A stretch of DNA of 62,922 bases, the filler included, from Choristocarpus tenellus KU-1152 (taxonomy: Eukaryota > Protista > Phaeophyceae), in NCBI GenBank assembly GCA_964200185.2. It is 11 parts of 11 records of this genome, joined end to end, with 100 filler letters (N's around TTAATTAATTAA, not from the genome) between each part and the next. Parts side by side here need not be neighbours in the genome. Positions count along the whole stretch, not along the records: positions 55,518 to 62,922 come from CAXNAD020006204.1; 10 more parts are not named here. One strand, given 5' to 3'. The notes under the pieces are model-generated. The model made no database searches, was not told the origin of the DNA, and saw nothing but the letters and a program-made list of their open reading frames with translations. A program made the position numbers and the translations under genes. This document shows, piece by piece, positions 1-62,922 of this stretch. The first letter of the stretch is position 1. Every line of letters starts with the position of its first letter.

Positions 1-1857
1 CAGCTCATCCAGAAAGCATTCCGCTTGCTTGCCGAGGCGCCCAAAACTTTCCACCGCAAAGGTGTTGAGGTCAACATCAACAATACAGACATATAAAAAG
101 AGTGTAAGCCTTGTCAGCCTCTACGAACTCCATCAACAATAGTGAGTTGTATATAGTATTATAAAATATTAATGGTAGTAGTAGTATGAACATAAATAGT
201 AAATAATTGTCGAGACTAAACAGAAAACAGAAAACCCAATAAAATCGCACGATCCATACTTATGTCAACATTGCAAGGATAGTCATAGTCAAGCTGATTT
301 CTGGTTCATTATACAGGGTAGAGACACTAGGGATTTTGTTACCATGCCAGCGAAGAAGAAGAGTGGAAGTGCTGCTGATAGTATCGCCCCGTCATCTTGC
401 CGCCATGGCGGACCACGAGCTACAGGTCACATAATGGAGGCAAGGTCACCACGCCGATGGCGAAAAAGCTCAAGCATAGATATCTGTAGACTGGCTGATG
501 CATCCTCCTTCCATCCATATCGAAATAGACAAATCGTGGAATCTACTATGGACCTAGAGTACACTTTGCATCCCAGCAATCTCCAAATGCGACGGGTTCA
601 TATTTTTCACTCTCATCCTGATTGGAAGGGTCCATGTTTTTGAACAAGCGCTGTTTGGGTGTACGAATCCACCCTTCTAGCCCCCTGGGAGGTTATCACA
701 ACATACTCTCCACGACCGCATCCTCTGCGTTTGAACAGAGCATTAATGTCATGATCAATCACAGTGCCTTCACTGTCACTCAAGAGGAGTATGATTCGGC
801 GGGGGGCAATGACTCGGACGTCCAGGTCATCCTACTCAAAAAGATGCAAACTTTTTATCAGCAGCACCCAGAGGTGAGCAAAAATTTGTAGGATACACGA
901 TAATTCCACCCATTAATAGATACTCTATGCTCTTAACACGACATTGATCGTTTCCGTCGATGGGTAGGGTGAGAGGCACTAGGCGCAAATGCCCTTACTT
1001 TGTTGGTTTGTCTCAAGTGTCTACTGCGTGGGGCACTCTTCACTGGTCCTACGCCCACTGCGCACAATGTGCGGTGATTTTCCACGATCTTCTAGGCTAA
1101 GAATTACATGGTGCGCCTAATGACCAAATCCTTGAGCGAATGACAAGTTGGAGAGACTCGTGAATGTGACCACTGCTGCTGACTGCATGTCGAGGTTTAC
1201 TTGGTAACAGGTCGGAACCAAGGGTAGAGCAGTATTAATCACCACAACCACTTGAGGCTGTAATGCTCAAGGACTTCAACCCCTCTACGGGACATGAGAT
1301 TTGGTGGGAGAAGCTTGATGGCTCTCTGGTGGACCTTTATGTTTTTCGAGTCCATTGATGGGAGTTGACCTGTTCCTTAATGTTCAAACCGTGATGGTGT
1401 ATCCATTGGCTTTTTTTAAACGGTTGGCAGTATACCATAGCATAAGAAATGCTTTCTCTGCTGAACGTGTATGACGTTTTTGATAGGAGAGTTTTGTCTA
1501 GCAATAGGAGTACTTTGGGTAGGGATGTGCACACCATGCTAGCCATGCCTGTGTCATGTGAGCTGATGTGAGCTGCACTGTTGATTCGATAAGTCAGTCC
1601 CATGGAGGTTTTTTGGTGATTGAGACCGTACTGTTTGACTTGGATTGATGAGGTACCCACTTCCCCCCCCTTCACCTTTCCCTTGCGTACATATATGCAT
1701 ATACTGCCGTACTACCCACTTTTCTCCCAACCCACCATACCTTGAGGAGTTGTATTTGCCCACCCATGCCCCTACCCATTCCAACCTGCACTTTCCCCTC
1801 CACCTCAACCTCACCTCACTCTCATACATTTCGGGTGTTCCACTTTTTTGTCTACAG

Positions 1858-2802
1858 GCAGCAAATGAAGACACAATCAGGGTCCTTGTGGCCATGGCAG
1901 TGGATGCTCTCCTTGATGCTAACCTCAATACTGCCCGCCAGTTCTACCAGGTGGACTCCCAACCTTCCCCACCTCTAAACCTTGGCTTAACCAGTTTGTG
2001 CAATCAATGCGTTGATTTCCTGCCTTGATATATGTGTAGTCTTTGCCACCCAAAACATGACTTTTTGTGGTTGGAAGGTAATGCATTAAGCAGTTATTTA
2101 TTGGCTAAATATGCCAGAATTGTTTGTGTGTTATCGCCTGAAAATAGTTTTTGAGGGTGTTGTGGCACATTATTTATTTGTCAGTGATGTGTCTTTGAAT
2201 TGGATTTTGTTCCAGCTGGCTTACAATGAACTCTGCATCAGTAGACTTGCTTGATGTAGAGGTCAGATCAAAGGTAGTTTTACAAAAATTGTGTGACAAC
2301 AGAGACATAATTGTGTGAGTTTGGGGAAGAAGTCAAGGGGAGGGTTATTTCCTCAGAGGGATATCTTCATAATGTCTGGAAAGAAAAAATATTATGTACT
2401 TGTTGCTGCTCTCTCTTCATCCCTAACACTGAAGTCTAATTATCCCAGTTGTGGTTCCTGCCCTCCTCTCACGAGTGTGTGTTCGAATACCCGGGCGGCA
2501 TACAAGCTGATCTGGTCCCCCAAAAGTTGAAATATTTAGTGGTGATTATCTCTGGAACTCATTGAAATTGGGCAATGGATGGAAGTGTAGAAAACTTTTT
2601 CCTGGCTCAGAGGAATCTCCTCAGCCTGAACAAGTATCATTCCAAAGATATTTTTTCAAGTTAAGAGTCAGTTGGAAATTCTATGGAAGTATAGTCAACA
2701 AACACACTTGAATTTCGAATGGAAATAGAAACTATTTATTTCCTCCATCTGACTTTCCTTGTGGTAGAGTTGTCCATCATGATCACCATGGCAAGGTCTG
2801 CA

Positions 2803-2833
<31 letters not shown>

Positions 2834-4430
2834 CCTTGAGTTAGAGCTCACAATGTCCCCATAGCCTTATGTTGTTGAATTGAGAATATTACTTGACCTC
2901 ATGACAAAGATACAAAGATTTCGATTTGTTGAGTTTGAGGACTACATTTTGATGGTTGCTTCTAAAATTGAAATAAAAAAAAATCATTTTGTTCCAAGCT
3001 ATGTGCATTTCTGTCTTGTATTCATTTTATTGAAACATTTGTTCCAAGCTATGGAAACAGGAAAGCGTTCTACACTTTTGGTCAATCGATATCATTTTCC
3101 ACACAGTTAAAGCACTTTTTTCTATGTGGAATAAATGTTTGTGAAGGTGTGATTAGTACTTTTTTTCTTAGGTTGTGCGAAGACCCTCTCTCAATGTATT
3201 ACTTGCTACAGACGCAAAACAGCAATTTGGGAAGAAGGGCATTTTTCCTGTTATGACATCACTCAATGTGAGAACCGAGTGCCTTTGAGATGACATCACT
3301 TAAGTGCAATGAGGAACTGACTGAAGTAATCCCCTTTGTGCTGTTGACTGGACTGGGGTTGGGTATCTTTTGACGACACCTTCCCCTCTCCTGCTTCCTG
3401 TAATGATAGACCCATACGTTGACAGAGAAACACAATCAGATCATTTGAATTGTCACGCTTTGCATGCTCCCAAACCCTCCCATTTCCTCCCACTCACCCC
3501 CCATTGTTCGATTGCTTCCTTTCACGTTTTACGTCTTTATAAGGTCGTGTTGTGTCAACCATCTCTTGGGGACACAATCAGAATGCATACTATGGTTTAG
3601 AGCAGGTTCTTTTATTGACATTAAGGGAAGAACAATTTCAAATGATATGTTCCTTTTAAGGTTTAGCTGTGTGATTTTATTGACGTGCAAGTTTTTCTTT
3701 TTTCTTTTTTCCGATTTTCGAAACTGTCAGTCAAGAATCAGGTCCTTCCAACATGACTCTCGGCCGTTACACATGTTACTTGGCTCTTGATGCACCGCCT
3801 CCTCAGGCTGTGCCTTTTTTGCGACTGTTCAAGGACAAGGGGCTGGAGGCCCTGGGGAAAAGTAATTGCAAGAGCCTTGAGGGTGCTGTTGGGGAGGTCA
3901 ATGCTGCTGTGACTGCGGAGGGTATGTTTGAGGCCCTTGAAAAGAGTGTGGGGGACAGTTGTCGGTGCCTGAGTCTCTACACACCAGGTGTACCTCTTTA
4001 TGTTGAGCCCGGGGTGAAGCAAGAGACATACATGGTGAGAGGAAAACACTGACTGGGGGTTGTCCAGACTGAAGTGGGTGTTGGTGAGTGTGTAGTGGTT
4101 TTATGTTTAATTTACTTTTGGGCGTAAGCTGCCCATGATACACCATGATACACAGTATTGTTGACATGATCTAGACCGATATGGGCTAGATGAGACGTAA
4201 GCGAGATTATTGTTTCCACTGTTGTGTGTTAATGAAGGGATTGTACTGTTAGTGGTATGACTAGTCTTGAGTCTTAGGACCTGGGTGACACTTTACGTTC
4301 TGGGGTCCCTCCCTTCTTTTCACTGTTGATTTGTTTTGTATGTTGCCCCCTGTATTGCACCTTACTTGTCATGTCAGTTCTCCTCTTTTGGCCTTGCTTG
4401 TCATGTTCATCTTCCTGTTCCTTGGGTGCA

Positions 4431-4467
<37 letters not shown>

Positions 4468-4611
4468 ACATGCACACATTTACAGAGACGTACCCTCCCC
4501 AAATTCGTCCCTTTGTTGTCAGGACACCCTTGTGAGTTCAATCACCAAGATACCGGTAAAGAAAAATAATCTGTATGGGCTCGACTCACGCATCCATATT
4601 GAGATGCGGAG
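1858..4611 (+). CDS. Partial multi-exon gene, unknown product (exons 1858-1950, ~3742-4034, 4523-4611; probably a missed exon between the first two)
   Basis: Open segments bounded by cag| and |gtg: AANEDTIRVLVAMAVDALL..., GPSNMTLGRYTCYLALD...QETYM, DTLVSSITKIPVKKNNLYGLDSRIHIEMR. Exons 2 and 3 join in phase 0; exons 1 and 2 do not match in phase. No family recognised. Confidence 0.6.
2804..2830. repeat. (AT)n microsatellite
   Basis: Direct reading. Confidence 0.9.
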
Positions 4612-4625
4612 GTGAGAGTGGGTTT

Positions 4626-4682
<57 letters not shown>
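4433..4682. repeat. (CT)n ~4433-4464 and (GT)n ~4633-4682 microsatellites flanking exon 4523-4611
   Basis: Direct reading. Confidence 0.9.
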
Positions 4683-4684
<2 letters not shown>

Positions 4685-5199
4685 CATAAAAGGCATTGTG
4701 CTTGCAGTGTTTTGTTTGTGACATCCAGTTGTTGCTTTTTGGAGTAAGAAGTAAGTGCCCAAGTGTTGCTGGGAAGAGCAGTAGTGTTGGTATTGTAGTT
4801 GTTTAAATTGTTCTTGCCAACAGGAAGAACAGGACTTGATATTGGCAAATGTGGATACAGCTATATGGAAAATAGGAGGGAGATGATGTGTAGTAGGGTC
4901 TCAAACTGTGATAGCTGTGTGGGATGGATCCGCTTTCAAGGGTATGTGAACTAGTGTGATGCATATATCCAGTCAATGCTGTTTTGGTTTGCTGCAGATC
5001 TAATCCTTGCAGATTGATGATGATCGTAATGTCACCTGAAAGCTATTTGCGGGGGGGGGTATGTCACCAATGACACATTTGAACAGTTTGGTAACTGCCT
5101 CACAGACGATTTTCTCACTACGTTACAGTTTTGTTTAAAAAAAGAGGTGATGGAAATGGTATCTGACCCAAAGTATCTGGGGGGGGGGGGGGGTCAAAA

Positions 5200-5299
5200 N
5201 NNNNNNNNNNNNNNNNNNNNNNNNNNNNNNNNNNNNNNNNNNNTTAATTAATTAANNNNNNNNNNNNNNNNNNNNNNNNNNNNNNNNNNNNNNNNNNNN
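5200..5299. other. Artificial contig linker 44N-TTAATTAATTAA-44N (also 12454-12553, 17640-17739, 24271-24370, 28058-28157, 30852-30951, 35234-35333, 41845-41944, 44957-45056, 55418-55517)
   Basis: Ten identical 100-bp blocks with a six-frame stop 12-mer in the centre. Genes and TEs cut at a linker do not resume on the other side. Confidence 0.97.
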
Positions 5300-8200
5300 G
5301 TGAAAGAGTTCAGTCCGGTGATTGTGATTGCCCCCTTGAGCAAAAAATAACTTGGCACCTTTGACACTTTCACATATATTTAAAAAACTACACATCACAT
5401 TTGATGTTGATAGATTACATATAGATATAAATGATGTGGAACTTGTTGATTGGACGACATTCGTATCCAATGATCAACCAATTCTCCATCCATCCATGTT
5501 GTCTCCAATAGTAACTTCTGGAAAAGAAGAACGTGGATATATTTACTTGCTACATCTATTCTATACATACAACTAGTGTATCGAGATAGTATTCCATATT
5601 GTATATATTATACAAACCTAATTCCAAAATAGGATGCTACTACGCCCAACAAAAAATAATTTGCACATAAATTTTTGGAGTTGGTTTTCTTCACAACATA
5701 CAGACTGAAGACACGTGGGGCAAGAGAGATTTGGGAGGGATAGGAGATACCAAATCGCTCTGAATCTATCTGTTGGGTGAGTAAGAACCGTCCTGTCATG
5801 GCAATATCGTCGTGATATATTGTTGACACCCCTCGTATCCTTTGAAATTTAGCTGCGGACCTTAAGAGGAGGAGAACGAATTGAACACCGCACAAGGAAC
5901 CCAATAATGAACATTGTAGAGAGCGATATGTGTGGGGGAGGTGGGAGTGGGGAGTTCAGAGTATGCTTCTCTCGTTTGCGCTAATCCCTTGCGTCTGTGC
6001 CGTTCGTTCTGTGCAGATGCAACAGGGCTATAGGTGCACCATATCAAGAACAGTATTGACATAAATTGCCGATACATATTGCAAACATAAATTACTGCTC
6101 TCGTCAATCCTTCCACACTGTTTCACTCCCCTAACACATGGTCCCGACACGTCTAGGACTAGTGATAATGTGTTAATATGATACGTCTGTAGAGAGTTGC
6201 ATTGGACGTGGCTCGCCCGGTAGCTAGTGTGAAAAGAGGGTCCAAGGTTCATATCTATACCTACAGAGTCATCCTATTCACTCCCAAGAAAATATGCTTG
6301 TTGCTGGTGCTTGCACTATATGTGTTACCAACAGCAGTAGTCTTTTGTACCGCAATGACTTTGAATAATATGTACCCTTTGTCTGTTGCCCTTGCTCTTG
6401 CTGGCCTTTTGACTGATTGTCTGTGTTTGTAACCTATGCTTCTATTTTGACATTTTACAGTTCTCAAGCGGTTATGCAATTTCCTCAATGTTCACCTCCA
6501 GAAATGTACATATCCTAATTGAGATCCCCTCTCCTTCCCTTAATGTAAGATCTGGTTGCTTTACAAGGTGCACACACTTAACCATCTCCTCGAATACCTC
6601 TGTCCCTGTCCCTTGTTTTTCTGCTGCAATGCCCACTATCATTGTCTTTTCTCCTGCTGTTGTCTGGACTGCTTTGTTTTGTACAGCTTGAAGTATCTTT
6701 GAAGAGTAGATAACCAATTGGACCTCTTTGTTGTTCTTGTACGAAGAGGCAGCTTCCGATTACCATGGCTGGAAGGTGGGGTGGCTTTCGGATTGATAAT
6801 TTAGTGGTTGTGTCTTCTTTTATTCTTACCCCCCCTTCCAATCCCATGCCCCCTACATGACTAGAGACTGGGCTTGAATGTGCAGTCAAGTGTAGATTTG
6901 TCCCTGATTTTGAAACTTTGTGACGACTAAATATTCGGAGATTAGTGTGTTCGAATGTTTGTCTGAAGTTTGTACCTAATTCTACAAGACACGATCATTG
7001 GGGATCTCCTATCCTGGACGCAATTTGCTTCAAGGTACAAGTTAAGCTCAGCATATATATTTTTTCTTTACACTTATTCCAGACTGTGAACCACAGTAAG
7101 AACCAAGCCTGTCCAAACCGCCGGCCCTGTTACCGATGTTGCTTTTTTTGCTGTGTTTGGACCTGAGTGTTCTAATCTGTAGCTAGCTGCCCTGGTATTG
7201 TGGGACAACTGTGATTCTTTGCAATACTTGCGCAGTGGGGATGGTGAAAGTTTTGCAACTCATAGCTGTAGTGGGAGGATGAATGTTGAAGATGTTGAGC
7301 AGACACATGCATTCAGTGTATTGCTAGTGTCTTCTTCCCACCCCCCCTCTCCGAACATCGCCTCCTCTGTAGTCTCATTCAAACTCTCTTGTCTGTGTGC
7401 ATGCATGGTCATGGTTGCACTTGAAGCTGCACCTGCCTGAATAGATCATGAAATGGAAAGAGTTCAACACCCCATGGTGCTTTACATTGGTTGTCTGTGT
7501 GTGCAAAGAGAAGAGTAGGTGATGACTCTCTCTTGTTCCATAATATTAACCCTTAATTCTGCCCTGCCTGCTGCAGAGGTTGTGTATGGCTCTGGCAATA
7601 ATACATGAACAAATTCTACAGATACGTATTTTTTGCTGGGTTATAAAATGAAATATGTACATACATGTATGTATTTCCAGGCTTTAGTGCCTAAGATGCC
7701 AATGAATGCTGTCAATTAACAAGACTTGGAAAATGTGGTAATGGTTTATTGCCAACCTCCAGATAAAGCAAGAGTATTTTTTACGAGAGTGTGGTCTCTG
7801 CTTTCAATTGGCCATGGCCTCTTTCCCAGGAAAAAGGAAGTATAATGACCTATGGTAAGGAAGTATGGAGGAATTTTGCATTTTAGTGTGTTGCTGAGTA
7901 ACAGATGATAATGGACCGTAATTGGAACGCAATGGACTATCATTGGGGGCGGTGGGGATCATGTTGAGGTAACCTAGTATGATTTAGTTTAATAAATTTG
8001 TGTATGCCTGAACACTATTGTTGAGAGTGAAATTTGTGAGATACGACAGGTGTGAAAGATATGGAGATGATTGGTCTGTCACCTGATGTGGATTGACCTC
8101 TGCGAGTAAGAGTTAAGCAAGAATAAAAAAAAAGAACAAATGTGATGAGAAACCGCTCTTGTTTTTATTTTTTTTAAGGTTAATGTCGAGGTGAAGCCAA

Positions 8201-8988
8201 GTGATGAATGGGATGATGATTTGTGAATAAGTAAAAAAAATTCTTAGAGAATTGTAGGGTGTTTTTATGCCTGTGGTGTAGGTGTGATACTCTGGTGGTA
8301 CCGCTTCTCCAGGTTATGGAAACTCTCATTTGTCAGTGTGATTAGTCCTTCGGGATGGGCTTACCCTCCCCTCGACAGTCGTATACCACTGCACTGCGAC
8401 CTCTGATGAGTGCACCCTATGATCAACGCACATGATTTATGAAACCCTTTCCCAGACCCTTTTCCGCGTCTGCCGTCACCCTCTTCTGCCTAGTCTCCCA
8501 AGGATAGGGATACTCCTTTACTAATCGTTACCTTAGAACCACTCTGATGTTCTTGCTCTAACTCTCATCGATACCACATGTATCCCCCCCCCCACCCCTA
8601 CAGCTTCTCGCTTTCCAAATCACTTGTCTCGAGAGTCGATCATGAACTTCTAGTCTCAGGACCGACTGTTCCTAGCACAAAAAAAATTAAATTCCAATCC
8701 CCCTCCCAAAAATGTATATTTTTTTCCCAATGTTTCGTGGGAACGGGATAAGAGAAATGGTCCTTTTCAACTTTGGATTTTTTTTCTTACGTGAAACAGG
8801 TCTTAACAACCCCGTTTTATTTTCATCTTCACCCCCTCCACACACAACCCTAACTAATCCTGTAGACACAAATTTGACCTCTCCTGTATGAATCATAACG
8901 CCTCCGTTTCAATCTGCTACGAACCCCGTGCCATAAGCCTAATCCGTGGTTACCTTCATCGTCCCCTTTCTTATGCCCTCTCTCCAAG

Positions 8989-11426
8989 AGTATGGGTGTC
9001 GGAACCTAACGAGGAGCTGCCCGTGCAGGTTGGGGTGGAGGGCATATCGGCTAACAAGCCTTTCACAGTGATGGACTGCTTCAAGGCGGCTGTGGAGGAG
9101 AGAGGGGATCAGCCTGCCCTCAACTACAAGGATGTCCCTGTGGTATGTGCAGAGAGAGGCTTGGAGTGTTCTGTCCTTTGCCGGTCCTGTTGGTGGGCGT
9201 GTGGTTTAGAGTTGGGACAAGGTTTGGGTTCTGTGGCTGTTTTGTGTGTATAGGTGGGTTGTTATGGTTGGGTGTAGATTGTTTTGTTTGTTGATGCTCT
9301 AGGTACATTGCCCCCTGCCGGTGCAGCGGTACCAACGCCTTCATCAATGGGGCTGTCTTGTACTCTGTTCATAGTGTAGCGGGGCGGGGGATGCAAACAG
9401 TCTCCCGGCTGGGTAGGGTCAGGGTAAAGTCTACGCCAGGTTGTCCATTTGGACCCTGACCAGGAGAAGTAAACTCACATTATCCACTCAACACATGTAA
9501 TCAAATCACACAAAAATCGTGGCAAGGAAGAATGGGTCCCAAATGGACAGACGCTACACCTCACGCCAACAACCCCCCCCCCCCCACCCCACGACCCGCC
9601 TACTGCTACATTGCGGGGCGATGTTGTTGTTGNNNNNNNNNNAAAATCGTGGCAAGGAAGAATGGGTCCCAAATGGACAGACGCTACCCCTCCCTCCCCC
9701 CCCCCCCCCCCAGATGCTTTGAGCCTCCTAATGTATGTATGGCAGGTATGTTGCTTTTTGGGAGATATTGGAGATTTTGCTGCGAGTTTTTATGGGGGAT
9801 GGTATGATGGTATGAGCTTAGTTTTCCGGTGGTAGGTGGTGAGCCCATTACACTTCAACTTATTTTTGCAGTAAAACCCATCCTGCACGCAAACCCTAAC
9901 CCTACATATGTTCCCATCCATCCCTACTTTTTATGTGTGTGCATAGAATATGCATAGAGGAATTACTGGGGTGGAGTAGGGTTAGGGTTAAGGCTAGGGT
10001 GCTACCGTTTTTTCAGTGCTGTGTTGGAGCAGAAGGAACCCCTTTTGGTGCTCCTTTGCTTCAATGTTCAGAGTATTGAGAGAGGAGGGTTATGTTGTTG
10101 TTGAATTTATACAGAGGGAGTAAGTAAGGACAAACAAAGCACCGTACAGAAGAGCCTACCCTGGAGATCGAGATGGGGTCATTTCATCCTCTCTAATCTT
10201 ACTTGGTGTGGTTGTGAGTCGCGTAATTGAAGGATCAGGGGTCGGTAAGTGTGTAGTAGATCAAATTGGTAAGAGAGGTAGTGCCTGATTCATCTACCAA
10301 AACAAAAAAAACGAAACGTACACGGAGTTGCATTAACTGCCCCTTGCGAAAGTAATGCAGATATCATTTTTTTGTGTTTTAGTTGCCCTGTAGTGACCTG
10401 TAGACATCCATCTGGCGCTCTGGAGCTTCTGACGTGGCGCTGTATGGTTGTGCTATCCGTTGTTCCGAATGTGGTTTTTGTTTAGTTGGTGGGTGGTACA
10501 CGATGGGAAAGAAATATGGTGTTAACGGTATATGTGTGGAGTTGGTTGCACCGTTGAAGGTAAAAGGCATGTTATACCAACTGTCAATTTTTGAACCCGG
10601 TGGAAATTGAAAAGCTTTCTAATTACATGTGACCCTCTTAGTGCTAGGGCTCTATTTGAGAAGCTGGTCCTATCTGTGCATACTGAGGTAGTGTGTAGGT
10701 ATGATTCATGAAGGACAATTTGATTGTGTGCTTTGTGGAATGATCACATACATGTTGTGAACACGTGGACATAAATGCCTCTTATTGTACCAATGTTTTC
10801 CTGGAGATAATAGGCACTGATTTATGTGTCCGTCAATGTGTTGTTTGAAAGGCTTGTTTTGTTTATGACTGTTGTAGAATTATGTAGAGAGGATGCAGGG
10901 CAGCTATTCCTCAATGTTGCTAAGTTTTTCTATATCAAGGTTTGAAAGGAAGGCTCGATTTGATATCCTAATGTTGGGTGTCATTACAATGGGACAAGTA
11001 ATAGTCTCTGATCCATGTTTCTGTGTTGATATACTTCCCGTCAAATCTTTTTAAAGGAAAATTGCATGCATGGTGGTGAACACCTTTTGAATTTCTTTTG
11101 TCTATGATCTATACCTTCTTTTGTCAGTGTGATGTTTTGTTTCATTGTTGTAGTGTAACTCGTTCTTCTTGAAGTGGTGTGCCTTTTTTTGTAACTTGAT
11201 GTTGCTTCCTTTCTTGTCAATATGATTTTATCTTGTTGATGTTCATGTTGTGTACCTTTTGATGTAGTATGTGTTTCACATACATTGATAAGGTATATCT
11301 CGTTCTCGTCAAAACTGTTTGTCTTATTGTGTCATTGCTGTATACCTTCTGTAAAAAGGGTGAATCTGTGGATGGTGTACCCTGGACCACTCTCTCCTGG
11401 TCCCAGTACTACATGGAGTGCCTGAG
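8989..11426 (+). CDS. Long-chain fatty acid-CoA ligase, ACSBG/bubblegum type, N-terminal exons (~8989-9142, 11359-11426); partial
   Basis: Phase-0 join gives WVSEPNEELPVQVGVEGISANKPFTVMDCFKAAVEERGDQPALNYKDVPV|GESVDGVPWTTLSWSQYYMECL, which matches the ACSBG N-terminal pattern (W..d.Ev.l...g....P.tv...F..av...gd.pAL..k...W..lt..qYY..c). GT-AG sites present. Confidence 0.8.
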
Positions 11427-12019
11427 GTGAGAGGTGACTTTGAGCGTTGTTCAAATGGTTCATCTTGGAACAGTTACTGTTACAGTCAAGTGTCACTCTG
11501 TTGAAGTATCTATCTACAGTTGATAATTACATTTCGTGATTATTATCACTCTTTGTAGTCTTCTGTAATAAGTAATATAGTAATAAAAGTTTTCCTTGGT
11601 ATTGTCTTCTACAATAAATACAATAAATATCGTATTGTTTTCACAAGTGATTAATTTTGTCATAGCAATAATATTACAATTATTTTATCTAGTGTGGTAT
11701 CCTGTTAGTCGAGAGATGGCATTACTGCTTAACCATGTACAAAATTTAAATTTATTTTGTAATGTTTACAAAAAGAAAGTCTTCAAGGATGTGCTATTTT
11801 TTTTATTTTAATGAAAATCTCCAGTGAGTAGTAATGGGTTGACTAAGTAAGGTTAAACTTACTGGTGTGCTATTGAACCTAATTTTAAATTAAACCTAAT
11901 TTTAAACCGGGAGAGCTGGCTGGTTGGTAAGCTCAAGTAGTATTTCACATTCCACCATCTCCACCACTGTCTACATTGTAACCATCTTGTGTAGATCCAT
12001 GGTACTTTTTCCCATGTAG

Positions 12020-12453
12020 AATTTTATATTTGGTTAGAACCTGCGGTGTGAATTCTGAAATATTCTGAAATATAGAACAATAATTTTATATTTGGGTAGA
12101 ACCTGCGGTGTGAATTCTGAAATATTCTGAAATATAGAACAATAATTTTATATTTGGTTAGAACCTGCGGTGTGAATTCTGAAATATTCTGAAATATAGA
12201 ACAATAATTTTATATTTGGTTAGAACCTGCGGTGTGAATTCTGAAATATTCTGAAATATAGAACAATAATTTTATATTTGGGTAGAACCTGCGGTGTGAA
12301 TTCTGAAATATTCTGAAATATAGAACAATAATTTTATATTTGGTTAGAACCTGCGGTGTGAATTCTGAAATATTCTGAAATATAGAACAATAATTTTATA
12401 TTTGGTTAGAACCTGCGGTGTGAATTCTGAAATATTCTGAAATATAGAACAAT
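12020..12453. repeat. Tandem repeat, 62-bp unit, 7 near-identical copies, truncated by contig end
   Basis: Unit aattttatatttgg(t/g)tagaacctgcggtgtgaattctgaaatattctgaaatatagaacaat; period 62 measured from ctgcgg at 12041 and 12103. Confidence 0.95.
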
Positions 12454-13165
12454 NNNNNNNNNNNNNNNNNNNNNNNNNNNNNNNNNNNNNNNNNNNNTTA
12501 ATTAATTAANNNNNNNNNNNNNNNNNNNNNNNNNNNNNNNNNNNNNNNNNNNNATCCTCAATGAAAAGCTCCATCCTCAATTTTTGAAATCGACTGTTAT
12601 TGAGAGTTACAAAATTTTATTTTATTTTAAATCTTGATTACATTTAACTAAAATGACCCATATACTATTGATATTATGAATAGGAACATTTCTCTGACAG
12701 CTCTTTTTGTCATAAGAGTATCTCTTACTTTATTTACTTCATTTTCATATAATTATCCTTCCTTCCTTCCCACCCATACTGTATTATTCCATTCTACATA
12801 AGTATCCGTTCCCCATGCCCCATGCCTAGGTGTGAAGTTGTCTTTGAGTTTAGTTCAATAAAAAAAATATATTGATGTTTTTTTATTTTATTGATATTGA
12901 TAGTGTTAACTATGCCAGAAAGCTGTTGACTTTTAATGTTGAGTTGCACCAGTTAATGCCGCAACATCACACTGCTCTGGTTAGTGGTGTTAGGGTTAGG
13001 GTTAGGGTTAGTGGTGTCAGTGGTGGGTTTTGACAAATTTTCGAATTTTGTCGGCGGTTCTCCTCAAAAGATTCAAACTTGGTTGGAGACCTCTTGATCT
13101 AAGGTATCATCAAAATCATCAGTAGCAGCATCATGTTGTAACATGCTTTTATTTTTCTGATGCAG

Positions 13166-16100
13166 GCGGCTGTGGAGAAACGTGTCTTGGAAGGGACCCT
13201 TCCGGTTGTTATTGAGGAGGAGGAAGTGTCTGCAGAGGATGGGGTGCTTGCCTCTTCGGAGCCTGAGACAACACCTCAGGTACACTATCACTCTCTATGT
13301 ATTATGTGCATATTGTGTACTATTGATACGCATATTGTGTTTGTGTGTATGTTTGTGTGTTGGTGGTGTAAGTGTCCTGTACTTTGAGAGGGTGAAGTTT
13401 ATTGTAGGAGAAATGTAGCCATTGTTAGATAGACTTGAGAACAGATCTCTGAGGTGAGAAGTAATGAGTTATACTATGCCACACTTCTGTAGTGGTGGAG
13501 GTTAAGTGGTCAATTTAGGTCTTGTAGGGTTTGTTATGAGGCCCCAAGGTTTATTTGCACAAAGGACTTGTGTGTGGAGGCAGTTGATGATATGGTAGGT
13601 CATTGTATAGGTAAGTTACCCAGGGAAGTTGAGGTTTTAAGTTCTATTTCTGTTAGTAGTAGATTGACACTCACAGAGTTGAAATTGTGTTTAATGGTTG
13701 AACATTTTTACTATCGATATACTACAGACTGTAGACTGTCTATGTTGCATGTTGAGATTGGGAAACTGTTTTTTGTTATTTATTTCATTCAAAAAAGTGA
13801 TCACTATCATATTTATTACTTCTGTAGTCATCGTCGTAAATAATAATAATAATGATATTGTTTTAGATCCCATTGGCTCAATGTGAAATGTGGACTTTTC
13901 TATTGCAGTGAAAAAGAAAGTTGCGTCAAATGAAATATACCAAAAGTTCAAGATGGGTGTTGATAGGTATTTGCAGTCTGCTCTTTCTAGTTTTTTGTGG
14001 TGAAGGAATAATGTGCTTGTAGTTTATGCCACAGGCATAACTGTTCTCCTTTTTGTTATCAACTTTGATCCTTGAATATTGTATCTGAGTTGGATCATAC
14101 CATACCAGAAAAATGGGTGGGTTAACCCTCTGTGTTGATGTTGTGAGAGGAAGGAATGGGTTTGGAGTGATGAGGTGAATGGGGTGGCTAAGTTGAAGTC
14201 AATTGAACTGTGGACGATGATGTTTTTTTGAGATCAGGTTATGTAAGTGAGTCATGTAGTATGTGGTGAAGGTGTCTCATTGCTGGTCCCGCATGTTGAA
14301 CATTTTGTTGGGGTTATGGGCCACAAGTTATGGTGGTTGGTCATTCGCCAGCAACAGAAAAAAGCATCACTTGAATGTTTTTTTATTCCATGTATAAGTA
14401 TAAAATATATTTAAATATTGACGTTCACTTGAGCTTTGCAGAGTTGTCAAAATGCAGTGTTACTCATATGTTTTATTAAATCTTGCTTCTATGTATGCTG
14501 ATCCTATAAAATGTAATAAACAACAGGAGCCTGTGGAAACATCAGCTGTGGAGACAGAGACATCGGCAGTAGCACCAGCTGCTTCGCATGTGACAGATAG
14601 GTCTCTTCCTGACACTGGTGTGGGCCCTGCTCCTCCTTCTGATGCTCAGACTGCTGTGGCAGGGTCTCCTGCCAAACCAGCTCCTGCAAAGGTAACTTTT
14701 AACTGAAGGATGATACCTTTTGTTTGTGGGGTGGGGATGGCAATGCGGGTTGTGTGTTTAATACCTTAGGGTTAGTGTGTGGAAATATGAGTTATATTCT
14801 GTGAGTGAAGGGAGAGGTGTATTTTATTATTAGCAGAGAGATGTTACTGGAAATTTGAGAGTACCTTCTCTACATGTTGTGAAGAATGTTGATGTACCTG
14901 CACCTATACTCACAGAGTTCCTATAGTGGTACTTGTGTAGAGCTATAGTGGTACTTGTATCGAGCTATAGTGGTACTTGTGTAGAGCTATAGTGGTACTT
15001 GTGTAGAGCTATAGTGGTGATGTTGGTGTGTCGGTTTTGGTTCTTGTGGTGTACCTGCTGTTGGAATGAAAAACACTGCTTCCTGGCATTGACTTATTGT
15101 GTACTCATACTCAATGTTGTCCTTGAACTGTAAGTACTACTGTGCATGGTATATATGCGTAGTATTTAGGTTTGCCCACGAACTTCAAATTGATGATTTA
15201 AATATTTTGTTACTACTTACCTTGGGAAAGGAACATAAATGGGGGGAGGGGGAAGGGACAGTATTGCATACACCAGATAGCTTATGTCATGACATGGTCC
15301 CCTCAACACTCAACACTCAACACAACCCTGTTTTACTTGTAAGGTGTATCATCAATACCATCAAAACAACTAACAACGTAAACCAAACCATCCCTTGTGC
15401 ACCTCACCCCTTGCTCAGGAACTTACCCCGGTGACAACCACACCTACTGTAGCTTCTTCAACTCCTGCACCAATTGCAACACCCCCCAACATTGATTTCC
15501 CGGCCCAGACACCGGCCCCTGTAGCCACCACAACCACTACCGGGGACGCGACTCCTGCTATGGCACCTGCCCCAACACCAGTGCCTCCAGCAGAGAGGAC
15601 TTATGCTTCCCTGGCCAAGTCATGGGCCACAGTGGCAGCAGGGGGCGATGGAGCAGCTACTGTGGCTGTGCCATCGCCAGTAGCTGTGACAGATGTTTGG
15701 GGTGCTCCAAGCCCCGCAGTTGCAGCTGAGCCTGTTGTAGCTTCAACGGGATTGGGGGCGGCTGGTGTGGCTGTGGGAGGAGGGGGAGGGGGAGGCGCTG
15801 CTGCTGTGTCGACTACATCACCTGTTGGGGCAGGTGCTGGATCAGGGCCTGTGGCACCCGGAGCTGCCTGGGGTTCGTCACCTGTGGAGGCGGTTAGTCC
15901 TGTTGTGACGACTGCTCCAGCTCAGGGGGAGGGGGGTGGTGGAATAAAGGGGTCGCGCAAGGTGACAAATGTTTATTAGAGAGTATTGGTGTACAATGTA
16001 CATACATGTGTCGGTATCTTAGAAGTGCTATTTTTAGATGTGGTAATGGAGGAGGAATGAAATGGTGTTGTGCATAGTGTGTAGCGGTGCTTGGGTTTGG

Positions 16101-17532
16101 GCTGAGTTAGCGTTAATGTGTTTGTGGTATTGATTGTATTGTAAGGGTTATAGTTTTAGTTCTGCATCCATTTTTATGTTTTTTGTCAAGTGCATTTAGT
16201 CTTGTGTGTATTTGTACTATTGATGCATTGGTATCTTGGAAGGTGTGCTTTTTTATGTATTTGTGTGGCTGCTCTTTCCCTTGTTTATTCATGAGTTCCA
16301 AAGATTGGATTGGGATTTCTGAAATTCACAAAGTGTTTGCTTCCCGCTGTTTTGCACTAGTATAGCACCCTGACAACATTGTTACAACACCTCCCCTCCC
16401 CCCCCGCTCTCACGTCCATGGTTTTGTTTATGCCATTGACTTTGTTTTGTTGACATCGTCTGTTGTCTACTGTATTACACCATACCAGTCCTCTCCAACC
16501 TTCTCATCAAAGGGTGGTAGTGCCAACATCCCTCACCATGCCTCTCCTGCTGTGGCTGCTTCTGCTGCTGCTGCCCATGCTGCGGCCCTTGCTGGTAATG
16601 GGGAGATAAAGCCTGCGACATCTCTATTTGTTCGCAAGGTAATGATGATATGATGATGGATTGGCTTAGGTGTTCGTTTGATATATTATTACTAGTGTAA
16701 CATCCCTGGGGCAGGGGCAGGGGTAGGGTGGGAGGTAAGGGGGTGGATTTTGTAGCAATGCTTCTCCTATGGTGAAGTGATGGATGCTATCTCGAAAGAC
16801 CTCTCTCTGATTTTTCAAATTTGTAGGCTACTTTGTACATGTCTTGGTGTTAGGGTTAGGGTTAGGGTTGATGAAAATATCAAGGGGTTATCTTCAAATT
16901 TGATTTACGTAGTGGTTTAGTTTGGTCTCAATCAAGTGGTGGGTATGTTACTCAATTATTATTATTATTAATAATAATAGTATGTGTGAGTTATGTTGAG
17001 GTTATGTGGTCAATCAATGGATGTGTCAGAGATTGGTGGGATGTGATTGGTCAGGAGGAGTGCGGCAATAAGTCATTACTTTGGAAAAATGAAACCATTA
17101 CAAATATGATTTCCACAATAGGGAGGTGTTTTTGATTGGCAACAGGAATGCAAATAGGGCTCCAAAATGTAGTGAGCCAATGATTTTTTTTGAGAAGTTT
17201 TATGTTGCCACTGACTAAATGTGGAGGGATTGGCAGGGTGGTATGATGATGCGAGATATATTGGTGAGGATATGAACTATGATGTGAACTATGATATGAA
17301 CTAGACACTACACTCTCTTTGTGGTTTGTGAGTCATAGGTCATTGGTCGTGAGTAATACAGACTGTACCACCAATTGAATCCCAACCCTCTTTTCCAGTG
17401 TAGATGTGAAACTCCCCAAATGCATCTTCTGCTACTTTTTTTTGTTGTGTGTGTATCTCAGATAGATATGAACATTGGCGAGAAGGATATGGTCACCCAC
17501 TTCAAGCAATTTGGTAATGTGACTGGCATCAG
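13166..17532 (+). CDS. G3BP/Rasputin-like RNA-binding protein, central low-complexity region plus start of RRM (exons 13166-13279, 14527-14691, 15419-15961, 16489-16638, 17462-17532); partial
   Basis: Five exons join in phase 0. Acidic then Pro/Ala/Thr-rich linker, TYASLAKSWATVA motif like G3BP-family (T/S)YAS/(T/S)WA motifs, RRM start SLFVRK|IDMNIGEKDMVTHFKQFGNVTGIR. The NTF2 domain is not in the contig, so G3BP is inferred. Confidence 0.75.
14921..15018. repeat. Intronic minisatellite, 22-bp unit (ctatagtggtacttgtgtagag), ~4.5 copies
   Basis: Direct reading. Confidence 0.9.
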
Positions 17533-18401
17533 GTATAATCCCTCCCCCCCCTCCCCTCCTCTCTCCATAGGCTTGGTATGATACAGTGATTACAAAGAAT
17601 AGATCATTCTGCAATTATGTATTTCCCGTATTTTTCTATNNNNNNNNNNNNNNNNNNNNNNNNNNNNNNNNNNNNNNNNNNNNTTAATTAATTAANNNNN
17701 NNNNNNNNNNNNNNNNNNNNNNNNNNNNNNNNNNNNNNNGGGTATGGAGTTTTTTTTGCGGGGGTTGACGTAGGGGTTTTGGTGGGGGGGTCCTATTTTT
17801 TTTCGTGAGAGGTTAGTGCCTGGTAGTACTTGCATCAGAACTCAGCTCATCATGTCCGATGGATGAGTTGTATTGTATTAAAGGAGTCGAAAGAGTTGCA
17901 TCCACAACAATACAACTCGCCTGTAGTATTTAGGTGAAGCTACATTCTTGATTCATTTATAAACTTTGCTGTGGACTGGGATTTGTGGTATCAGAAATGC
18001 ATTGAAGATAAGTGAAACCCTTTTTTTTTTAGTATTCTAAATGGATTTCTATCCCACTCCTTGTTAAATATTGTTTTGTCTATGTAACTGCCCACAGTGC
18101 ACGAGATCCCGATATCCTGGCTGGTTGACTTAACCTCTTGTCCTGCAGAGTAGTGAACGATAAATGAAATGGTCCTACTTCTCCCTACCTCCTCACCTCA
18201 CCTCTCCTGTCTTACCTACCTCCTCACCACTCCTCTCCTGTCTTGCCTACTATACCTCTATCAATCTTTCCCCTCAACCCCATTGAAATGTGATGCAAAC
18301 CAGTCCCCCCTTGAAAGGACTTGAACCATTGTCTTTTGTTTCCACCTCTTTTTCTTTTTCTTTTTCTTTTTCTTTTGGTGCTCTGTGTTCTATGTATGCA
18401 G

Positions 18402-19820
18402 CTGTACCTAAGAACATTGCACAAATTCGTAGGACAACAGAGACTCTTCAGGATCGTGTCGATGCTAATGAATCACTCTTTGTCCAGAAGGCCATCGCTA
18501 TCAAGGGGCTTAGGCTGGCTATGGAAGAGAAAGATTCAGAGATCCGCAGCCTCAAGAAGAAGGTCTGTGAGCGGAATATCGGGGAGAAGAGACTGGTAGT
18601 AAGGGAGGACTGAGGTGTAGAAGATGAAGAGGAGTGGATTAGAGGAGATTAAGTGAACGAAAAAATGCCAATGTGAACGATGCAAGAGACTAAACCCCAA
18701 ATAGTTGAGGCCAAATGCTTGGAACTTGGGCTTGTGACTAGCAAAATGGGGATTGATAACCCGTTGCAAAATGAGCCGGAGGTTAAGTTCAGTATCGTAA
18801 GTTATGCTGGGTTTGATTTAGATGTTTGATTTAGATGTTTCGTAGTCAATGTATCACTAGGTGTGTTAACAGTAATACTTGGTGTACAATCTATTAGCAC
18901 TCCGTTGATTCTGACAAGAAAGGGTTGGTTCTGAGTTAGTACATATGAGTGTGTGTCTACTTAGTGCTTATTTGATTAGAACTTGTCACAAGTCTCTGGA
19001 AATAGTGAACACCCAATCCACTTGGTTGGATTTACTCTGGATAAGATCAGTCAGGATGGTCTGGTCGTGTGCTATACAGGGGTTTGGCATTATTTCAAGG
19101 CTAACATACACGCACACACACAGTTGCACTCTATAGTGATGAGAAGTGAAAAAAGTCTGATTGTTGCTGATTGTTCTTTGTAGAAGAAGGTTGCTATTCA
19201 CAAGAGTATCACCATGAGTACAAAGTGCTGAAAGTTGAAAGTTGAAAGGGGGAAGATTTTACTTCACTTGTGGCCCAAAGTATCTGGGGGGGGGGTCTAC
19301 ACCAGAGTGTCCATTTGGGTCAAAATCAGGAAAAAGTGCATTTACATTATCTATCTGATGTATGCACAACCAAAACACCCAAAAATCGCGACATGAAAAA
19401 ATTGACCCCAGATACTTTGAGCCTTATGCTGACATTATTCATTACCTCCAGAAACTGTCATCATATCTTCTGTCATAGTTTCCTGCTAGGGCAAGTAATT
19501 TCCTGGTTGGTGCAACCCACAAGTATTTATGTCTCCATTTGTACCATTTGTACATAAAGAAGAGTCTCTGCACCGTCCCCACTGCAAACTCACTCTTCTG
19601 AAGACTGTTGTGTACACCCACCTTGTAATTCTTGTGTATTGAACAGGTTCTGCAGCAGGATGCTGAGCTCAAGGGGATGAAGGCCAAGATGGTTGCCATT
19701 GAAGAGATCATCAAGCAGGCCGCTGAGGCCAGCCAGAAGGGTCGCAAGGGTGTGGAGCAACTTCTCAAGGACTTGATTGATAAGAACACATCTAGGGATG
19801 GAAATTGCCGTATCTCCTAA
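18402..19820 (+). CDS. C-terminal exons (18402-18562, 19647-19820) of a coiled-coil protein ending in CaaX (CRIS)
   Basis: Phase-0 join ...AMEEKDSEIRSLKKK|VLQQDAELKGMKAKMVAIEEIIKQ...DGNCRIS*; heptad-like pattern; canonical splice sites. Confidence 0.75.
19272..19423. mobile_element. MITE family B, internally shortened copy in intron
   Basis: Termini ggcccaaagtatctgggg...ccccagatactttgagcc; flanks TTGT/TTAT (4-bp TSD with 1 mismatch). Confidence 0.85.
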
Positions 19821-21873
19821 TGGGCAGAGGTCTTGTCAGGGCTCACGCCAGTTTGAGGGGAGGGGCTGCAGCATGTGTCCGCTCAGATATGCACCTTGTG
19901 AGGTTGATGGGTAATGCGATACTCCCCACTGCCAGCCTTCCCAATGTTGATTGAGAGGAGGGAGTTGAAGCATAGCTGCCAACAGCATTTCACACTCTCT
20001 GGCCTTCAGTCATCGAATTTTGATTGCATCTCATATCGCACACACACAAACATATATGTATGTATGAAAACTGGATTTATTGTATGTTGTAAATGAGAAT
20101 TGATGTTGTTACAGAAATTTCCACGTGACCGTTACCTGTTTCACTCCTCCCAAGAAAAGGTACAGGAGGTGGTAACTGCCTTGTAATGGATGTGTATCTG
20201 TGTTGATGATCTCGTTTTGCAATGAAAGGGGAGGTTGAGGACAACTCTAAAGACGCTGGATAGGGGGGCTCATGAGAGGTGGTGATGCCTGAGGTCCATA
20301 GGTCTGCGTTTTGTGATGTGATTTTATTCATGTTGAGAAGAAAAGTAGGAAGTAAAGATATATAGCCATTGAAGTCCATACCCATTTTATTTACTGCTGT
20401 TATGAGGAGAGTGTATCATGTAGGCAAGAGGGGGGGTGGTAAGGGTTAGTTGTGTCGGTTGAAACCGATCTCTCTACTTAGTTGGTGGTATGGTTAGCAT
20501 CTTTCTTCTCTGTGAGTTCTTGTTTGACAGGTGAAGTGACTGACTAATGTTTTAGTTCAGAGGGTACAGACTTGCTGAAAAGAAGTAGTGTGGCGTGGTG
20601 TTCATGTTTGGTATGGTCTGAATGATTTGTATTCCTCTCTACCTTACCACCATTTCCTCCCACTGCTGTGAAACTGAATCGTAGATGTATGTAGGGATTA
20701 CATGTGGTACAAGGTACAAGTGAAAGCGACAACTTCTTTTGTCAAATTTGTTTCTTAAGATTTTTTTAGTGTTCCGTTTTATTGCTTGGGTATAGGTTTA
20801 TAGAGGTTAGTTTGCAGTTGACAAGTGTTCTATATGAGGGTATGGTCGAAGTTCTTGGTGCCTACCTCTCTCTCTTGTGTAGCATATTCTTCATTTAGGA
20901 TGTTTTTTCCATCATCTCTCTCTGGTATGAAGATTTTTTGTTAGGGGTTATACTCCTTTATTTTTTTGTCCTTCTGGAGATGGTGTTTAAGGTTCAAGTC
21001 AGACTGCAGTTGGTGTTTCTTAGTCTCACATGGTTGTTGCTCTTCCAGAAGCAATGACTGATCCATCTCTACCAGGGGGAGATTATTTTAGATCACATCA
21101 TATCTTAGTATATGAACTAAAGTACATTCAAATCATAAACAGGAAACTTGCATAAAATAAAATATTTTTCTCTTTTTGTATTTCATGCTACAGGGCTATG
21201 ATGGTAGTAACAATCCTCTCACTGATGCCGTATAGAGTACATATTAGCAGACACCTCTTACGTTCCATATCCACTTCAAAAGCACAAATCATAAGCTTGA
21301 TTCAGTGGGGTCTTACAGCATCCTCAAATACTACACAGAACTTTTGAACAAACTGGGACAAACATGTTCAGGAGAAGGACTGCAGCATTGAGGACAGCGT
21401 AAGAGGGGCTGGGTTTAGTAATTATGTCTTGGAGATACTACTTACTTACCTTGGACCATGTTTGTGGTATGTTGTGAAGTGTAGCAGCAAATCATCCATA
21501 ATCCATAATCCATAATCCATACATATATAAGCAAAGTGCATTTCAAAAAACGATATGGGCTATATTTTGCCCTAGACGAGGAGGGTAATTCAACAACAAA
21601 GTGGTATGGTTGTTGACGTACACCATGGAAGTTGACATACGGTCAGTACAACCTGCAGAAACACAATTGGTGTGTGATGGTCTAAGTGAACGTTACACAT
21701 GAAAGTGAACCGAGATGGTAGAGTGTCAACACAATCTTTATTAAACGTTACACACACCCTACCTACTCCGAATTCACCACACCTTCACTGATCACGACCT
21801 ATACAAACACAATGAATGCCAAAAATGGTTTTGGAGCTAAAATTCACCAAAAGAGGTACAACAACAAAAATAG

Positions 21874-23556
21874 TTACCCCCCACTCAAATCCTCACCCCA
21901 CCCAGGACAGCAGAACATCTGTTCATAAATAATATCTGGAGTGGCCAATGTAGTGCCCCCCAGCACAACCTGGGGCAGGCTCCCCTCCACCCTGTTGCCC
22001 TTGTTCACAGCCCCGCCAGCAGCTGAGCATCGTAAAACTTGTGTGACTTCTTCCATCTCTGGGGGAGAGATACCCCCAAGGACAAATAGCACCACCACTG
22101 GGCGTTCTGTGGGCCTGGCGATGAAATTTGTATCATGGTCAACAAAGCCATGTTGGAATCAACAAAACCAGGGAGAAGTGGCAATGGGTGGTAAGGTTGG
22201 GTGGGAGATGTAAGGTCATAATGACTGGATCAGGATGGAGGATTCAGACTACTCTCAGTTGGAGATGTTTGGATAGATGTGGTGTGGAGTGTGTAGGTGG
22301 AAAAGGGCGTTGGTTGCGGAAAAAGTGAAGCAGTACTATTGTTTGATGTACCCCTGTCCTCAATAATACTTACTGCACACAACTGGGCATGTTTGGCAGG
22401 TATTTTGTACCAAGTGAATATAGTATACACTCCAAGTATGCGTCTAAATAAGGACCATCATAATGCCTCTCACCACAACCCACGTGCCAGGCACTCCAAA
22501 GAAAGGTGGAAGCAGAAAAGATACTTCAGACATCCTTCCTACTATCCATCATACCATCACTATGGGCAAACAACAACTTTGCAGCCTAGAGGCATTGCTC
22601 TCAACTACTGATCGTACAGGGTACTTTCTGTATTACGGCATTGCTTGCCTGCATCAACTTACATTACAGTCAGTTCGATTTGTGGTGACATCCACAGCAC
22701 ACTGTGCAATGCTCTAGCACCATTCCAATCTCTCTCGTCTACCTTCCTAATCCCCTAACTGACAAGTTATAAACCAAAAATCATTTCAACTTACTTTGTG
22801 CACTTCCAAGCCTTTGTTTTGACTGAAGAAACGAGGCCCACTTGCTTGAACAATCATGTGACATTCACTACAAACTTCATTTGGTTCCCAAGTCACGCCA
22901 GCAAAATGGTTACACGGACCTGAGAGAGACTGAAAACTAGGTCCATATGATGTAACTTCGGTGACTCATCCATACATCTGGTTTTCTGTTTGTTCATCTT
23001 TTTTGGTCCTTCCATGCTGCTTCCACCCATCCACATTGTTTTGTGTCCAACAACGCACTCTAGACCACATGCACAGAAGATGTTTTATTCACCAAGCAAT
23101 ACCACATATCGCAACTCATTGACCTTCACCAACCTAGCCTTTCACCTTCCATACCTACCTCCAGCCATCAATACTGTTGTTGCACCAATTGTACAATGCA
23201 TCTCTACTTAAGCACAAGGTGAATAGCGCCTCAAGGTAGGTAGGTGTATACATGCCTGAACTTGAGTCAGTTAGGTAAATACATTACAATGTGTGGAGTA
23301 CTGTCAGATGAGTAAATCATCTTGTGGACATTGCCTGAAGTGTACCATTAAAAAAAAAACCCTGCACAGATGAGTGAGTCACTCCGAACGTGTATACCAA
23401 GGTATGTATACATAGAACATGACCCCAATACTTCAAAGCTGTGTTAGTGTGTCCTCACCTCGCCCGTCTTGTCGAGGTTGCCCTGATGCCTGCAATCTTC
23501 TTCAAACCCGAGGACAGGAGTCCAAATCCCACAGAAGCTGCACTCATCACCTTGGC
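21874..23556 (-). CDS. Sec1-family domain protein, SCFD2/MIP3-like, last two exons (23556-23459, 22114-21874)
   Basis: Phase-2 join AKVMSAASVGFGLLSSGLKKIAGIRATSTRRAR|PTERPVVVLFVLGGISPPEMEEV...QVVLGGTTLATPDIIYEQMF, matching the SCFD2/MIP3 C-terminus (LFV.GG...E ... GGTTL.TP). Confidence 0.8.
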
Positions 23557-24370
23557 CTAGAATTGGGGATGAACACCCATGTTTCAGGAGTTCTTTTAGG
23601 AGCATCAAATTCTTGAAAAAAACACCTATGCATCTGCGCATAATTTTTCACAAGTTCAAAAGCAACTTCCTAGTCCTCCTCTCTCCTCTACCGCTATCCT
23701 CCAACAAAGAGGACGAAGCTTTGCCAAGATGTAAGAGGGCTGGCAGGTGTCCCTTGGGCCCAGTTTGCCCAACACATTACCCATCTCATAACTCTAGTCA
23801 GCCTTGCCATACAAGGTGTCTGTCACATCACCAAAAATCAAGCAACAAACACAAGCCAGCTCAAGCACCCAGGAATGACAGTTGGGTGCTGGTGAATGCG
23901 GCAGCAGGATCACACTATAAAAAAACAAAAAAAGTAATCCCCACGCCTTAGTGTTTACAGAAAATATTTACCGAGACATTACATACATATTTTTTTTTCC
24001 AGTCTGTGGAGAGTACTATGCAAGAGTGATCCTTGGCACCAAACCAATTCTCCCCTCTTGTCATGAGAGGGTGTTTCCAACGAACAGAATGCATGCATGA
24101 AACTAAGAGGAAACATTTCTGTCTCCTGGAGGAATACTCTCCCCCTACAAATGCATTCCCAAGGGATTGAGAACCTCACCTAGTAGTTGAATGGAATTAT
24201 CAAGGGGAAAACACTCAAGAGTCAAGTGGCAAAAAAGGTGGGATGGCACGACAATGGTCACGCCATCCCCNNNNNNNNNNNNNNNNNNNNNNNNNNNNNN
24301 NNNNNNNNNNNNNNTTAATTAATTAANNNNNNNNNNNNNNNNNNNNNNNNNNNNNNNNNNNNNNNNNNNN

Positions 24371-27300
24371 GAGGTGTAAGTAGGACGTGGGCTCGTGTCT
24401 GGTTTATACAGGTCCCAGAGGGCATGGAAGACATCTAACTGTAGTGGGGTGAAGCTATCCATAGCCTCTTTCTCGGTGATCTAATCAGACAATTCTCCAT
24501 TCTGATACTTCCCCCTGTACTCCCAGTGCCATACATTGGATGGTGACAGTACTGTTTTCCTGTCAGTGAGGGTGTACATAGGGGTTGCTACCACAGATTG
24601 TTCTGCTAGACCCAGGTCCGACTCCCACACTAGTTGAGCATATTCCTCTTGGAAGCTATGCCTCAGATGGATGGGTCTTACGTGGAAGGGTTTTACATAA
24701 GAAGCATGAACATTACGCGTGAGTGTTTGCCTGCCTAGCATTCCACTGTCATGCTACTACTCTTGTATGAAATTTCCTTCACCTTCCTCTGTCCTGTCCA
24801 CCTTTCATGAACTAGCTTCCTACCTACTCTTGTCTGCCCTTATGTTTCTCCAAAAATAGAGCTGTCCGCTTCTTTTACTAGAACTAGGTCACCTGGCTTG
24901 GATCCGAGTCCTGGAGAAGACCTAGCAATTAAAGTATTCGCTCTCTCTCTCCGTCTCTGCCTAGCGGACATCCTTCTCTCCAGGACTTCTCGTACCTCCC
25001 TGAAGTTCTGTCTTCGTTGCTCTATGAAGGAGTCCAATCCTCTAATATCTACGTCCCCATCCAACTTTGGTATGACGGCAACTAGCTGTGTGCGGGGGTC
25101 ACGACCAAAGAGGACTCGGAAGGGAGTGGGGTTGAAAGGGTCAGAGGGGTCTGGAGTAGTGCGATGTGCCCAACATGCCGGAGATACGTACTCATCCCAT
25201 CTATCTGGCCACTTCACACATAGTTCCCACAGGACTTCTAAAAGCAGACCTCCCATCTTTTCTACTCCCCCTTGTCCTCTTGAGTTACAAGTTGGTCCAT
25301 AATTGATAGGGACCTTCAACCAACGGCAAAGGCGATTCATTATGTCTCCTGTGAACTCCCCTCCTGCATCACTATGAATTGACAGAGGGATCCCAAATGT
25401 AAGACATAATTCCAACACGTTTGTTGCTACTCCAGTTGCTTCCTTCGACGCCATTGGGAATGCAAAGGGGAATCTCGAAGCTCTATCAATCACAATTAAC
25501 AGATACTTGTTGCCATTTGCTGAGATGTGTCCTACATCTTGTAGATCCATCTCGAGTACATCCCATGGTTCCAGGAACTTGGCTAGTAGCATCGCCACTT
25601 GTGCGCTTCTGCTCCTCTTTCGTCTGCGACAGCCACGGGATATAACACAATCCTGCGTGTCTTTGTGGAGTGAGGGCCAAAAGAAGTATCGACGGGTTAG
25701 GGCTACTGTGCGTCCAACTCCCTGATGGCTAGTCTGCAGGTGATCTAGTGATACGATATCTGACACTAGTGAACGAGGAAATGCCAGCCTAGGTGCTGAG
25801 TGAAAGTATCTTAGAGGGTACGAGTTTTCCCCTGTTTGTCCATTTGGGGCTTGGCTTCCCACGAGGTTTTTTATGACATTTTCCTACTCCAAAACGTTTC
25901 AAAATAGGTAAAATGTATACATTATGAAAAGTTATACCCAGAACATGGATATTGATACTTCCCAACAAACACAATGGCCAAAATTATATCAAAATCTCAA
26001 CATTGGATTTTGACCCCCAAATGGACGCGGCTCTAGCCTCTAAGATCCTTTGACTCTGCATACTCTCCAGGGGTGTACCAGAATAACTCCTTATCATCTA
26101 GGGAATATGACTCTACATCTATACTCCCTTTTCCCTATTCGAGTGTCGACTTCCAGTGTTCTTGGCCTTCGAGTACATCCCGTATGCTGCCCAAGAAGGG
26201 GTCTTTCTTCTGCCTCTTCACTCGCTCTGGCACGTCTGATAGAGTAGCCATCGCTCTCTTGAGAGTGGGATGGTATTGAACCACCTCACTTTCTCGGACT
26301 ATGCTGTCACTGCCCTTCTTGTTCTTTGGCCTTGGTGTACTTGTGCGCCTTTTCTTGCAAGGTGGCTTCTCTTCTCCTACTTTTCCTTTTACTTCTACCC
26401 TGTCTTTGACGGTAGGGTCTAAAGGTTGCCAACCAAAGGTGTTAGTGGTGTTGAGCGGGGGGAGGAGTTGCTATGGGGTGTGTGTCGGCCTACACAAGAT
26501 ATTTCATCTGGGGCCATCCAACCAGAGGGCGGGGGTATACACACTGGTGGACTTTGATCCTGGGAACTACTGAGTGGTAACCAGCCTCTAATGCCTAAAC
26601 CTCGATTATCAGGTCCCCTGTGACAGTCTTGCAGGGCTGACAGTATTCCGGAGAGTGTGGCATCAGCTGTTTCCTTAAGTAACATTTGTTCTACACCTAG
26701 GCTCGATTCATCATGTGAGGGAGGGGTATACTCTAGTTCTGAATTATCAACGCGCAGAGAGAGTAAGGGGACAGTGTGGGGTGACCTGGGCTTAGGTCTG
26801 ATGTACCTAAATCCTGCAAACATACACTATCTAAGACAGGTCCTCGTGGTCCAGCGTAGTTCTTGCTGCAAGCGACTGACGGATCGTCAGGAAAAGAATC
26901 GTCGATATCCAAACCTTGATCTGTGGGTGAGGAAAGTCGTGACAGTCCGTCTGGTAGTTGGTGCTTCGAACCAGCTCGCCACTTAAGTTCCATGTTATGG
27001 TCCATAAGACGGAGGGCCCACCTGTGGAGCTTGGGGCTAAGTTCACGACTCTTGAAGAGCCAAGTCAGTGCGGAGCAGTCAGTGACTAAGGTGAATCTCC
27101 TACCCCAAATGTAGGAGCGGAAGTGCTCTTCTGCCCACAATGTAGCCATGCATTCCCTTTCAGTAGGTGCTCTCCTACTGTCTGATTTAGACTATCTATG
27201 GCTAGCATAAGCTATCACATGCTCTTGGTCATCATCCTGTACCTGAGTCAGAGTTGCTCCAGCCCCTTCCTCACTAGCATCAGTATGGAGGAGGAACTTC

Positions 27301-27998
27301 TTATCCCAGTCAGGAAAGACTAGGATTGGTGGAGAGACCAGACGCACCTTAAGTTCTTCAAAGGCTTTCTACCCCTCCGTTCCCCAAGGGTTACTCTTCT
27401 TCCTGTCTCTTTTGGAAGCATACCCTTTATTCCGGAGGATGTTAGTCAGAGGTGCAGCTACTTGGCCATAGTTCGGTACAAACTGTCGCATGTATCCTGT
27501 CATGCCTAGGAAACTTCTTAACTGCCCAACTGTAGATGGAGGATCAAGTTTTGCTACCGCTATCATTTTTGATGGATCAGGACTCAAGTCATCTCTGCCT
27601 ACCTTCATTCCTACAAATTCTTGTGAGGGCATGCACCACGAGGATTTGGGAAAGCTCACAGACAGGTCATATTGCTTGAGTCTGGTAAGAAGGAGGTGAA
27701 GTTTGGTCATGTGTTCATCAAGTGATGAGCTATAGTAAAAAAGATCGTCAAGCCAGTTTTCCACACCGTTTCCCTTGAGATCTCCTAATAATGCCTCTCT
27801 CATGTAACTAGAGAGTACTGCAGGTAAGATGTTCAACCCAAAGCCACACCTGTTATATTCCCAAAGTTGTCCATGAGCGTCACGAAAGGCTGTCTTATGT
27901 TTGTCTACCTCTGCGATTTCTAGTTGAAAGAATCCCGATGCTAGATCTATGGCAGTGAAATAGCTAGAACCCTTAAGCTCCTCAAAGATGCTGGTGAT
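24371..27998 (-). mobile_element. Decayed Ty3/Gypsy LTR retrotransposon pol (RT-RNase H-integrase-chromo-like tail), truncated at both contig ends
   Basis: RT IDLASGFFQ...TAF...GFGL...WLDD; RNase H TDAS...IAYASH...ERECMA...TDCSAL; integrase H2C2-like region, MDL...HSDAGGEF...VEK; C-terminal WEYRGKYQNGELSD*ITE chromo-like segment. RT-RH-INT order is Gypsy. Stops and frameshifts present. Confidence 0.93.
25798..26056. mobile_element. MITE family A (259 bp) inserted into Gypsy pol
   Basis: TIRs gagtgaaagtatcttagagg.../...cctctaagatcctttgactc; flanks TGCT/TGCA. Removing the element plus 4 bp restores the pol frame (FWYTPGEYA|PRLAFPRS). Confidence 0.92.
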
Positions 27999-28057
27999 GG
28001 CTCAAATTATCTGGGAGAGGTTGGCGGCTGTCCATTTGGGGTCAATTTTTTCATGTC
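27999..28057. mobile_element. MITE family B end inserted in Gypsy RT (truncated). Other partial copies at ~5165-5199, ~9429-9725, 35334-35376, ~41450-41844, ~55518-55611
   Basis: Shared ggctcaaa(g/t)tatctggg, gtccatttggg, aaaatcg(c/t)g and cccagatactttgagcc motifs. Confidence 0.82.
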
Positions 28058-28632
28058 NNNNNNNNNNNNNNNNNNNNNNNNNNNNNNNNNNNNNNNNNNN
28101 NTTAATTAATTAANNNNNNNNNNNNNNNNNNNNNNNNNNNNNNNNNNNNNNNNNNNNCTGAACTTGACCTCCCCTCCCACCCTAAGATCCAAGTTGATCG
28201 TGAGCAAGTGACAGGGTGGGTGGGCGGGAAAGCTTGCTCGGGGGTCGTCTTGATCTAGCCCTCCTTGTCCTGCCACGTCAGCCTCAGATTTCCTCTTCGA
28301 TTCAATACTGTCCATTCCTTCTCTACTCCTGCCTCCGCCTGCCACCTATTTTCTTAACTTCTCCCTTCCCTCTCAACCACTCACTATTTAACTCTTCGTC
28401 CCCTTCTTGCTACTTTTCATTTTCTTCCCTATCCCCTCCCTTCCCCTGTGCCCCCAACCAACCAGAATTCTTCCGCCCACAAAGGTCAGACTACTTCATA
28501 AACTTTCCCTTCTTACATGACCTACATATATATATATATATACACACATGGACATGGGCATTATTGGGAAAGTACCTCTGTACCTTAATGTCTTGGGGTA
28601 AACCTCAATACCAAACAGGAAGAAAGATCTAG

Positions 28633-30745
28633 ATCTTGGCGGCAAAGGTTTGTTGTGGATGGGGATGGACACTCCACATTAGGGACCAGCGGGACTACTG
28701 AACCCCTACCATCACCCGAGAAAAATCAAGGTAAGGACGGGACAGTGCAAGTAACTGCAGTAGGTATTATTTGCTGGGTAGGTTGGGTGGATGTAGGGGA
28801 GAGTTTCCAGACAAAAAGTGAGGAGATACCAAACACCGACCTCCTCGTACACCTTTTTGTTCGAGGAATTATAATATTTGAAAACCTCTTCAATAAATAT
28901 GAACCTTTTATGTTCTTGTCACATACCCCCACTACTCTTGTCACATATCTAGTATTTCTTACCTTGTTTGGTTGTTCTTCATCCATGGCAGACTGGTGAG
29001 GAGGTTGGTTGATCATGAACTCTTTCAATCCACAACTAATCATATACTATATCATGTAATGATGTCAAATGTCATATTTGTTTCCCCGGCTATGAGTACC
29101 CATAATTTAAATATTCAAATATTTCGGACAAACTGATGGATGGAGTCAAGAGTTTGAAGTATCAACTAACAGACCAATGCGATATACTCATATAGGTCTA
29201 CAACTTCATTGATTTGAACATATTATATTCAAAGACTTGACTATGTAGACCATAGGTGACGATGGGGGGACCTGAAACCTGAAACCTCTCTTGGACACCT
29301 CTCTCCAATACAACATGTTTGAGGGGAGAACAAATACTGAAAACACAAGAGTGCATTCCGTACAGAGCTCACGAGGAGATGGTGAGGGAAATCAACTCCC
29401 AAAACGTGAAGTTTACCCACCAGTGTACAGTGGAAGTCTTGAAAAGTGCAGCACCAGCATGGCATCTTATGAACATGATACCTCAAGAAGTTGGGGTCCA
29501 ACAGGCGTCTTCGATTTGTTGATGGGAAGCGGAGTCGGAAGTCGCCTAGGAGTCCGAAGGGAGGACGTGATCGGGTGACCACAGCTTTTCCTCTCAATCA
29601 ACCCTCTTTGAATTGCAATATCAATAGTTGGAATGAAAGTTGACCTATAAGGACATTGGAGTGACTTTCACTTTGCTGGTATGGATGGTCCAGTAGTCCG
29701 AGTGAATGATGATCCTCAGTGGCTGGCTACGTGTGCAACACTCGCAGGTGTTCGAAACCGCTGACTTCCCAACAAGGGATTTCGCTAGTAGTTAACGCAC
29801 GTGGGTCCACTGATGGCTCTGTTGACAACTACTTTATCGTGGCGTCATGGGAGGATTTGCAACGATTGCCTGGACGTCCTGGCCTACAAGGAGAGGGAGG
29901 TGGGGACCAGACTCTGTCTTCGTGGCGGTGAGTGGTGTCTTCAGAATTTTGCTCTCTGCAGCTGATCCGTTCTGAGAATTAGGTACAGGTCGAGGTTAGG
30001 TGAGTGAGGTCTCCAGTAATTGCTTCCTACGCCTTGGACAGAACGTTCCCTGCTTCCGTGTACCAGGAACCTACGTTTGCTCTATGCTGACGTACACTTT
30101 GCGACTTGCAGTGACAAAGGTAGATCTCATACCCCAGCGCACGACATTTTGTGAGTAGCCTGCGTTTTTCTACGTGCTGATGAATACACATATTGAACAA
30201 ATGAAGATGATCATAACACATGATGCAAGAGGGACTTCACGTGTTCGATGTCTCAACAATGAGAGAAAAAGGGAGGAGGGAGGGAAGACCTTCTAGGAGG
30301 GATATTTGACTTAATGACGTACATGAGCAAGGTCAGGTGCAACGGATTTTCGTGTTGCTCTTTTCTGTCACACACAAGGAAATATTAAGGGACACCAACC
30401 AACAGTCTGTTCAACAAATGACTAAGCCTTGATCACGAAAATTGCAAACAGATCACGCACTAATGCCACCGGAGCCCCTATCACTGAGCTCCATGGCAAC
30501 AGTGGCAGTGGGGGTGATGATTTGGGCAATCTGATGTATGCACATGAAGGTCAGATCGCTTTTGTTCGCCCACATCTCCAATCGGCATATTCTCAAGACC
30601 AGCAGGAGAAGGGAGCAGGGAGGGAGGGGGGAAACGGGGTAGGAGGAGGAGTGGCAGGAACCGGAGGGGTCTTGGTGGGAGAACCTGTTCTCTCCATGAG
30701 GGTGCACATTGGAAATATCACGGGATTAAGGGTTAACCAGTTTGG
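28633..30745 (+). CDS. Partial multi-exon gene, unknown product (exons 28633-28730, 29720-29927, 30452-30745)
   Basis: Phases are compatible (1, then 2) with strong donors gtaagg/gtgagt: ...SPEKNQV|AGYVCNTRRC...NYFIVASWEDL...|...LMYAHEGQIAFVRPH...LSMRVHIGNITGLRVNQFG. The acceptor at 29720 is weak. No family recognised. Confidence 0.5.
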
Positions 30746-30959
30746 GTGAGTTGAATCGTGCAATCAAAATGTGAGTATTTTTTTTTGCGCCTAAAGGACT
30801 CTGTTGTTGACCCCTCCCCCTGCCAGGTAGATTGTGGAGGGTTGGAAACAGNNNNNNNNNNNNNNNNNNNNNNNNNNNNNNNNNNNNNNNNNNNNTTAAT
30901 TAATTAANNNNNNNNNNNNNNNNNNNNNNNNNNNNNNNNNNNNNNNNNNNNTACTTTGA

Positions 30960-31660
30960 GCCGGTACATGTGCTATCTATTCCTGCAACAAGCGATGGGT
31001 ACATGGCTGACGTTGATATGGGAAAGAAAATAAAAACTTGGAGTTTTGTGCGAGCTTACCCATTGACAGACTTATTCAAAATAGAGGGCGATGATTGCAA
31101 GTTTGCACGGACGGTGTGTGGTCGATTGAGAAGTGCGATATGCGATTAGCATGTCACGCGTGGTGTCGACTAGAAGGATAGGCACGGATGTGACACAAAA
31201 TGGGTCAACGATATCTATTGCGTGTTTAGTGTATGGGTTGGCAAGGGGCGGGATGAGTCTGTCGCCAGTGGCAAATTGAGGCCGATTATTGTGGGTGGGG
31301 GGACCGTGCATATCGTATATGTGCTACCTGTTCCCATAACAATTGTTTGGTATGCGACAGATATTAATGTGGGAGAAGAAAATGATAACTTAGAGGTTTG
31401 GGTTAGATTTTCGGTTAGCAGGCTTATGCAAAATAGAGGGCGATGGTTGCAAGTGTGCACAGACGGTTTGCGGTCGATGGAAAAGTGGTGTCGACGTGAA
31501 GGGAAGGTACGGATGTGGCAATATTTGCAACGATTTCTATGGTGTGATTAGTGCATTGGTGGACGAGGTGCGTACGGGTTAGGGTTGTCACCAGTGGCAA
31601 ACAGAGGTCGATTATTGTGAGTGGGGGGGGCATGCATGTAGTATATATGCTAGGTAGTTT
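30960..31660. repeat. Diverged tandem duplication, unit ~350 bp, ~2 copies
   Basis: caaaatagagggcgatg.ttgcaagt at ~31077 and ~31429; ccagtggcaaa...cgattattgtg.gtggggg at ~31266 and ~31591. Confidence 0.8.
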
Positions 31661-34369
31661 GCCGTAAGGCAGAGTGTTTGCTTTGATCTATTTTTTTGGA
31701 AAACGTTCGACAAATGTTTGGTGGGTGTCACCCCCGAAAATATTGGCTTATGTATGTACTACAATTGACGTGTTCTGTCGTACGGTAAACTATTGTGTAG
31801 GATGGGTTTTTGGTGGAAGGGATACCGAACGTTTCATGTGGGGTAGGTCTATACATTTCCCCAGATGCACATACCATTGTTTGTGCCTCCTTCTCTACAG
31901 GGGATATGAGATTGCGCTTGAGTTTTTGGAAAGTCGAGGACAATGGATTGGAGGAGTGTGCCTTCAAATAAGTCGTTATGTGGACCGCCGCAACTTTTGC
32001 CATGCTTTGTCGTACGGTAAACTATGGCAAAAATTACACGAGGCGAGTGGATGAAAGAAGAGCGAAATATTTGTTGGCATAGTTTCGGGATTTGAAGGGT
32101 CAGGGATGGTGTTGGGGTTGAGGCACAGGGTTAGGATTGGGACAGGTGAAAGGGTTGGGATTGGAAACAGAAACAGAAACAGAAAGGAACATCGTTTATT
32201 TCCGATACATATCGGATTCGATGTATCGAGGGACACGATCTTCGTCGTTAGGTTTCGTCCTGTTCTTGAGGAGAGGACGTGTGCGTCACGAGTTCTGAGC
32301 CACGGTGTAAGTGGCGAACACCACGTGTCTCTGATTTCGATGCAAATGTGCGATTTCGGAAGGATATGGTGGTGATCATATGCTTCTCTATATCTAGTCT
32401 TCAAGTGCTAATCCCTCGTTCCGGTAATTACAGAACACATAGGCTACATTGGAGTATACGTCACTTGAGTTGCATCACATATTGGTTCAATTTTGTTCTG
32501 TTGTTGTTCTGTTGTTCTGTGGTTCGTTTTTCTTTCCCTCTTTCTTCTTATCGGCAGAAGATGATAGTTGTACTTTGATGGATTATTATTTCTTTCGTGG
32601 CTGCCATTGATACCTCAAATTGCACCAAACTCACTCTACAAACTGTCTACCAAACACACACATGAATGTAATATAATCAGAGTTAAAACCATCCGCGAAA
32701 ACCCTTGTGTCAGCCAAGTTAACAAGCCTCTCCACAGAGCATGGGCTACTTTCGTTGAGTATCTCATGAAAGAACACTGAATTCACATCACATCATTCTG
32801 GATTTGAGCAACCAAGAATACTGAATTCACATCGCATCATTCTTGACTGAGAGATCAATGACTTCAGTTACAACAGAATAAATACAGCAGTGCTTTGCAG
32901 CACAATCACACCTACCCATAACATAGACTACGCATATCGCTCATCGGTGCTTTACAACACCATGATTCCTCATCGCTCGTAGTCTACGCATTTTGCTTAC
33001 ATTCGATTCAGGTTTCAACACAAACGTGGTTTGGTGAAAGTTTTTTTGTTATGCACTGTAATATAATGATTCAAATTGTATTAGAATATATGAAATAAAG
33101 ATGCAAATTTGACGTTTTGACCTGTCGCACTAATGAAGAAATAGAGGATGGAGAGTTGTATATATATATACAACTGTAACAATCGAACTAGCCTGTTTAG
33201 AACACCAGTATATACATTATCTTCTAAAGGTCCAACATTCAGTAAGGTTTGTTCTTTTATTGATTCTTGTGAAATTGATATACAACCAAAAAAAAAGGTT
33301 GAAAAGACCATACTTTCTTGGTCAAGGGAGACTAGGTGCGAATCCCTTCTACGAGGATCGAGGTCGTCTGTCACTATCCCTGTGCGCTGTACGTAACGCT
33401 AAACGCCGGTCGTGTCGGAAGGGAAAAAAACGACAGGACTTATTATTCGTGCAAGGTGATCAGGTGCGTAAGACTCGAGGATGGTGTGACCCGACTGTGA
33501 CATGCCATCCTCTCTGGACATGACTCGATGCGCAAAACAAATTCTCTCTCTCCTTCCGTTGGTTTCCCGCGTCCCATCTGCAACGTGCCCACCCGATGCA
33601 GACATCACGTGATCAAAGAGAGGCTTAGTCCAACCACCGAACGCCACCATGCCTCCAAAGGGAACCGGAAGGTGAGTCCCCCTACCAGAAACGTGCACCC
33701 TTTGTGCAGCCCATTCGGGAGCGTTTCTGAATGACCAATATCGCAAAACATCATTATGATTTAGCGCCTTTGACGGATGTTGCGACTTTCGCCTTTTCAC
33801 AAAGCATGTATTAGCATGTGGGTGACATCATCGCGTACCCCAGGGGTTGTATGACCCCGTAGTCACGGTCCCTAACCCAACCATTGTCGCATGGCGTGCC
33901 GTACCCAACACGCCCATCAGGGATCGAGCCTTCCTCGACAACCGGCCGTTCACGATGTGTAACGTATCCCACCAATTTCTATGTACGCGTTCCTCTCGAA
34001 AAAGAGTTCCAACATCTCTTGTACTTGGCTTTGGTGAAAGCACGAACATGCCCCTCGCATTAGGAATTATCTCGTTATTGCTTTCTTAATGTATTGCCCA
34101 AATTCTGGTTAGGCGTAGACGGCATTGCTGTCCACCACGCTACATCGATTCACATGAGATCGCCCGTAAAATAGACACGACATAGACACACTCCTAATTA
34201 CATTCCCTCCCGCACAATACTGTGCAAAGTGGTAGCGATTGGTAAAACCTCGCGATATGTAGCATGTGCGGTGTTGAAGAGTTTCTGACGTATCCACCCC
34301 TCATTGCGCTTTTCTCGGTCGTGAACACAACCACACGTCTCTACACATGTTTATGTGTTCATTTGCATT

Positions 34370-34800
34370 TGGATCTTGTATGAAACAGCTGTCAATAGTG
34401 GTGTCACGAACGTTTTCAAATTCGATGCCCTGTATTTATTACAATTGGAACCGTGTACACACCAGCTGTCAGTTGTGCTATCACCAACATTTTCAAATTC
34501 GATACCCTGTTTTTGTCACCATTAGAACCGTGTACACACCAGCTGTCAATAGTGGTGTCACCAACGTTTTCAAATTCGATGCCCTGCATTTATTACCATT
34601 AGAACCGTGTACAAACCAGCTGTCAGTAGTGGTATCACCAACATTTTCAAACTCGATAACCTATTTTTGTCACCATTAGAACCGTGTACACACCAGCTGT
34701 CAATAGTGGTATCACCAACATTTTCAAACTCGATGCCCTTTGTTTATTACCATTACAACCGTGTACACACCAGCTGTCAGTAGTGGTATCACCAATATCA
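34370..34800. repeat. Minisatellite, 77-bp unit, ~5.5 copies, alternating A/B variants
   Basis: agctgtca recurs at 34387, 34464, 34541, 34618, 34695, 34772. Confidence 0.93.
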
Positions 34801-34991
34801 CTACTCCGGCATCTATAATTTGTTTGATCGAAACCATTCATAAACCGTCTTCTGCCACCAGCTGTGCCAGCATTGCAGACCCCGACCGCATTTGACATTG
34901 GACCTAACCCAACACCGACCGGGCGTCAAAATACCGTATGCATCCGTGGCGATATCTAAGCAGCATGTAATCTCTTTACTCCCATGTCAGA

Positions 34992-35233
34992 GAGTGAACG
35001 TATCTTAGAGGGTACGAGTTTAGCCCTGTTTGTCCATTTGGGGCTTGGCTCCCCATGTTCTTATTATAACATTTTCCTACTCCAAAGAGTTTCGGAGTAG
35101 ATATAGTGTATACTTTATGAAAGGTTGTGTCCAGAGTGAAAGTATGTTAGCGGGTACGATTTTTGCCCTCTTTGTCCATTTGAGGCTTGGCTTCTAACGG
35201 GTTTTTAATGGCATTTTATCTACTCCAAAATGT
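34992..35233. mobile_element. MITE family A, two left ends (34992 and 35134), nested or tandem, truncated by contig end
   Basis: gagtgaa(c/a)gtat.ttag.gggtacga...gtccatttg.ggcttggct occurs twice. Confidence 0.85.
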
Positions 35234-37889
35234 NNNNNNNNNNNNNNNNNNNNNNNNNNNNNNNNNNNNNNNNNNNNTTAATTAATTAANNNNNNNNNNN
35301 NNNNNNNNNNNNNNNNNNNNNNNNNNNNNNNNNGTGTAGAATCCCCCCCCCCCCTCATCTCCAGATACTTTGAGCCACTGCTGACGTCAAGTTGTTGACA
35401 AAATGCCAAGACTTCGAATTTACTTTGTTGCATTTGCAATGGTACGAAGAAGAAAAGTACTACCACATAGATCAAGTAAGACAACAGGTAAAATAACAAT
35501 ACTTGAAATTATACATACTCAATAGTAACATCTTTTGAAGTTATCAATATGCAAGGATACAGGGGACATCATGACAGGCGAGTGGGTCCACATATTATTT
35601 GTGTTCTTGAGATACAAAGTAGGCCTGACCAGCTAGAAGAGCATTGCTATTTAGATTAGGTTTGTATGGCAGCAGGTACTCCACCATGCATGGCCATCTA
35701 CTACACAGATTGGGGGATTAATTCCTAAACATAGTGATACACTACCTCATTCACTTTTCAATATTTTATACAAATGAATAATAACGATAAGTTTTTTACA
35801 CTGCTTCTGTGCACTAACACAACAATGATGATAAAACGTTTGGACAATTGATACATGATACACAATAAAACCATTTGACACACTATTATAGTGCTGTGAG
35901 GACCCCGCTATACCACCGGTGTATACCAGTCTGGAGGAGAGACGAAAACAGGATGAGGTAAGGGTGGGTCACAGGAGGGCTCTGGCGAGCCAATCCTCAT
36001 CTCATTTCGATTCAGGTCCAGACACATCAATATGCTTGCTGATGAGACCTGCACAGAGATACAAGATTCCTGTTGTGGATGGGGGGGACACCATGAAGAA
36101 GAGGAGATTGTTAAAGGATAGTGATACTGCTTGCAGTGGTAGACAGGGACATCATGGACAGCCCAATCTCCCACCAATAAATTATGCCCGATGAAGAACA
36201 AGAGGGGGGGGCAGTGCCAGGGAGAACTACTGCAAGGGTGCACAAATTGCATTTATTTTTCAGCATCCTTCAAATGCACAACTATAGAAAAATTGTGTAC
36301 TTTGACTCAGTGATAGTATATATATAGTAACAGAGAAATTTGGACTTGAAATATTTATTACCTGGTCAGTTACTGGTACCACACCTAGTGCAAGATATAC
36401 ACAACAAGTATTGTGAATGAGTGGGAGCTAACGATTGATGATTCAAGCATACTTCATTCCTACTCTATGCTAGTCCTGTGTGAATCAAAGCTGGGCCAAA
36501 TTCATCTTGTCCTGTTTTGGCTCCATGATGCAAATCACGCATACCTAACATGTGGAAGAAGAGATAGCTTCTACTGAGTATAGTGGTGTTGCATATCTTC
36601 TTTGTAAACAAGCCACTGCTACTACATGCTCTGACAGGCTTGCTTGTCATCCATCTTTGTTTTTTTCCAGAAGACAGTTGAAGTATTTGAAATATGTACA
36701 GGCCAGTCTCAACAGCAGTATGCAGCCATATACAACACCAAAACATAAAGCCTCTCTATCTATAACAATCCTCCTTGAAGACGTAAGCTATCCTCTACAC
36801 AAGTCAACCTGGCTCTACTTACCACCTCACCTCACATAATGTTTTGTTGTGGTGTGAGGAGTTTATCCGAGAAAATAGGTCAGACTCTGAGGAATAGGCT
36901 TGCTGGTACCATACAAACCTAAAAACCATGCCTATTTCCTGCTACAGTTTGACTCCCCTCTATAAATATCACAAACCACTATGATCAAGGTATCAAACTC
37001 TCATTCCACATTTACCCATATTAAACCCCCCTGATACACAAAAACCTCAACCTAATTGAAGAATACCTTCCCAGCGTTGGTCTTCAAAAGCCATGTATAA
37101 CATCAATATCACACAAGACCTCCAAGATGGCGGGTGCTATACCAAATGAAAGAGCGCCTGAACACCACAACAAGCAACAATCGCAGTTACAGTAAGAACC
37201 ATGTGTCGCCCCCTCGCTTTCCTCTACCAAAAAATGCACTTTGAGCACTATCATGTGGGATAAGAAGACCTTTACTTGTCCTGGTGTGTGCACATGAGCA
37301 CTCCTCCACCACATCTTACATGCTCACCACAACACTGCAGAAAAAATAAACAAATAACAACTCTGCAGCACAATCACTCAGCAGACTTGAATTCTACCCT
37401 TGAGAACTGCCACGTGCCTGCAAACACCGTGGAGACAACATTGCCCCAGGGTGCCTGCAATGCCTCTTGCTCTGACAATACAGGATAGAGGGAACAAGGT
37501 TCTAGTACCAGCGACAGCCATCACAACAGTGCCAATAAGATTCAAGGGAGGGCTCGCCTCGTGAGACTATTCCTCTTCCTAATTGATCCTTTCCCCTCCC
37601 CCCCTGCCCCCCCCCTGCTCCACCTCCCTAGACCCATCCACGGAAGGCCCACACTACACCAGCACCAGAATTCAATGAGAGCTATAAAGAGAGTCTTGGT
37701 TATTGATGCCCAACGGCTAAGCCCCTGCCCCCAACACACCTACTAGTGTGCCAAAAATATGTGCTAATGCAGACACCGCTACACCGAAACCCAAAACATC
37801 TGCGTGCGGGACGAACATAGGGGCCAAGCAAGCCCTTCATCGCACTCCCAAAGGGGAGCAGAACAATCAACACCACAGTCATTACAACA

Positions 37890-37951
37890 CGCACATTGGT
37901 ACCAAACAACACATTGGTACCAAACAACACATTGGTACCAAACAACACATT
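37890..37951. repeat. 18-bp tandem repeat (cacattggtaccaaacaa) x3
   Basis: Direct reading; lies just downstream of the predicted patatin gene stop. Confidence 0.9.
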
Positions 37952-37993
37952 GCCCCTATACACCGGAAAGATTGAAGAACTGGGGCACGCACG

Positions 37994-40923
37994 TTATCCC
38001 CTCGAATCCTCCGGGGTCCTACTGACCGCTGCCTTCAAAGCACCAACAGCAGTGTCTCTAGCTGTGTCCAGAGCTCCCACAGCTGTACCTCGGGCAATGT
38101 CAAGAGCGCCCGCTGCAGAGTCCCGGGCGGCATCCAACACTGTCTCACCAGACAGCAGCTGCCGCAGCTCTTTAGCCCGTTCCTGTACATCTGGACGGTT
38201 CACGTAGTTTGAAGCTATCTGCTTAAGCTGTTCCAGCAGCTCAGGTCTGAAACAGAACGCATACATATTCAACACGGGTGTGAGGGATGACAGGGGGAGG
38301 AATATTGGACCGGTAAGAGAGCTGAATCATCCCGTGCGTTTATTTGCGAGCGCTTGGGGGGTAAACGCGGAGGGGGTGGGGGGGGCGGGGGCGGGGGGTG
38401 GAGGGGGATATATGTATATATATTTATGTATATATGTAACGCTTTTCTGCATGGTCTTTAAATACCATGTTGATGCTTGAAATATTGTGGGAGGCTAAAA
38501 TAAGGCTGGCCAATGAAATAGGACTACCCTCAACACCACCGATGCGATGGATCCAGAGGAGTTTGCTCATACAGAACCAGCACTCGATATACTCTCCAAT
38601 GAACATCCTCCGGACACTCTTCCGGCAATTAACCTTACTTCCCCTGTGAAACTATTGTGGTCCATGAGCAGCAGCCAATGAACAAAAAAAAGGTGCAATG
38701 ACCTTGTGATTGTGATTGTCCATTTCTTCACTCTTCCTGGTTCAACATTATGAGACTCTATATTGGACAAGGGAAAAGAGGACATTGACATTTTCCAACA
38801 AGGCAAACCAGTTTTCATTCAACCATATCCGCAGATGTAACGATACAATCAATCTCCATAGATGCTTCACCTTAACACACAAACACACACACACATGCAC
38901 GTCACTACGCATAGTATTAAAACAACCCCCTTTAAAAATTATCCGAAAACCATCTGTCCTTTCAAAAGTGCAGCGATACAGCACAGGGTACACCTCTAAC
39001 CTGGTTTCATCTATCGGGAACGGGGGGATGATGGGATTAAAGCGGAAGTACTCCTCCGGAGGAAGAAATGTCTTGAGAGTCTTATCCACATGTTCCGTGT
39101 CCTGCATTCCCAATCACACCCAATCACACACGTACACATCAAGGCATATGATAGTGTGGTCAATGTAAGAGCAACATCAAAGTAAGGGCAGCAAGCGATG
39201 GAAGAGGGTAATGCGGAGAGGGGTGAGAAATCTAGAATCAGAACTCGACAAGAAGCCCCCCCCCCAAAAAAAAGAAGAAAAAGCATATGTTTTTTTTGGT
39301 CAAGGTGCAATCTAGATAATGTGGAGGGTGACTGGAAATCGGTCACGAATGGGGTTCGCACTGGTTGGTCATCAGAGGGAATACATGGGGAAGGAAAGGG
39401 ATGAAAAAATAGGGGAATGGCAAACAAGGAATAAGTTAATAATAATAATAAGATGGTATGGACCATGGAAAAAAACAACCATGAAAGAAGACCCATGAAA
39501 GAAGACCCATGCAACAGACTAGAACCGGGTGTTGGAAATGCAGGTACCAATGTGGTACACCAAATGGACTGTGGTCCATGTTATGGACCACAAGTACAGC
39601 ACAACAACAAAAAATATATCTCTTTTGGAGTGAAAGTATCTTGGAGGGTACGAGTTTTTCCCTGTTTGTCCATTTGGGGCTTGGCTTCCCATGGGTTTTT
39701 TTTAATTACATTTTCCTACTCCAAAATATTTCTGAGTGGGTGAAATGTATACATTACGAAAAGATGTGTCCGGAACATGATGGATATTGACACTTCCTAA
39801 CAAACACGATAGCCAAAAATCAAAATCGCAACATTGGATTTTGGGCCCCAAATGGACGCGGCCCTACCCTCTAAGATACTCTGACTCTTGGTCGAAAAAA
39901 CGCTCGCAGTAAACAAATTAAACGTTCCGAAAAAATCTACAGAGATGAAGGGGGACAAGTTCAGACCCCTGCAATGATACAATAGGCTGCCGACTGAATG
40001 ATCGCTTGGGATCCCAATTCATTAGCACCGGCGCAATGAAGGCTAACGAGTTGGGCATTGAGCGACCTCATTGGAGGTTGTTAACACTTTTGGGAGGTAT
40101 GGTAGTATCTCTCCTTCGTAAGGTGAGGTGTGTGTCAAACCACACGCCTGCGTAACGAGCATTTCACCATGGGAATGTAGGTTTTTCAACTGGCCCTTCC
40201 ACCAGGTTTCAATAGGATGACAATTGGAGCGTTCTTATGTCTATATTCTGTACTTAGGGTTAGGGGACACATCTACGATTTAGGGTTAGGGTTAGGGGAC
40301 GCATCTACGATTTAGCAACAAAAACAATCACAGATACAGATCCACAACTGACCACTGCAGGATTTTGGACCTTCTCTTGGAACGCCACGAAAACACAATT
40401 ACAATTGGTCGTACTCAACACCTGTCCACACACACACACACACACCTTTGCTGCCTTCCGGCAGGGTATTGGACTAAAAAACCGATCACTGTATTTTTAA
40501 ACTTTTTTTTATTTATTAGGAGTTCATAAAATAAAATTCGTGATAATTCTACAGTTTTTTTTTCTTTCTGTAAATCTCGTAGCAATTGCTCACTGATCGT
40601 AAATTAATTTAATTTATTTTATTGATCTTTAGCTGTATCCTCGAGAGCAAACGAGACAGACGAAGAAAGGCTAAGTCGTAGTTCTTACTATTGAACTGTT
40701 TGGTGTAGATTGGTAAATGTGTACACAGCTCTAGGGGGGGGGCAGAGGGCTAAGAACAAACAGCCTAACCCTAACCCTAACCCTAGCTCACCGTGGCACT
40801 GTTCACCAGCTGACCCACAATAGTGCCCCAGCTCATCAAAGGTTCGTTTACGGAGGGGTCGTAGTATCCGGTACCCACTGATAGCACACACTCAATAGGC
40901 ACATCAGGATAAATCAGCTTGGC
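37994..40923 (-). CDS. Patatin-like phospholipase (iPLA2-gamma/PNPLA8-like), C-terminal exons (40923-40792, 39101-39001, 38246-37994)
   Basis: Spliced AKLIYPDVPIECVLSVGTG...NSAT|DTEHVDKTLKTFLPPEEYFRFNP...IDETR|PELLEQLKQIASNY, closely matching PNPLA8 motifs (VPLECIVSLGTG, SATDTE.VH, YFRFNP, LDE.R). Phases 0 and 2 are consistent. Confidence 0.9.
39628..39887. mobile_element. MITE family A, full-length (260 bp), intronic
   Basis: TIRs gagtgaaagtatctt.gagggta / taccctctaagatactctgactc; flanks TTG/TTG(G). Confidence 0.92.
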
Positions 40924-41464
40924 CTGGGCAAGAGAGGAAATGCAGGTATGGGGCAAGGGGGGACGGGAAGGAAGAGACTGTTGTAGAAGGGAAAACCTTA
41001 CACGGAGGAGGGGATTGAAGTGGAAAAGGAGGGGGTGGGGTGGGTAGGGGGGGGGTTAGAAGAGGATAGGTCAAGGTGAAAAAGGGAATATAAGAACGAA
41101 GGGGGGAAAGGGGGGAAAAGACCCATGCTTCCCAACCCGTACAGGAAGGAAGAAAGAACATTAATACAGTAACATCCTTTCCGATCTCCCTGATCTTTTT
41201 GCTAACATCACCTCCCAAGCAGGTCTTAAGACCCTGCACAGCATCGGCTTTGGCACTACCCTAAAACTACTGGGGGGCAATCCATGACGTGCACTCCACA
41301 CGCACTTGGCAGTGGAACTCTTCCAAACGCAAAAGACCGACTCTATAATTGATTCTTTTTTTCAAGTGGAGGAGAAGAGGGAGGCACGTATCTTGTACCT
41401 GAACATCTCCATTCAAGAAAAAAATAAAAGACAGAATGACTCAAAGAATGACTCAAAGAATCTA

Positions 41465-41499
<35 letters not shown>

Positions 41500-41981
41500 G
41501 GCCGGTTGGGGTCAATTTTTTCTTTTGGGGTTTTTTGNNNNNNNNNNTGGTAAAGAAAAGTGACAAAAATGGGGTTCGCGAGTGGGTTTTTGGTTTGTTG
41601 AGGGGGGGGGGGAGGGTGGGGGGGGGGTGGCGGCTGTCCAGTTGGGGTCAATTTTTTCATGTCGCGATTTTTGGATGATTCGTCACATGTGCCCGATGGA
41701 TAATGTAGATGCTTATTTTCCTGATTTTGGTCCAAATGGACACCCTGGCGTAGACCCCCCCCCCCCCCCCCCCCCCAATTTCTTTGGGACAAAAAAAAAC
41801 TTTGCAAAAGAAGGGGGGGGGGGTAGTTTGACCCCAAACCACAANNNNNNNNNNNNNNNNNNNNNNNNNNNNNNNNNNNNNNNNNNNNTTAATTAATTAA
41901 NNNNNNNNNNNNNNNNNNNNNNNNNNNNNNNNNNNNNNNNNNNNGTCCCATCAAACAAAAGAGAAACCAATGCTCTCAATT

Positions 41982-42167
41982 GGCTCAAGGTATCTGGGGG
42001 GGGGGGGGGGGGGGTTCTAGACCTGGGTGTCCATTCGGGCCCTGACCAGGAAAAGTGCTCTTGTATTATCTATCCAACGCATGCAACCAAATCACCCAAA
42101 TTTCGTGACAAGGAAAAATCGGCCCCAAATAGACAGTCGCCCCCCTGCCCCCCAGATACTATGAGCT
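41982..42167. mobile_element. MITE family B, full-length
   Basis: TIRs ggctcaaggtatctggggg / cccccagatactatgagct; perfect 4-bp TSD AATT. Confidence 0.92.
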
Positions 42168-44473
42168 AATTCAAACTAAACACTCATCCATAGAAATATG
42201 AGTGAAGCATAAAAAAGCCCAAGAGTGACTCAAAAAGCAAAACAGCCCAAAAACCTGAGTACCTCTCGTTTACTTTCGCTCTCTACAAATGTACAGAACG
42301 GGATTTCATACCCTTTTCTCGGGACCCTTAAAATGCAACTCTGCCTACCTCACGATTGATTTGACTCAAACACTACTACAACAATCTGGGTTAGACGTGC
42401 AAAGCAAGCATTTCGCGTGTTGTCTTCTCCAGGACGCAGTCATCGAGTGAAGAGATACCATAGCAGGATTACTGAACCTCTCTTCCGAGTGCTAGTAGAG
42501 CTGATAATTTCTTCATAATTTCTTTATTTTGTGAGACGTATACATCAGGAGTTAGTATCATTCAAGATGAGTTGATATTGGAAAGAAGGAATAAGTACTC
42601 CTAAAGTAAGTGTCAACAATATGGGGTCATGTTCAGGGGAAGGTACACAACGCAGAGAGCTTGTAGAAACAAAAACTTCAAAAACTATCTTTGGCAGAAA
42701 GCTGTGACACTCTCAAGTATTGTTATGTTGTTGAAGCCATCCAATTGGATACACTCGCTCTGGTATGACATCCCCTCACCAAACCCCTCAATCTGATTGG
42801 TGGTACATTTCTATTATTGATATTGTACCTCTTTCTTAGTACTGTTATTGTCGTTCTTGCAGAGCTTTAATTGATACGTCTATCCCTTGTATTTTTATGA
42901 GGCAGTTAGAGGTCTGCACGTGTGTATATATGTATGTGTAATGCCAACCTTGATGGGGGGTTTGGGGGGGGGGTCGAAGTTGCAATCAAGGCAAATACAC
43001 CGCCTCAAATATTTTTGAGCACAGTTTTATTGATCTTGTTTCGTACAGATAAAAGTAAAAGTAACTTTGGCGGTGCAAAATTTATTATATAATTCAAAAC
43101 AAGAAACGTATGGGCCATCATCACAGAAGCAAGAAAAGGGAAACTGAGTAACAATGTTGCCGGAGCAGTGTTGATATTGCTGATGAACTTGATGGCATTT
43201 CATGGTCGGTTACTGAAGAGGATGCAGGTTAAGTGAGTCGGACAACTGAGAGCAGGTGGAATCCAGACAAAAAATTTCCTGCACAGCAGTCAATTGTTGT
43301 GTACAATATCTCCTAATGGACCTTCACCCAACAGAGCACACCATACTGCGAGTTGTCATAGAATATCTTTGTTGATCACTCTTCTCCTAGACCTCTCACT
43401 CGCAACTGTCCTCTCCATCAAATATTTCCTTTGAATAATATATTTTTTTGTCACCGATGTTTTAATCAGGGCTTTCGATTTATTTGGCGGTACACTGGCA
43501 TCCCCATCATCTGCGAAGAAAATGCGATTGTTGGGACACACAAAAAATCAAATACTCAATCGGAACGTTTAGTTCGTACGTACCTACTGTTACATTATTA
43601 TGTTGTCCAAGATTATCATTATTTTTTCTGATTATCAACTCTCGTTACATTAGTGCCATTGACTACACGTACTCAACAGAGGTTTTTTTTTACTGTCTTT
43701 ATGTATTTATGTTGTGTGGAATCACTCGGAACTATTGCATATATTGATTGATTACGCAATGTATGTTCGATATCATTATCGCGATAAATATATTTCAAGA
43801 TAATAAGAGGTCCAATAACTTTGTTCAACTCCCACAGAGAGAGAAACTCAACCTACTACCAATCATTAAGTTCGTGAGCTCCATTAAAAAAAAACTTCAT
43901 CAGAAAGGTCCTACCAACCGCTTTACGCTCTATTGATACTTTTTCTCATCTTGGCATAAAAACAGCTGGCTCCCCCATTGGTCTCTTTTCAGAGATAAAT
44001 CACGAACACCCCAATTCATCTTCTGCCTCATTTTAAATGTAATTTTTTAGAAGTGCCACACAAACATATCATTCAGCAACAAAAAGAGCTACAGAGCCTT
44101 GGACGGCTGCTACAGAGTGATGGCAGCCACGATAGACACCGATACCATCAATTCTACAAAACGGTACAAGAGTAAAGCAGCAAGGACATTTATGCGTTAT
44201 ATGTGTATGTATGACAAAAAAAAAAGGATGAGCACATACGGCACCACCAAAAAGAGAGACATAACATCACCCAAAAGAGGATGACCTACTGCAAATATGT
44301 GCATCTGCATTTAAAAGTCAATGCACCGGACACATCCTCACCCTACGCATCACTACATTTCGTAACACGAAAAAATCGTAGGTGCACAACACGACGACAG
44401 TTACATTTCAAGTAAACTTGTGCAACAACAACGTCAACACAACAACCACTAGTGCGACCCTCATCTATACATC

Positions 44474-44505
<32 letters not shown>

Positions 44506-44885
44506 TGTATATATATATATTTCCTAACTAAAATGTAGTCCCCTTTTGACATTTTTTTCTTTCCATTTGCTACATCATCACTACCACAATGAAACACACA
44601 CAAGTTCTCCTCCAAGCGAAAAAAAAACAACCAAAAAAAAGAAAAAAACCCCATCTTTTTCGATAAATAAACGGCTTGGGTCACATGGAAACAAAAACCA
44701 CTCATGATTTCACTTCAACAAAGAGGAAGTACATATTTATCACATTCTTATTTTTAAAACGCAAGGATGATGATAGCACATCAAGCACCCTCCCCTGCAA
44801 GTCAGAGATCATACATACATACTACAACCTTATAAGAAGCTCCACCAACAATCCCTACTGCAATTAATTAATCTCCTCTTCTTCC

Positions 44886-44944
<59 letters not shown>

Positions 44945-45094
44945 CCCCCCCCCCCCNNNNNNNNNNNNNNNNNNNNNNNNNNNNNNNNNNNNNNNNNNNN
45001 TTAATTAATTAANNNNNNNNNNNNNNNNNNNNNNNNNNNNNNNNNNNNNNNNNNNNGTTGTTGGTGGGTGTGGGGGGTTGTGTGGGTCTGTGGT

Positions 45095-45126
<32 letters not shown>

Positions 45127-45155
45127 CTGGGGCACAGGGGAAGAAGGGTACCTAC

Positions 45156-48100
45156 CAGCTGCCTGGCTAACCCTCGTAATCTTTCCTCCTTCTTGTATTG
45201 CAAATGCTGTTTCTCCTTAGTGCTCTCTTCCTCCCTTCTACGTGTTGTAGAAAGATATGCTGCTTTCTCCACTGCAGCATGGACGCAGAGTCGCCGCCAG
45301 CTCCAAGAGAGAGAGAGGATAATCTCCTTCCTAACCATGCTCTGCATCTGCATGTAAATGTGCGTATATGTTTTGGGGAAGGGGAAGCAGAAATGGTGCA
45401 GAACTAATGAAACTTGGAGACCGAATAGGGAGGAGCCTATCTCCTCCCTATAACTTCTGTAACTTCTGTAACTACCTGAACATGGGGGTGTGGTAGGAGT
45501 GATGGGAAGGTGAGAATAGCATTCAAGACAGTGTGCTATCAATAACGTAGACTAAAGACTAGTGGGCTATGATGCACAGGAATGTCCAAAGGACACAAGG
45601 AGTATTTCCAAAATCAATTGATGTCTATGATATCTCCTCTGTGCCACACTTCTCCCTCCGTCTCTGAGAACACACCAAGGATATTAGTTGCTGCTTGTTT
45701 TTCTGTTGTTCTTCCTCCCTCAAGGACATTGAAGGTTTTGACATGGGATCAGCCTTGGCACTGGCTACAGCCCTTCTTTGTTCTGCAGTATCTGAAGCTG
45801 TGGTGGCACTGGCAGAAGCAGAGGCAGCGTACTGGCATATCCGACACCATCCTCGAAATAGCATGTGCTTGTTCTTGTCTCTAAGTCTGTCGATTATCTG
45901 CCGTTTGCAGGAAGGTGAGGAGTCAGGCACAAACAAAAAACGATGGGAGAGTGTACCTTGGTCAGTCAATGTGTTTCAAAAATGTCTAACTTCCTTGTAT
46001 GTTGAACACCATCTTCCCCTCAAATGATATTTCATTTTGTACCGTGAAATCCAGAGGAGTCAATACTTAGCACTGACCCATCACCTTTTGATTGCATGTT
46101 GACAGGTTTCTGCTGTAGTCAAATATCCCTGTTGATACAGCACCCATGATTTGTACAAGGATGGTGTGGCTACTACTCTGTAGGACGCTTGTTCAACCAA
46201 CAACTGAGAACCAGCAACAATAAATGACTCTATTGCTTCAAATGTATAGTGTTTCTGGTTACTCACACTGCTCTGTAAGAATCTATCAATTTGATGTAGC
46301 CATCAAGTGGCAGCCTCCTCTATTAAATAAAATGGTTACTGAGTGCTATCTTAACTCACCAACAGCCTTAAGTGTTGCATCTGACGTTCCAGGTTAGCTC
46401 TGTCGTCCCTATTAGCAGCCTCAGCAACTGCCTCAGCAACTGCTGCAGATGCGGCAGATTGTTGGCAGAGGCGAATCCAGCCCCAATACAAGGCATGCCT
46501 GTCCTTGTCTCTGCACCTGAAAATAATCTGTCAGGTGCAATGGACAGCAGGAAGCAAAGTGCAGGTCCCTTTTGTAAGAGTGGAGCTCTTTCGCCAACAA
46601 AATTCTTGATGGTACCAAGAAGCAGTAATATCCTTTCCACTGACCTACCTCTTTGGTGTGGTGCCAGGAGCATGAAGTTTGTAAGGTTTGGTTCAGCGGT
46701 GAGGGGGATTGCAGGGCAAGCACGTTCTGTTGACTTAGTGTAAGGCACTGGTCATTTTGCTGATGTGAGTGCTAATTTTTATGCTGCTTGTTCCATGCCT
46801 CAAGATCAGTGCAACTCTTCATCAATGAGAGGAATAAATCTCCGTAGCGCCCCTTCTACGTAATCCACATTGTAATTTACGCCATCTTGCAGGACAAAGA
46901 GGATCACTTGGAACTCTGCCATCCAGTGACGAGGGGCAGGCTAAATAATTGTGTTGGTCTACACCATTATAAGCACCCTAAGGGCTAGCCTTGAGCATTG
47001 CAACTTGGGGAAGTATAATTTTGCTAGTCTCACCATCTGTTTAAACCTCTTGGTTAGGAGCATTTCGTGGGTCATTTCCTTCTCCTCATTAACTGCTGCT
47101 GAGGTAGACGCCTCCTCCACTGCCTTCAACTGGGAGTCAGTCACAGGCTTCAAGGATTCCATAGTGTATTGGGCTTTAACAGCAGCAGTGTGCTGGCAAA
47201 TTCGACACCATGCCATATGGAGTAGGCTTTTACGTTTCCTCCTCCAGGCATGATACAGCTTCACCCACCAGAATAGAGCAGACAAGTGTTGCAAACGTGA
47301 TGCTGGGGTCGATGAGTGTAATACAAAGGAAGAACACATGGAAATAATCTTGGGCACACATCTCTGGATGATGTGCTGAGCAAAACTTCTTTTTTTCGAA
47401 GAATGGAGTAGGTATTTTTGTCATACTTGAAGCTTCAGTCATATTGATGATGGTATGGTACACACATTTGGTTAATTTTCTTTCACTCACCAATTGCCAG
47501 CTACGTGCCTTGTCGAATCCCTGGTCGGCCTTGTAGCGTGCATCGCCATAAACGCCAACACTTTCCCTCAATACCTGGGAGGACTCACCAAGGGCCGCAC
47601 CATGTGCAGGAGCAGATATTCGGGAATCCAGAGTATCCTCCTGTTTGGTGTGCAGATTGATAATCTCTTCAAATCCCACGTGTCCAGCTAGTGCTTGGTT
47701 GAGTCGCCGCATGTGGTCCGCTGACAGTTGCCGTTCGTACATGACAGCTGCCTGTTGCTCTGGTGTGAGAAAGTACTGCAGCGGTGTAGCATTTTTGTAA
47801 GGTTGGTGTGAGAAAATTGGATTGTTCTGCAGTTCTTGCAAGATCCAGGTGAAGTCGGAGCATGAATCAGGATTATACCTCGAGGTGCATTTAGGAGGTC
47901 ATCATCGAACTTCCTATAGGCTTTGACTCGCCTCCTTAAGCGTAGCAATCGTGGGAAGAGGCCCCACAGGCATCGAAGGGGGTGCTGGCAGCCCACGTGA
48001 CGAACCCCCGCTAAGGGAGACAGTGCCCCAAGGCTCCTCCACACTGCTCTCTCGACTATTGCCTTGGCTGAAACCTACGTCCCCACTGCACATCTCATTG

Positions 48101-48684
48101 ATGCTCGACCTGCTGACTTCATCATGCGACTGCAAATCAGCACCGTGTGATAGCGAAGGAGGCGAAATGGGACTGGGTATGCCGATGTTACCCAAACTTC
48201 CGCCATCGCTAGAAGGATCTCTACGCCTTCTTCTTCTCCCAGTGATCCCACGCCCATCTATTTCTGACCTGGTAGTGCGAGATATACCACCCGAATCATT
48301 CCTCGTGGGATTCATTTGTGCCACAGGATCGACCCCTATTGAACTTTCCTCTCCGTATAATGCTACATCTATCCCTTCCCTGGCGAGCAATGTTCCAGTC
48401 CCTGTTCCGATCTGGTAGGACTCGGACCCTTCCTCGTTGTGCACAATCGCACCGTGATTATCATCTTCGGCTCCGGTGATGGATAAGGAGACGCTTTCAC
48501 GAGTCTGGCTCATTGGTGATAGATCCCAAACACCGGATCCTGGTCGTTGATCCGTGGTCCGACCCTGACCTCTTTGCGTCCCCTCCGTGTTTGGAGAGAG
48601 GTCCACACTGTCGTATGTTACATAACCCTTTTGGCTGTCAGACTCTTGGTCTAAAGATGTTTTCAGTTCTTCCATCCTTTCCAT
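45156..48684 (-). CDS. Uncharacterised protein: disordered N-terminus followed by exon-encoded LxxxWxR[IL]C repeats (exons 48684-47932, 47826-47491, 47258-47034, 46527-46360, 45897-45676, 45347-45156; 3' truncated)
   Basis: All joins are phase 0; the last four exons each place L at codon 13, W at 17, R at 19 and C at 21. Intron 1 needs a GC donor. Confidence 0.82.
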
Positions 48685-48934
48685 ATCTCTCGCACCTTTG
48701 TGACGACCCACACCAAAAGATCATTCAATTAGGATCCGATGTCGTGTAACACGTTTTGGGGAAGTGGATTGATTGAAACGCCAATAGGTGATAATTTTTT
48801 TCTCAGAGGCGTTTGGGGTTTATGTGATGATACCAATACTTTGATGCAACACACAACGACTTTGATGTGACCACGACTAGATTTACCAGATTCCACATCT
48901 GACTGATTTGACTGCAAGGGTACGCTGTGGCAAT
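48685..48934. promoter_or_regulatory. Candidate bidirectional promoter (250 bp between divergent ATGs)
   Basis: ATG 48684 (-) and ATG 48935 (+) are head-to-head; CCAAT at 48781; region appears CpG-richer than introns. Confidence 0.55.
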
Positions 48935-51552
48935 ATGCCTGTGGAAAAAGAAGCCAGCATGGTGGTTAGCGCCGTTCTTCGCTCAAAAGCTAAGACTGTG
49001 CACTTCGTCCGACATGCCGAAGGTACTAGACACTCCCGCAACGTCCCTGCCACACATTCTGTGTTGAGCTATAGCTATTTCTCCACACTGAAGGAAAAGT
49101 ATGATATGATCCTACGCTATACACCTAATCCTAGTCAATTCGTTGTGAATGTGAACTGCTGGTTGCCCGATCTCGTCCCTGGACAGGAACTCACAACAAA
49201 GCGGCACTCACTGAGGGCAGAGCAGCATACAGTAAGATTGTGAGCATTCTTTACTTCTTGGCCTCAATAGTATCGCCTGAGTGAAGAAATTTAGACTGAT
49301 TGGGTAATGAATTTTGGTGTAGAACTTGGGCGCGGGTGTTGTGTCGAGTTGCATAGGCGAAGTCTTTGTTCGAAGTCAATCCGGACCTACAACTTGGGAC
49401 CGGGTGGTTTCTACACCTGTATCTGCAGTCGAAGTCTTCAGTACGGGGCTGATGCGGACCTATGGTAGGGCTGCTTTGCTTTCCGGGCTGGAAATGAAGC
49501 CCCACCTCAATCAGTCGCTATTTTCTGTTTGCTTTGCAACATGTTTAACGGTGAGGTACCTAAGGCCTCTCCACGTGAGTTGGTCTCCAGAAATGCCACC
49601 ACCTGCAGCACATGCGTGAATTTTGCATGTATTTCAACAAATCACAGGAACACCTGGATGCTAGACTGACGGACGTGGGGATAGAGCAGTGTAAAGCTCT
49701 ACGAGAAACAATCCATGGCATTAGAGAGGAAGCACAGCTGGTCGTGGTATCCCCTCTCTCCCGCGCGTTGCAGACTGCCCTTCTCACCTTCGACCAGGTA
49801 TTACGGCTGTAAATCGTCAAGTTGTGATCCCTCTAGGAGAATACACAAGTCAGAGGTGAAACAGGTAGGCATAGACATATTTTTGTTTCACACCTGTCAT
49901 AGATTACAAGATGGATCGGATGGGAATTTAGGGATGAATTTCGCCACTGAGAGAGGTGGCACATGCTTTGTTTGGCTTGCATGAATTAGCAAGGATTAAC
50001 ACTCTTGTCTGGTCCCCAAGGTGCCTCATGATCGCAGCAATCAGTTCCCTCAAACCTAGTTGGGATCCGTTTGGTAATGAACCGCAAGTTGAAGTCAGAG
50101 ATGGCACTAGAGATGCATGTTAGAGCACGATTTGGCACAGCACTTCCTCCTTCATGAACCTTTCCCTCCCCCTGCTGGTGGTGTGGAAACTGCACAAATA
50201 TCTTTTCCAGGTCGAAGGTATTCCTTGGATTGCACTTGAGTGTGTACGAGAGCGGGCAGGGGGGCATTTTTGTGACAGAAGGAGGTAAGAGTTTCTAGAA
50301 TATGTTGCACAGGGGTGCTTCCCCTCAGCCAACACCTTGAGGTGTTGGCTACTGCATTTGATTTTGATATTCTGAATCGTTTGGATTTTTTCTCCATTTG
50401 CTGTTTTAAGCGTTTGGTTGAGATCAAGTCTCATGTACTCTGGTCCAGCCTGTATGCAATGTGTGGTTATGGGCCTGTTTTTAGAACGCATGGATGTGAT
50501 GACATCACTTCATATTCCGCCTCTCCCTTCCGAACACAGGGTGCTGTCAGAGCTAAAGCAGGAGTTTCCAACCATCACCTGGGATGAAATTAAGGAGGAG
50601 GAGGACACCTACTGGGATGGCTTTGGGGAGGGTCGTGAAACAGATGAAACACTCAAAAGACGTGCATATGAGCTCTTCCGCTGGCTCAAGGACAGGCCTG
50701 AGACCAACATTGCAGTGGTGAGCAATAGCCTGTTGACAGGCTTGGAATTGATATAACCTAGAACTGCTTATATCGGTATATCAATTATATCCCACTGAAG
50801 GGATAGGGTGGGATCGGTATTGGCTATTTGGTGGGGTACATCTACAGAGGTGTAGAATTAGGATTGCTGTGTGAGAAGGACACTTGTTTAGTACTGCACC
50901 TTTAGGAAAGTCAAGAATGTCACATTTTATGTGTGGGAGAGGTTCACACCGTAGTTTGCTCTTGTGACTGTTGTGTTGGTATCATACCAGCACAGTGTTA
51001 TATACCAACACAGTGTTGAACCAGAACTGTGGTTCTTGGTGATCTGTATGTTCTTTCACGCCTCTGGCTTTCCTGCGCTGTTGCAGGTTATGGTGAAACG
51101 TGTTCTGGTGGTACATCCCAACCCATGGACTCTCTCTGCCGTTGCTTTTTTTGTCACTCATAGAAGCAGGCCTAGAGGTCGCATATATTGCCTACAGCGA
51201 CTGTCCCAAGATTTTTTTCATTTGAAAGTCTTGTGAAAGTGTACCTTCAGCCCAGAGCAACTTGTAGTGTTTCTTGCAGCGATGGGATGGTCACTTTACA
51301 TACACTGTGGCTGCATTTTTTGTGCTTTCAACAGCACCACATATTTTGCAGGCATTGCACCCTCGCTCCCCAACACCACCATCAAATTTTCTGAATTTAG
51401 TTCTTGTCTATGGTACTTGTATGCTGTTCTGTGTGAAGGTGACGCACAGTGCCTTCTTATCGTGCATGTTCAACAAGGCGGTCACCTGCAGCAGTGACCT
51501 GTCCAAGTGGTTCAACAACTGCGAGCTCAGGACTGTACTTCTGGACTTTTAG
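48935..51552 (+). CDS. Histidine phosphatase / phosphoglycerate mutase-like protein, complete, 218 aa (exons 48935-49022, 49187-49239, 49648-49797, 50211-50284, 50540-50717, 51439-51552)
   Basis: VHFVRHAEGTHN, DARLTDVG, VSPLSRALQT, RERAGGHFCDRRR, RET, IAVVTHSAFL, FNNCELR motifs; exon lengths sum to 657 nt in frame; all GT-AG. Confidence 0.93.
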
Positions 51553-54500
51553 TTCGGAGTGTCTGTTGTATTAGGATATAGGTGGTACTTTCAGGGACTT
51601 GTGTGGATGCAGTAAAGGTAGACCTAACCAAATGAGGTGTTGCCATGCCCCCGCTACAGGTGGCCTTGGTGAGGACTGAAATTTTACTTTTTGATTGTAG
51701 TATTTTAAACTCTGGAGTTTGCCAATGAGTGTCTTGTAATAGAGGGGATGATACTGAATGCGATTTTTGTAGCTAGACGTATGCCTGCCAGAGGCTAAGA
51801 TTGCTTGGGTATGTCCTAGAGGAGGTTGAGCAGTCCTATTTTGTTCTTTGAGTGAGCCATGCTGCCACCTGGCGATTGTAGACCATAATGTCTATGTTGG
51901 GTGTTAGGGATGTAAGTAATCATGTTTCACATTCCGTGGTGTTGGTAGGGGATGAACATGGAACATGTGTTGAGTTGTGTGCCCTATCTGAAGCCTGTTG
52001 GGTGATGATAGAGTGCCGGCTTACTTCAGATTTGGCATGGTGTGTATGCGATCCTGTGTGAGAGCACAAGATCATCGGTCTTTATTGGCTTCAGAAAGGT
52101 CAATGCTGTGTAGAGGTGTAGCGGACCATGTTGTCGGTACCTATTATTATTATTTTTTTCCCTTTCGTCCTTTGTCTATCAATCCTTTGAGCTTATTTGT
52201 TCCTGTTACAGGTTGATTTTTTGCGTTTCTTTTGATGTGTGCTTGTGCTACAAACAGTGTGAATTTTGTTGTGAAGATCTTTTGAGTGTCCCTATGGTCG
52301 CATGCGATGAGTTCAAGTTAAACAGAGGTATTTTCTGCAAGGTACCCAGAGTTGTATTTTAAGGGTATTTTCTGAAATGCATCGAAAGCTTTTAAACAAC
52401 AGGGAAATCAACCCTCTCAGGTCAACCTTAGCACTTCATCCTTAGAAATATGGGTGAGTTGCAAAAGGTCGAGAAACTGACTTGTAATGCAAAACGCTCA
52501 AATGCTGGGTACCTCTTTTTATCTACTTTGGCTTGATAGAATTTGAAATTTGAACCTCTTTGTTTTTGAAGTGGTGCTTGTATTGGATCTTTTGCCGAGT
52601 CAGGCCTGCTTTGTCTGAGAGTAGTGATCCTTTTATTCTCGGATACATCAATAGGGCTATGCAGATTTAAAAAAAAAATAATTCCAAGAAGTGAGTTTGA
52701 AAACCTGGTCTTAACTCTACAATACTCAAGGCGATCAAATATGGCCTCTGGTCTCGTATTCTGTGTGGAAGTACTTGATTGAGTTGCGACTCTCTTCAAG
52801 TCTGATCCAATGTGACATATGCTCACATCTTACTGCCTGGCATTCATTATCACGTTTTTGTCCCTGGTTTTCAATTATTGAACATGGACACAGAAGGCAC
52901 CATGGGAACGATCTTCATCAAGGTATTCATTGCCCATAAAAGATACGACATGGATATGGCACCTGGCACAAGCTGTGGAAGCAGTTTGCATCATCGCGAT
53001 TCCTGTTGTGGGTTAATTATTCTAGTTTGGGACACTTCACAGGGTAGGTTACTGAAATTTTGATGCAGACTGCATGAGTTATCTTCCGGGTGGCAGACCC
53101 CCAAAGATAGATCCCCAAGAGCATTATTTGACGTCAATCATCAGCAATACAAAATACAGTACATGCAGAATAGTAAGCAAAGTAAAAAGATAGCTAACGA
53201 ACTTCAGCCAGCCTCTACCTCCAGCTGAAGTATAGTTGAGGTCACAATTGCACAGTTTTAACCCACTTCTTCTCTTGGCAGCACAAGGTAGAGTACCTTG
53301 GACAACCCTCAAGTGCATTTTGAAGCAGTAGGAGGCAGAGAGCGAGGTAGACATCACCAACCCCAGTGCAAATACACCATGCAAGGTGTTTCTCTTGCTG
53401 CAGGCAGCCTCGGAAATATACTATTCGTAGTTTTTTTGTTGTTGTTGTAGCTGCATTCAAAACAGTGGGTCAGGTTGCAAACGGCTTGCCAGTAGTGGTA
53501 GAGCAAAAATGTAGGTGCCTGCCTTTTAGTTCAGAGGATGCCAAGATGACAATACAATGATAACTTCACGGACAGGGCACATACTCTTATTCCTGCTGCT
53601 GCTTGTTTCAATCTGTACTTGTGCAGCGAACAATATCAAGGCATCCACTCCTACTGTTGTTGTTTTGCACACCATGGAAAATGTAACCCTCAACTCACAT
53701 ATAACAGAAAGTATCAATTTGAACGCTGTACAGTGTATGACTAAGCCTTTTCTGGAAATATATTGAGCAGACATATGGCCACGAACGAGTGTTGTCCTAG
53801 ACAACAACATGATATGTTACGGACCAAATCGACTCAAGCGTTTGCAGGACAATGGACGTTACATAGCAAATGGAGCCGAGTATTGTTCATAGAGGTGTGA
53901 GTTGTACCGACAATTTGGATAAATCACAGTACATTGAAACAGAAAATTGAGTAACAGGTTGACTAATTTCCTACTACTTCTGTAGAGTGTGTGGAGCACA
54001 AAAACAAGAGCACTAAACACTTCCACGAGACTATGAGCCGTTGATGTTCACAGATACTCTCAAGAGATGGTGAGTATCTACATGAGTACCATGATATCAA
54101 CACATCTGCCACATAAGCTCTTCGGCATGTAGAGAATGATGGTAAGAAATAAGGAAAAATATTAGGATAGTATAGTATCATAGAGAGGGGGTGCCATTGT
54201 TGTTCAGGGACCTCCGTGACTGCTTTGTAAATTTGATTTTTATGTGTGGGATTGGGCTCTCGCAAAAGATGATTCCATTACATTGGGCACCTTACACACC
54301 CACCAACTCCTGGTGAGGTCATCTACATTTGGTCCACGAAAATTGGGTATCAGGCAACATTTTATGAACCCCCTAAAATAATAAAATGACCAAAATGCAC
54401 CGCCATCTAGATACTTTGGCGCAGGCAAAGACGAAGAGCCTTACATGAACCTAGTTGAGTTGATAACTGAGCAGCAGAAGTGTAGAAGTAATCGAGAGGT

Positions 54501-57186
54501 AGGTAGGTTTTGGCCCTTTCGCACTTAACCTATTTTTGTGACCCCAGGTAGAATACAACCTGTTCCATTGCTCTATTCGCACGATTGAGTCAGCAATATC
54601 GATATTTCCCCTATCTGCACACAAAATGACATCACAATTCGGCAAAGGCCTTTTCGGAATTGTGTAAAAAGGCGCCTTTTGACTATTTCTCAGGATCCTT
54701 CCTCAGAGTCACACTTCCTCAGAGTCATACGCACAGGTGATCGAGTCACCAGTTGTTTTGTAGATTTAGAATAGATGCATTCTCCTTGTCACATGGGATT
54801 GGATAACTTGATTCAACCATAGTAATTCCGTGAAAATAAGTTATTGATGAAAGGGGTTCGAACCAAAGAAATTGAAGCAAGAATCCGTCACCTTAACAAT
54901 TTACCACCCGTTATTGTATATGAACATTGTACACGAAGAATCCCAGACAGAGCCAGTGCGTAAACTTCCATACCTTCTTCCTTATTTCTTTTAGAGTGTA
55001 CCAAAAACGTAATTGTTTCACAACTACTAATACTGTTTGAGTGTTGTAGAAACCTTTGTAAAGTTGACAATCTTATCTGAACCCTGTCTGTCGTGGAGAA
55101 GGGTTCCCACCTATGACTTGGCGTCCAGTGTTCTCCAGGCTATTGGTTGTGGGTATGTCCTTTTACTTGCTAGATTGTATGTTTCTGGCATCTGTTCATG
55201 GAGTTGCTTGTTCAAATCTGCTGCCAACATGTTCACAATTCGACCACACTTTTCAGGTACACACCATCGAAAAATCCCACTGAAATTGTCCGAGCTTTTG
55301 GTGTCTAGGCCTTGCTCTTCTTTCTCCTCACCTTCAACTGCCACGGTGAAGGCTGTCCAACCCCCGAGAGCTGTCATCGAGGTGTGAGACGTAATGTGTC
55401 GCAGGTGTACGCCCATGNNNNNNNNNNNNNNNNNNNNNNNNNNNNNNNNNNNNNNNNNNNNTTAATTAATTAANNNNNNNNNNNNNNNNNNNNNNNNNNN
55501 NNNNNNNNNNNNNNNNNCACCACGTGCAACCAAACCAACCCAAAAAAGTAAAAATCGAAAAAAGGTTGAAAACCGGACTCCACCCCCCCCCCCCCCCAGA
55601 TACTTTGATCCTTATATTTGTGCTTTTGTAACATCTCTATCCTGTATTCCTCAACCCTGGGAAGTTTTGCACCCCATATTGTCGAAAGGTATCATATTTC
55701 ATGCTCACATTTGTCTTAATTTATCGCACCACTACACATATCAGAAAATAGTGCACAAAAACAAGGTAAAAGTGTGGGTGAGGTGGGTCTAACGAATTCA
55801 TTGCATTTTATCGACCACCCAACAATGTATCCATTATTGTACTATGTGAGGAGTAAGTACCACTAATCTGGAAGATCGGAGTTGTGCCACATTATCTCTC
55901 TCGCATTTCTTTTCTTATGCGTGCGTTATTTTCAGGGCTAATCCCCCATTCTTTGTCAATAGGGCCCAGCATGACACAATCACGATCTCCCCCAGTCACC
56001 TCCAGAGTGGTTCCTTGTCACAAGTTTTTCCTTATGACTACTTGTGTAGCACAGACCCCACACCCACATTGATCCGGTCAGCTTTCTCCCTCTCCTTCAA
56101 CTTCCTTGTAACGCAAAACATGGAAAAGGCACAGCACCCAGAGCATGCGATGCTCCCCAAAGAAATAGGTGCAATTGTGAGGTAATCCTTGCTGCCTTCC
56201 TGTTCAGAATGCCAGCACTGAGTAAGTCGTGTGCCTTTAGCTATCGTAAGTTTCCTTCGGCACCGAATTGCACACAATTAAAGTATGCACCAACAGATAC
56301 CATCTTGGCACCACCTCAAATACTATAAACAGGCTTTCACAATTTCCGAACATAGAACCCTAATATCTCCAGCCGTCTGACATGGTATCATCTAGGCTTT
56401 TGGTCAGAGTAAAACCACCAAAGATGAGGAATGATCTTGGGTCTTTTGAACCTTGGCAAGATACTCCATGCCCATACCTGAAGTCCCTTTAGGAGGGTGT
56501 AGCCGTAGAAGAACAATAGCTATGTACACATTATTAGCTGAAACGTTACTGCACCGTGCTGAAAATGCATGTAACCTCAAGGCATTCATAGGTCTAGTTA
56601 AAACTCAGCAAAACCTCCTTCTTAGCTGACATCACTCTCAAAGTTTCGTTGTCCCAATTGCTTGCCAGAGTATGTGGCGTTTTGAGTGCATCCTGTGTAT
56701 GTTTTGGTTCCTACTTCAAAAAAAAAAAACATTTCCAGGGAGCTTTCCACTTAAGGAATGTTCTTTCGCACAACGAGAGTAAGTTGCCCATCCATTATCA
56801 TCATCAAAGCAGCCGTGCAAAGATATTTTTGACACGTGCAGGTTCTCTATATTTTCTGGGGAACCTCTCTTTGGTACAAATACATGTATTGTTTCCATAT
56901 AATCAGTGGCACTGTTATCAACTAGAAAATCGTCCTCCAGTGACTACTGCTACAGTTTGTCACGTTAGAGCTTCGGAATATGCTGAAGTTGTCTTCCCAA
57001 TAGTGCTTAACATTTCAAAGTTCTCCAAGGTACAGCCACACACAGCATCAAAGGTACAACCAAGGAATATTTCACTTCACACCGCCAAATTGCACACAGT
57101 CAAAAAAACATTTCTCATGCACCATGCCCTCATCAATGTGCCAGCCCTTGTCTCCCTTGCAGCATTTGCCATGGTAGGCTCGCCTA

Positions 57187-59603
57187 TCAGGTCTTGAGCT
57201 CTCCAATGTAATGCTGTGCAAGAATCTCCAAGGCTTGAGTTGGGTGCTGCGGGCCATGCATTCCCTTGCTAGAGTCTCCTCCTGCATTCCTCAGCATGGC
57301 ATCACCTCCAGGATGGGCATTGAGGTAGGGTGTCACATCGTACACCTAAGATGAGCAACACCACCACTTGACATGTGAGCTTTTGCCAGTTGGACCATAA
57401 AATCAACAGTTCTCTTCAGTCAGACTGTAAGACATTACTGCATTGTGTTCAATGGGTATCGTCTATACATCAGCAACACATCAACTTCCACTATGATAAT
57501 AGTTGATTGGTCCATCAAGCATATGAGTCCATTGGTTGCCAAAATCCTCAAATGATAATGGAGCATTCACCCCATGCAGGTTTTGGCAGTGACAAAACGA
57601 TTTCAACACATCCTCAAGCAAGAGCAGGGCACAAGAGCTACTCTGCAAAATCTCAGGGTACCTTGCCATCAACAATGATCCATGCATCGTCCTCAGTGGA
57701 GTGCTTCGCAACCTCTGATGCTGTGAAAGGTCCACTATGTTTCAATTTCGCAAGGGGGTTTCGCAGAGCGCTGGAGGCCTGCAGGGTAATTTCCATACCT
57801 TCCTGGAAAAAATGTAGTAGAGAAGTTCGTTACAGTGGAATGGCATGGCATCCAGGAACAGATACATCTGGGTTAATCACGAATATGGGTGCCTGCAGCA
57901 TGATAGTAGTTGGAGAGATTAGATCAAACTACAAATTACAAAGCAAGGGGGCCCTGGTTGGTTTCATGTATCCTCAACAAAGAAATCCACATAACAAGGT
58001 CATGTGAAAATATAGGTGAGCAGAAAAAGGAAAAATAGATCGTAGTTCAAAAGTTCACCAAACAAAGAGTCACTCATTCACAAGCAGTCAAAAATTATCA
58101 GTCCTATGTCTGTACCAACATCCGACATCCAATCCCTTAACCACACAGCAAACTTCCACAAGAAGGACACAATTAGAACCCAACACACCTTCCCCCCCAT
58201 CCCTTCTTCCTGTCACCCTTCCAACTCCCCCTTCTCCCCACCTGTTGCGTCCATATTGGCTCATACCCCAATTCCATCTTGGCACGGGCAATGCTGAAGT
58301 AGTGGAACTTTCCTTCCTCAGCCACCCTTCTGTGTGTCAGTGTGGGCTTGAAACCTATGAGGGGAGCCAATAGGAGTGATAAGAGGTGAAGCACTACAGA
58401 AAAAAACGTGGCCACCATTAGTGGCCACCCTGGGCCTGGTGCCCGATACCCCAGCCCAGCCAAGGCACGATTGACGAATTCACTATTTGGCGATGGCTCT
58501 CCATCGGTGACAAAGTAGGCCCGCCCTCCTGAAGCAGTTTGCACTCCGCTGTTCTTGTCACCAGTCACCTTCTTCCCCTGCGCCAAGGGCAAGAGGGTAT
58601 GCCCCGCAAGAAGGTGCGAATGGGCCACGTTCCCGACGTAGACATAATCTGTCACGTTTGATCCATCTCCGATTGCCTTCACTCCCCGTCGAGTTCTTGA
58701 AATCAACTCTGGGAGGAGGTGGTGGTCTCTAGGTCCGTATACAGTGGCAGGTCGCAAACTACAGGTTAACATACCCCCACCTGTCCCGTTGGCTCGGAGT
58801 ACCTCCTGCTCCGCCTCCGCTACCGCAGCAGAGAAGGGATCAAGAAACGTTGAGGGGTAAGGGACATCTTCCGTTGCTGCCTTCAGGTCCGTACCCCCAA
58901 ACACCACACTGCGGGGGAAAGGTTTAGTGTTTGGAGGTTCGGTGGAATGGGAGGGTGAAATTAACGATTGATCAAGTCTTGTGCCATAAGCATCGATCTT
59001 TGAATAGGAAAGGACAGAAATGGACGTGTAAGTGTTCGTCGCAACGTTTAGCCCCTCACAAAGAGGAAACATTTGTAGGGGAGGACTACAGGGCGATGGA
59101 GATATTCAACCCAGACCCAAGCCGTTCAAGTTATATCGTTCAAATTCCTAAATCTACGAATATATAGATGTCCTTAGATCCGACCTGGTGCAGCTTGTGT
59201 AAATGAAGAGCCGTATGCCCCCCGCTGAAGCAGCCTCCAACAAGTTTCGGGTCCCTGAAATCAAAGTGGAGGCATCCGCCTTCGAAAATCCTCCTGTGGG
59301 ACGTGTTGCGTGCATAATCACCTCCTGACCTGCGACAGCCTTTCGGCAGCAATCGATACTTGAGGCACAACCTTTAATATTTCCTGAAATTCCTCCTTCA
59401 AGGGGTTGGGCGCTACCGAATGTGGTGACCTTGCATCCCTTCTGGACGAGGGTGGACACGATCGTGTCAGCGATGAAGCCACCCGAGGAAACCAGTACCT
59501 TGGTCCCAGCTGAGAGACCAGGGTAGTCGACATTCTTGTGGATTACATTGGACGGAATTTCCCTCACGAGGATGGCGGGTAGGTCTGTAGTTCCAGTCGG
59601 CAT
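57187..59603 (-). CDS. NSDHL/ERG26-like (3-beta-HSD/decarboxylase) extended SDR lacking catalytic motifs, fused to C-terminal cytochrome b5; complete, 461 aa (exons 59603-59185, 58908-58242, 57802-57662, 57345-57187)
   Basis: SDR: [80 protein letters not shown]. Cytochrome b5: [18 protein letters not shown]|[18 protein letters not shown]...GPQHP...YIGEL. All GT-AG, 1386 nt in frame. Confidence 0.92.
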
Positions 59604-59831
59604 TGGTGTTCCTTTTTAGCGTGTAGCATCAGTTCCTTGCTCACATGGTTTATGATTTGATTTTATTGTACCATTAAATGTATAGTAGTAAGTCATGCGT
59701 TCCAGGTTGAGCTACAGAGCAGGACGTGATCCATTTTTTGTGGTTATCTTGTACATAAGTATCTTTTTGAGAGCGACGTACAATCACGTCTAACAAGTCT
59801 GAACCTTTGATCCAAATCCCACCTTGACCTC
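59604..59831. promoter_or_regulatory. Candidate bidirectional promoter (228 bp between divergent ATGs)
   Basis: ATG 59603 (-) and proposed ATG 59832 (+). Confidence 0.5.
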
Positions 59832-61333
59832 ATGGGAAATGTTGAGAGCGGTCCAGAGGGACCTTTTCAAGCAGTGGACTCACTGAAGCACCGCCTTCAT
59901 GCACTCGAGGAAACGATCCAGAGCATTGAGGCAAGTGGGACTATGTACACCTGGCCATGATCCAGAGTTGGTGGGCAAACCACGAGGTGTTGTATTTAGC
60001 ACAGATGTTGCATTCGATGCTGCCCTTATTTGTATATCAAAATCGGTCGTCACTTGGACAGTGATTGGAGGATTAATGGATATTTAATTTCCTCGAATTA
60101 GAATCACCTTGGCAAAGGTAACCTGGCTGCATTGTGCAATCGATTGGGGTCCTGTTATAGGGCAGCCATATTTTCGATCGAAGGTCAAAGATTTGGTAAG
60201 GGTTTCTCAGTGCAGGGTACTGGCCATCATTTTCATGATAAAATACTTCTTGAACGTCCAATAAATGTACATACTGTTTCTCTTTGCAAATCTCACGTGA
60301 TAGGCCACCCACCAGAATACCCTGGGGCACCACTTGATTTTACCCGACACCGCCGACGTCAATGCTCATGACCCTCGCCTTGCTTGCAATGAGGGAGTAC
60401 GCGTGCTAACGGGACCAGTCATAGGAGAAGTGACGGCAAATTCGGTGGTGAGACACTTGATACATAGCTGTAGAAGTAGGCAATGCATGACAAGATCCCA
60501 AGACTAGTCCCAAACCATTCCATATAGGCAATGTCGACCGTCCATACCGATCATGGTCTCAAAAGGTTGTTGGGTTGTGGTTTCCACTCAATGAATCATT
60601 ACGTCGTCAAATACAGGTGATCCTACTGGAGGTTGAGGTGGATCCAGCCCTGGGATCATCAACAAACGTAACATGTTTCGTTTCCCTTGTTGATGACAAC
60701 TGCCCCAGAGGACGTACTGTTAGTGTGACAGCTATTTGCATGCCCTCACACAGACCAAGGGTCTTCAGGGTCGGAGGAGGTGTCTCAGAGATCCTCTGGC
60801 CAGGACGAACATACACTGCATGCTTCGCTGGGGTACGAGCTACTGATGCACGAGCTCGTATAGGGAGGTTAGAACAAGGGTTGAAATGTGCATACTTCTG
60901 ACTTTCTTGCATCCATGAGGATTTAAAAAGGGCCGTGGACTAAAGAAGGACGAAAATAAGGATACTCTAGGGCTTCAAGCATTGTGTGCTTTAGATATCA
61001 ACAAGGGTGTCTTACAAGGTTTCCTCAACCGGTTTGTCATAGCTGGCCCATACTTCCTCTCCCAGGTGCAAGTGGAGATTTCCCGTACTGTAAAATGCTG
61101 AGGACTCCACAATTTGGACTACACAAGTGCACCAACCTTGACATCCCTCAACTCGGTTTCCCCACTACTCGGTCCTTGTTGACTTTGGCAGGTTTCGCAC
61201 TCCTGATACCTGCTTCAATGCTTCCCTGAGGGTATTAGCTGTAAGTGCAGACCGCCCAGATGTAGTTGCCCCAGGTGAGCCAATGCTATGGCGCCACCTC
61301 AGTGAACGGGTTTTGCGTGGGGAGCTGCCGAAG
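59832..61333 (+). CDS. PhoD-like (alkaline phosphatase D family) protein, N-terminal part (exons 59832-59930?, 60118-60195?, 60304-60447, 60617-60867, 61192-61333); continues beyond window
   Basis: GPVIGEVTANSV|VILLEV, L.PGRTY, IGR|FRTP, LRVLAVS, EPMLWRHL match the FN3-like N-domain and start of the PhoD metallophosphatase domain. Catalytic GDQVYAD is not in the window. The first two exons are less certain. Confidence 0.7.
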
Positions 61334-61544
61334 GTGGGTAGCAATTGAGTGAAGAGGAGGGATTTCTATCGGCAAGGGGGAAAGGGACATACTAGACTAG
61401 GCTGGTACTAGGGAAGGCACAAAATACACTCAAACGTAAGGAAATCCCATTCAAATTTTGTCATAGTCCCTCCTCTAATAGTGCATGTATATTTATTGCA
61501 TTGTTAATAATGGCTTGCACAGGCTGTGAATGACCTACAGTTAT

Positions 61545-61775
61545 GAGTGAAAGTATCTTAGAGGGTACGGTTTTCGCCCTGTTTGTCCATTTGGGGCTTA
61601 GCTTCCCGTGGGTTCTTTTAGGACATTTAGGTAAAATGTACGTTATGAAAAGGTGTGTTCGAAACATGGATATTGACACTCCTAACAACACAATAGCCGA
61701 AATTACATAGAAATCGCAAAATTGGATTTTGGCCCCCAAATGGACTCAGCTCTACACTCTAAGATACATTGGCTC
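61545..61775. mobile_element. MITE family A, slightly deleted copy
   Basis: gagtgaaagtatcttagagggtac ... ctctaagatacattggctc; flanks TAT/TAT. Confidence 0.9.
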
Positions 61776-62121
61776 TATCATACTACAAAGCATGCTGAGA
61801 AATAAGTTTAAGGTAGCAGGAAAGATCAATCACATACATTCAAAGCATGTGCAATTGCAAAGATTTCTTGGACAGATGAGAGGAGGGCATGATCACAGAG
61901 GTGATATATTCCATCCTCATTTTACGCAGATGATTGATATCACCAATTCTTACTTGTTTTGAACTTCCTCCGTTCGGAATTAAATGTAACATAAATTTTG
62001 AGCCCTGATGAAGAAGCAAAATATTTTATTACGTATTCATATTTTATGGGTGTATTGTGCAGCACTAAATGGTTGCCCACCAAAAACTCAAGAAAAATGG
62101 GGAGTGTACACCTGTCTATGA

Positions 62122-62308
62122 GGCTCAAAGTATCTGAGGGGGGGTGGGGGGGGGTGGTCTACACCAGAGTGTCCATTCTGGCCCTGACCAGGAGAAGTGA
62201 ATTTACATTATCCATCCGAAGCATGCGACCCAATCACCCAAAAATCGCGACATGGAAAAATGGTTCCCAAATTGGATAGCTGCTGCCCGCCCCCAGATAC
62301 TTTGAGTC
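62122..62308. mobile_element. MITE family B, full-length
   Basis: ggctcaaagtatctg ... ccccagatactttgagtc; perfect 4-bp TSD ATGA. Confidence 0.93.
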
Positions 62309-62329
62309 ATGATTCCATCCCTAAAGCCC

Positions 62330-62922
62330 TCGAGAACTCCATTCCACCAAGATATTTCGCCATATCCACTAGGAAACTTGGGGGGACCTTGCTAGCCTTC
62401 TCAGTCTTTTCCTTGCTATGATGGGGGAATTTTGAAGACATTGTTACCCTTGGACTGCTACACCATAGACTGTGAAGAGGCTCGACCAGACGCACTCTAG
62501 TGTCTCCTGGTATACATCTATACGATTCCATTGTGGTCTCCGCCAGCTCCTCTGTTGGCCACCCCCACATCTTCCTTCAGTTACTGGGTGGAATGAAAGA
62601 ACCCCAGGTCGTTGATGTTGAGGTCAGGTAGGTTGGTTGGGTGTGTTTCTATAACAACGTTGTCCCCTGTCACCTCCTCGATTGCCTCCATGATCCCCCC
62701 CTTGGTGTGTGGTTTTGACTCATCTTGCTGCACGAAGAAGATGCATCCTTCCGGCCTAGGCATGTGTCCCTTGATTGTTGGGATGACATCCTCGATCATG
62801 TGCTTCAAATACCTCTCCCCGTCCACTGTGGCTGGCACAAGTGTTTCAGGCACCCCCGAAAGCTTACCTCCACAGGATGAATAACTCCAATCTACGGGCC
62901 TATAGATGATACTGATGCACGT
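62330..62922 (-). mobile_element. Decayed Tc1/mariner transposase, plant-mariner (DD39D-like) type
   Basis: VIPTIK..MP...FVQQDESKPH ... HPTNLPDLNINDLGFFHSTQ resembles QQDNA.PH...QPPNSPDLNVLDLGFF; an in-frame stop and frameshifts follow. Confidence 0.85.

Follow-up and report, generated by a model that had tools for sequence, protein, structure and literature searches.

A fusion of a putatively inactive ERG26-type dehydrogenase with cytochrome b5 in brown and yellow-green algae

We analysed a gene of the brown alga Choristocarpus tenellus that joins an NSDHL/ERG26-type SDR to a cytochrome b5 (b5) in a single protein. The SDR half has lost its canonical cofactor and catalytic motifs, whereas the b5 half keeps both candidate axial His. 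On balance, we favour the view that the protein is a non-catalytic, ERG26-derived membrane adaptor with a working b5, descended from an active ERG26::b5 fusion and serving the sterol machinery of the ER. Sterol C4-demethylation requires electrons delivered via cytochrome b5 and, to our knowledge, the recruitment of b5 to the C4-demethylation complex is poorly understood beyond yeast, mammals and plants. Brown algae produce fucosterol, and their sterol pathway is incompletely known.

The gene lies on the minus strand of the window (the whole stretch of DNA analysed, 62,922 nucleotides including filler), in its CAXNAD020006204.1 part, and runs from 59603 to 57187 in four exons and 461 codons. 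Its features are the following.

59185-59603, minus strand: exon 1, Rossmann half of the SDR with its degraded cofactor motifs (Pfam 3Beta_HSD, 1.2e-6), also carrying the start codon and the conserved N-terminal motif ..IPSNV..YPGLS
59466-59492, minus strand: VSSGGFIAD, in place of TGGxGFxG (Gly-rich NAD loop), one residue shorter and with the last Gly replaced by Asp
59412-59432, minus strand: KVTTFGS, where the acidic residue at the end of beta2 (VFD in active relatives) is replaced by Gly
59250-59267, minus strand: TLISGT, in place of VNVxGT, with the Asn lost
58909-59184, minus strand: intron 1, 276 nt, GT..AG, phase 2 (X2 joint, CT..AC on the plus strand)
58242-58908, minus strand: exon 2, with the catalytic/substrate half of the SDR and the membrane helix (Pfam 3Beta_HSD, 2.1e-27; human NSDHL 6jkg, 3.9e-18)
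58821-58835, minus strand: FSAAV, in place of YxxxK, with Tyr replaced by Phe and Lys by Val
58350-58427, minus strand: hydrophobic helix of 26 residues, aligned to the membrane-associated helix of NSDHL
57803-58241, minus strand: intron 2, 439 nt, GT..AG, phase 0 (X2 joint skips 439 nt)
57662-57802, minus strand: exon 3, with the last SDR helix, an LRNP-containing linker and the first b5 strands (Pfam Cyt-b5 profile positions 1-21; alignment)
57346-57661, minus strand: intron 3, 316 nt, GT..AG, phase 0, cutting the b5 after ..IVDGK (X2 joint skips 316 nt)
57187-57345, minus strand: exon 4, with the b5 core, without a C-terminal tail anchor (Pfam Cyt-b5, 4e-12)
57304-57315, minus strand: HPGG, with the first candidate axial His
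57241-57255, minus strand: GPQHP, with the second candidate axial His
57187-57189, minus strand: TGA stop codon, at the end of exon 4

The motifs on which a sequence-only reading of this DNA had relied (VSSGGFIA, TLISGT, FSAAV, the hydrophobic segment, HPGG and GPQH) were all found in place. That reading had also taken the four-exon ORF for one fused gene. We examined the splicing with the contigs of run X2, which we took as RNA-like from their joints and from the depth over exons and introns, and not from a label, no run being recorded as RNA. These contigs precisely skip all three predicted GT..AG introns. One of them spans 59185-59535, with the intron 1 joint between 58908 and 59185, and one of 813 nt covers exon 2 joined to exon 3. 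Depth in X2 is 570-1050 over the exons and 4-75 over the introns. An alternative joint was also seen, at roughly 1%. The junction of exons 1 and 2 splits a Ser codon (AG in exon 1, T in exon 2), and reading through intron 2 leads to a stop after 22 codons. Since no X2 contig crosses 59536-59700, the placement of the start codon leans on homology to the Discosporangium orthologue (P0002), which is 53% identical in exon 1. Exon 3 is 72-77% identical to its orthologues. The NCBI model of the C. tenellus gene (P0001) joins exons 2-4 but misses exon 1, its start being set at an ATG within intron 1. In the homology searches, exons were queried one by one, and the joined protein was represented by P0001 (exons 2-4 as annotated) and by P0006 (a full-length orthologue). 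The ORFs neighbouring the fusion gene in the same piece had no Pfam matches.

The same dead fusion is found in Ectocarpus, Scytosiphon, Cladosiphon, Nemacystus and Discosporangium, and in the yellow-green alga Tribonema. Its exon structure is conserved in four species: intron 1 has the same position in Ectocarpus and Scytosiphon, and intron 3 the same position in other brown algae. Both halves evolve under purifying selection, with dN/dS well below 1 (overall, 0.2-0.33 in the SDR part against 0.07-0.14 in the b5 part). For example, the ratio between Ectocarpus sp. 12 and E. fasciculatus is 0.33 for the SDR and 0.14 for linker and b5, at a dS of 0.2, while between Ectocarpus and Scytosiphon it is 0.21 and 0.09, respectively.

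These data bear on the trivial explanation that the gene is decaying or an artefact of annotation, i.e. that two adjacent genes, or a pseudogene, were falsely merged. An in-frame ATG in exon 3 (..EGMEIT..) makes a separate b5 gene imaginable, and some Ectocarpus models do shorten the protein or detach its b5. However, the contig splicing exon 2 to exon 3, the exon structure shared by four species, a Trinity transcript of Tribonema gayanum holding both domains, the fusions that are single ORFs in other protists, the dN/dS far under 1 and a reading frame intact over the inferred old split between brown algae and Tribonema all argue against this explanation, which we consider extremely improbable. 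The spliced contig and the conserved exon structure, together with the relatives encoded as single ORFs, lead us to reject two separate genes. Exon 3 itself had been said to cover the end of the SDR and the start of the b5, and the alignments agree: roughly its first 17 residues match the C-terminal helix of NSDHL, and those that follow form the first b5 strands.

The SDR half is recognisable from both of its exons, which match Pfam 3Beta_HSD (PF01073) with 28.3 bits for exon 1 and 96.3 bits for exon 2 (cut-off 22), and identity to a vertebrate NSDHL reaches 40% across exon 2. An AlphaFold model of the orthologue P0006 (not of the C. tenellus protein) has a pLDDT of 88.9 and a pTM of 0.86, and Foldseek with this model retrieved extended SDRs at 1e-16, with TM by target of 0.7-0.77. 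A search of the ESM Atlas gave generic SDR clusters only. The hydrophobic segment is kept, as had been claimed. It has a maximum of 2.36 on the Kyte-Doolittle scale (19 residues), is the sole strongly hydrophobic stretch of the protein, and in the P0006 model the membrane helix corresponds to residues 315-332.

The loss of the canonical cofactor and catalytic motifs, on which the idea of a dead SDR was founded, is borne out by alignments with NSDHL and with 22 active sequences, and is common to all brown-alga orthologues and to Tribonema, except that Tribonema keeps the beta2 Asp. The YTETK of human NSDHL (6jkg) aligns on FSAAV. Six positions (G42, G47, A103, T135, Y165 and K169) are invariant in the 22 active sequences and replaced in nine of nine PX-clade sequences. 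The same holds for D65 in seven of the nine, the Asp being kept in two Tribonema sequences. YxxxK is lost in every orthologue checked, so the reading of the SDR as dead stands. From these replacements, the SDR half is probably no longer an active dehydrogenase/decarboxylase. The putative substrate-pocket positions PH204-205, W288 and H354 are also altered, hence sterol binding may have been lost too. Many of the replaced positions are fixed inside the dead clade (S47, F208Y, N281D and Arg/Gln at 354), which suggests new constraint and not drift.

This fixation leaves some room for an SDR half that is not inert. Its altered pocket might take up a nucleotide or a sterol intermediate and let the SDR act as a sensor or regulator that gates the flow of electrons through the b5, or the SDR might still catalyse a reaction with non-canonical residues. 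The replacements are then clade-fixed and not random, a GG pair persists in the degraded NAD loop, and the fold is predicted with confidence (in the orthologue model). However, at least seven independent cofactor or catalytic positions are gone together, and the residue at the catalytic Tyr position varies freely in the dead clade (F, L, A, S, H, P), as for an unconstrained site. In addition, general knowledge of SDRs predicts that an acidic residue (Asp or Glu) replacing the last Gly of the NAD loop would repel the pyrophosphate. We regard a non-inert SDR half as quite improbable.

The b5 half follows the opposite course. Exon 4 matches Pfam Cyt-b5 (PF00173) with 46.4 bits (4e-12, profile positions 23-74, cut-off 23.7), and exon 3 matches positions 1-21 of the profile (3.9e-3). 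Among solved structures, 59 b5-type chains match, the best at 9e-16. The b5 had been proposed to keep both haem-ligand His, and alignment to the solved chains confirms it: both axial His of the rat outer-membrane b5 (1e-15) align to the His of HPGG and GPQH, the second ligand being expected about 24 residues further on. Both are invariant throughout the fusion family and are included in the 15 of 18 family-conserved b5 positions that the dead clade keeps. Judging from these residues, the b5 half is likely to bind haem. No C-terminal transmembrane tail anchor was found: the protein ends (..IGELKT) five residues past the b5 core, and exons 3-4 have no hydrophobic stretch. It differs in this from microsomal tail-anchored b5.

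Where does the fusion come from? Proteins with 3Beta_HSD and Cyt-b5 and with intact motifs occur in Nannochloropsis oceanica (KAM3577849.1 / GAB5031980.1, named 'sterol-4-alpha-carboxylate 3-decarboxylating' in the source), in a record of Symbiodinium sp. KB8 titled 'NSDHL, partial', and in many metagenomic protists. The organisms named among the homologues are Nannochloropsis, Tribonema, Cladosiphon, Nemacystus, Cyanophora and the one Symbiodinium record. Several of the active fusions are single uninterrupted ORFs; many have an N-terminal transmembrane helix, and some have two b5 domains. Hence, the architecture, which the sequence-only reading did not know to be described, is not unique to these algae. 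On the other side, no description of it, of the active fusion family or of a brown-alga ERG26 turned up in the literature searched, with most subscription journals outside its coverage. The novelty is the dead variant, not the fusion itself.

Dead and active fusions share the architecture, the N-terminal YPGLP (YxGLP) motif, the LRNP linker and the b5 signature HGPQHP, and they fall in the same clade, but the active ones retain TGGxGFxG, the beta2 Asp and YxxxK. In a maximum-likelihood tree (IQ-TREE), the dead clade (100/99) is nested in the fusion clade (99/91), itself inside an NSDHL-type group (98/92) separated from SDR42E1 and its plant relative (100/96). This agrees with the earlier assignment to NSDHL/ERG26-type SDRs. 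The deeper nodes linking the fusion clade to metazoan NSDHL are supported at 76-86% only, and the position of the dead clade as sister to the Nannochloropsis-type fusion is weakly supported (75/38). In the first homology search, which was word-indexed, vertebrate SDR42E1 came just below the brown-alga orthologues, as the best named match (about 122 bits). SDR42E1 and the plant TMEM254-fused homologues resemble our protein in the motifs VVFGG and YFxxDG, but they form a separate clade, keep the catalytic motifs and lack a b5. An SDR42E1 identity is rejected, as SDR42E1 groups with the plant relative in a clade of its own (100/100), apart from the C. tenellus gene, and the resemblance looks like a side-effect of divergence.

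The link of the fusion to C4-demethylation is indirectly supported. In a single case, in one protist, an Erg28 gene stands 186 bp away from an active fusion gene. The model of this Erg28 (L002) seems to be incomplete at the N-terminus. SMO draws its electrons from the cytochrome b5 reductase/b5 system, and ERG25, ERG26 and ERG27 are tethered by ERG28 (PMC6385002). We propose an ER-membrane-associated protein of 461 residues, of which the N-terminal 370 would form an extended SDR of the NSDHL/ERG26 type, with fold and membrane helix preserved but NAD(P) binding and dehydrogenation/decarboxylation presumably lost. The C-terminal 80 residues would be a functional haem-binding b5 devoid of a tail anchor of its own. 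The ancestor was probably an active ERG26::b5 fusion, of the kind persisting in other ochrophytes such as Nannochloropsis. In the ancestor shared by brown and yellow-green algae, the enzyme half of this fusion would have been disabled, yet retained as an anchor or adaptor positioning the b5 at the ER sterol machinery. There, the most likely recipient of electrons from the b5 would be the b5-dependent sterol C4-methyl oxidase, with the C5-desaturase as a possible second one. Docking onto SMO/ERG26, possibly as a heterodimer with an active ERG26, is a conjecture of the sequence-only reading. We infer the location in the ER, the identity of the electron acceptor, and the partner and its docking. 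Canonical ERG25 and ERG28 are missing in some ochrophytes (PMC2817430), and therefore the partner of the dead fusion could be another oxygenase.

The absence of these canonical proteins is also in line with a simpler view, in which the dead SDR is a mere anchor replacing the tail anchor of a generic membrane-tethered b5. The b5 would then serve any b5-dependent enzyme of the ER, be it a fatty-acid desaturase, a sphingolipid hydroxylase or a P450 such as CYP51, and C4-demethylation would have no privileged place among its tasks. In favour of this view, no other module is as constrained as the b5, the substrate-pocket positions of the SDR are altered, and the dedicated b5-like protein of plants serves CYP51, not SMO (PMC13155568). 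Yet a folded domain of 370 residues, at a dN/dS of 0.2-0.33 and with clade-specific fixed replacements, far exceeds what a single helix anchor needs. Furthermore, in active relatives the ERG26-type enzyme that bears this b5 is a working one, and in one case its gene neighbours Erg28. We think a generic tethered b5 unlikely, though it deserves serious consideration. The dead copy may be a paralogue beside an active ERG26 or the sole copy. A more radical scenario, which we find doubtful, is that brown and yellow-green algae have no active ERG26 homologue at all, their only copy having become the non-catalytic b5 carrier, and that C4-decarboxylation is done by a non-homologous enzyme. If so, the dead SDR would mark the assembly site of this machinery.

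The adaptor that we favour can be compared with several known systems. NSDHL/ERG26 has the same Pfam family and fold, a membrane-associated helix and a C-terminal helix, and lies on the same side of the tree; the C. tenellus protein differs by the replacement of the Gly-rich loop, the beta2 Asp, the Asn of NxxGT, the catalytic Tyr and Lys and several pocket residues, and by its C-terminal b5. Arabidopsis RTN19 (3beta-HSD/D2) and RTN20 also fuse an ERG26-type SDR to another ER-membrane module, but their partner is a reticulon and not a b5, and RTN19 is enzymatically active. The role of RTN20 was interpreted as regulatory and not purely catalytic (PMC5797236). The same type of SDR also occurs in other protists, joined there to a reticulon or an adh_short domain, and these fusions add to the indirect support for the sterol link. 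Plant CB5LP is, like our protein, a specialised b5 with unusual membrane anchoring acting at one step of sterol synthesis; this plant-specific dedicated b5 was reported only in 2025 (PMC13155568). It is, however, a stand-alone protein with an N-terminal anchor and no SDR, serves CYP51 and is found only in plants. Classical b5 fusions (front-end fatty-acid desaturases, Scs7/FA2H, nitrate reductase, sulfite oxidase and flavocytochrome b2; partners listed in PMC8655872) likewise have the b5 covalently on its working partner, with both axial His conserved. Their partner is a redox enzyme that uses the electrons, whereas that of the C. tenellus b5 is a dehydrogenase that needs none and is apparently dead in the brown/yellow-green clade.

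The gene suggests that protists have a lineage-wide way of recruiting b5, by welding it onto the ERG26-type member of the complex. Apparently retired yet under selection, the enzyme half of the brown and yellow-green algal protein would provide a clean natural case of a pseudoenzyme kept as an adaptor. The gene also offers a handle on the sterol pathway of brown algae, tractable in Ectocarpus. Finally, several Ectocarpus annotations shorten the protein or separate the b5, and exon 1 or the b5 is hidden in several brown-alga annotations, whose gene models can now be corrected.

Positions 55518 to 62922 make up one complete contig (7405 bp) from the brown alga Choristocarpus tenellus. Three-frame reading and splice signals place a gene of 461 codons on its minus strand:

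59603-59185, minus strand, exon 1
58908-58242, minus strand, exon 2
57802-57662, minus strand, exon 3
57345-57187, minus strand, exon 4 (TGA stop included)

A Ser codon is split between exons 1 and 2. The three introns (276, 439 and 316 nt) are all GT..AG, and G+C is 51-55% in the exons and 42-45% in the introns. We searched the gene exon by exon; steps that used a longer chain took P0001, the annotated NCBI product (exons 2-4), and P0006, the full-length Scytosiphon orthologue.

For the transcript check, we placed on the stretch the contigs of three runs of one study, none of which is recorded as RNA. The run X1 gives one flat piece across the whole stretch and is probably source DNA. The run X2 has a depth of about 570-1050 in exons versus 4-75 in introns, and its joints are exactly the three introns predicted for a minus-strand gene:

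58908|59185, skips 276 nt, CT..AC on the plus strand, intron 1
57801|58241, skips 439 nt, CT..AC on the plus strand, intron 2
57343|57660, skips 316 nt, CT..AC on the plus strand, intron 3

Because of these matching joints and the depth contrast, we treated X2 as RNA-like, judging by its behaviour and not by its record. A single 813-nt X2 contig joins exon 3 to exon 2, i.e. it crosses the junction between the SDR and the cytochrome b5. The sequence-only reading had proposed one spliced gene, and the X2 contigs skipping each intron bear this out. No base differences were seen. The start codon lies outside X2 coverage, since 59536-59700 has no X2 contig, but it is backed by the Discosporangium orthologue (MPTDTDLP.. 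there, MPTGTTDLP.. here).

A minor alternative X2 joint (57343|57797) skips 453 nt by using a GT that lies four bases inside exon 3, at about 1% of the main-junction depth, and a low-depth contig covers intron 2 (57797-58184). The NCBI model P0001 (376 aa) begins inside intron 1, at an ATG in frame (59072), and carries 55 intron-derived residues. It lacks exon 1 (59185-59603) and thus the Rossmann half; this exon is supported by spliced X2 contigs and by the Discosporangium orthologue. On the plus strand, an ORF (MGNVESG.., 59832-59960) starts 228 bp upstream of the ATG of the gene, and a divergent promoter may serve both. Pfam gave no match for this ORF or for those at 60334-60504, 60575-60898, 62584-62853 and 56649-57194.

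The 3Beta_HSD profile matches exon 1 (1.2e-6) and exon 2 (2.1e-27), and Cyt-b5 matches exon 3 (3.9e-3, profile positions 1-21) and exon 4 (4e-12, positions 23-74). The first 17 or so residues of exon 3 align with the last NSDHL helix, so this exon both closes the SDR and opens the b5, as had been read from the sequence. The solved structure nearest to exon 2 is human NSDHL (6jkg, 3.9e-18), whose YTETK aligns over FSAAV. The b5 part matched 59 solved b5-type chains (best 9e-16), and both axial ligands align with the His residues in HPGG and GPQH. The SDR motifs were compared in an alignment that included active fusions as well as NSDHL of vertebrates and Capsaspora.

Motifs of active proteins and their counterparts in the C. 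tenellus SDR
TGGxGFxG: VSSGGFIAD (one residue shorter; Asp for the last Gly)
VFD: TFG
HxASP: HATRP
VNVxGT: TLISGT
YxxTK: FSAAV
IRPHGIFGP: LRPATVYGP
TNxEPxPFW: TDGEPSPNS

These alignments uphold the reported loss of the Gly-rich loop, of the Asn before xxGT and of YxxxK beside a retained b5 His pair. The SDR retains GDGxNVxD(F/Y)xYVGNVAHxHLLA, LGY, the hydrophobic helix and LGYxPxW.

The degraded form is not restricted to C. tenellus. Word-indexed and exhaustive protein searches, with cluster look-ups, retrieved orthologues in brown and yellow-green algae (the PX clade).

Orthologues of the degraded fusion
Discosporangium: P0002 (partial)
Scytosiphon: P0006 (474 aa)
Ectocarpus species: P0262, P0265-P0267
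Hapterophycus: P0106
Cladosiphon: P0260
Nemacystus: P0261
Tribonema gayanum (yellow-green): P0264 (Trinity transcript with both domains)
Second Tribonema species (yellow-green): P0402 (NCBI KAG5187930.1)

The Gly loop and YxxxK are absent from all of them, and every model with a complete C-terminus has a b5 with HPGG and HGPQHP. The four-exon layout is common to C. tenellus, Ectocarpus sp. 12, E. fasciculatus and Scytosiphon (tblastn). The b5 is hidden in several public Ectocarpus annotations because its last exon is split off as a separate 53-aa gene (E. fasciculatus, L008:5531-6230) or because the models of E. siliculosus and Ectocarpus sp. 8 read on past IVDGK into the following intron (P0265, P0266 and P0267 are the proteins concerned). 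An ATP-synthase alpha/beta-family gene forms a divergent pair with this gene in two species of Ectocarpus (L007:1-979; L008:1-2427, minus strand), a neighbour not found within reach of the gene on the C. tenellus piece.

We then took the columns in which 85% or more of 22 active sequences (NSDHL or fusions) agree on one residue and compared them with nine PX-clade sequences (P0006 numbering). Replaced in nearly all of the latter are G42, F45, G47, F64, D65, L83, A103, T135, Y165, T168, K169, P204, H205, I207, F208, P210, T246, V248, N281, W288 and H354, which span cofactor, catalytic and probable pocket sites. Some replacements are fixed in the clade (Ser47, Tyr208, Asp281, Arg/Gln354), while the Tyr165 site varies (A, S, H, L, P; F in C. 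tenellus). The b5 part retains 15 of 18 conserved positions, including both His. In the confident AlphaFold model of P0006 (32-sequence alignment; pLDDT 88.9, pTM 0.86), the Rossmann strands are present, the hydrophobic segment lies in a long helix and the chain ends in a b5 fold; Foldseek matches extended SDRs at 1e-16. An SDR half that senses a ligand or is cryptically active seems to us rather improbable.

Selection was estimated by Nei-Gojobori dN/dS on codon maps from tblastn matches, with residues near exon borders removed. Between Ectocarpus sp. 12 and E. fasciculatus (dS about 0.2), dN/dS was 0.33 for the SDR and 0.14 for the linker and b5; between Ectocarpus sp. 12 and Scytosiphon, where dS is about 1 and near saturation, it was 0.21 and 0.09. 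Identity between C. tenellus and Scytosiphon is 43-52% in the SDR exons and 72-82% in exons 3-4. Constraint acts on both halves and is stronger on the b5. An artefact or a pseudogene is very hard to reconcile with splicing, conservation and constraint.

The sequence-only reading knew of no described protein with this architecture. A local phmmer scan of fetched hits for a b5 tail revealed 3Beta_HSD-b5 proteins in which TGGxGFLG, the beta2 Asp and YxxxK are all intact (P0115, P0117, P0124, P0138, P0150, P0155, P0158, P0163, P0174, P0257-P0259, P0291, P0292, P0364, P0379, P0382, P0397). Common to them are YxGLP ahead of beta1, a linker with LRNP and GFHGPQHP as the b5 signature. The P0259 cluster holds Nannochloropsis oceanica proteins, one named 'sterol-4-alpha-carboxylate 3-decarboxylating', and that of P0382 holds 'NSDHL, partial [Symbiodinium sp. 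KB8]'. Five active fusions were traced to eukaryotic contigs, where the entire fusion is one uninterrupted ORF. Hence, the architecture is not unique to this gene; it predates and extends beyond the PX clade. We found no paper describing the family, in an incomplete coverage of the literature. The family is already public under automatic names, and what is new is the dead PX-clade form, a well-supported and testable pseudoenzyme case, if less singular than supposed. Two active fusions (P0150, P0364) have tandem b5 domains, with HPGG and GPQH in each. A JGI metagenome protein (P0243, 580 aa) has retained the b5 and TGGAGFLG, with DPEAAALAAAE where YxxxK is expected; as it groups with active P0155 (98/94), it is perhaps a second, independent loss of the catalytic pair.

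The phylogeny was inferred from 62 SDR domains, with b5 removed and P0001 trimmed of its intron-derived start (IQ-TREE, LG+C20+F+G4 by PMSF; ultrafast bootstrap/SH-aLRT). The dead clade (100/99) has Tribonema basal and Choristocarpus plus Discosporangium sister to Ectocarpales, the order expected under vertical descent. The subclade that contains it (97/92) also includes Nannochloropsis-type fusions, P0291/P0379 and P0111, the best non-fused match of exon 2 (46-47% identical to vertebrate NSDHL); the Nannochloropsis type as immediate sister of the dead clade has weak support (75/38). All fusions form a clade (99/91), within an NSDHL-type group (98/92; inner nodes weaker, 76-86) with Cyanophora-type, adh_short-fused, metazoan/Capsaspora NSDHL and plant reticulon-fused proteins. 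Amino-acid composition deviates in 12 rows, several in the dead clade, so deep nodes are read with care. SDR42E1 and its plant relative form a separate clade (100/100), which rejects an SDR42E1 affiliation. The gene encodes one spliced, conserved and selected protein that descends from active ERG26::b5 fusions and combines a degraded SDR with an intact b5.

Sterol C4-demethylation involves SMO/ERG25, an ERG26-type dehydrogenase/decarboxylase and a ketoreductase, for all of which ERG28 is the tether, and electrons reach SMO via the NADH-cytochrome b5 reductase/b5 system (PMC6385002). The SDR half would have lost NAD(P) binding and substrate turnover and would hold the b5 at the ER membrane, while surfaces inherited from ERG26 would keep it near the C4-demethylation enzymes. 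A b5 reductase would reduce the b5, from which the di-iron methyl oxidase, and possibly other sterol oxygenases, would receive electrons one at a time. We lean somewhat towards such a non-catalytic adaptor. Since the protein has no tail anchor and its sole hydrophobic helix is inside the SDR, this half must, by prediction, supply membrane association. To a generic b5 tethered to the membrane we give a lesser but appreciable chance. The electron acceptor may be a different one, because Desmond and Gribaldo found no canonical ERG25, ERG26 and ERG28 in a diatom and a pelagophyte (PMC2817430) and because a dedicated b5-like protein serves CYP51 in plants (PMC13155568).

A b5 carried on ERG26 and serving the C4 complex, as in the adaptor reading, fits this SDR-only helix, and also an Erg28 adjacency and other fusions. 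On the protist contig L002 (Logan SRR9330154), the active fusion P0364 (3001-4572, plus strand), an SDR::b5::b5 gene, is followed after 186 bp by an Erg28 gene (4758-5255, minus strand; PF03694, 4.6e-15), in whose model the first third of the domain seems to be missing. In P0136, P0141, P0167, P0181 and P0184 (about 700-730 aa), adh_short follows an ERG26-type 3Beta_HSD domain; the two included in the tree, P0136 and P0141, form a clade (100/100). This fusion looks undescribed, and its adh_short part is perhaps the 3-ketoreductase of the same pathway. Other representatives fuse the ERG26-type SDR to reticulon, as in Arabidopsis RTN19/20 (PMC5797236).
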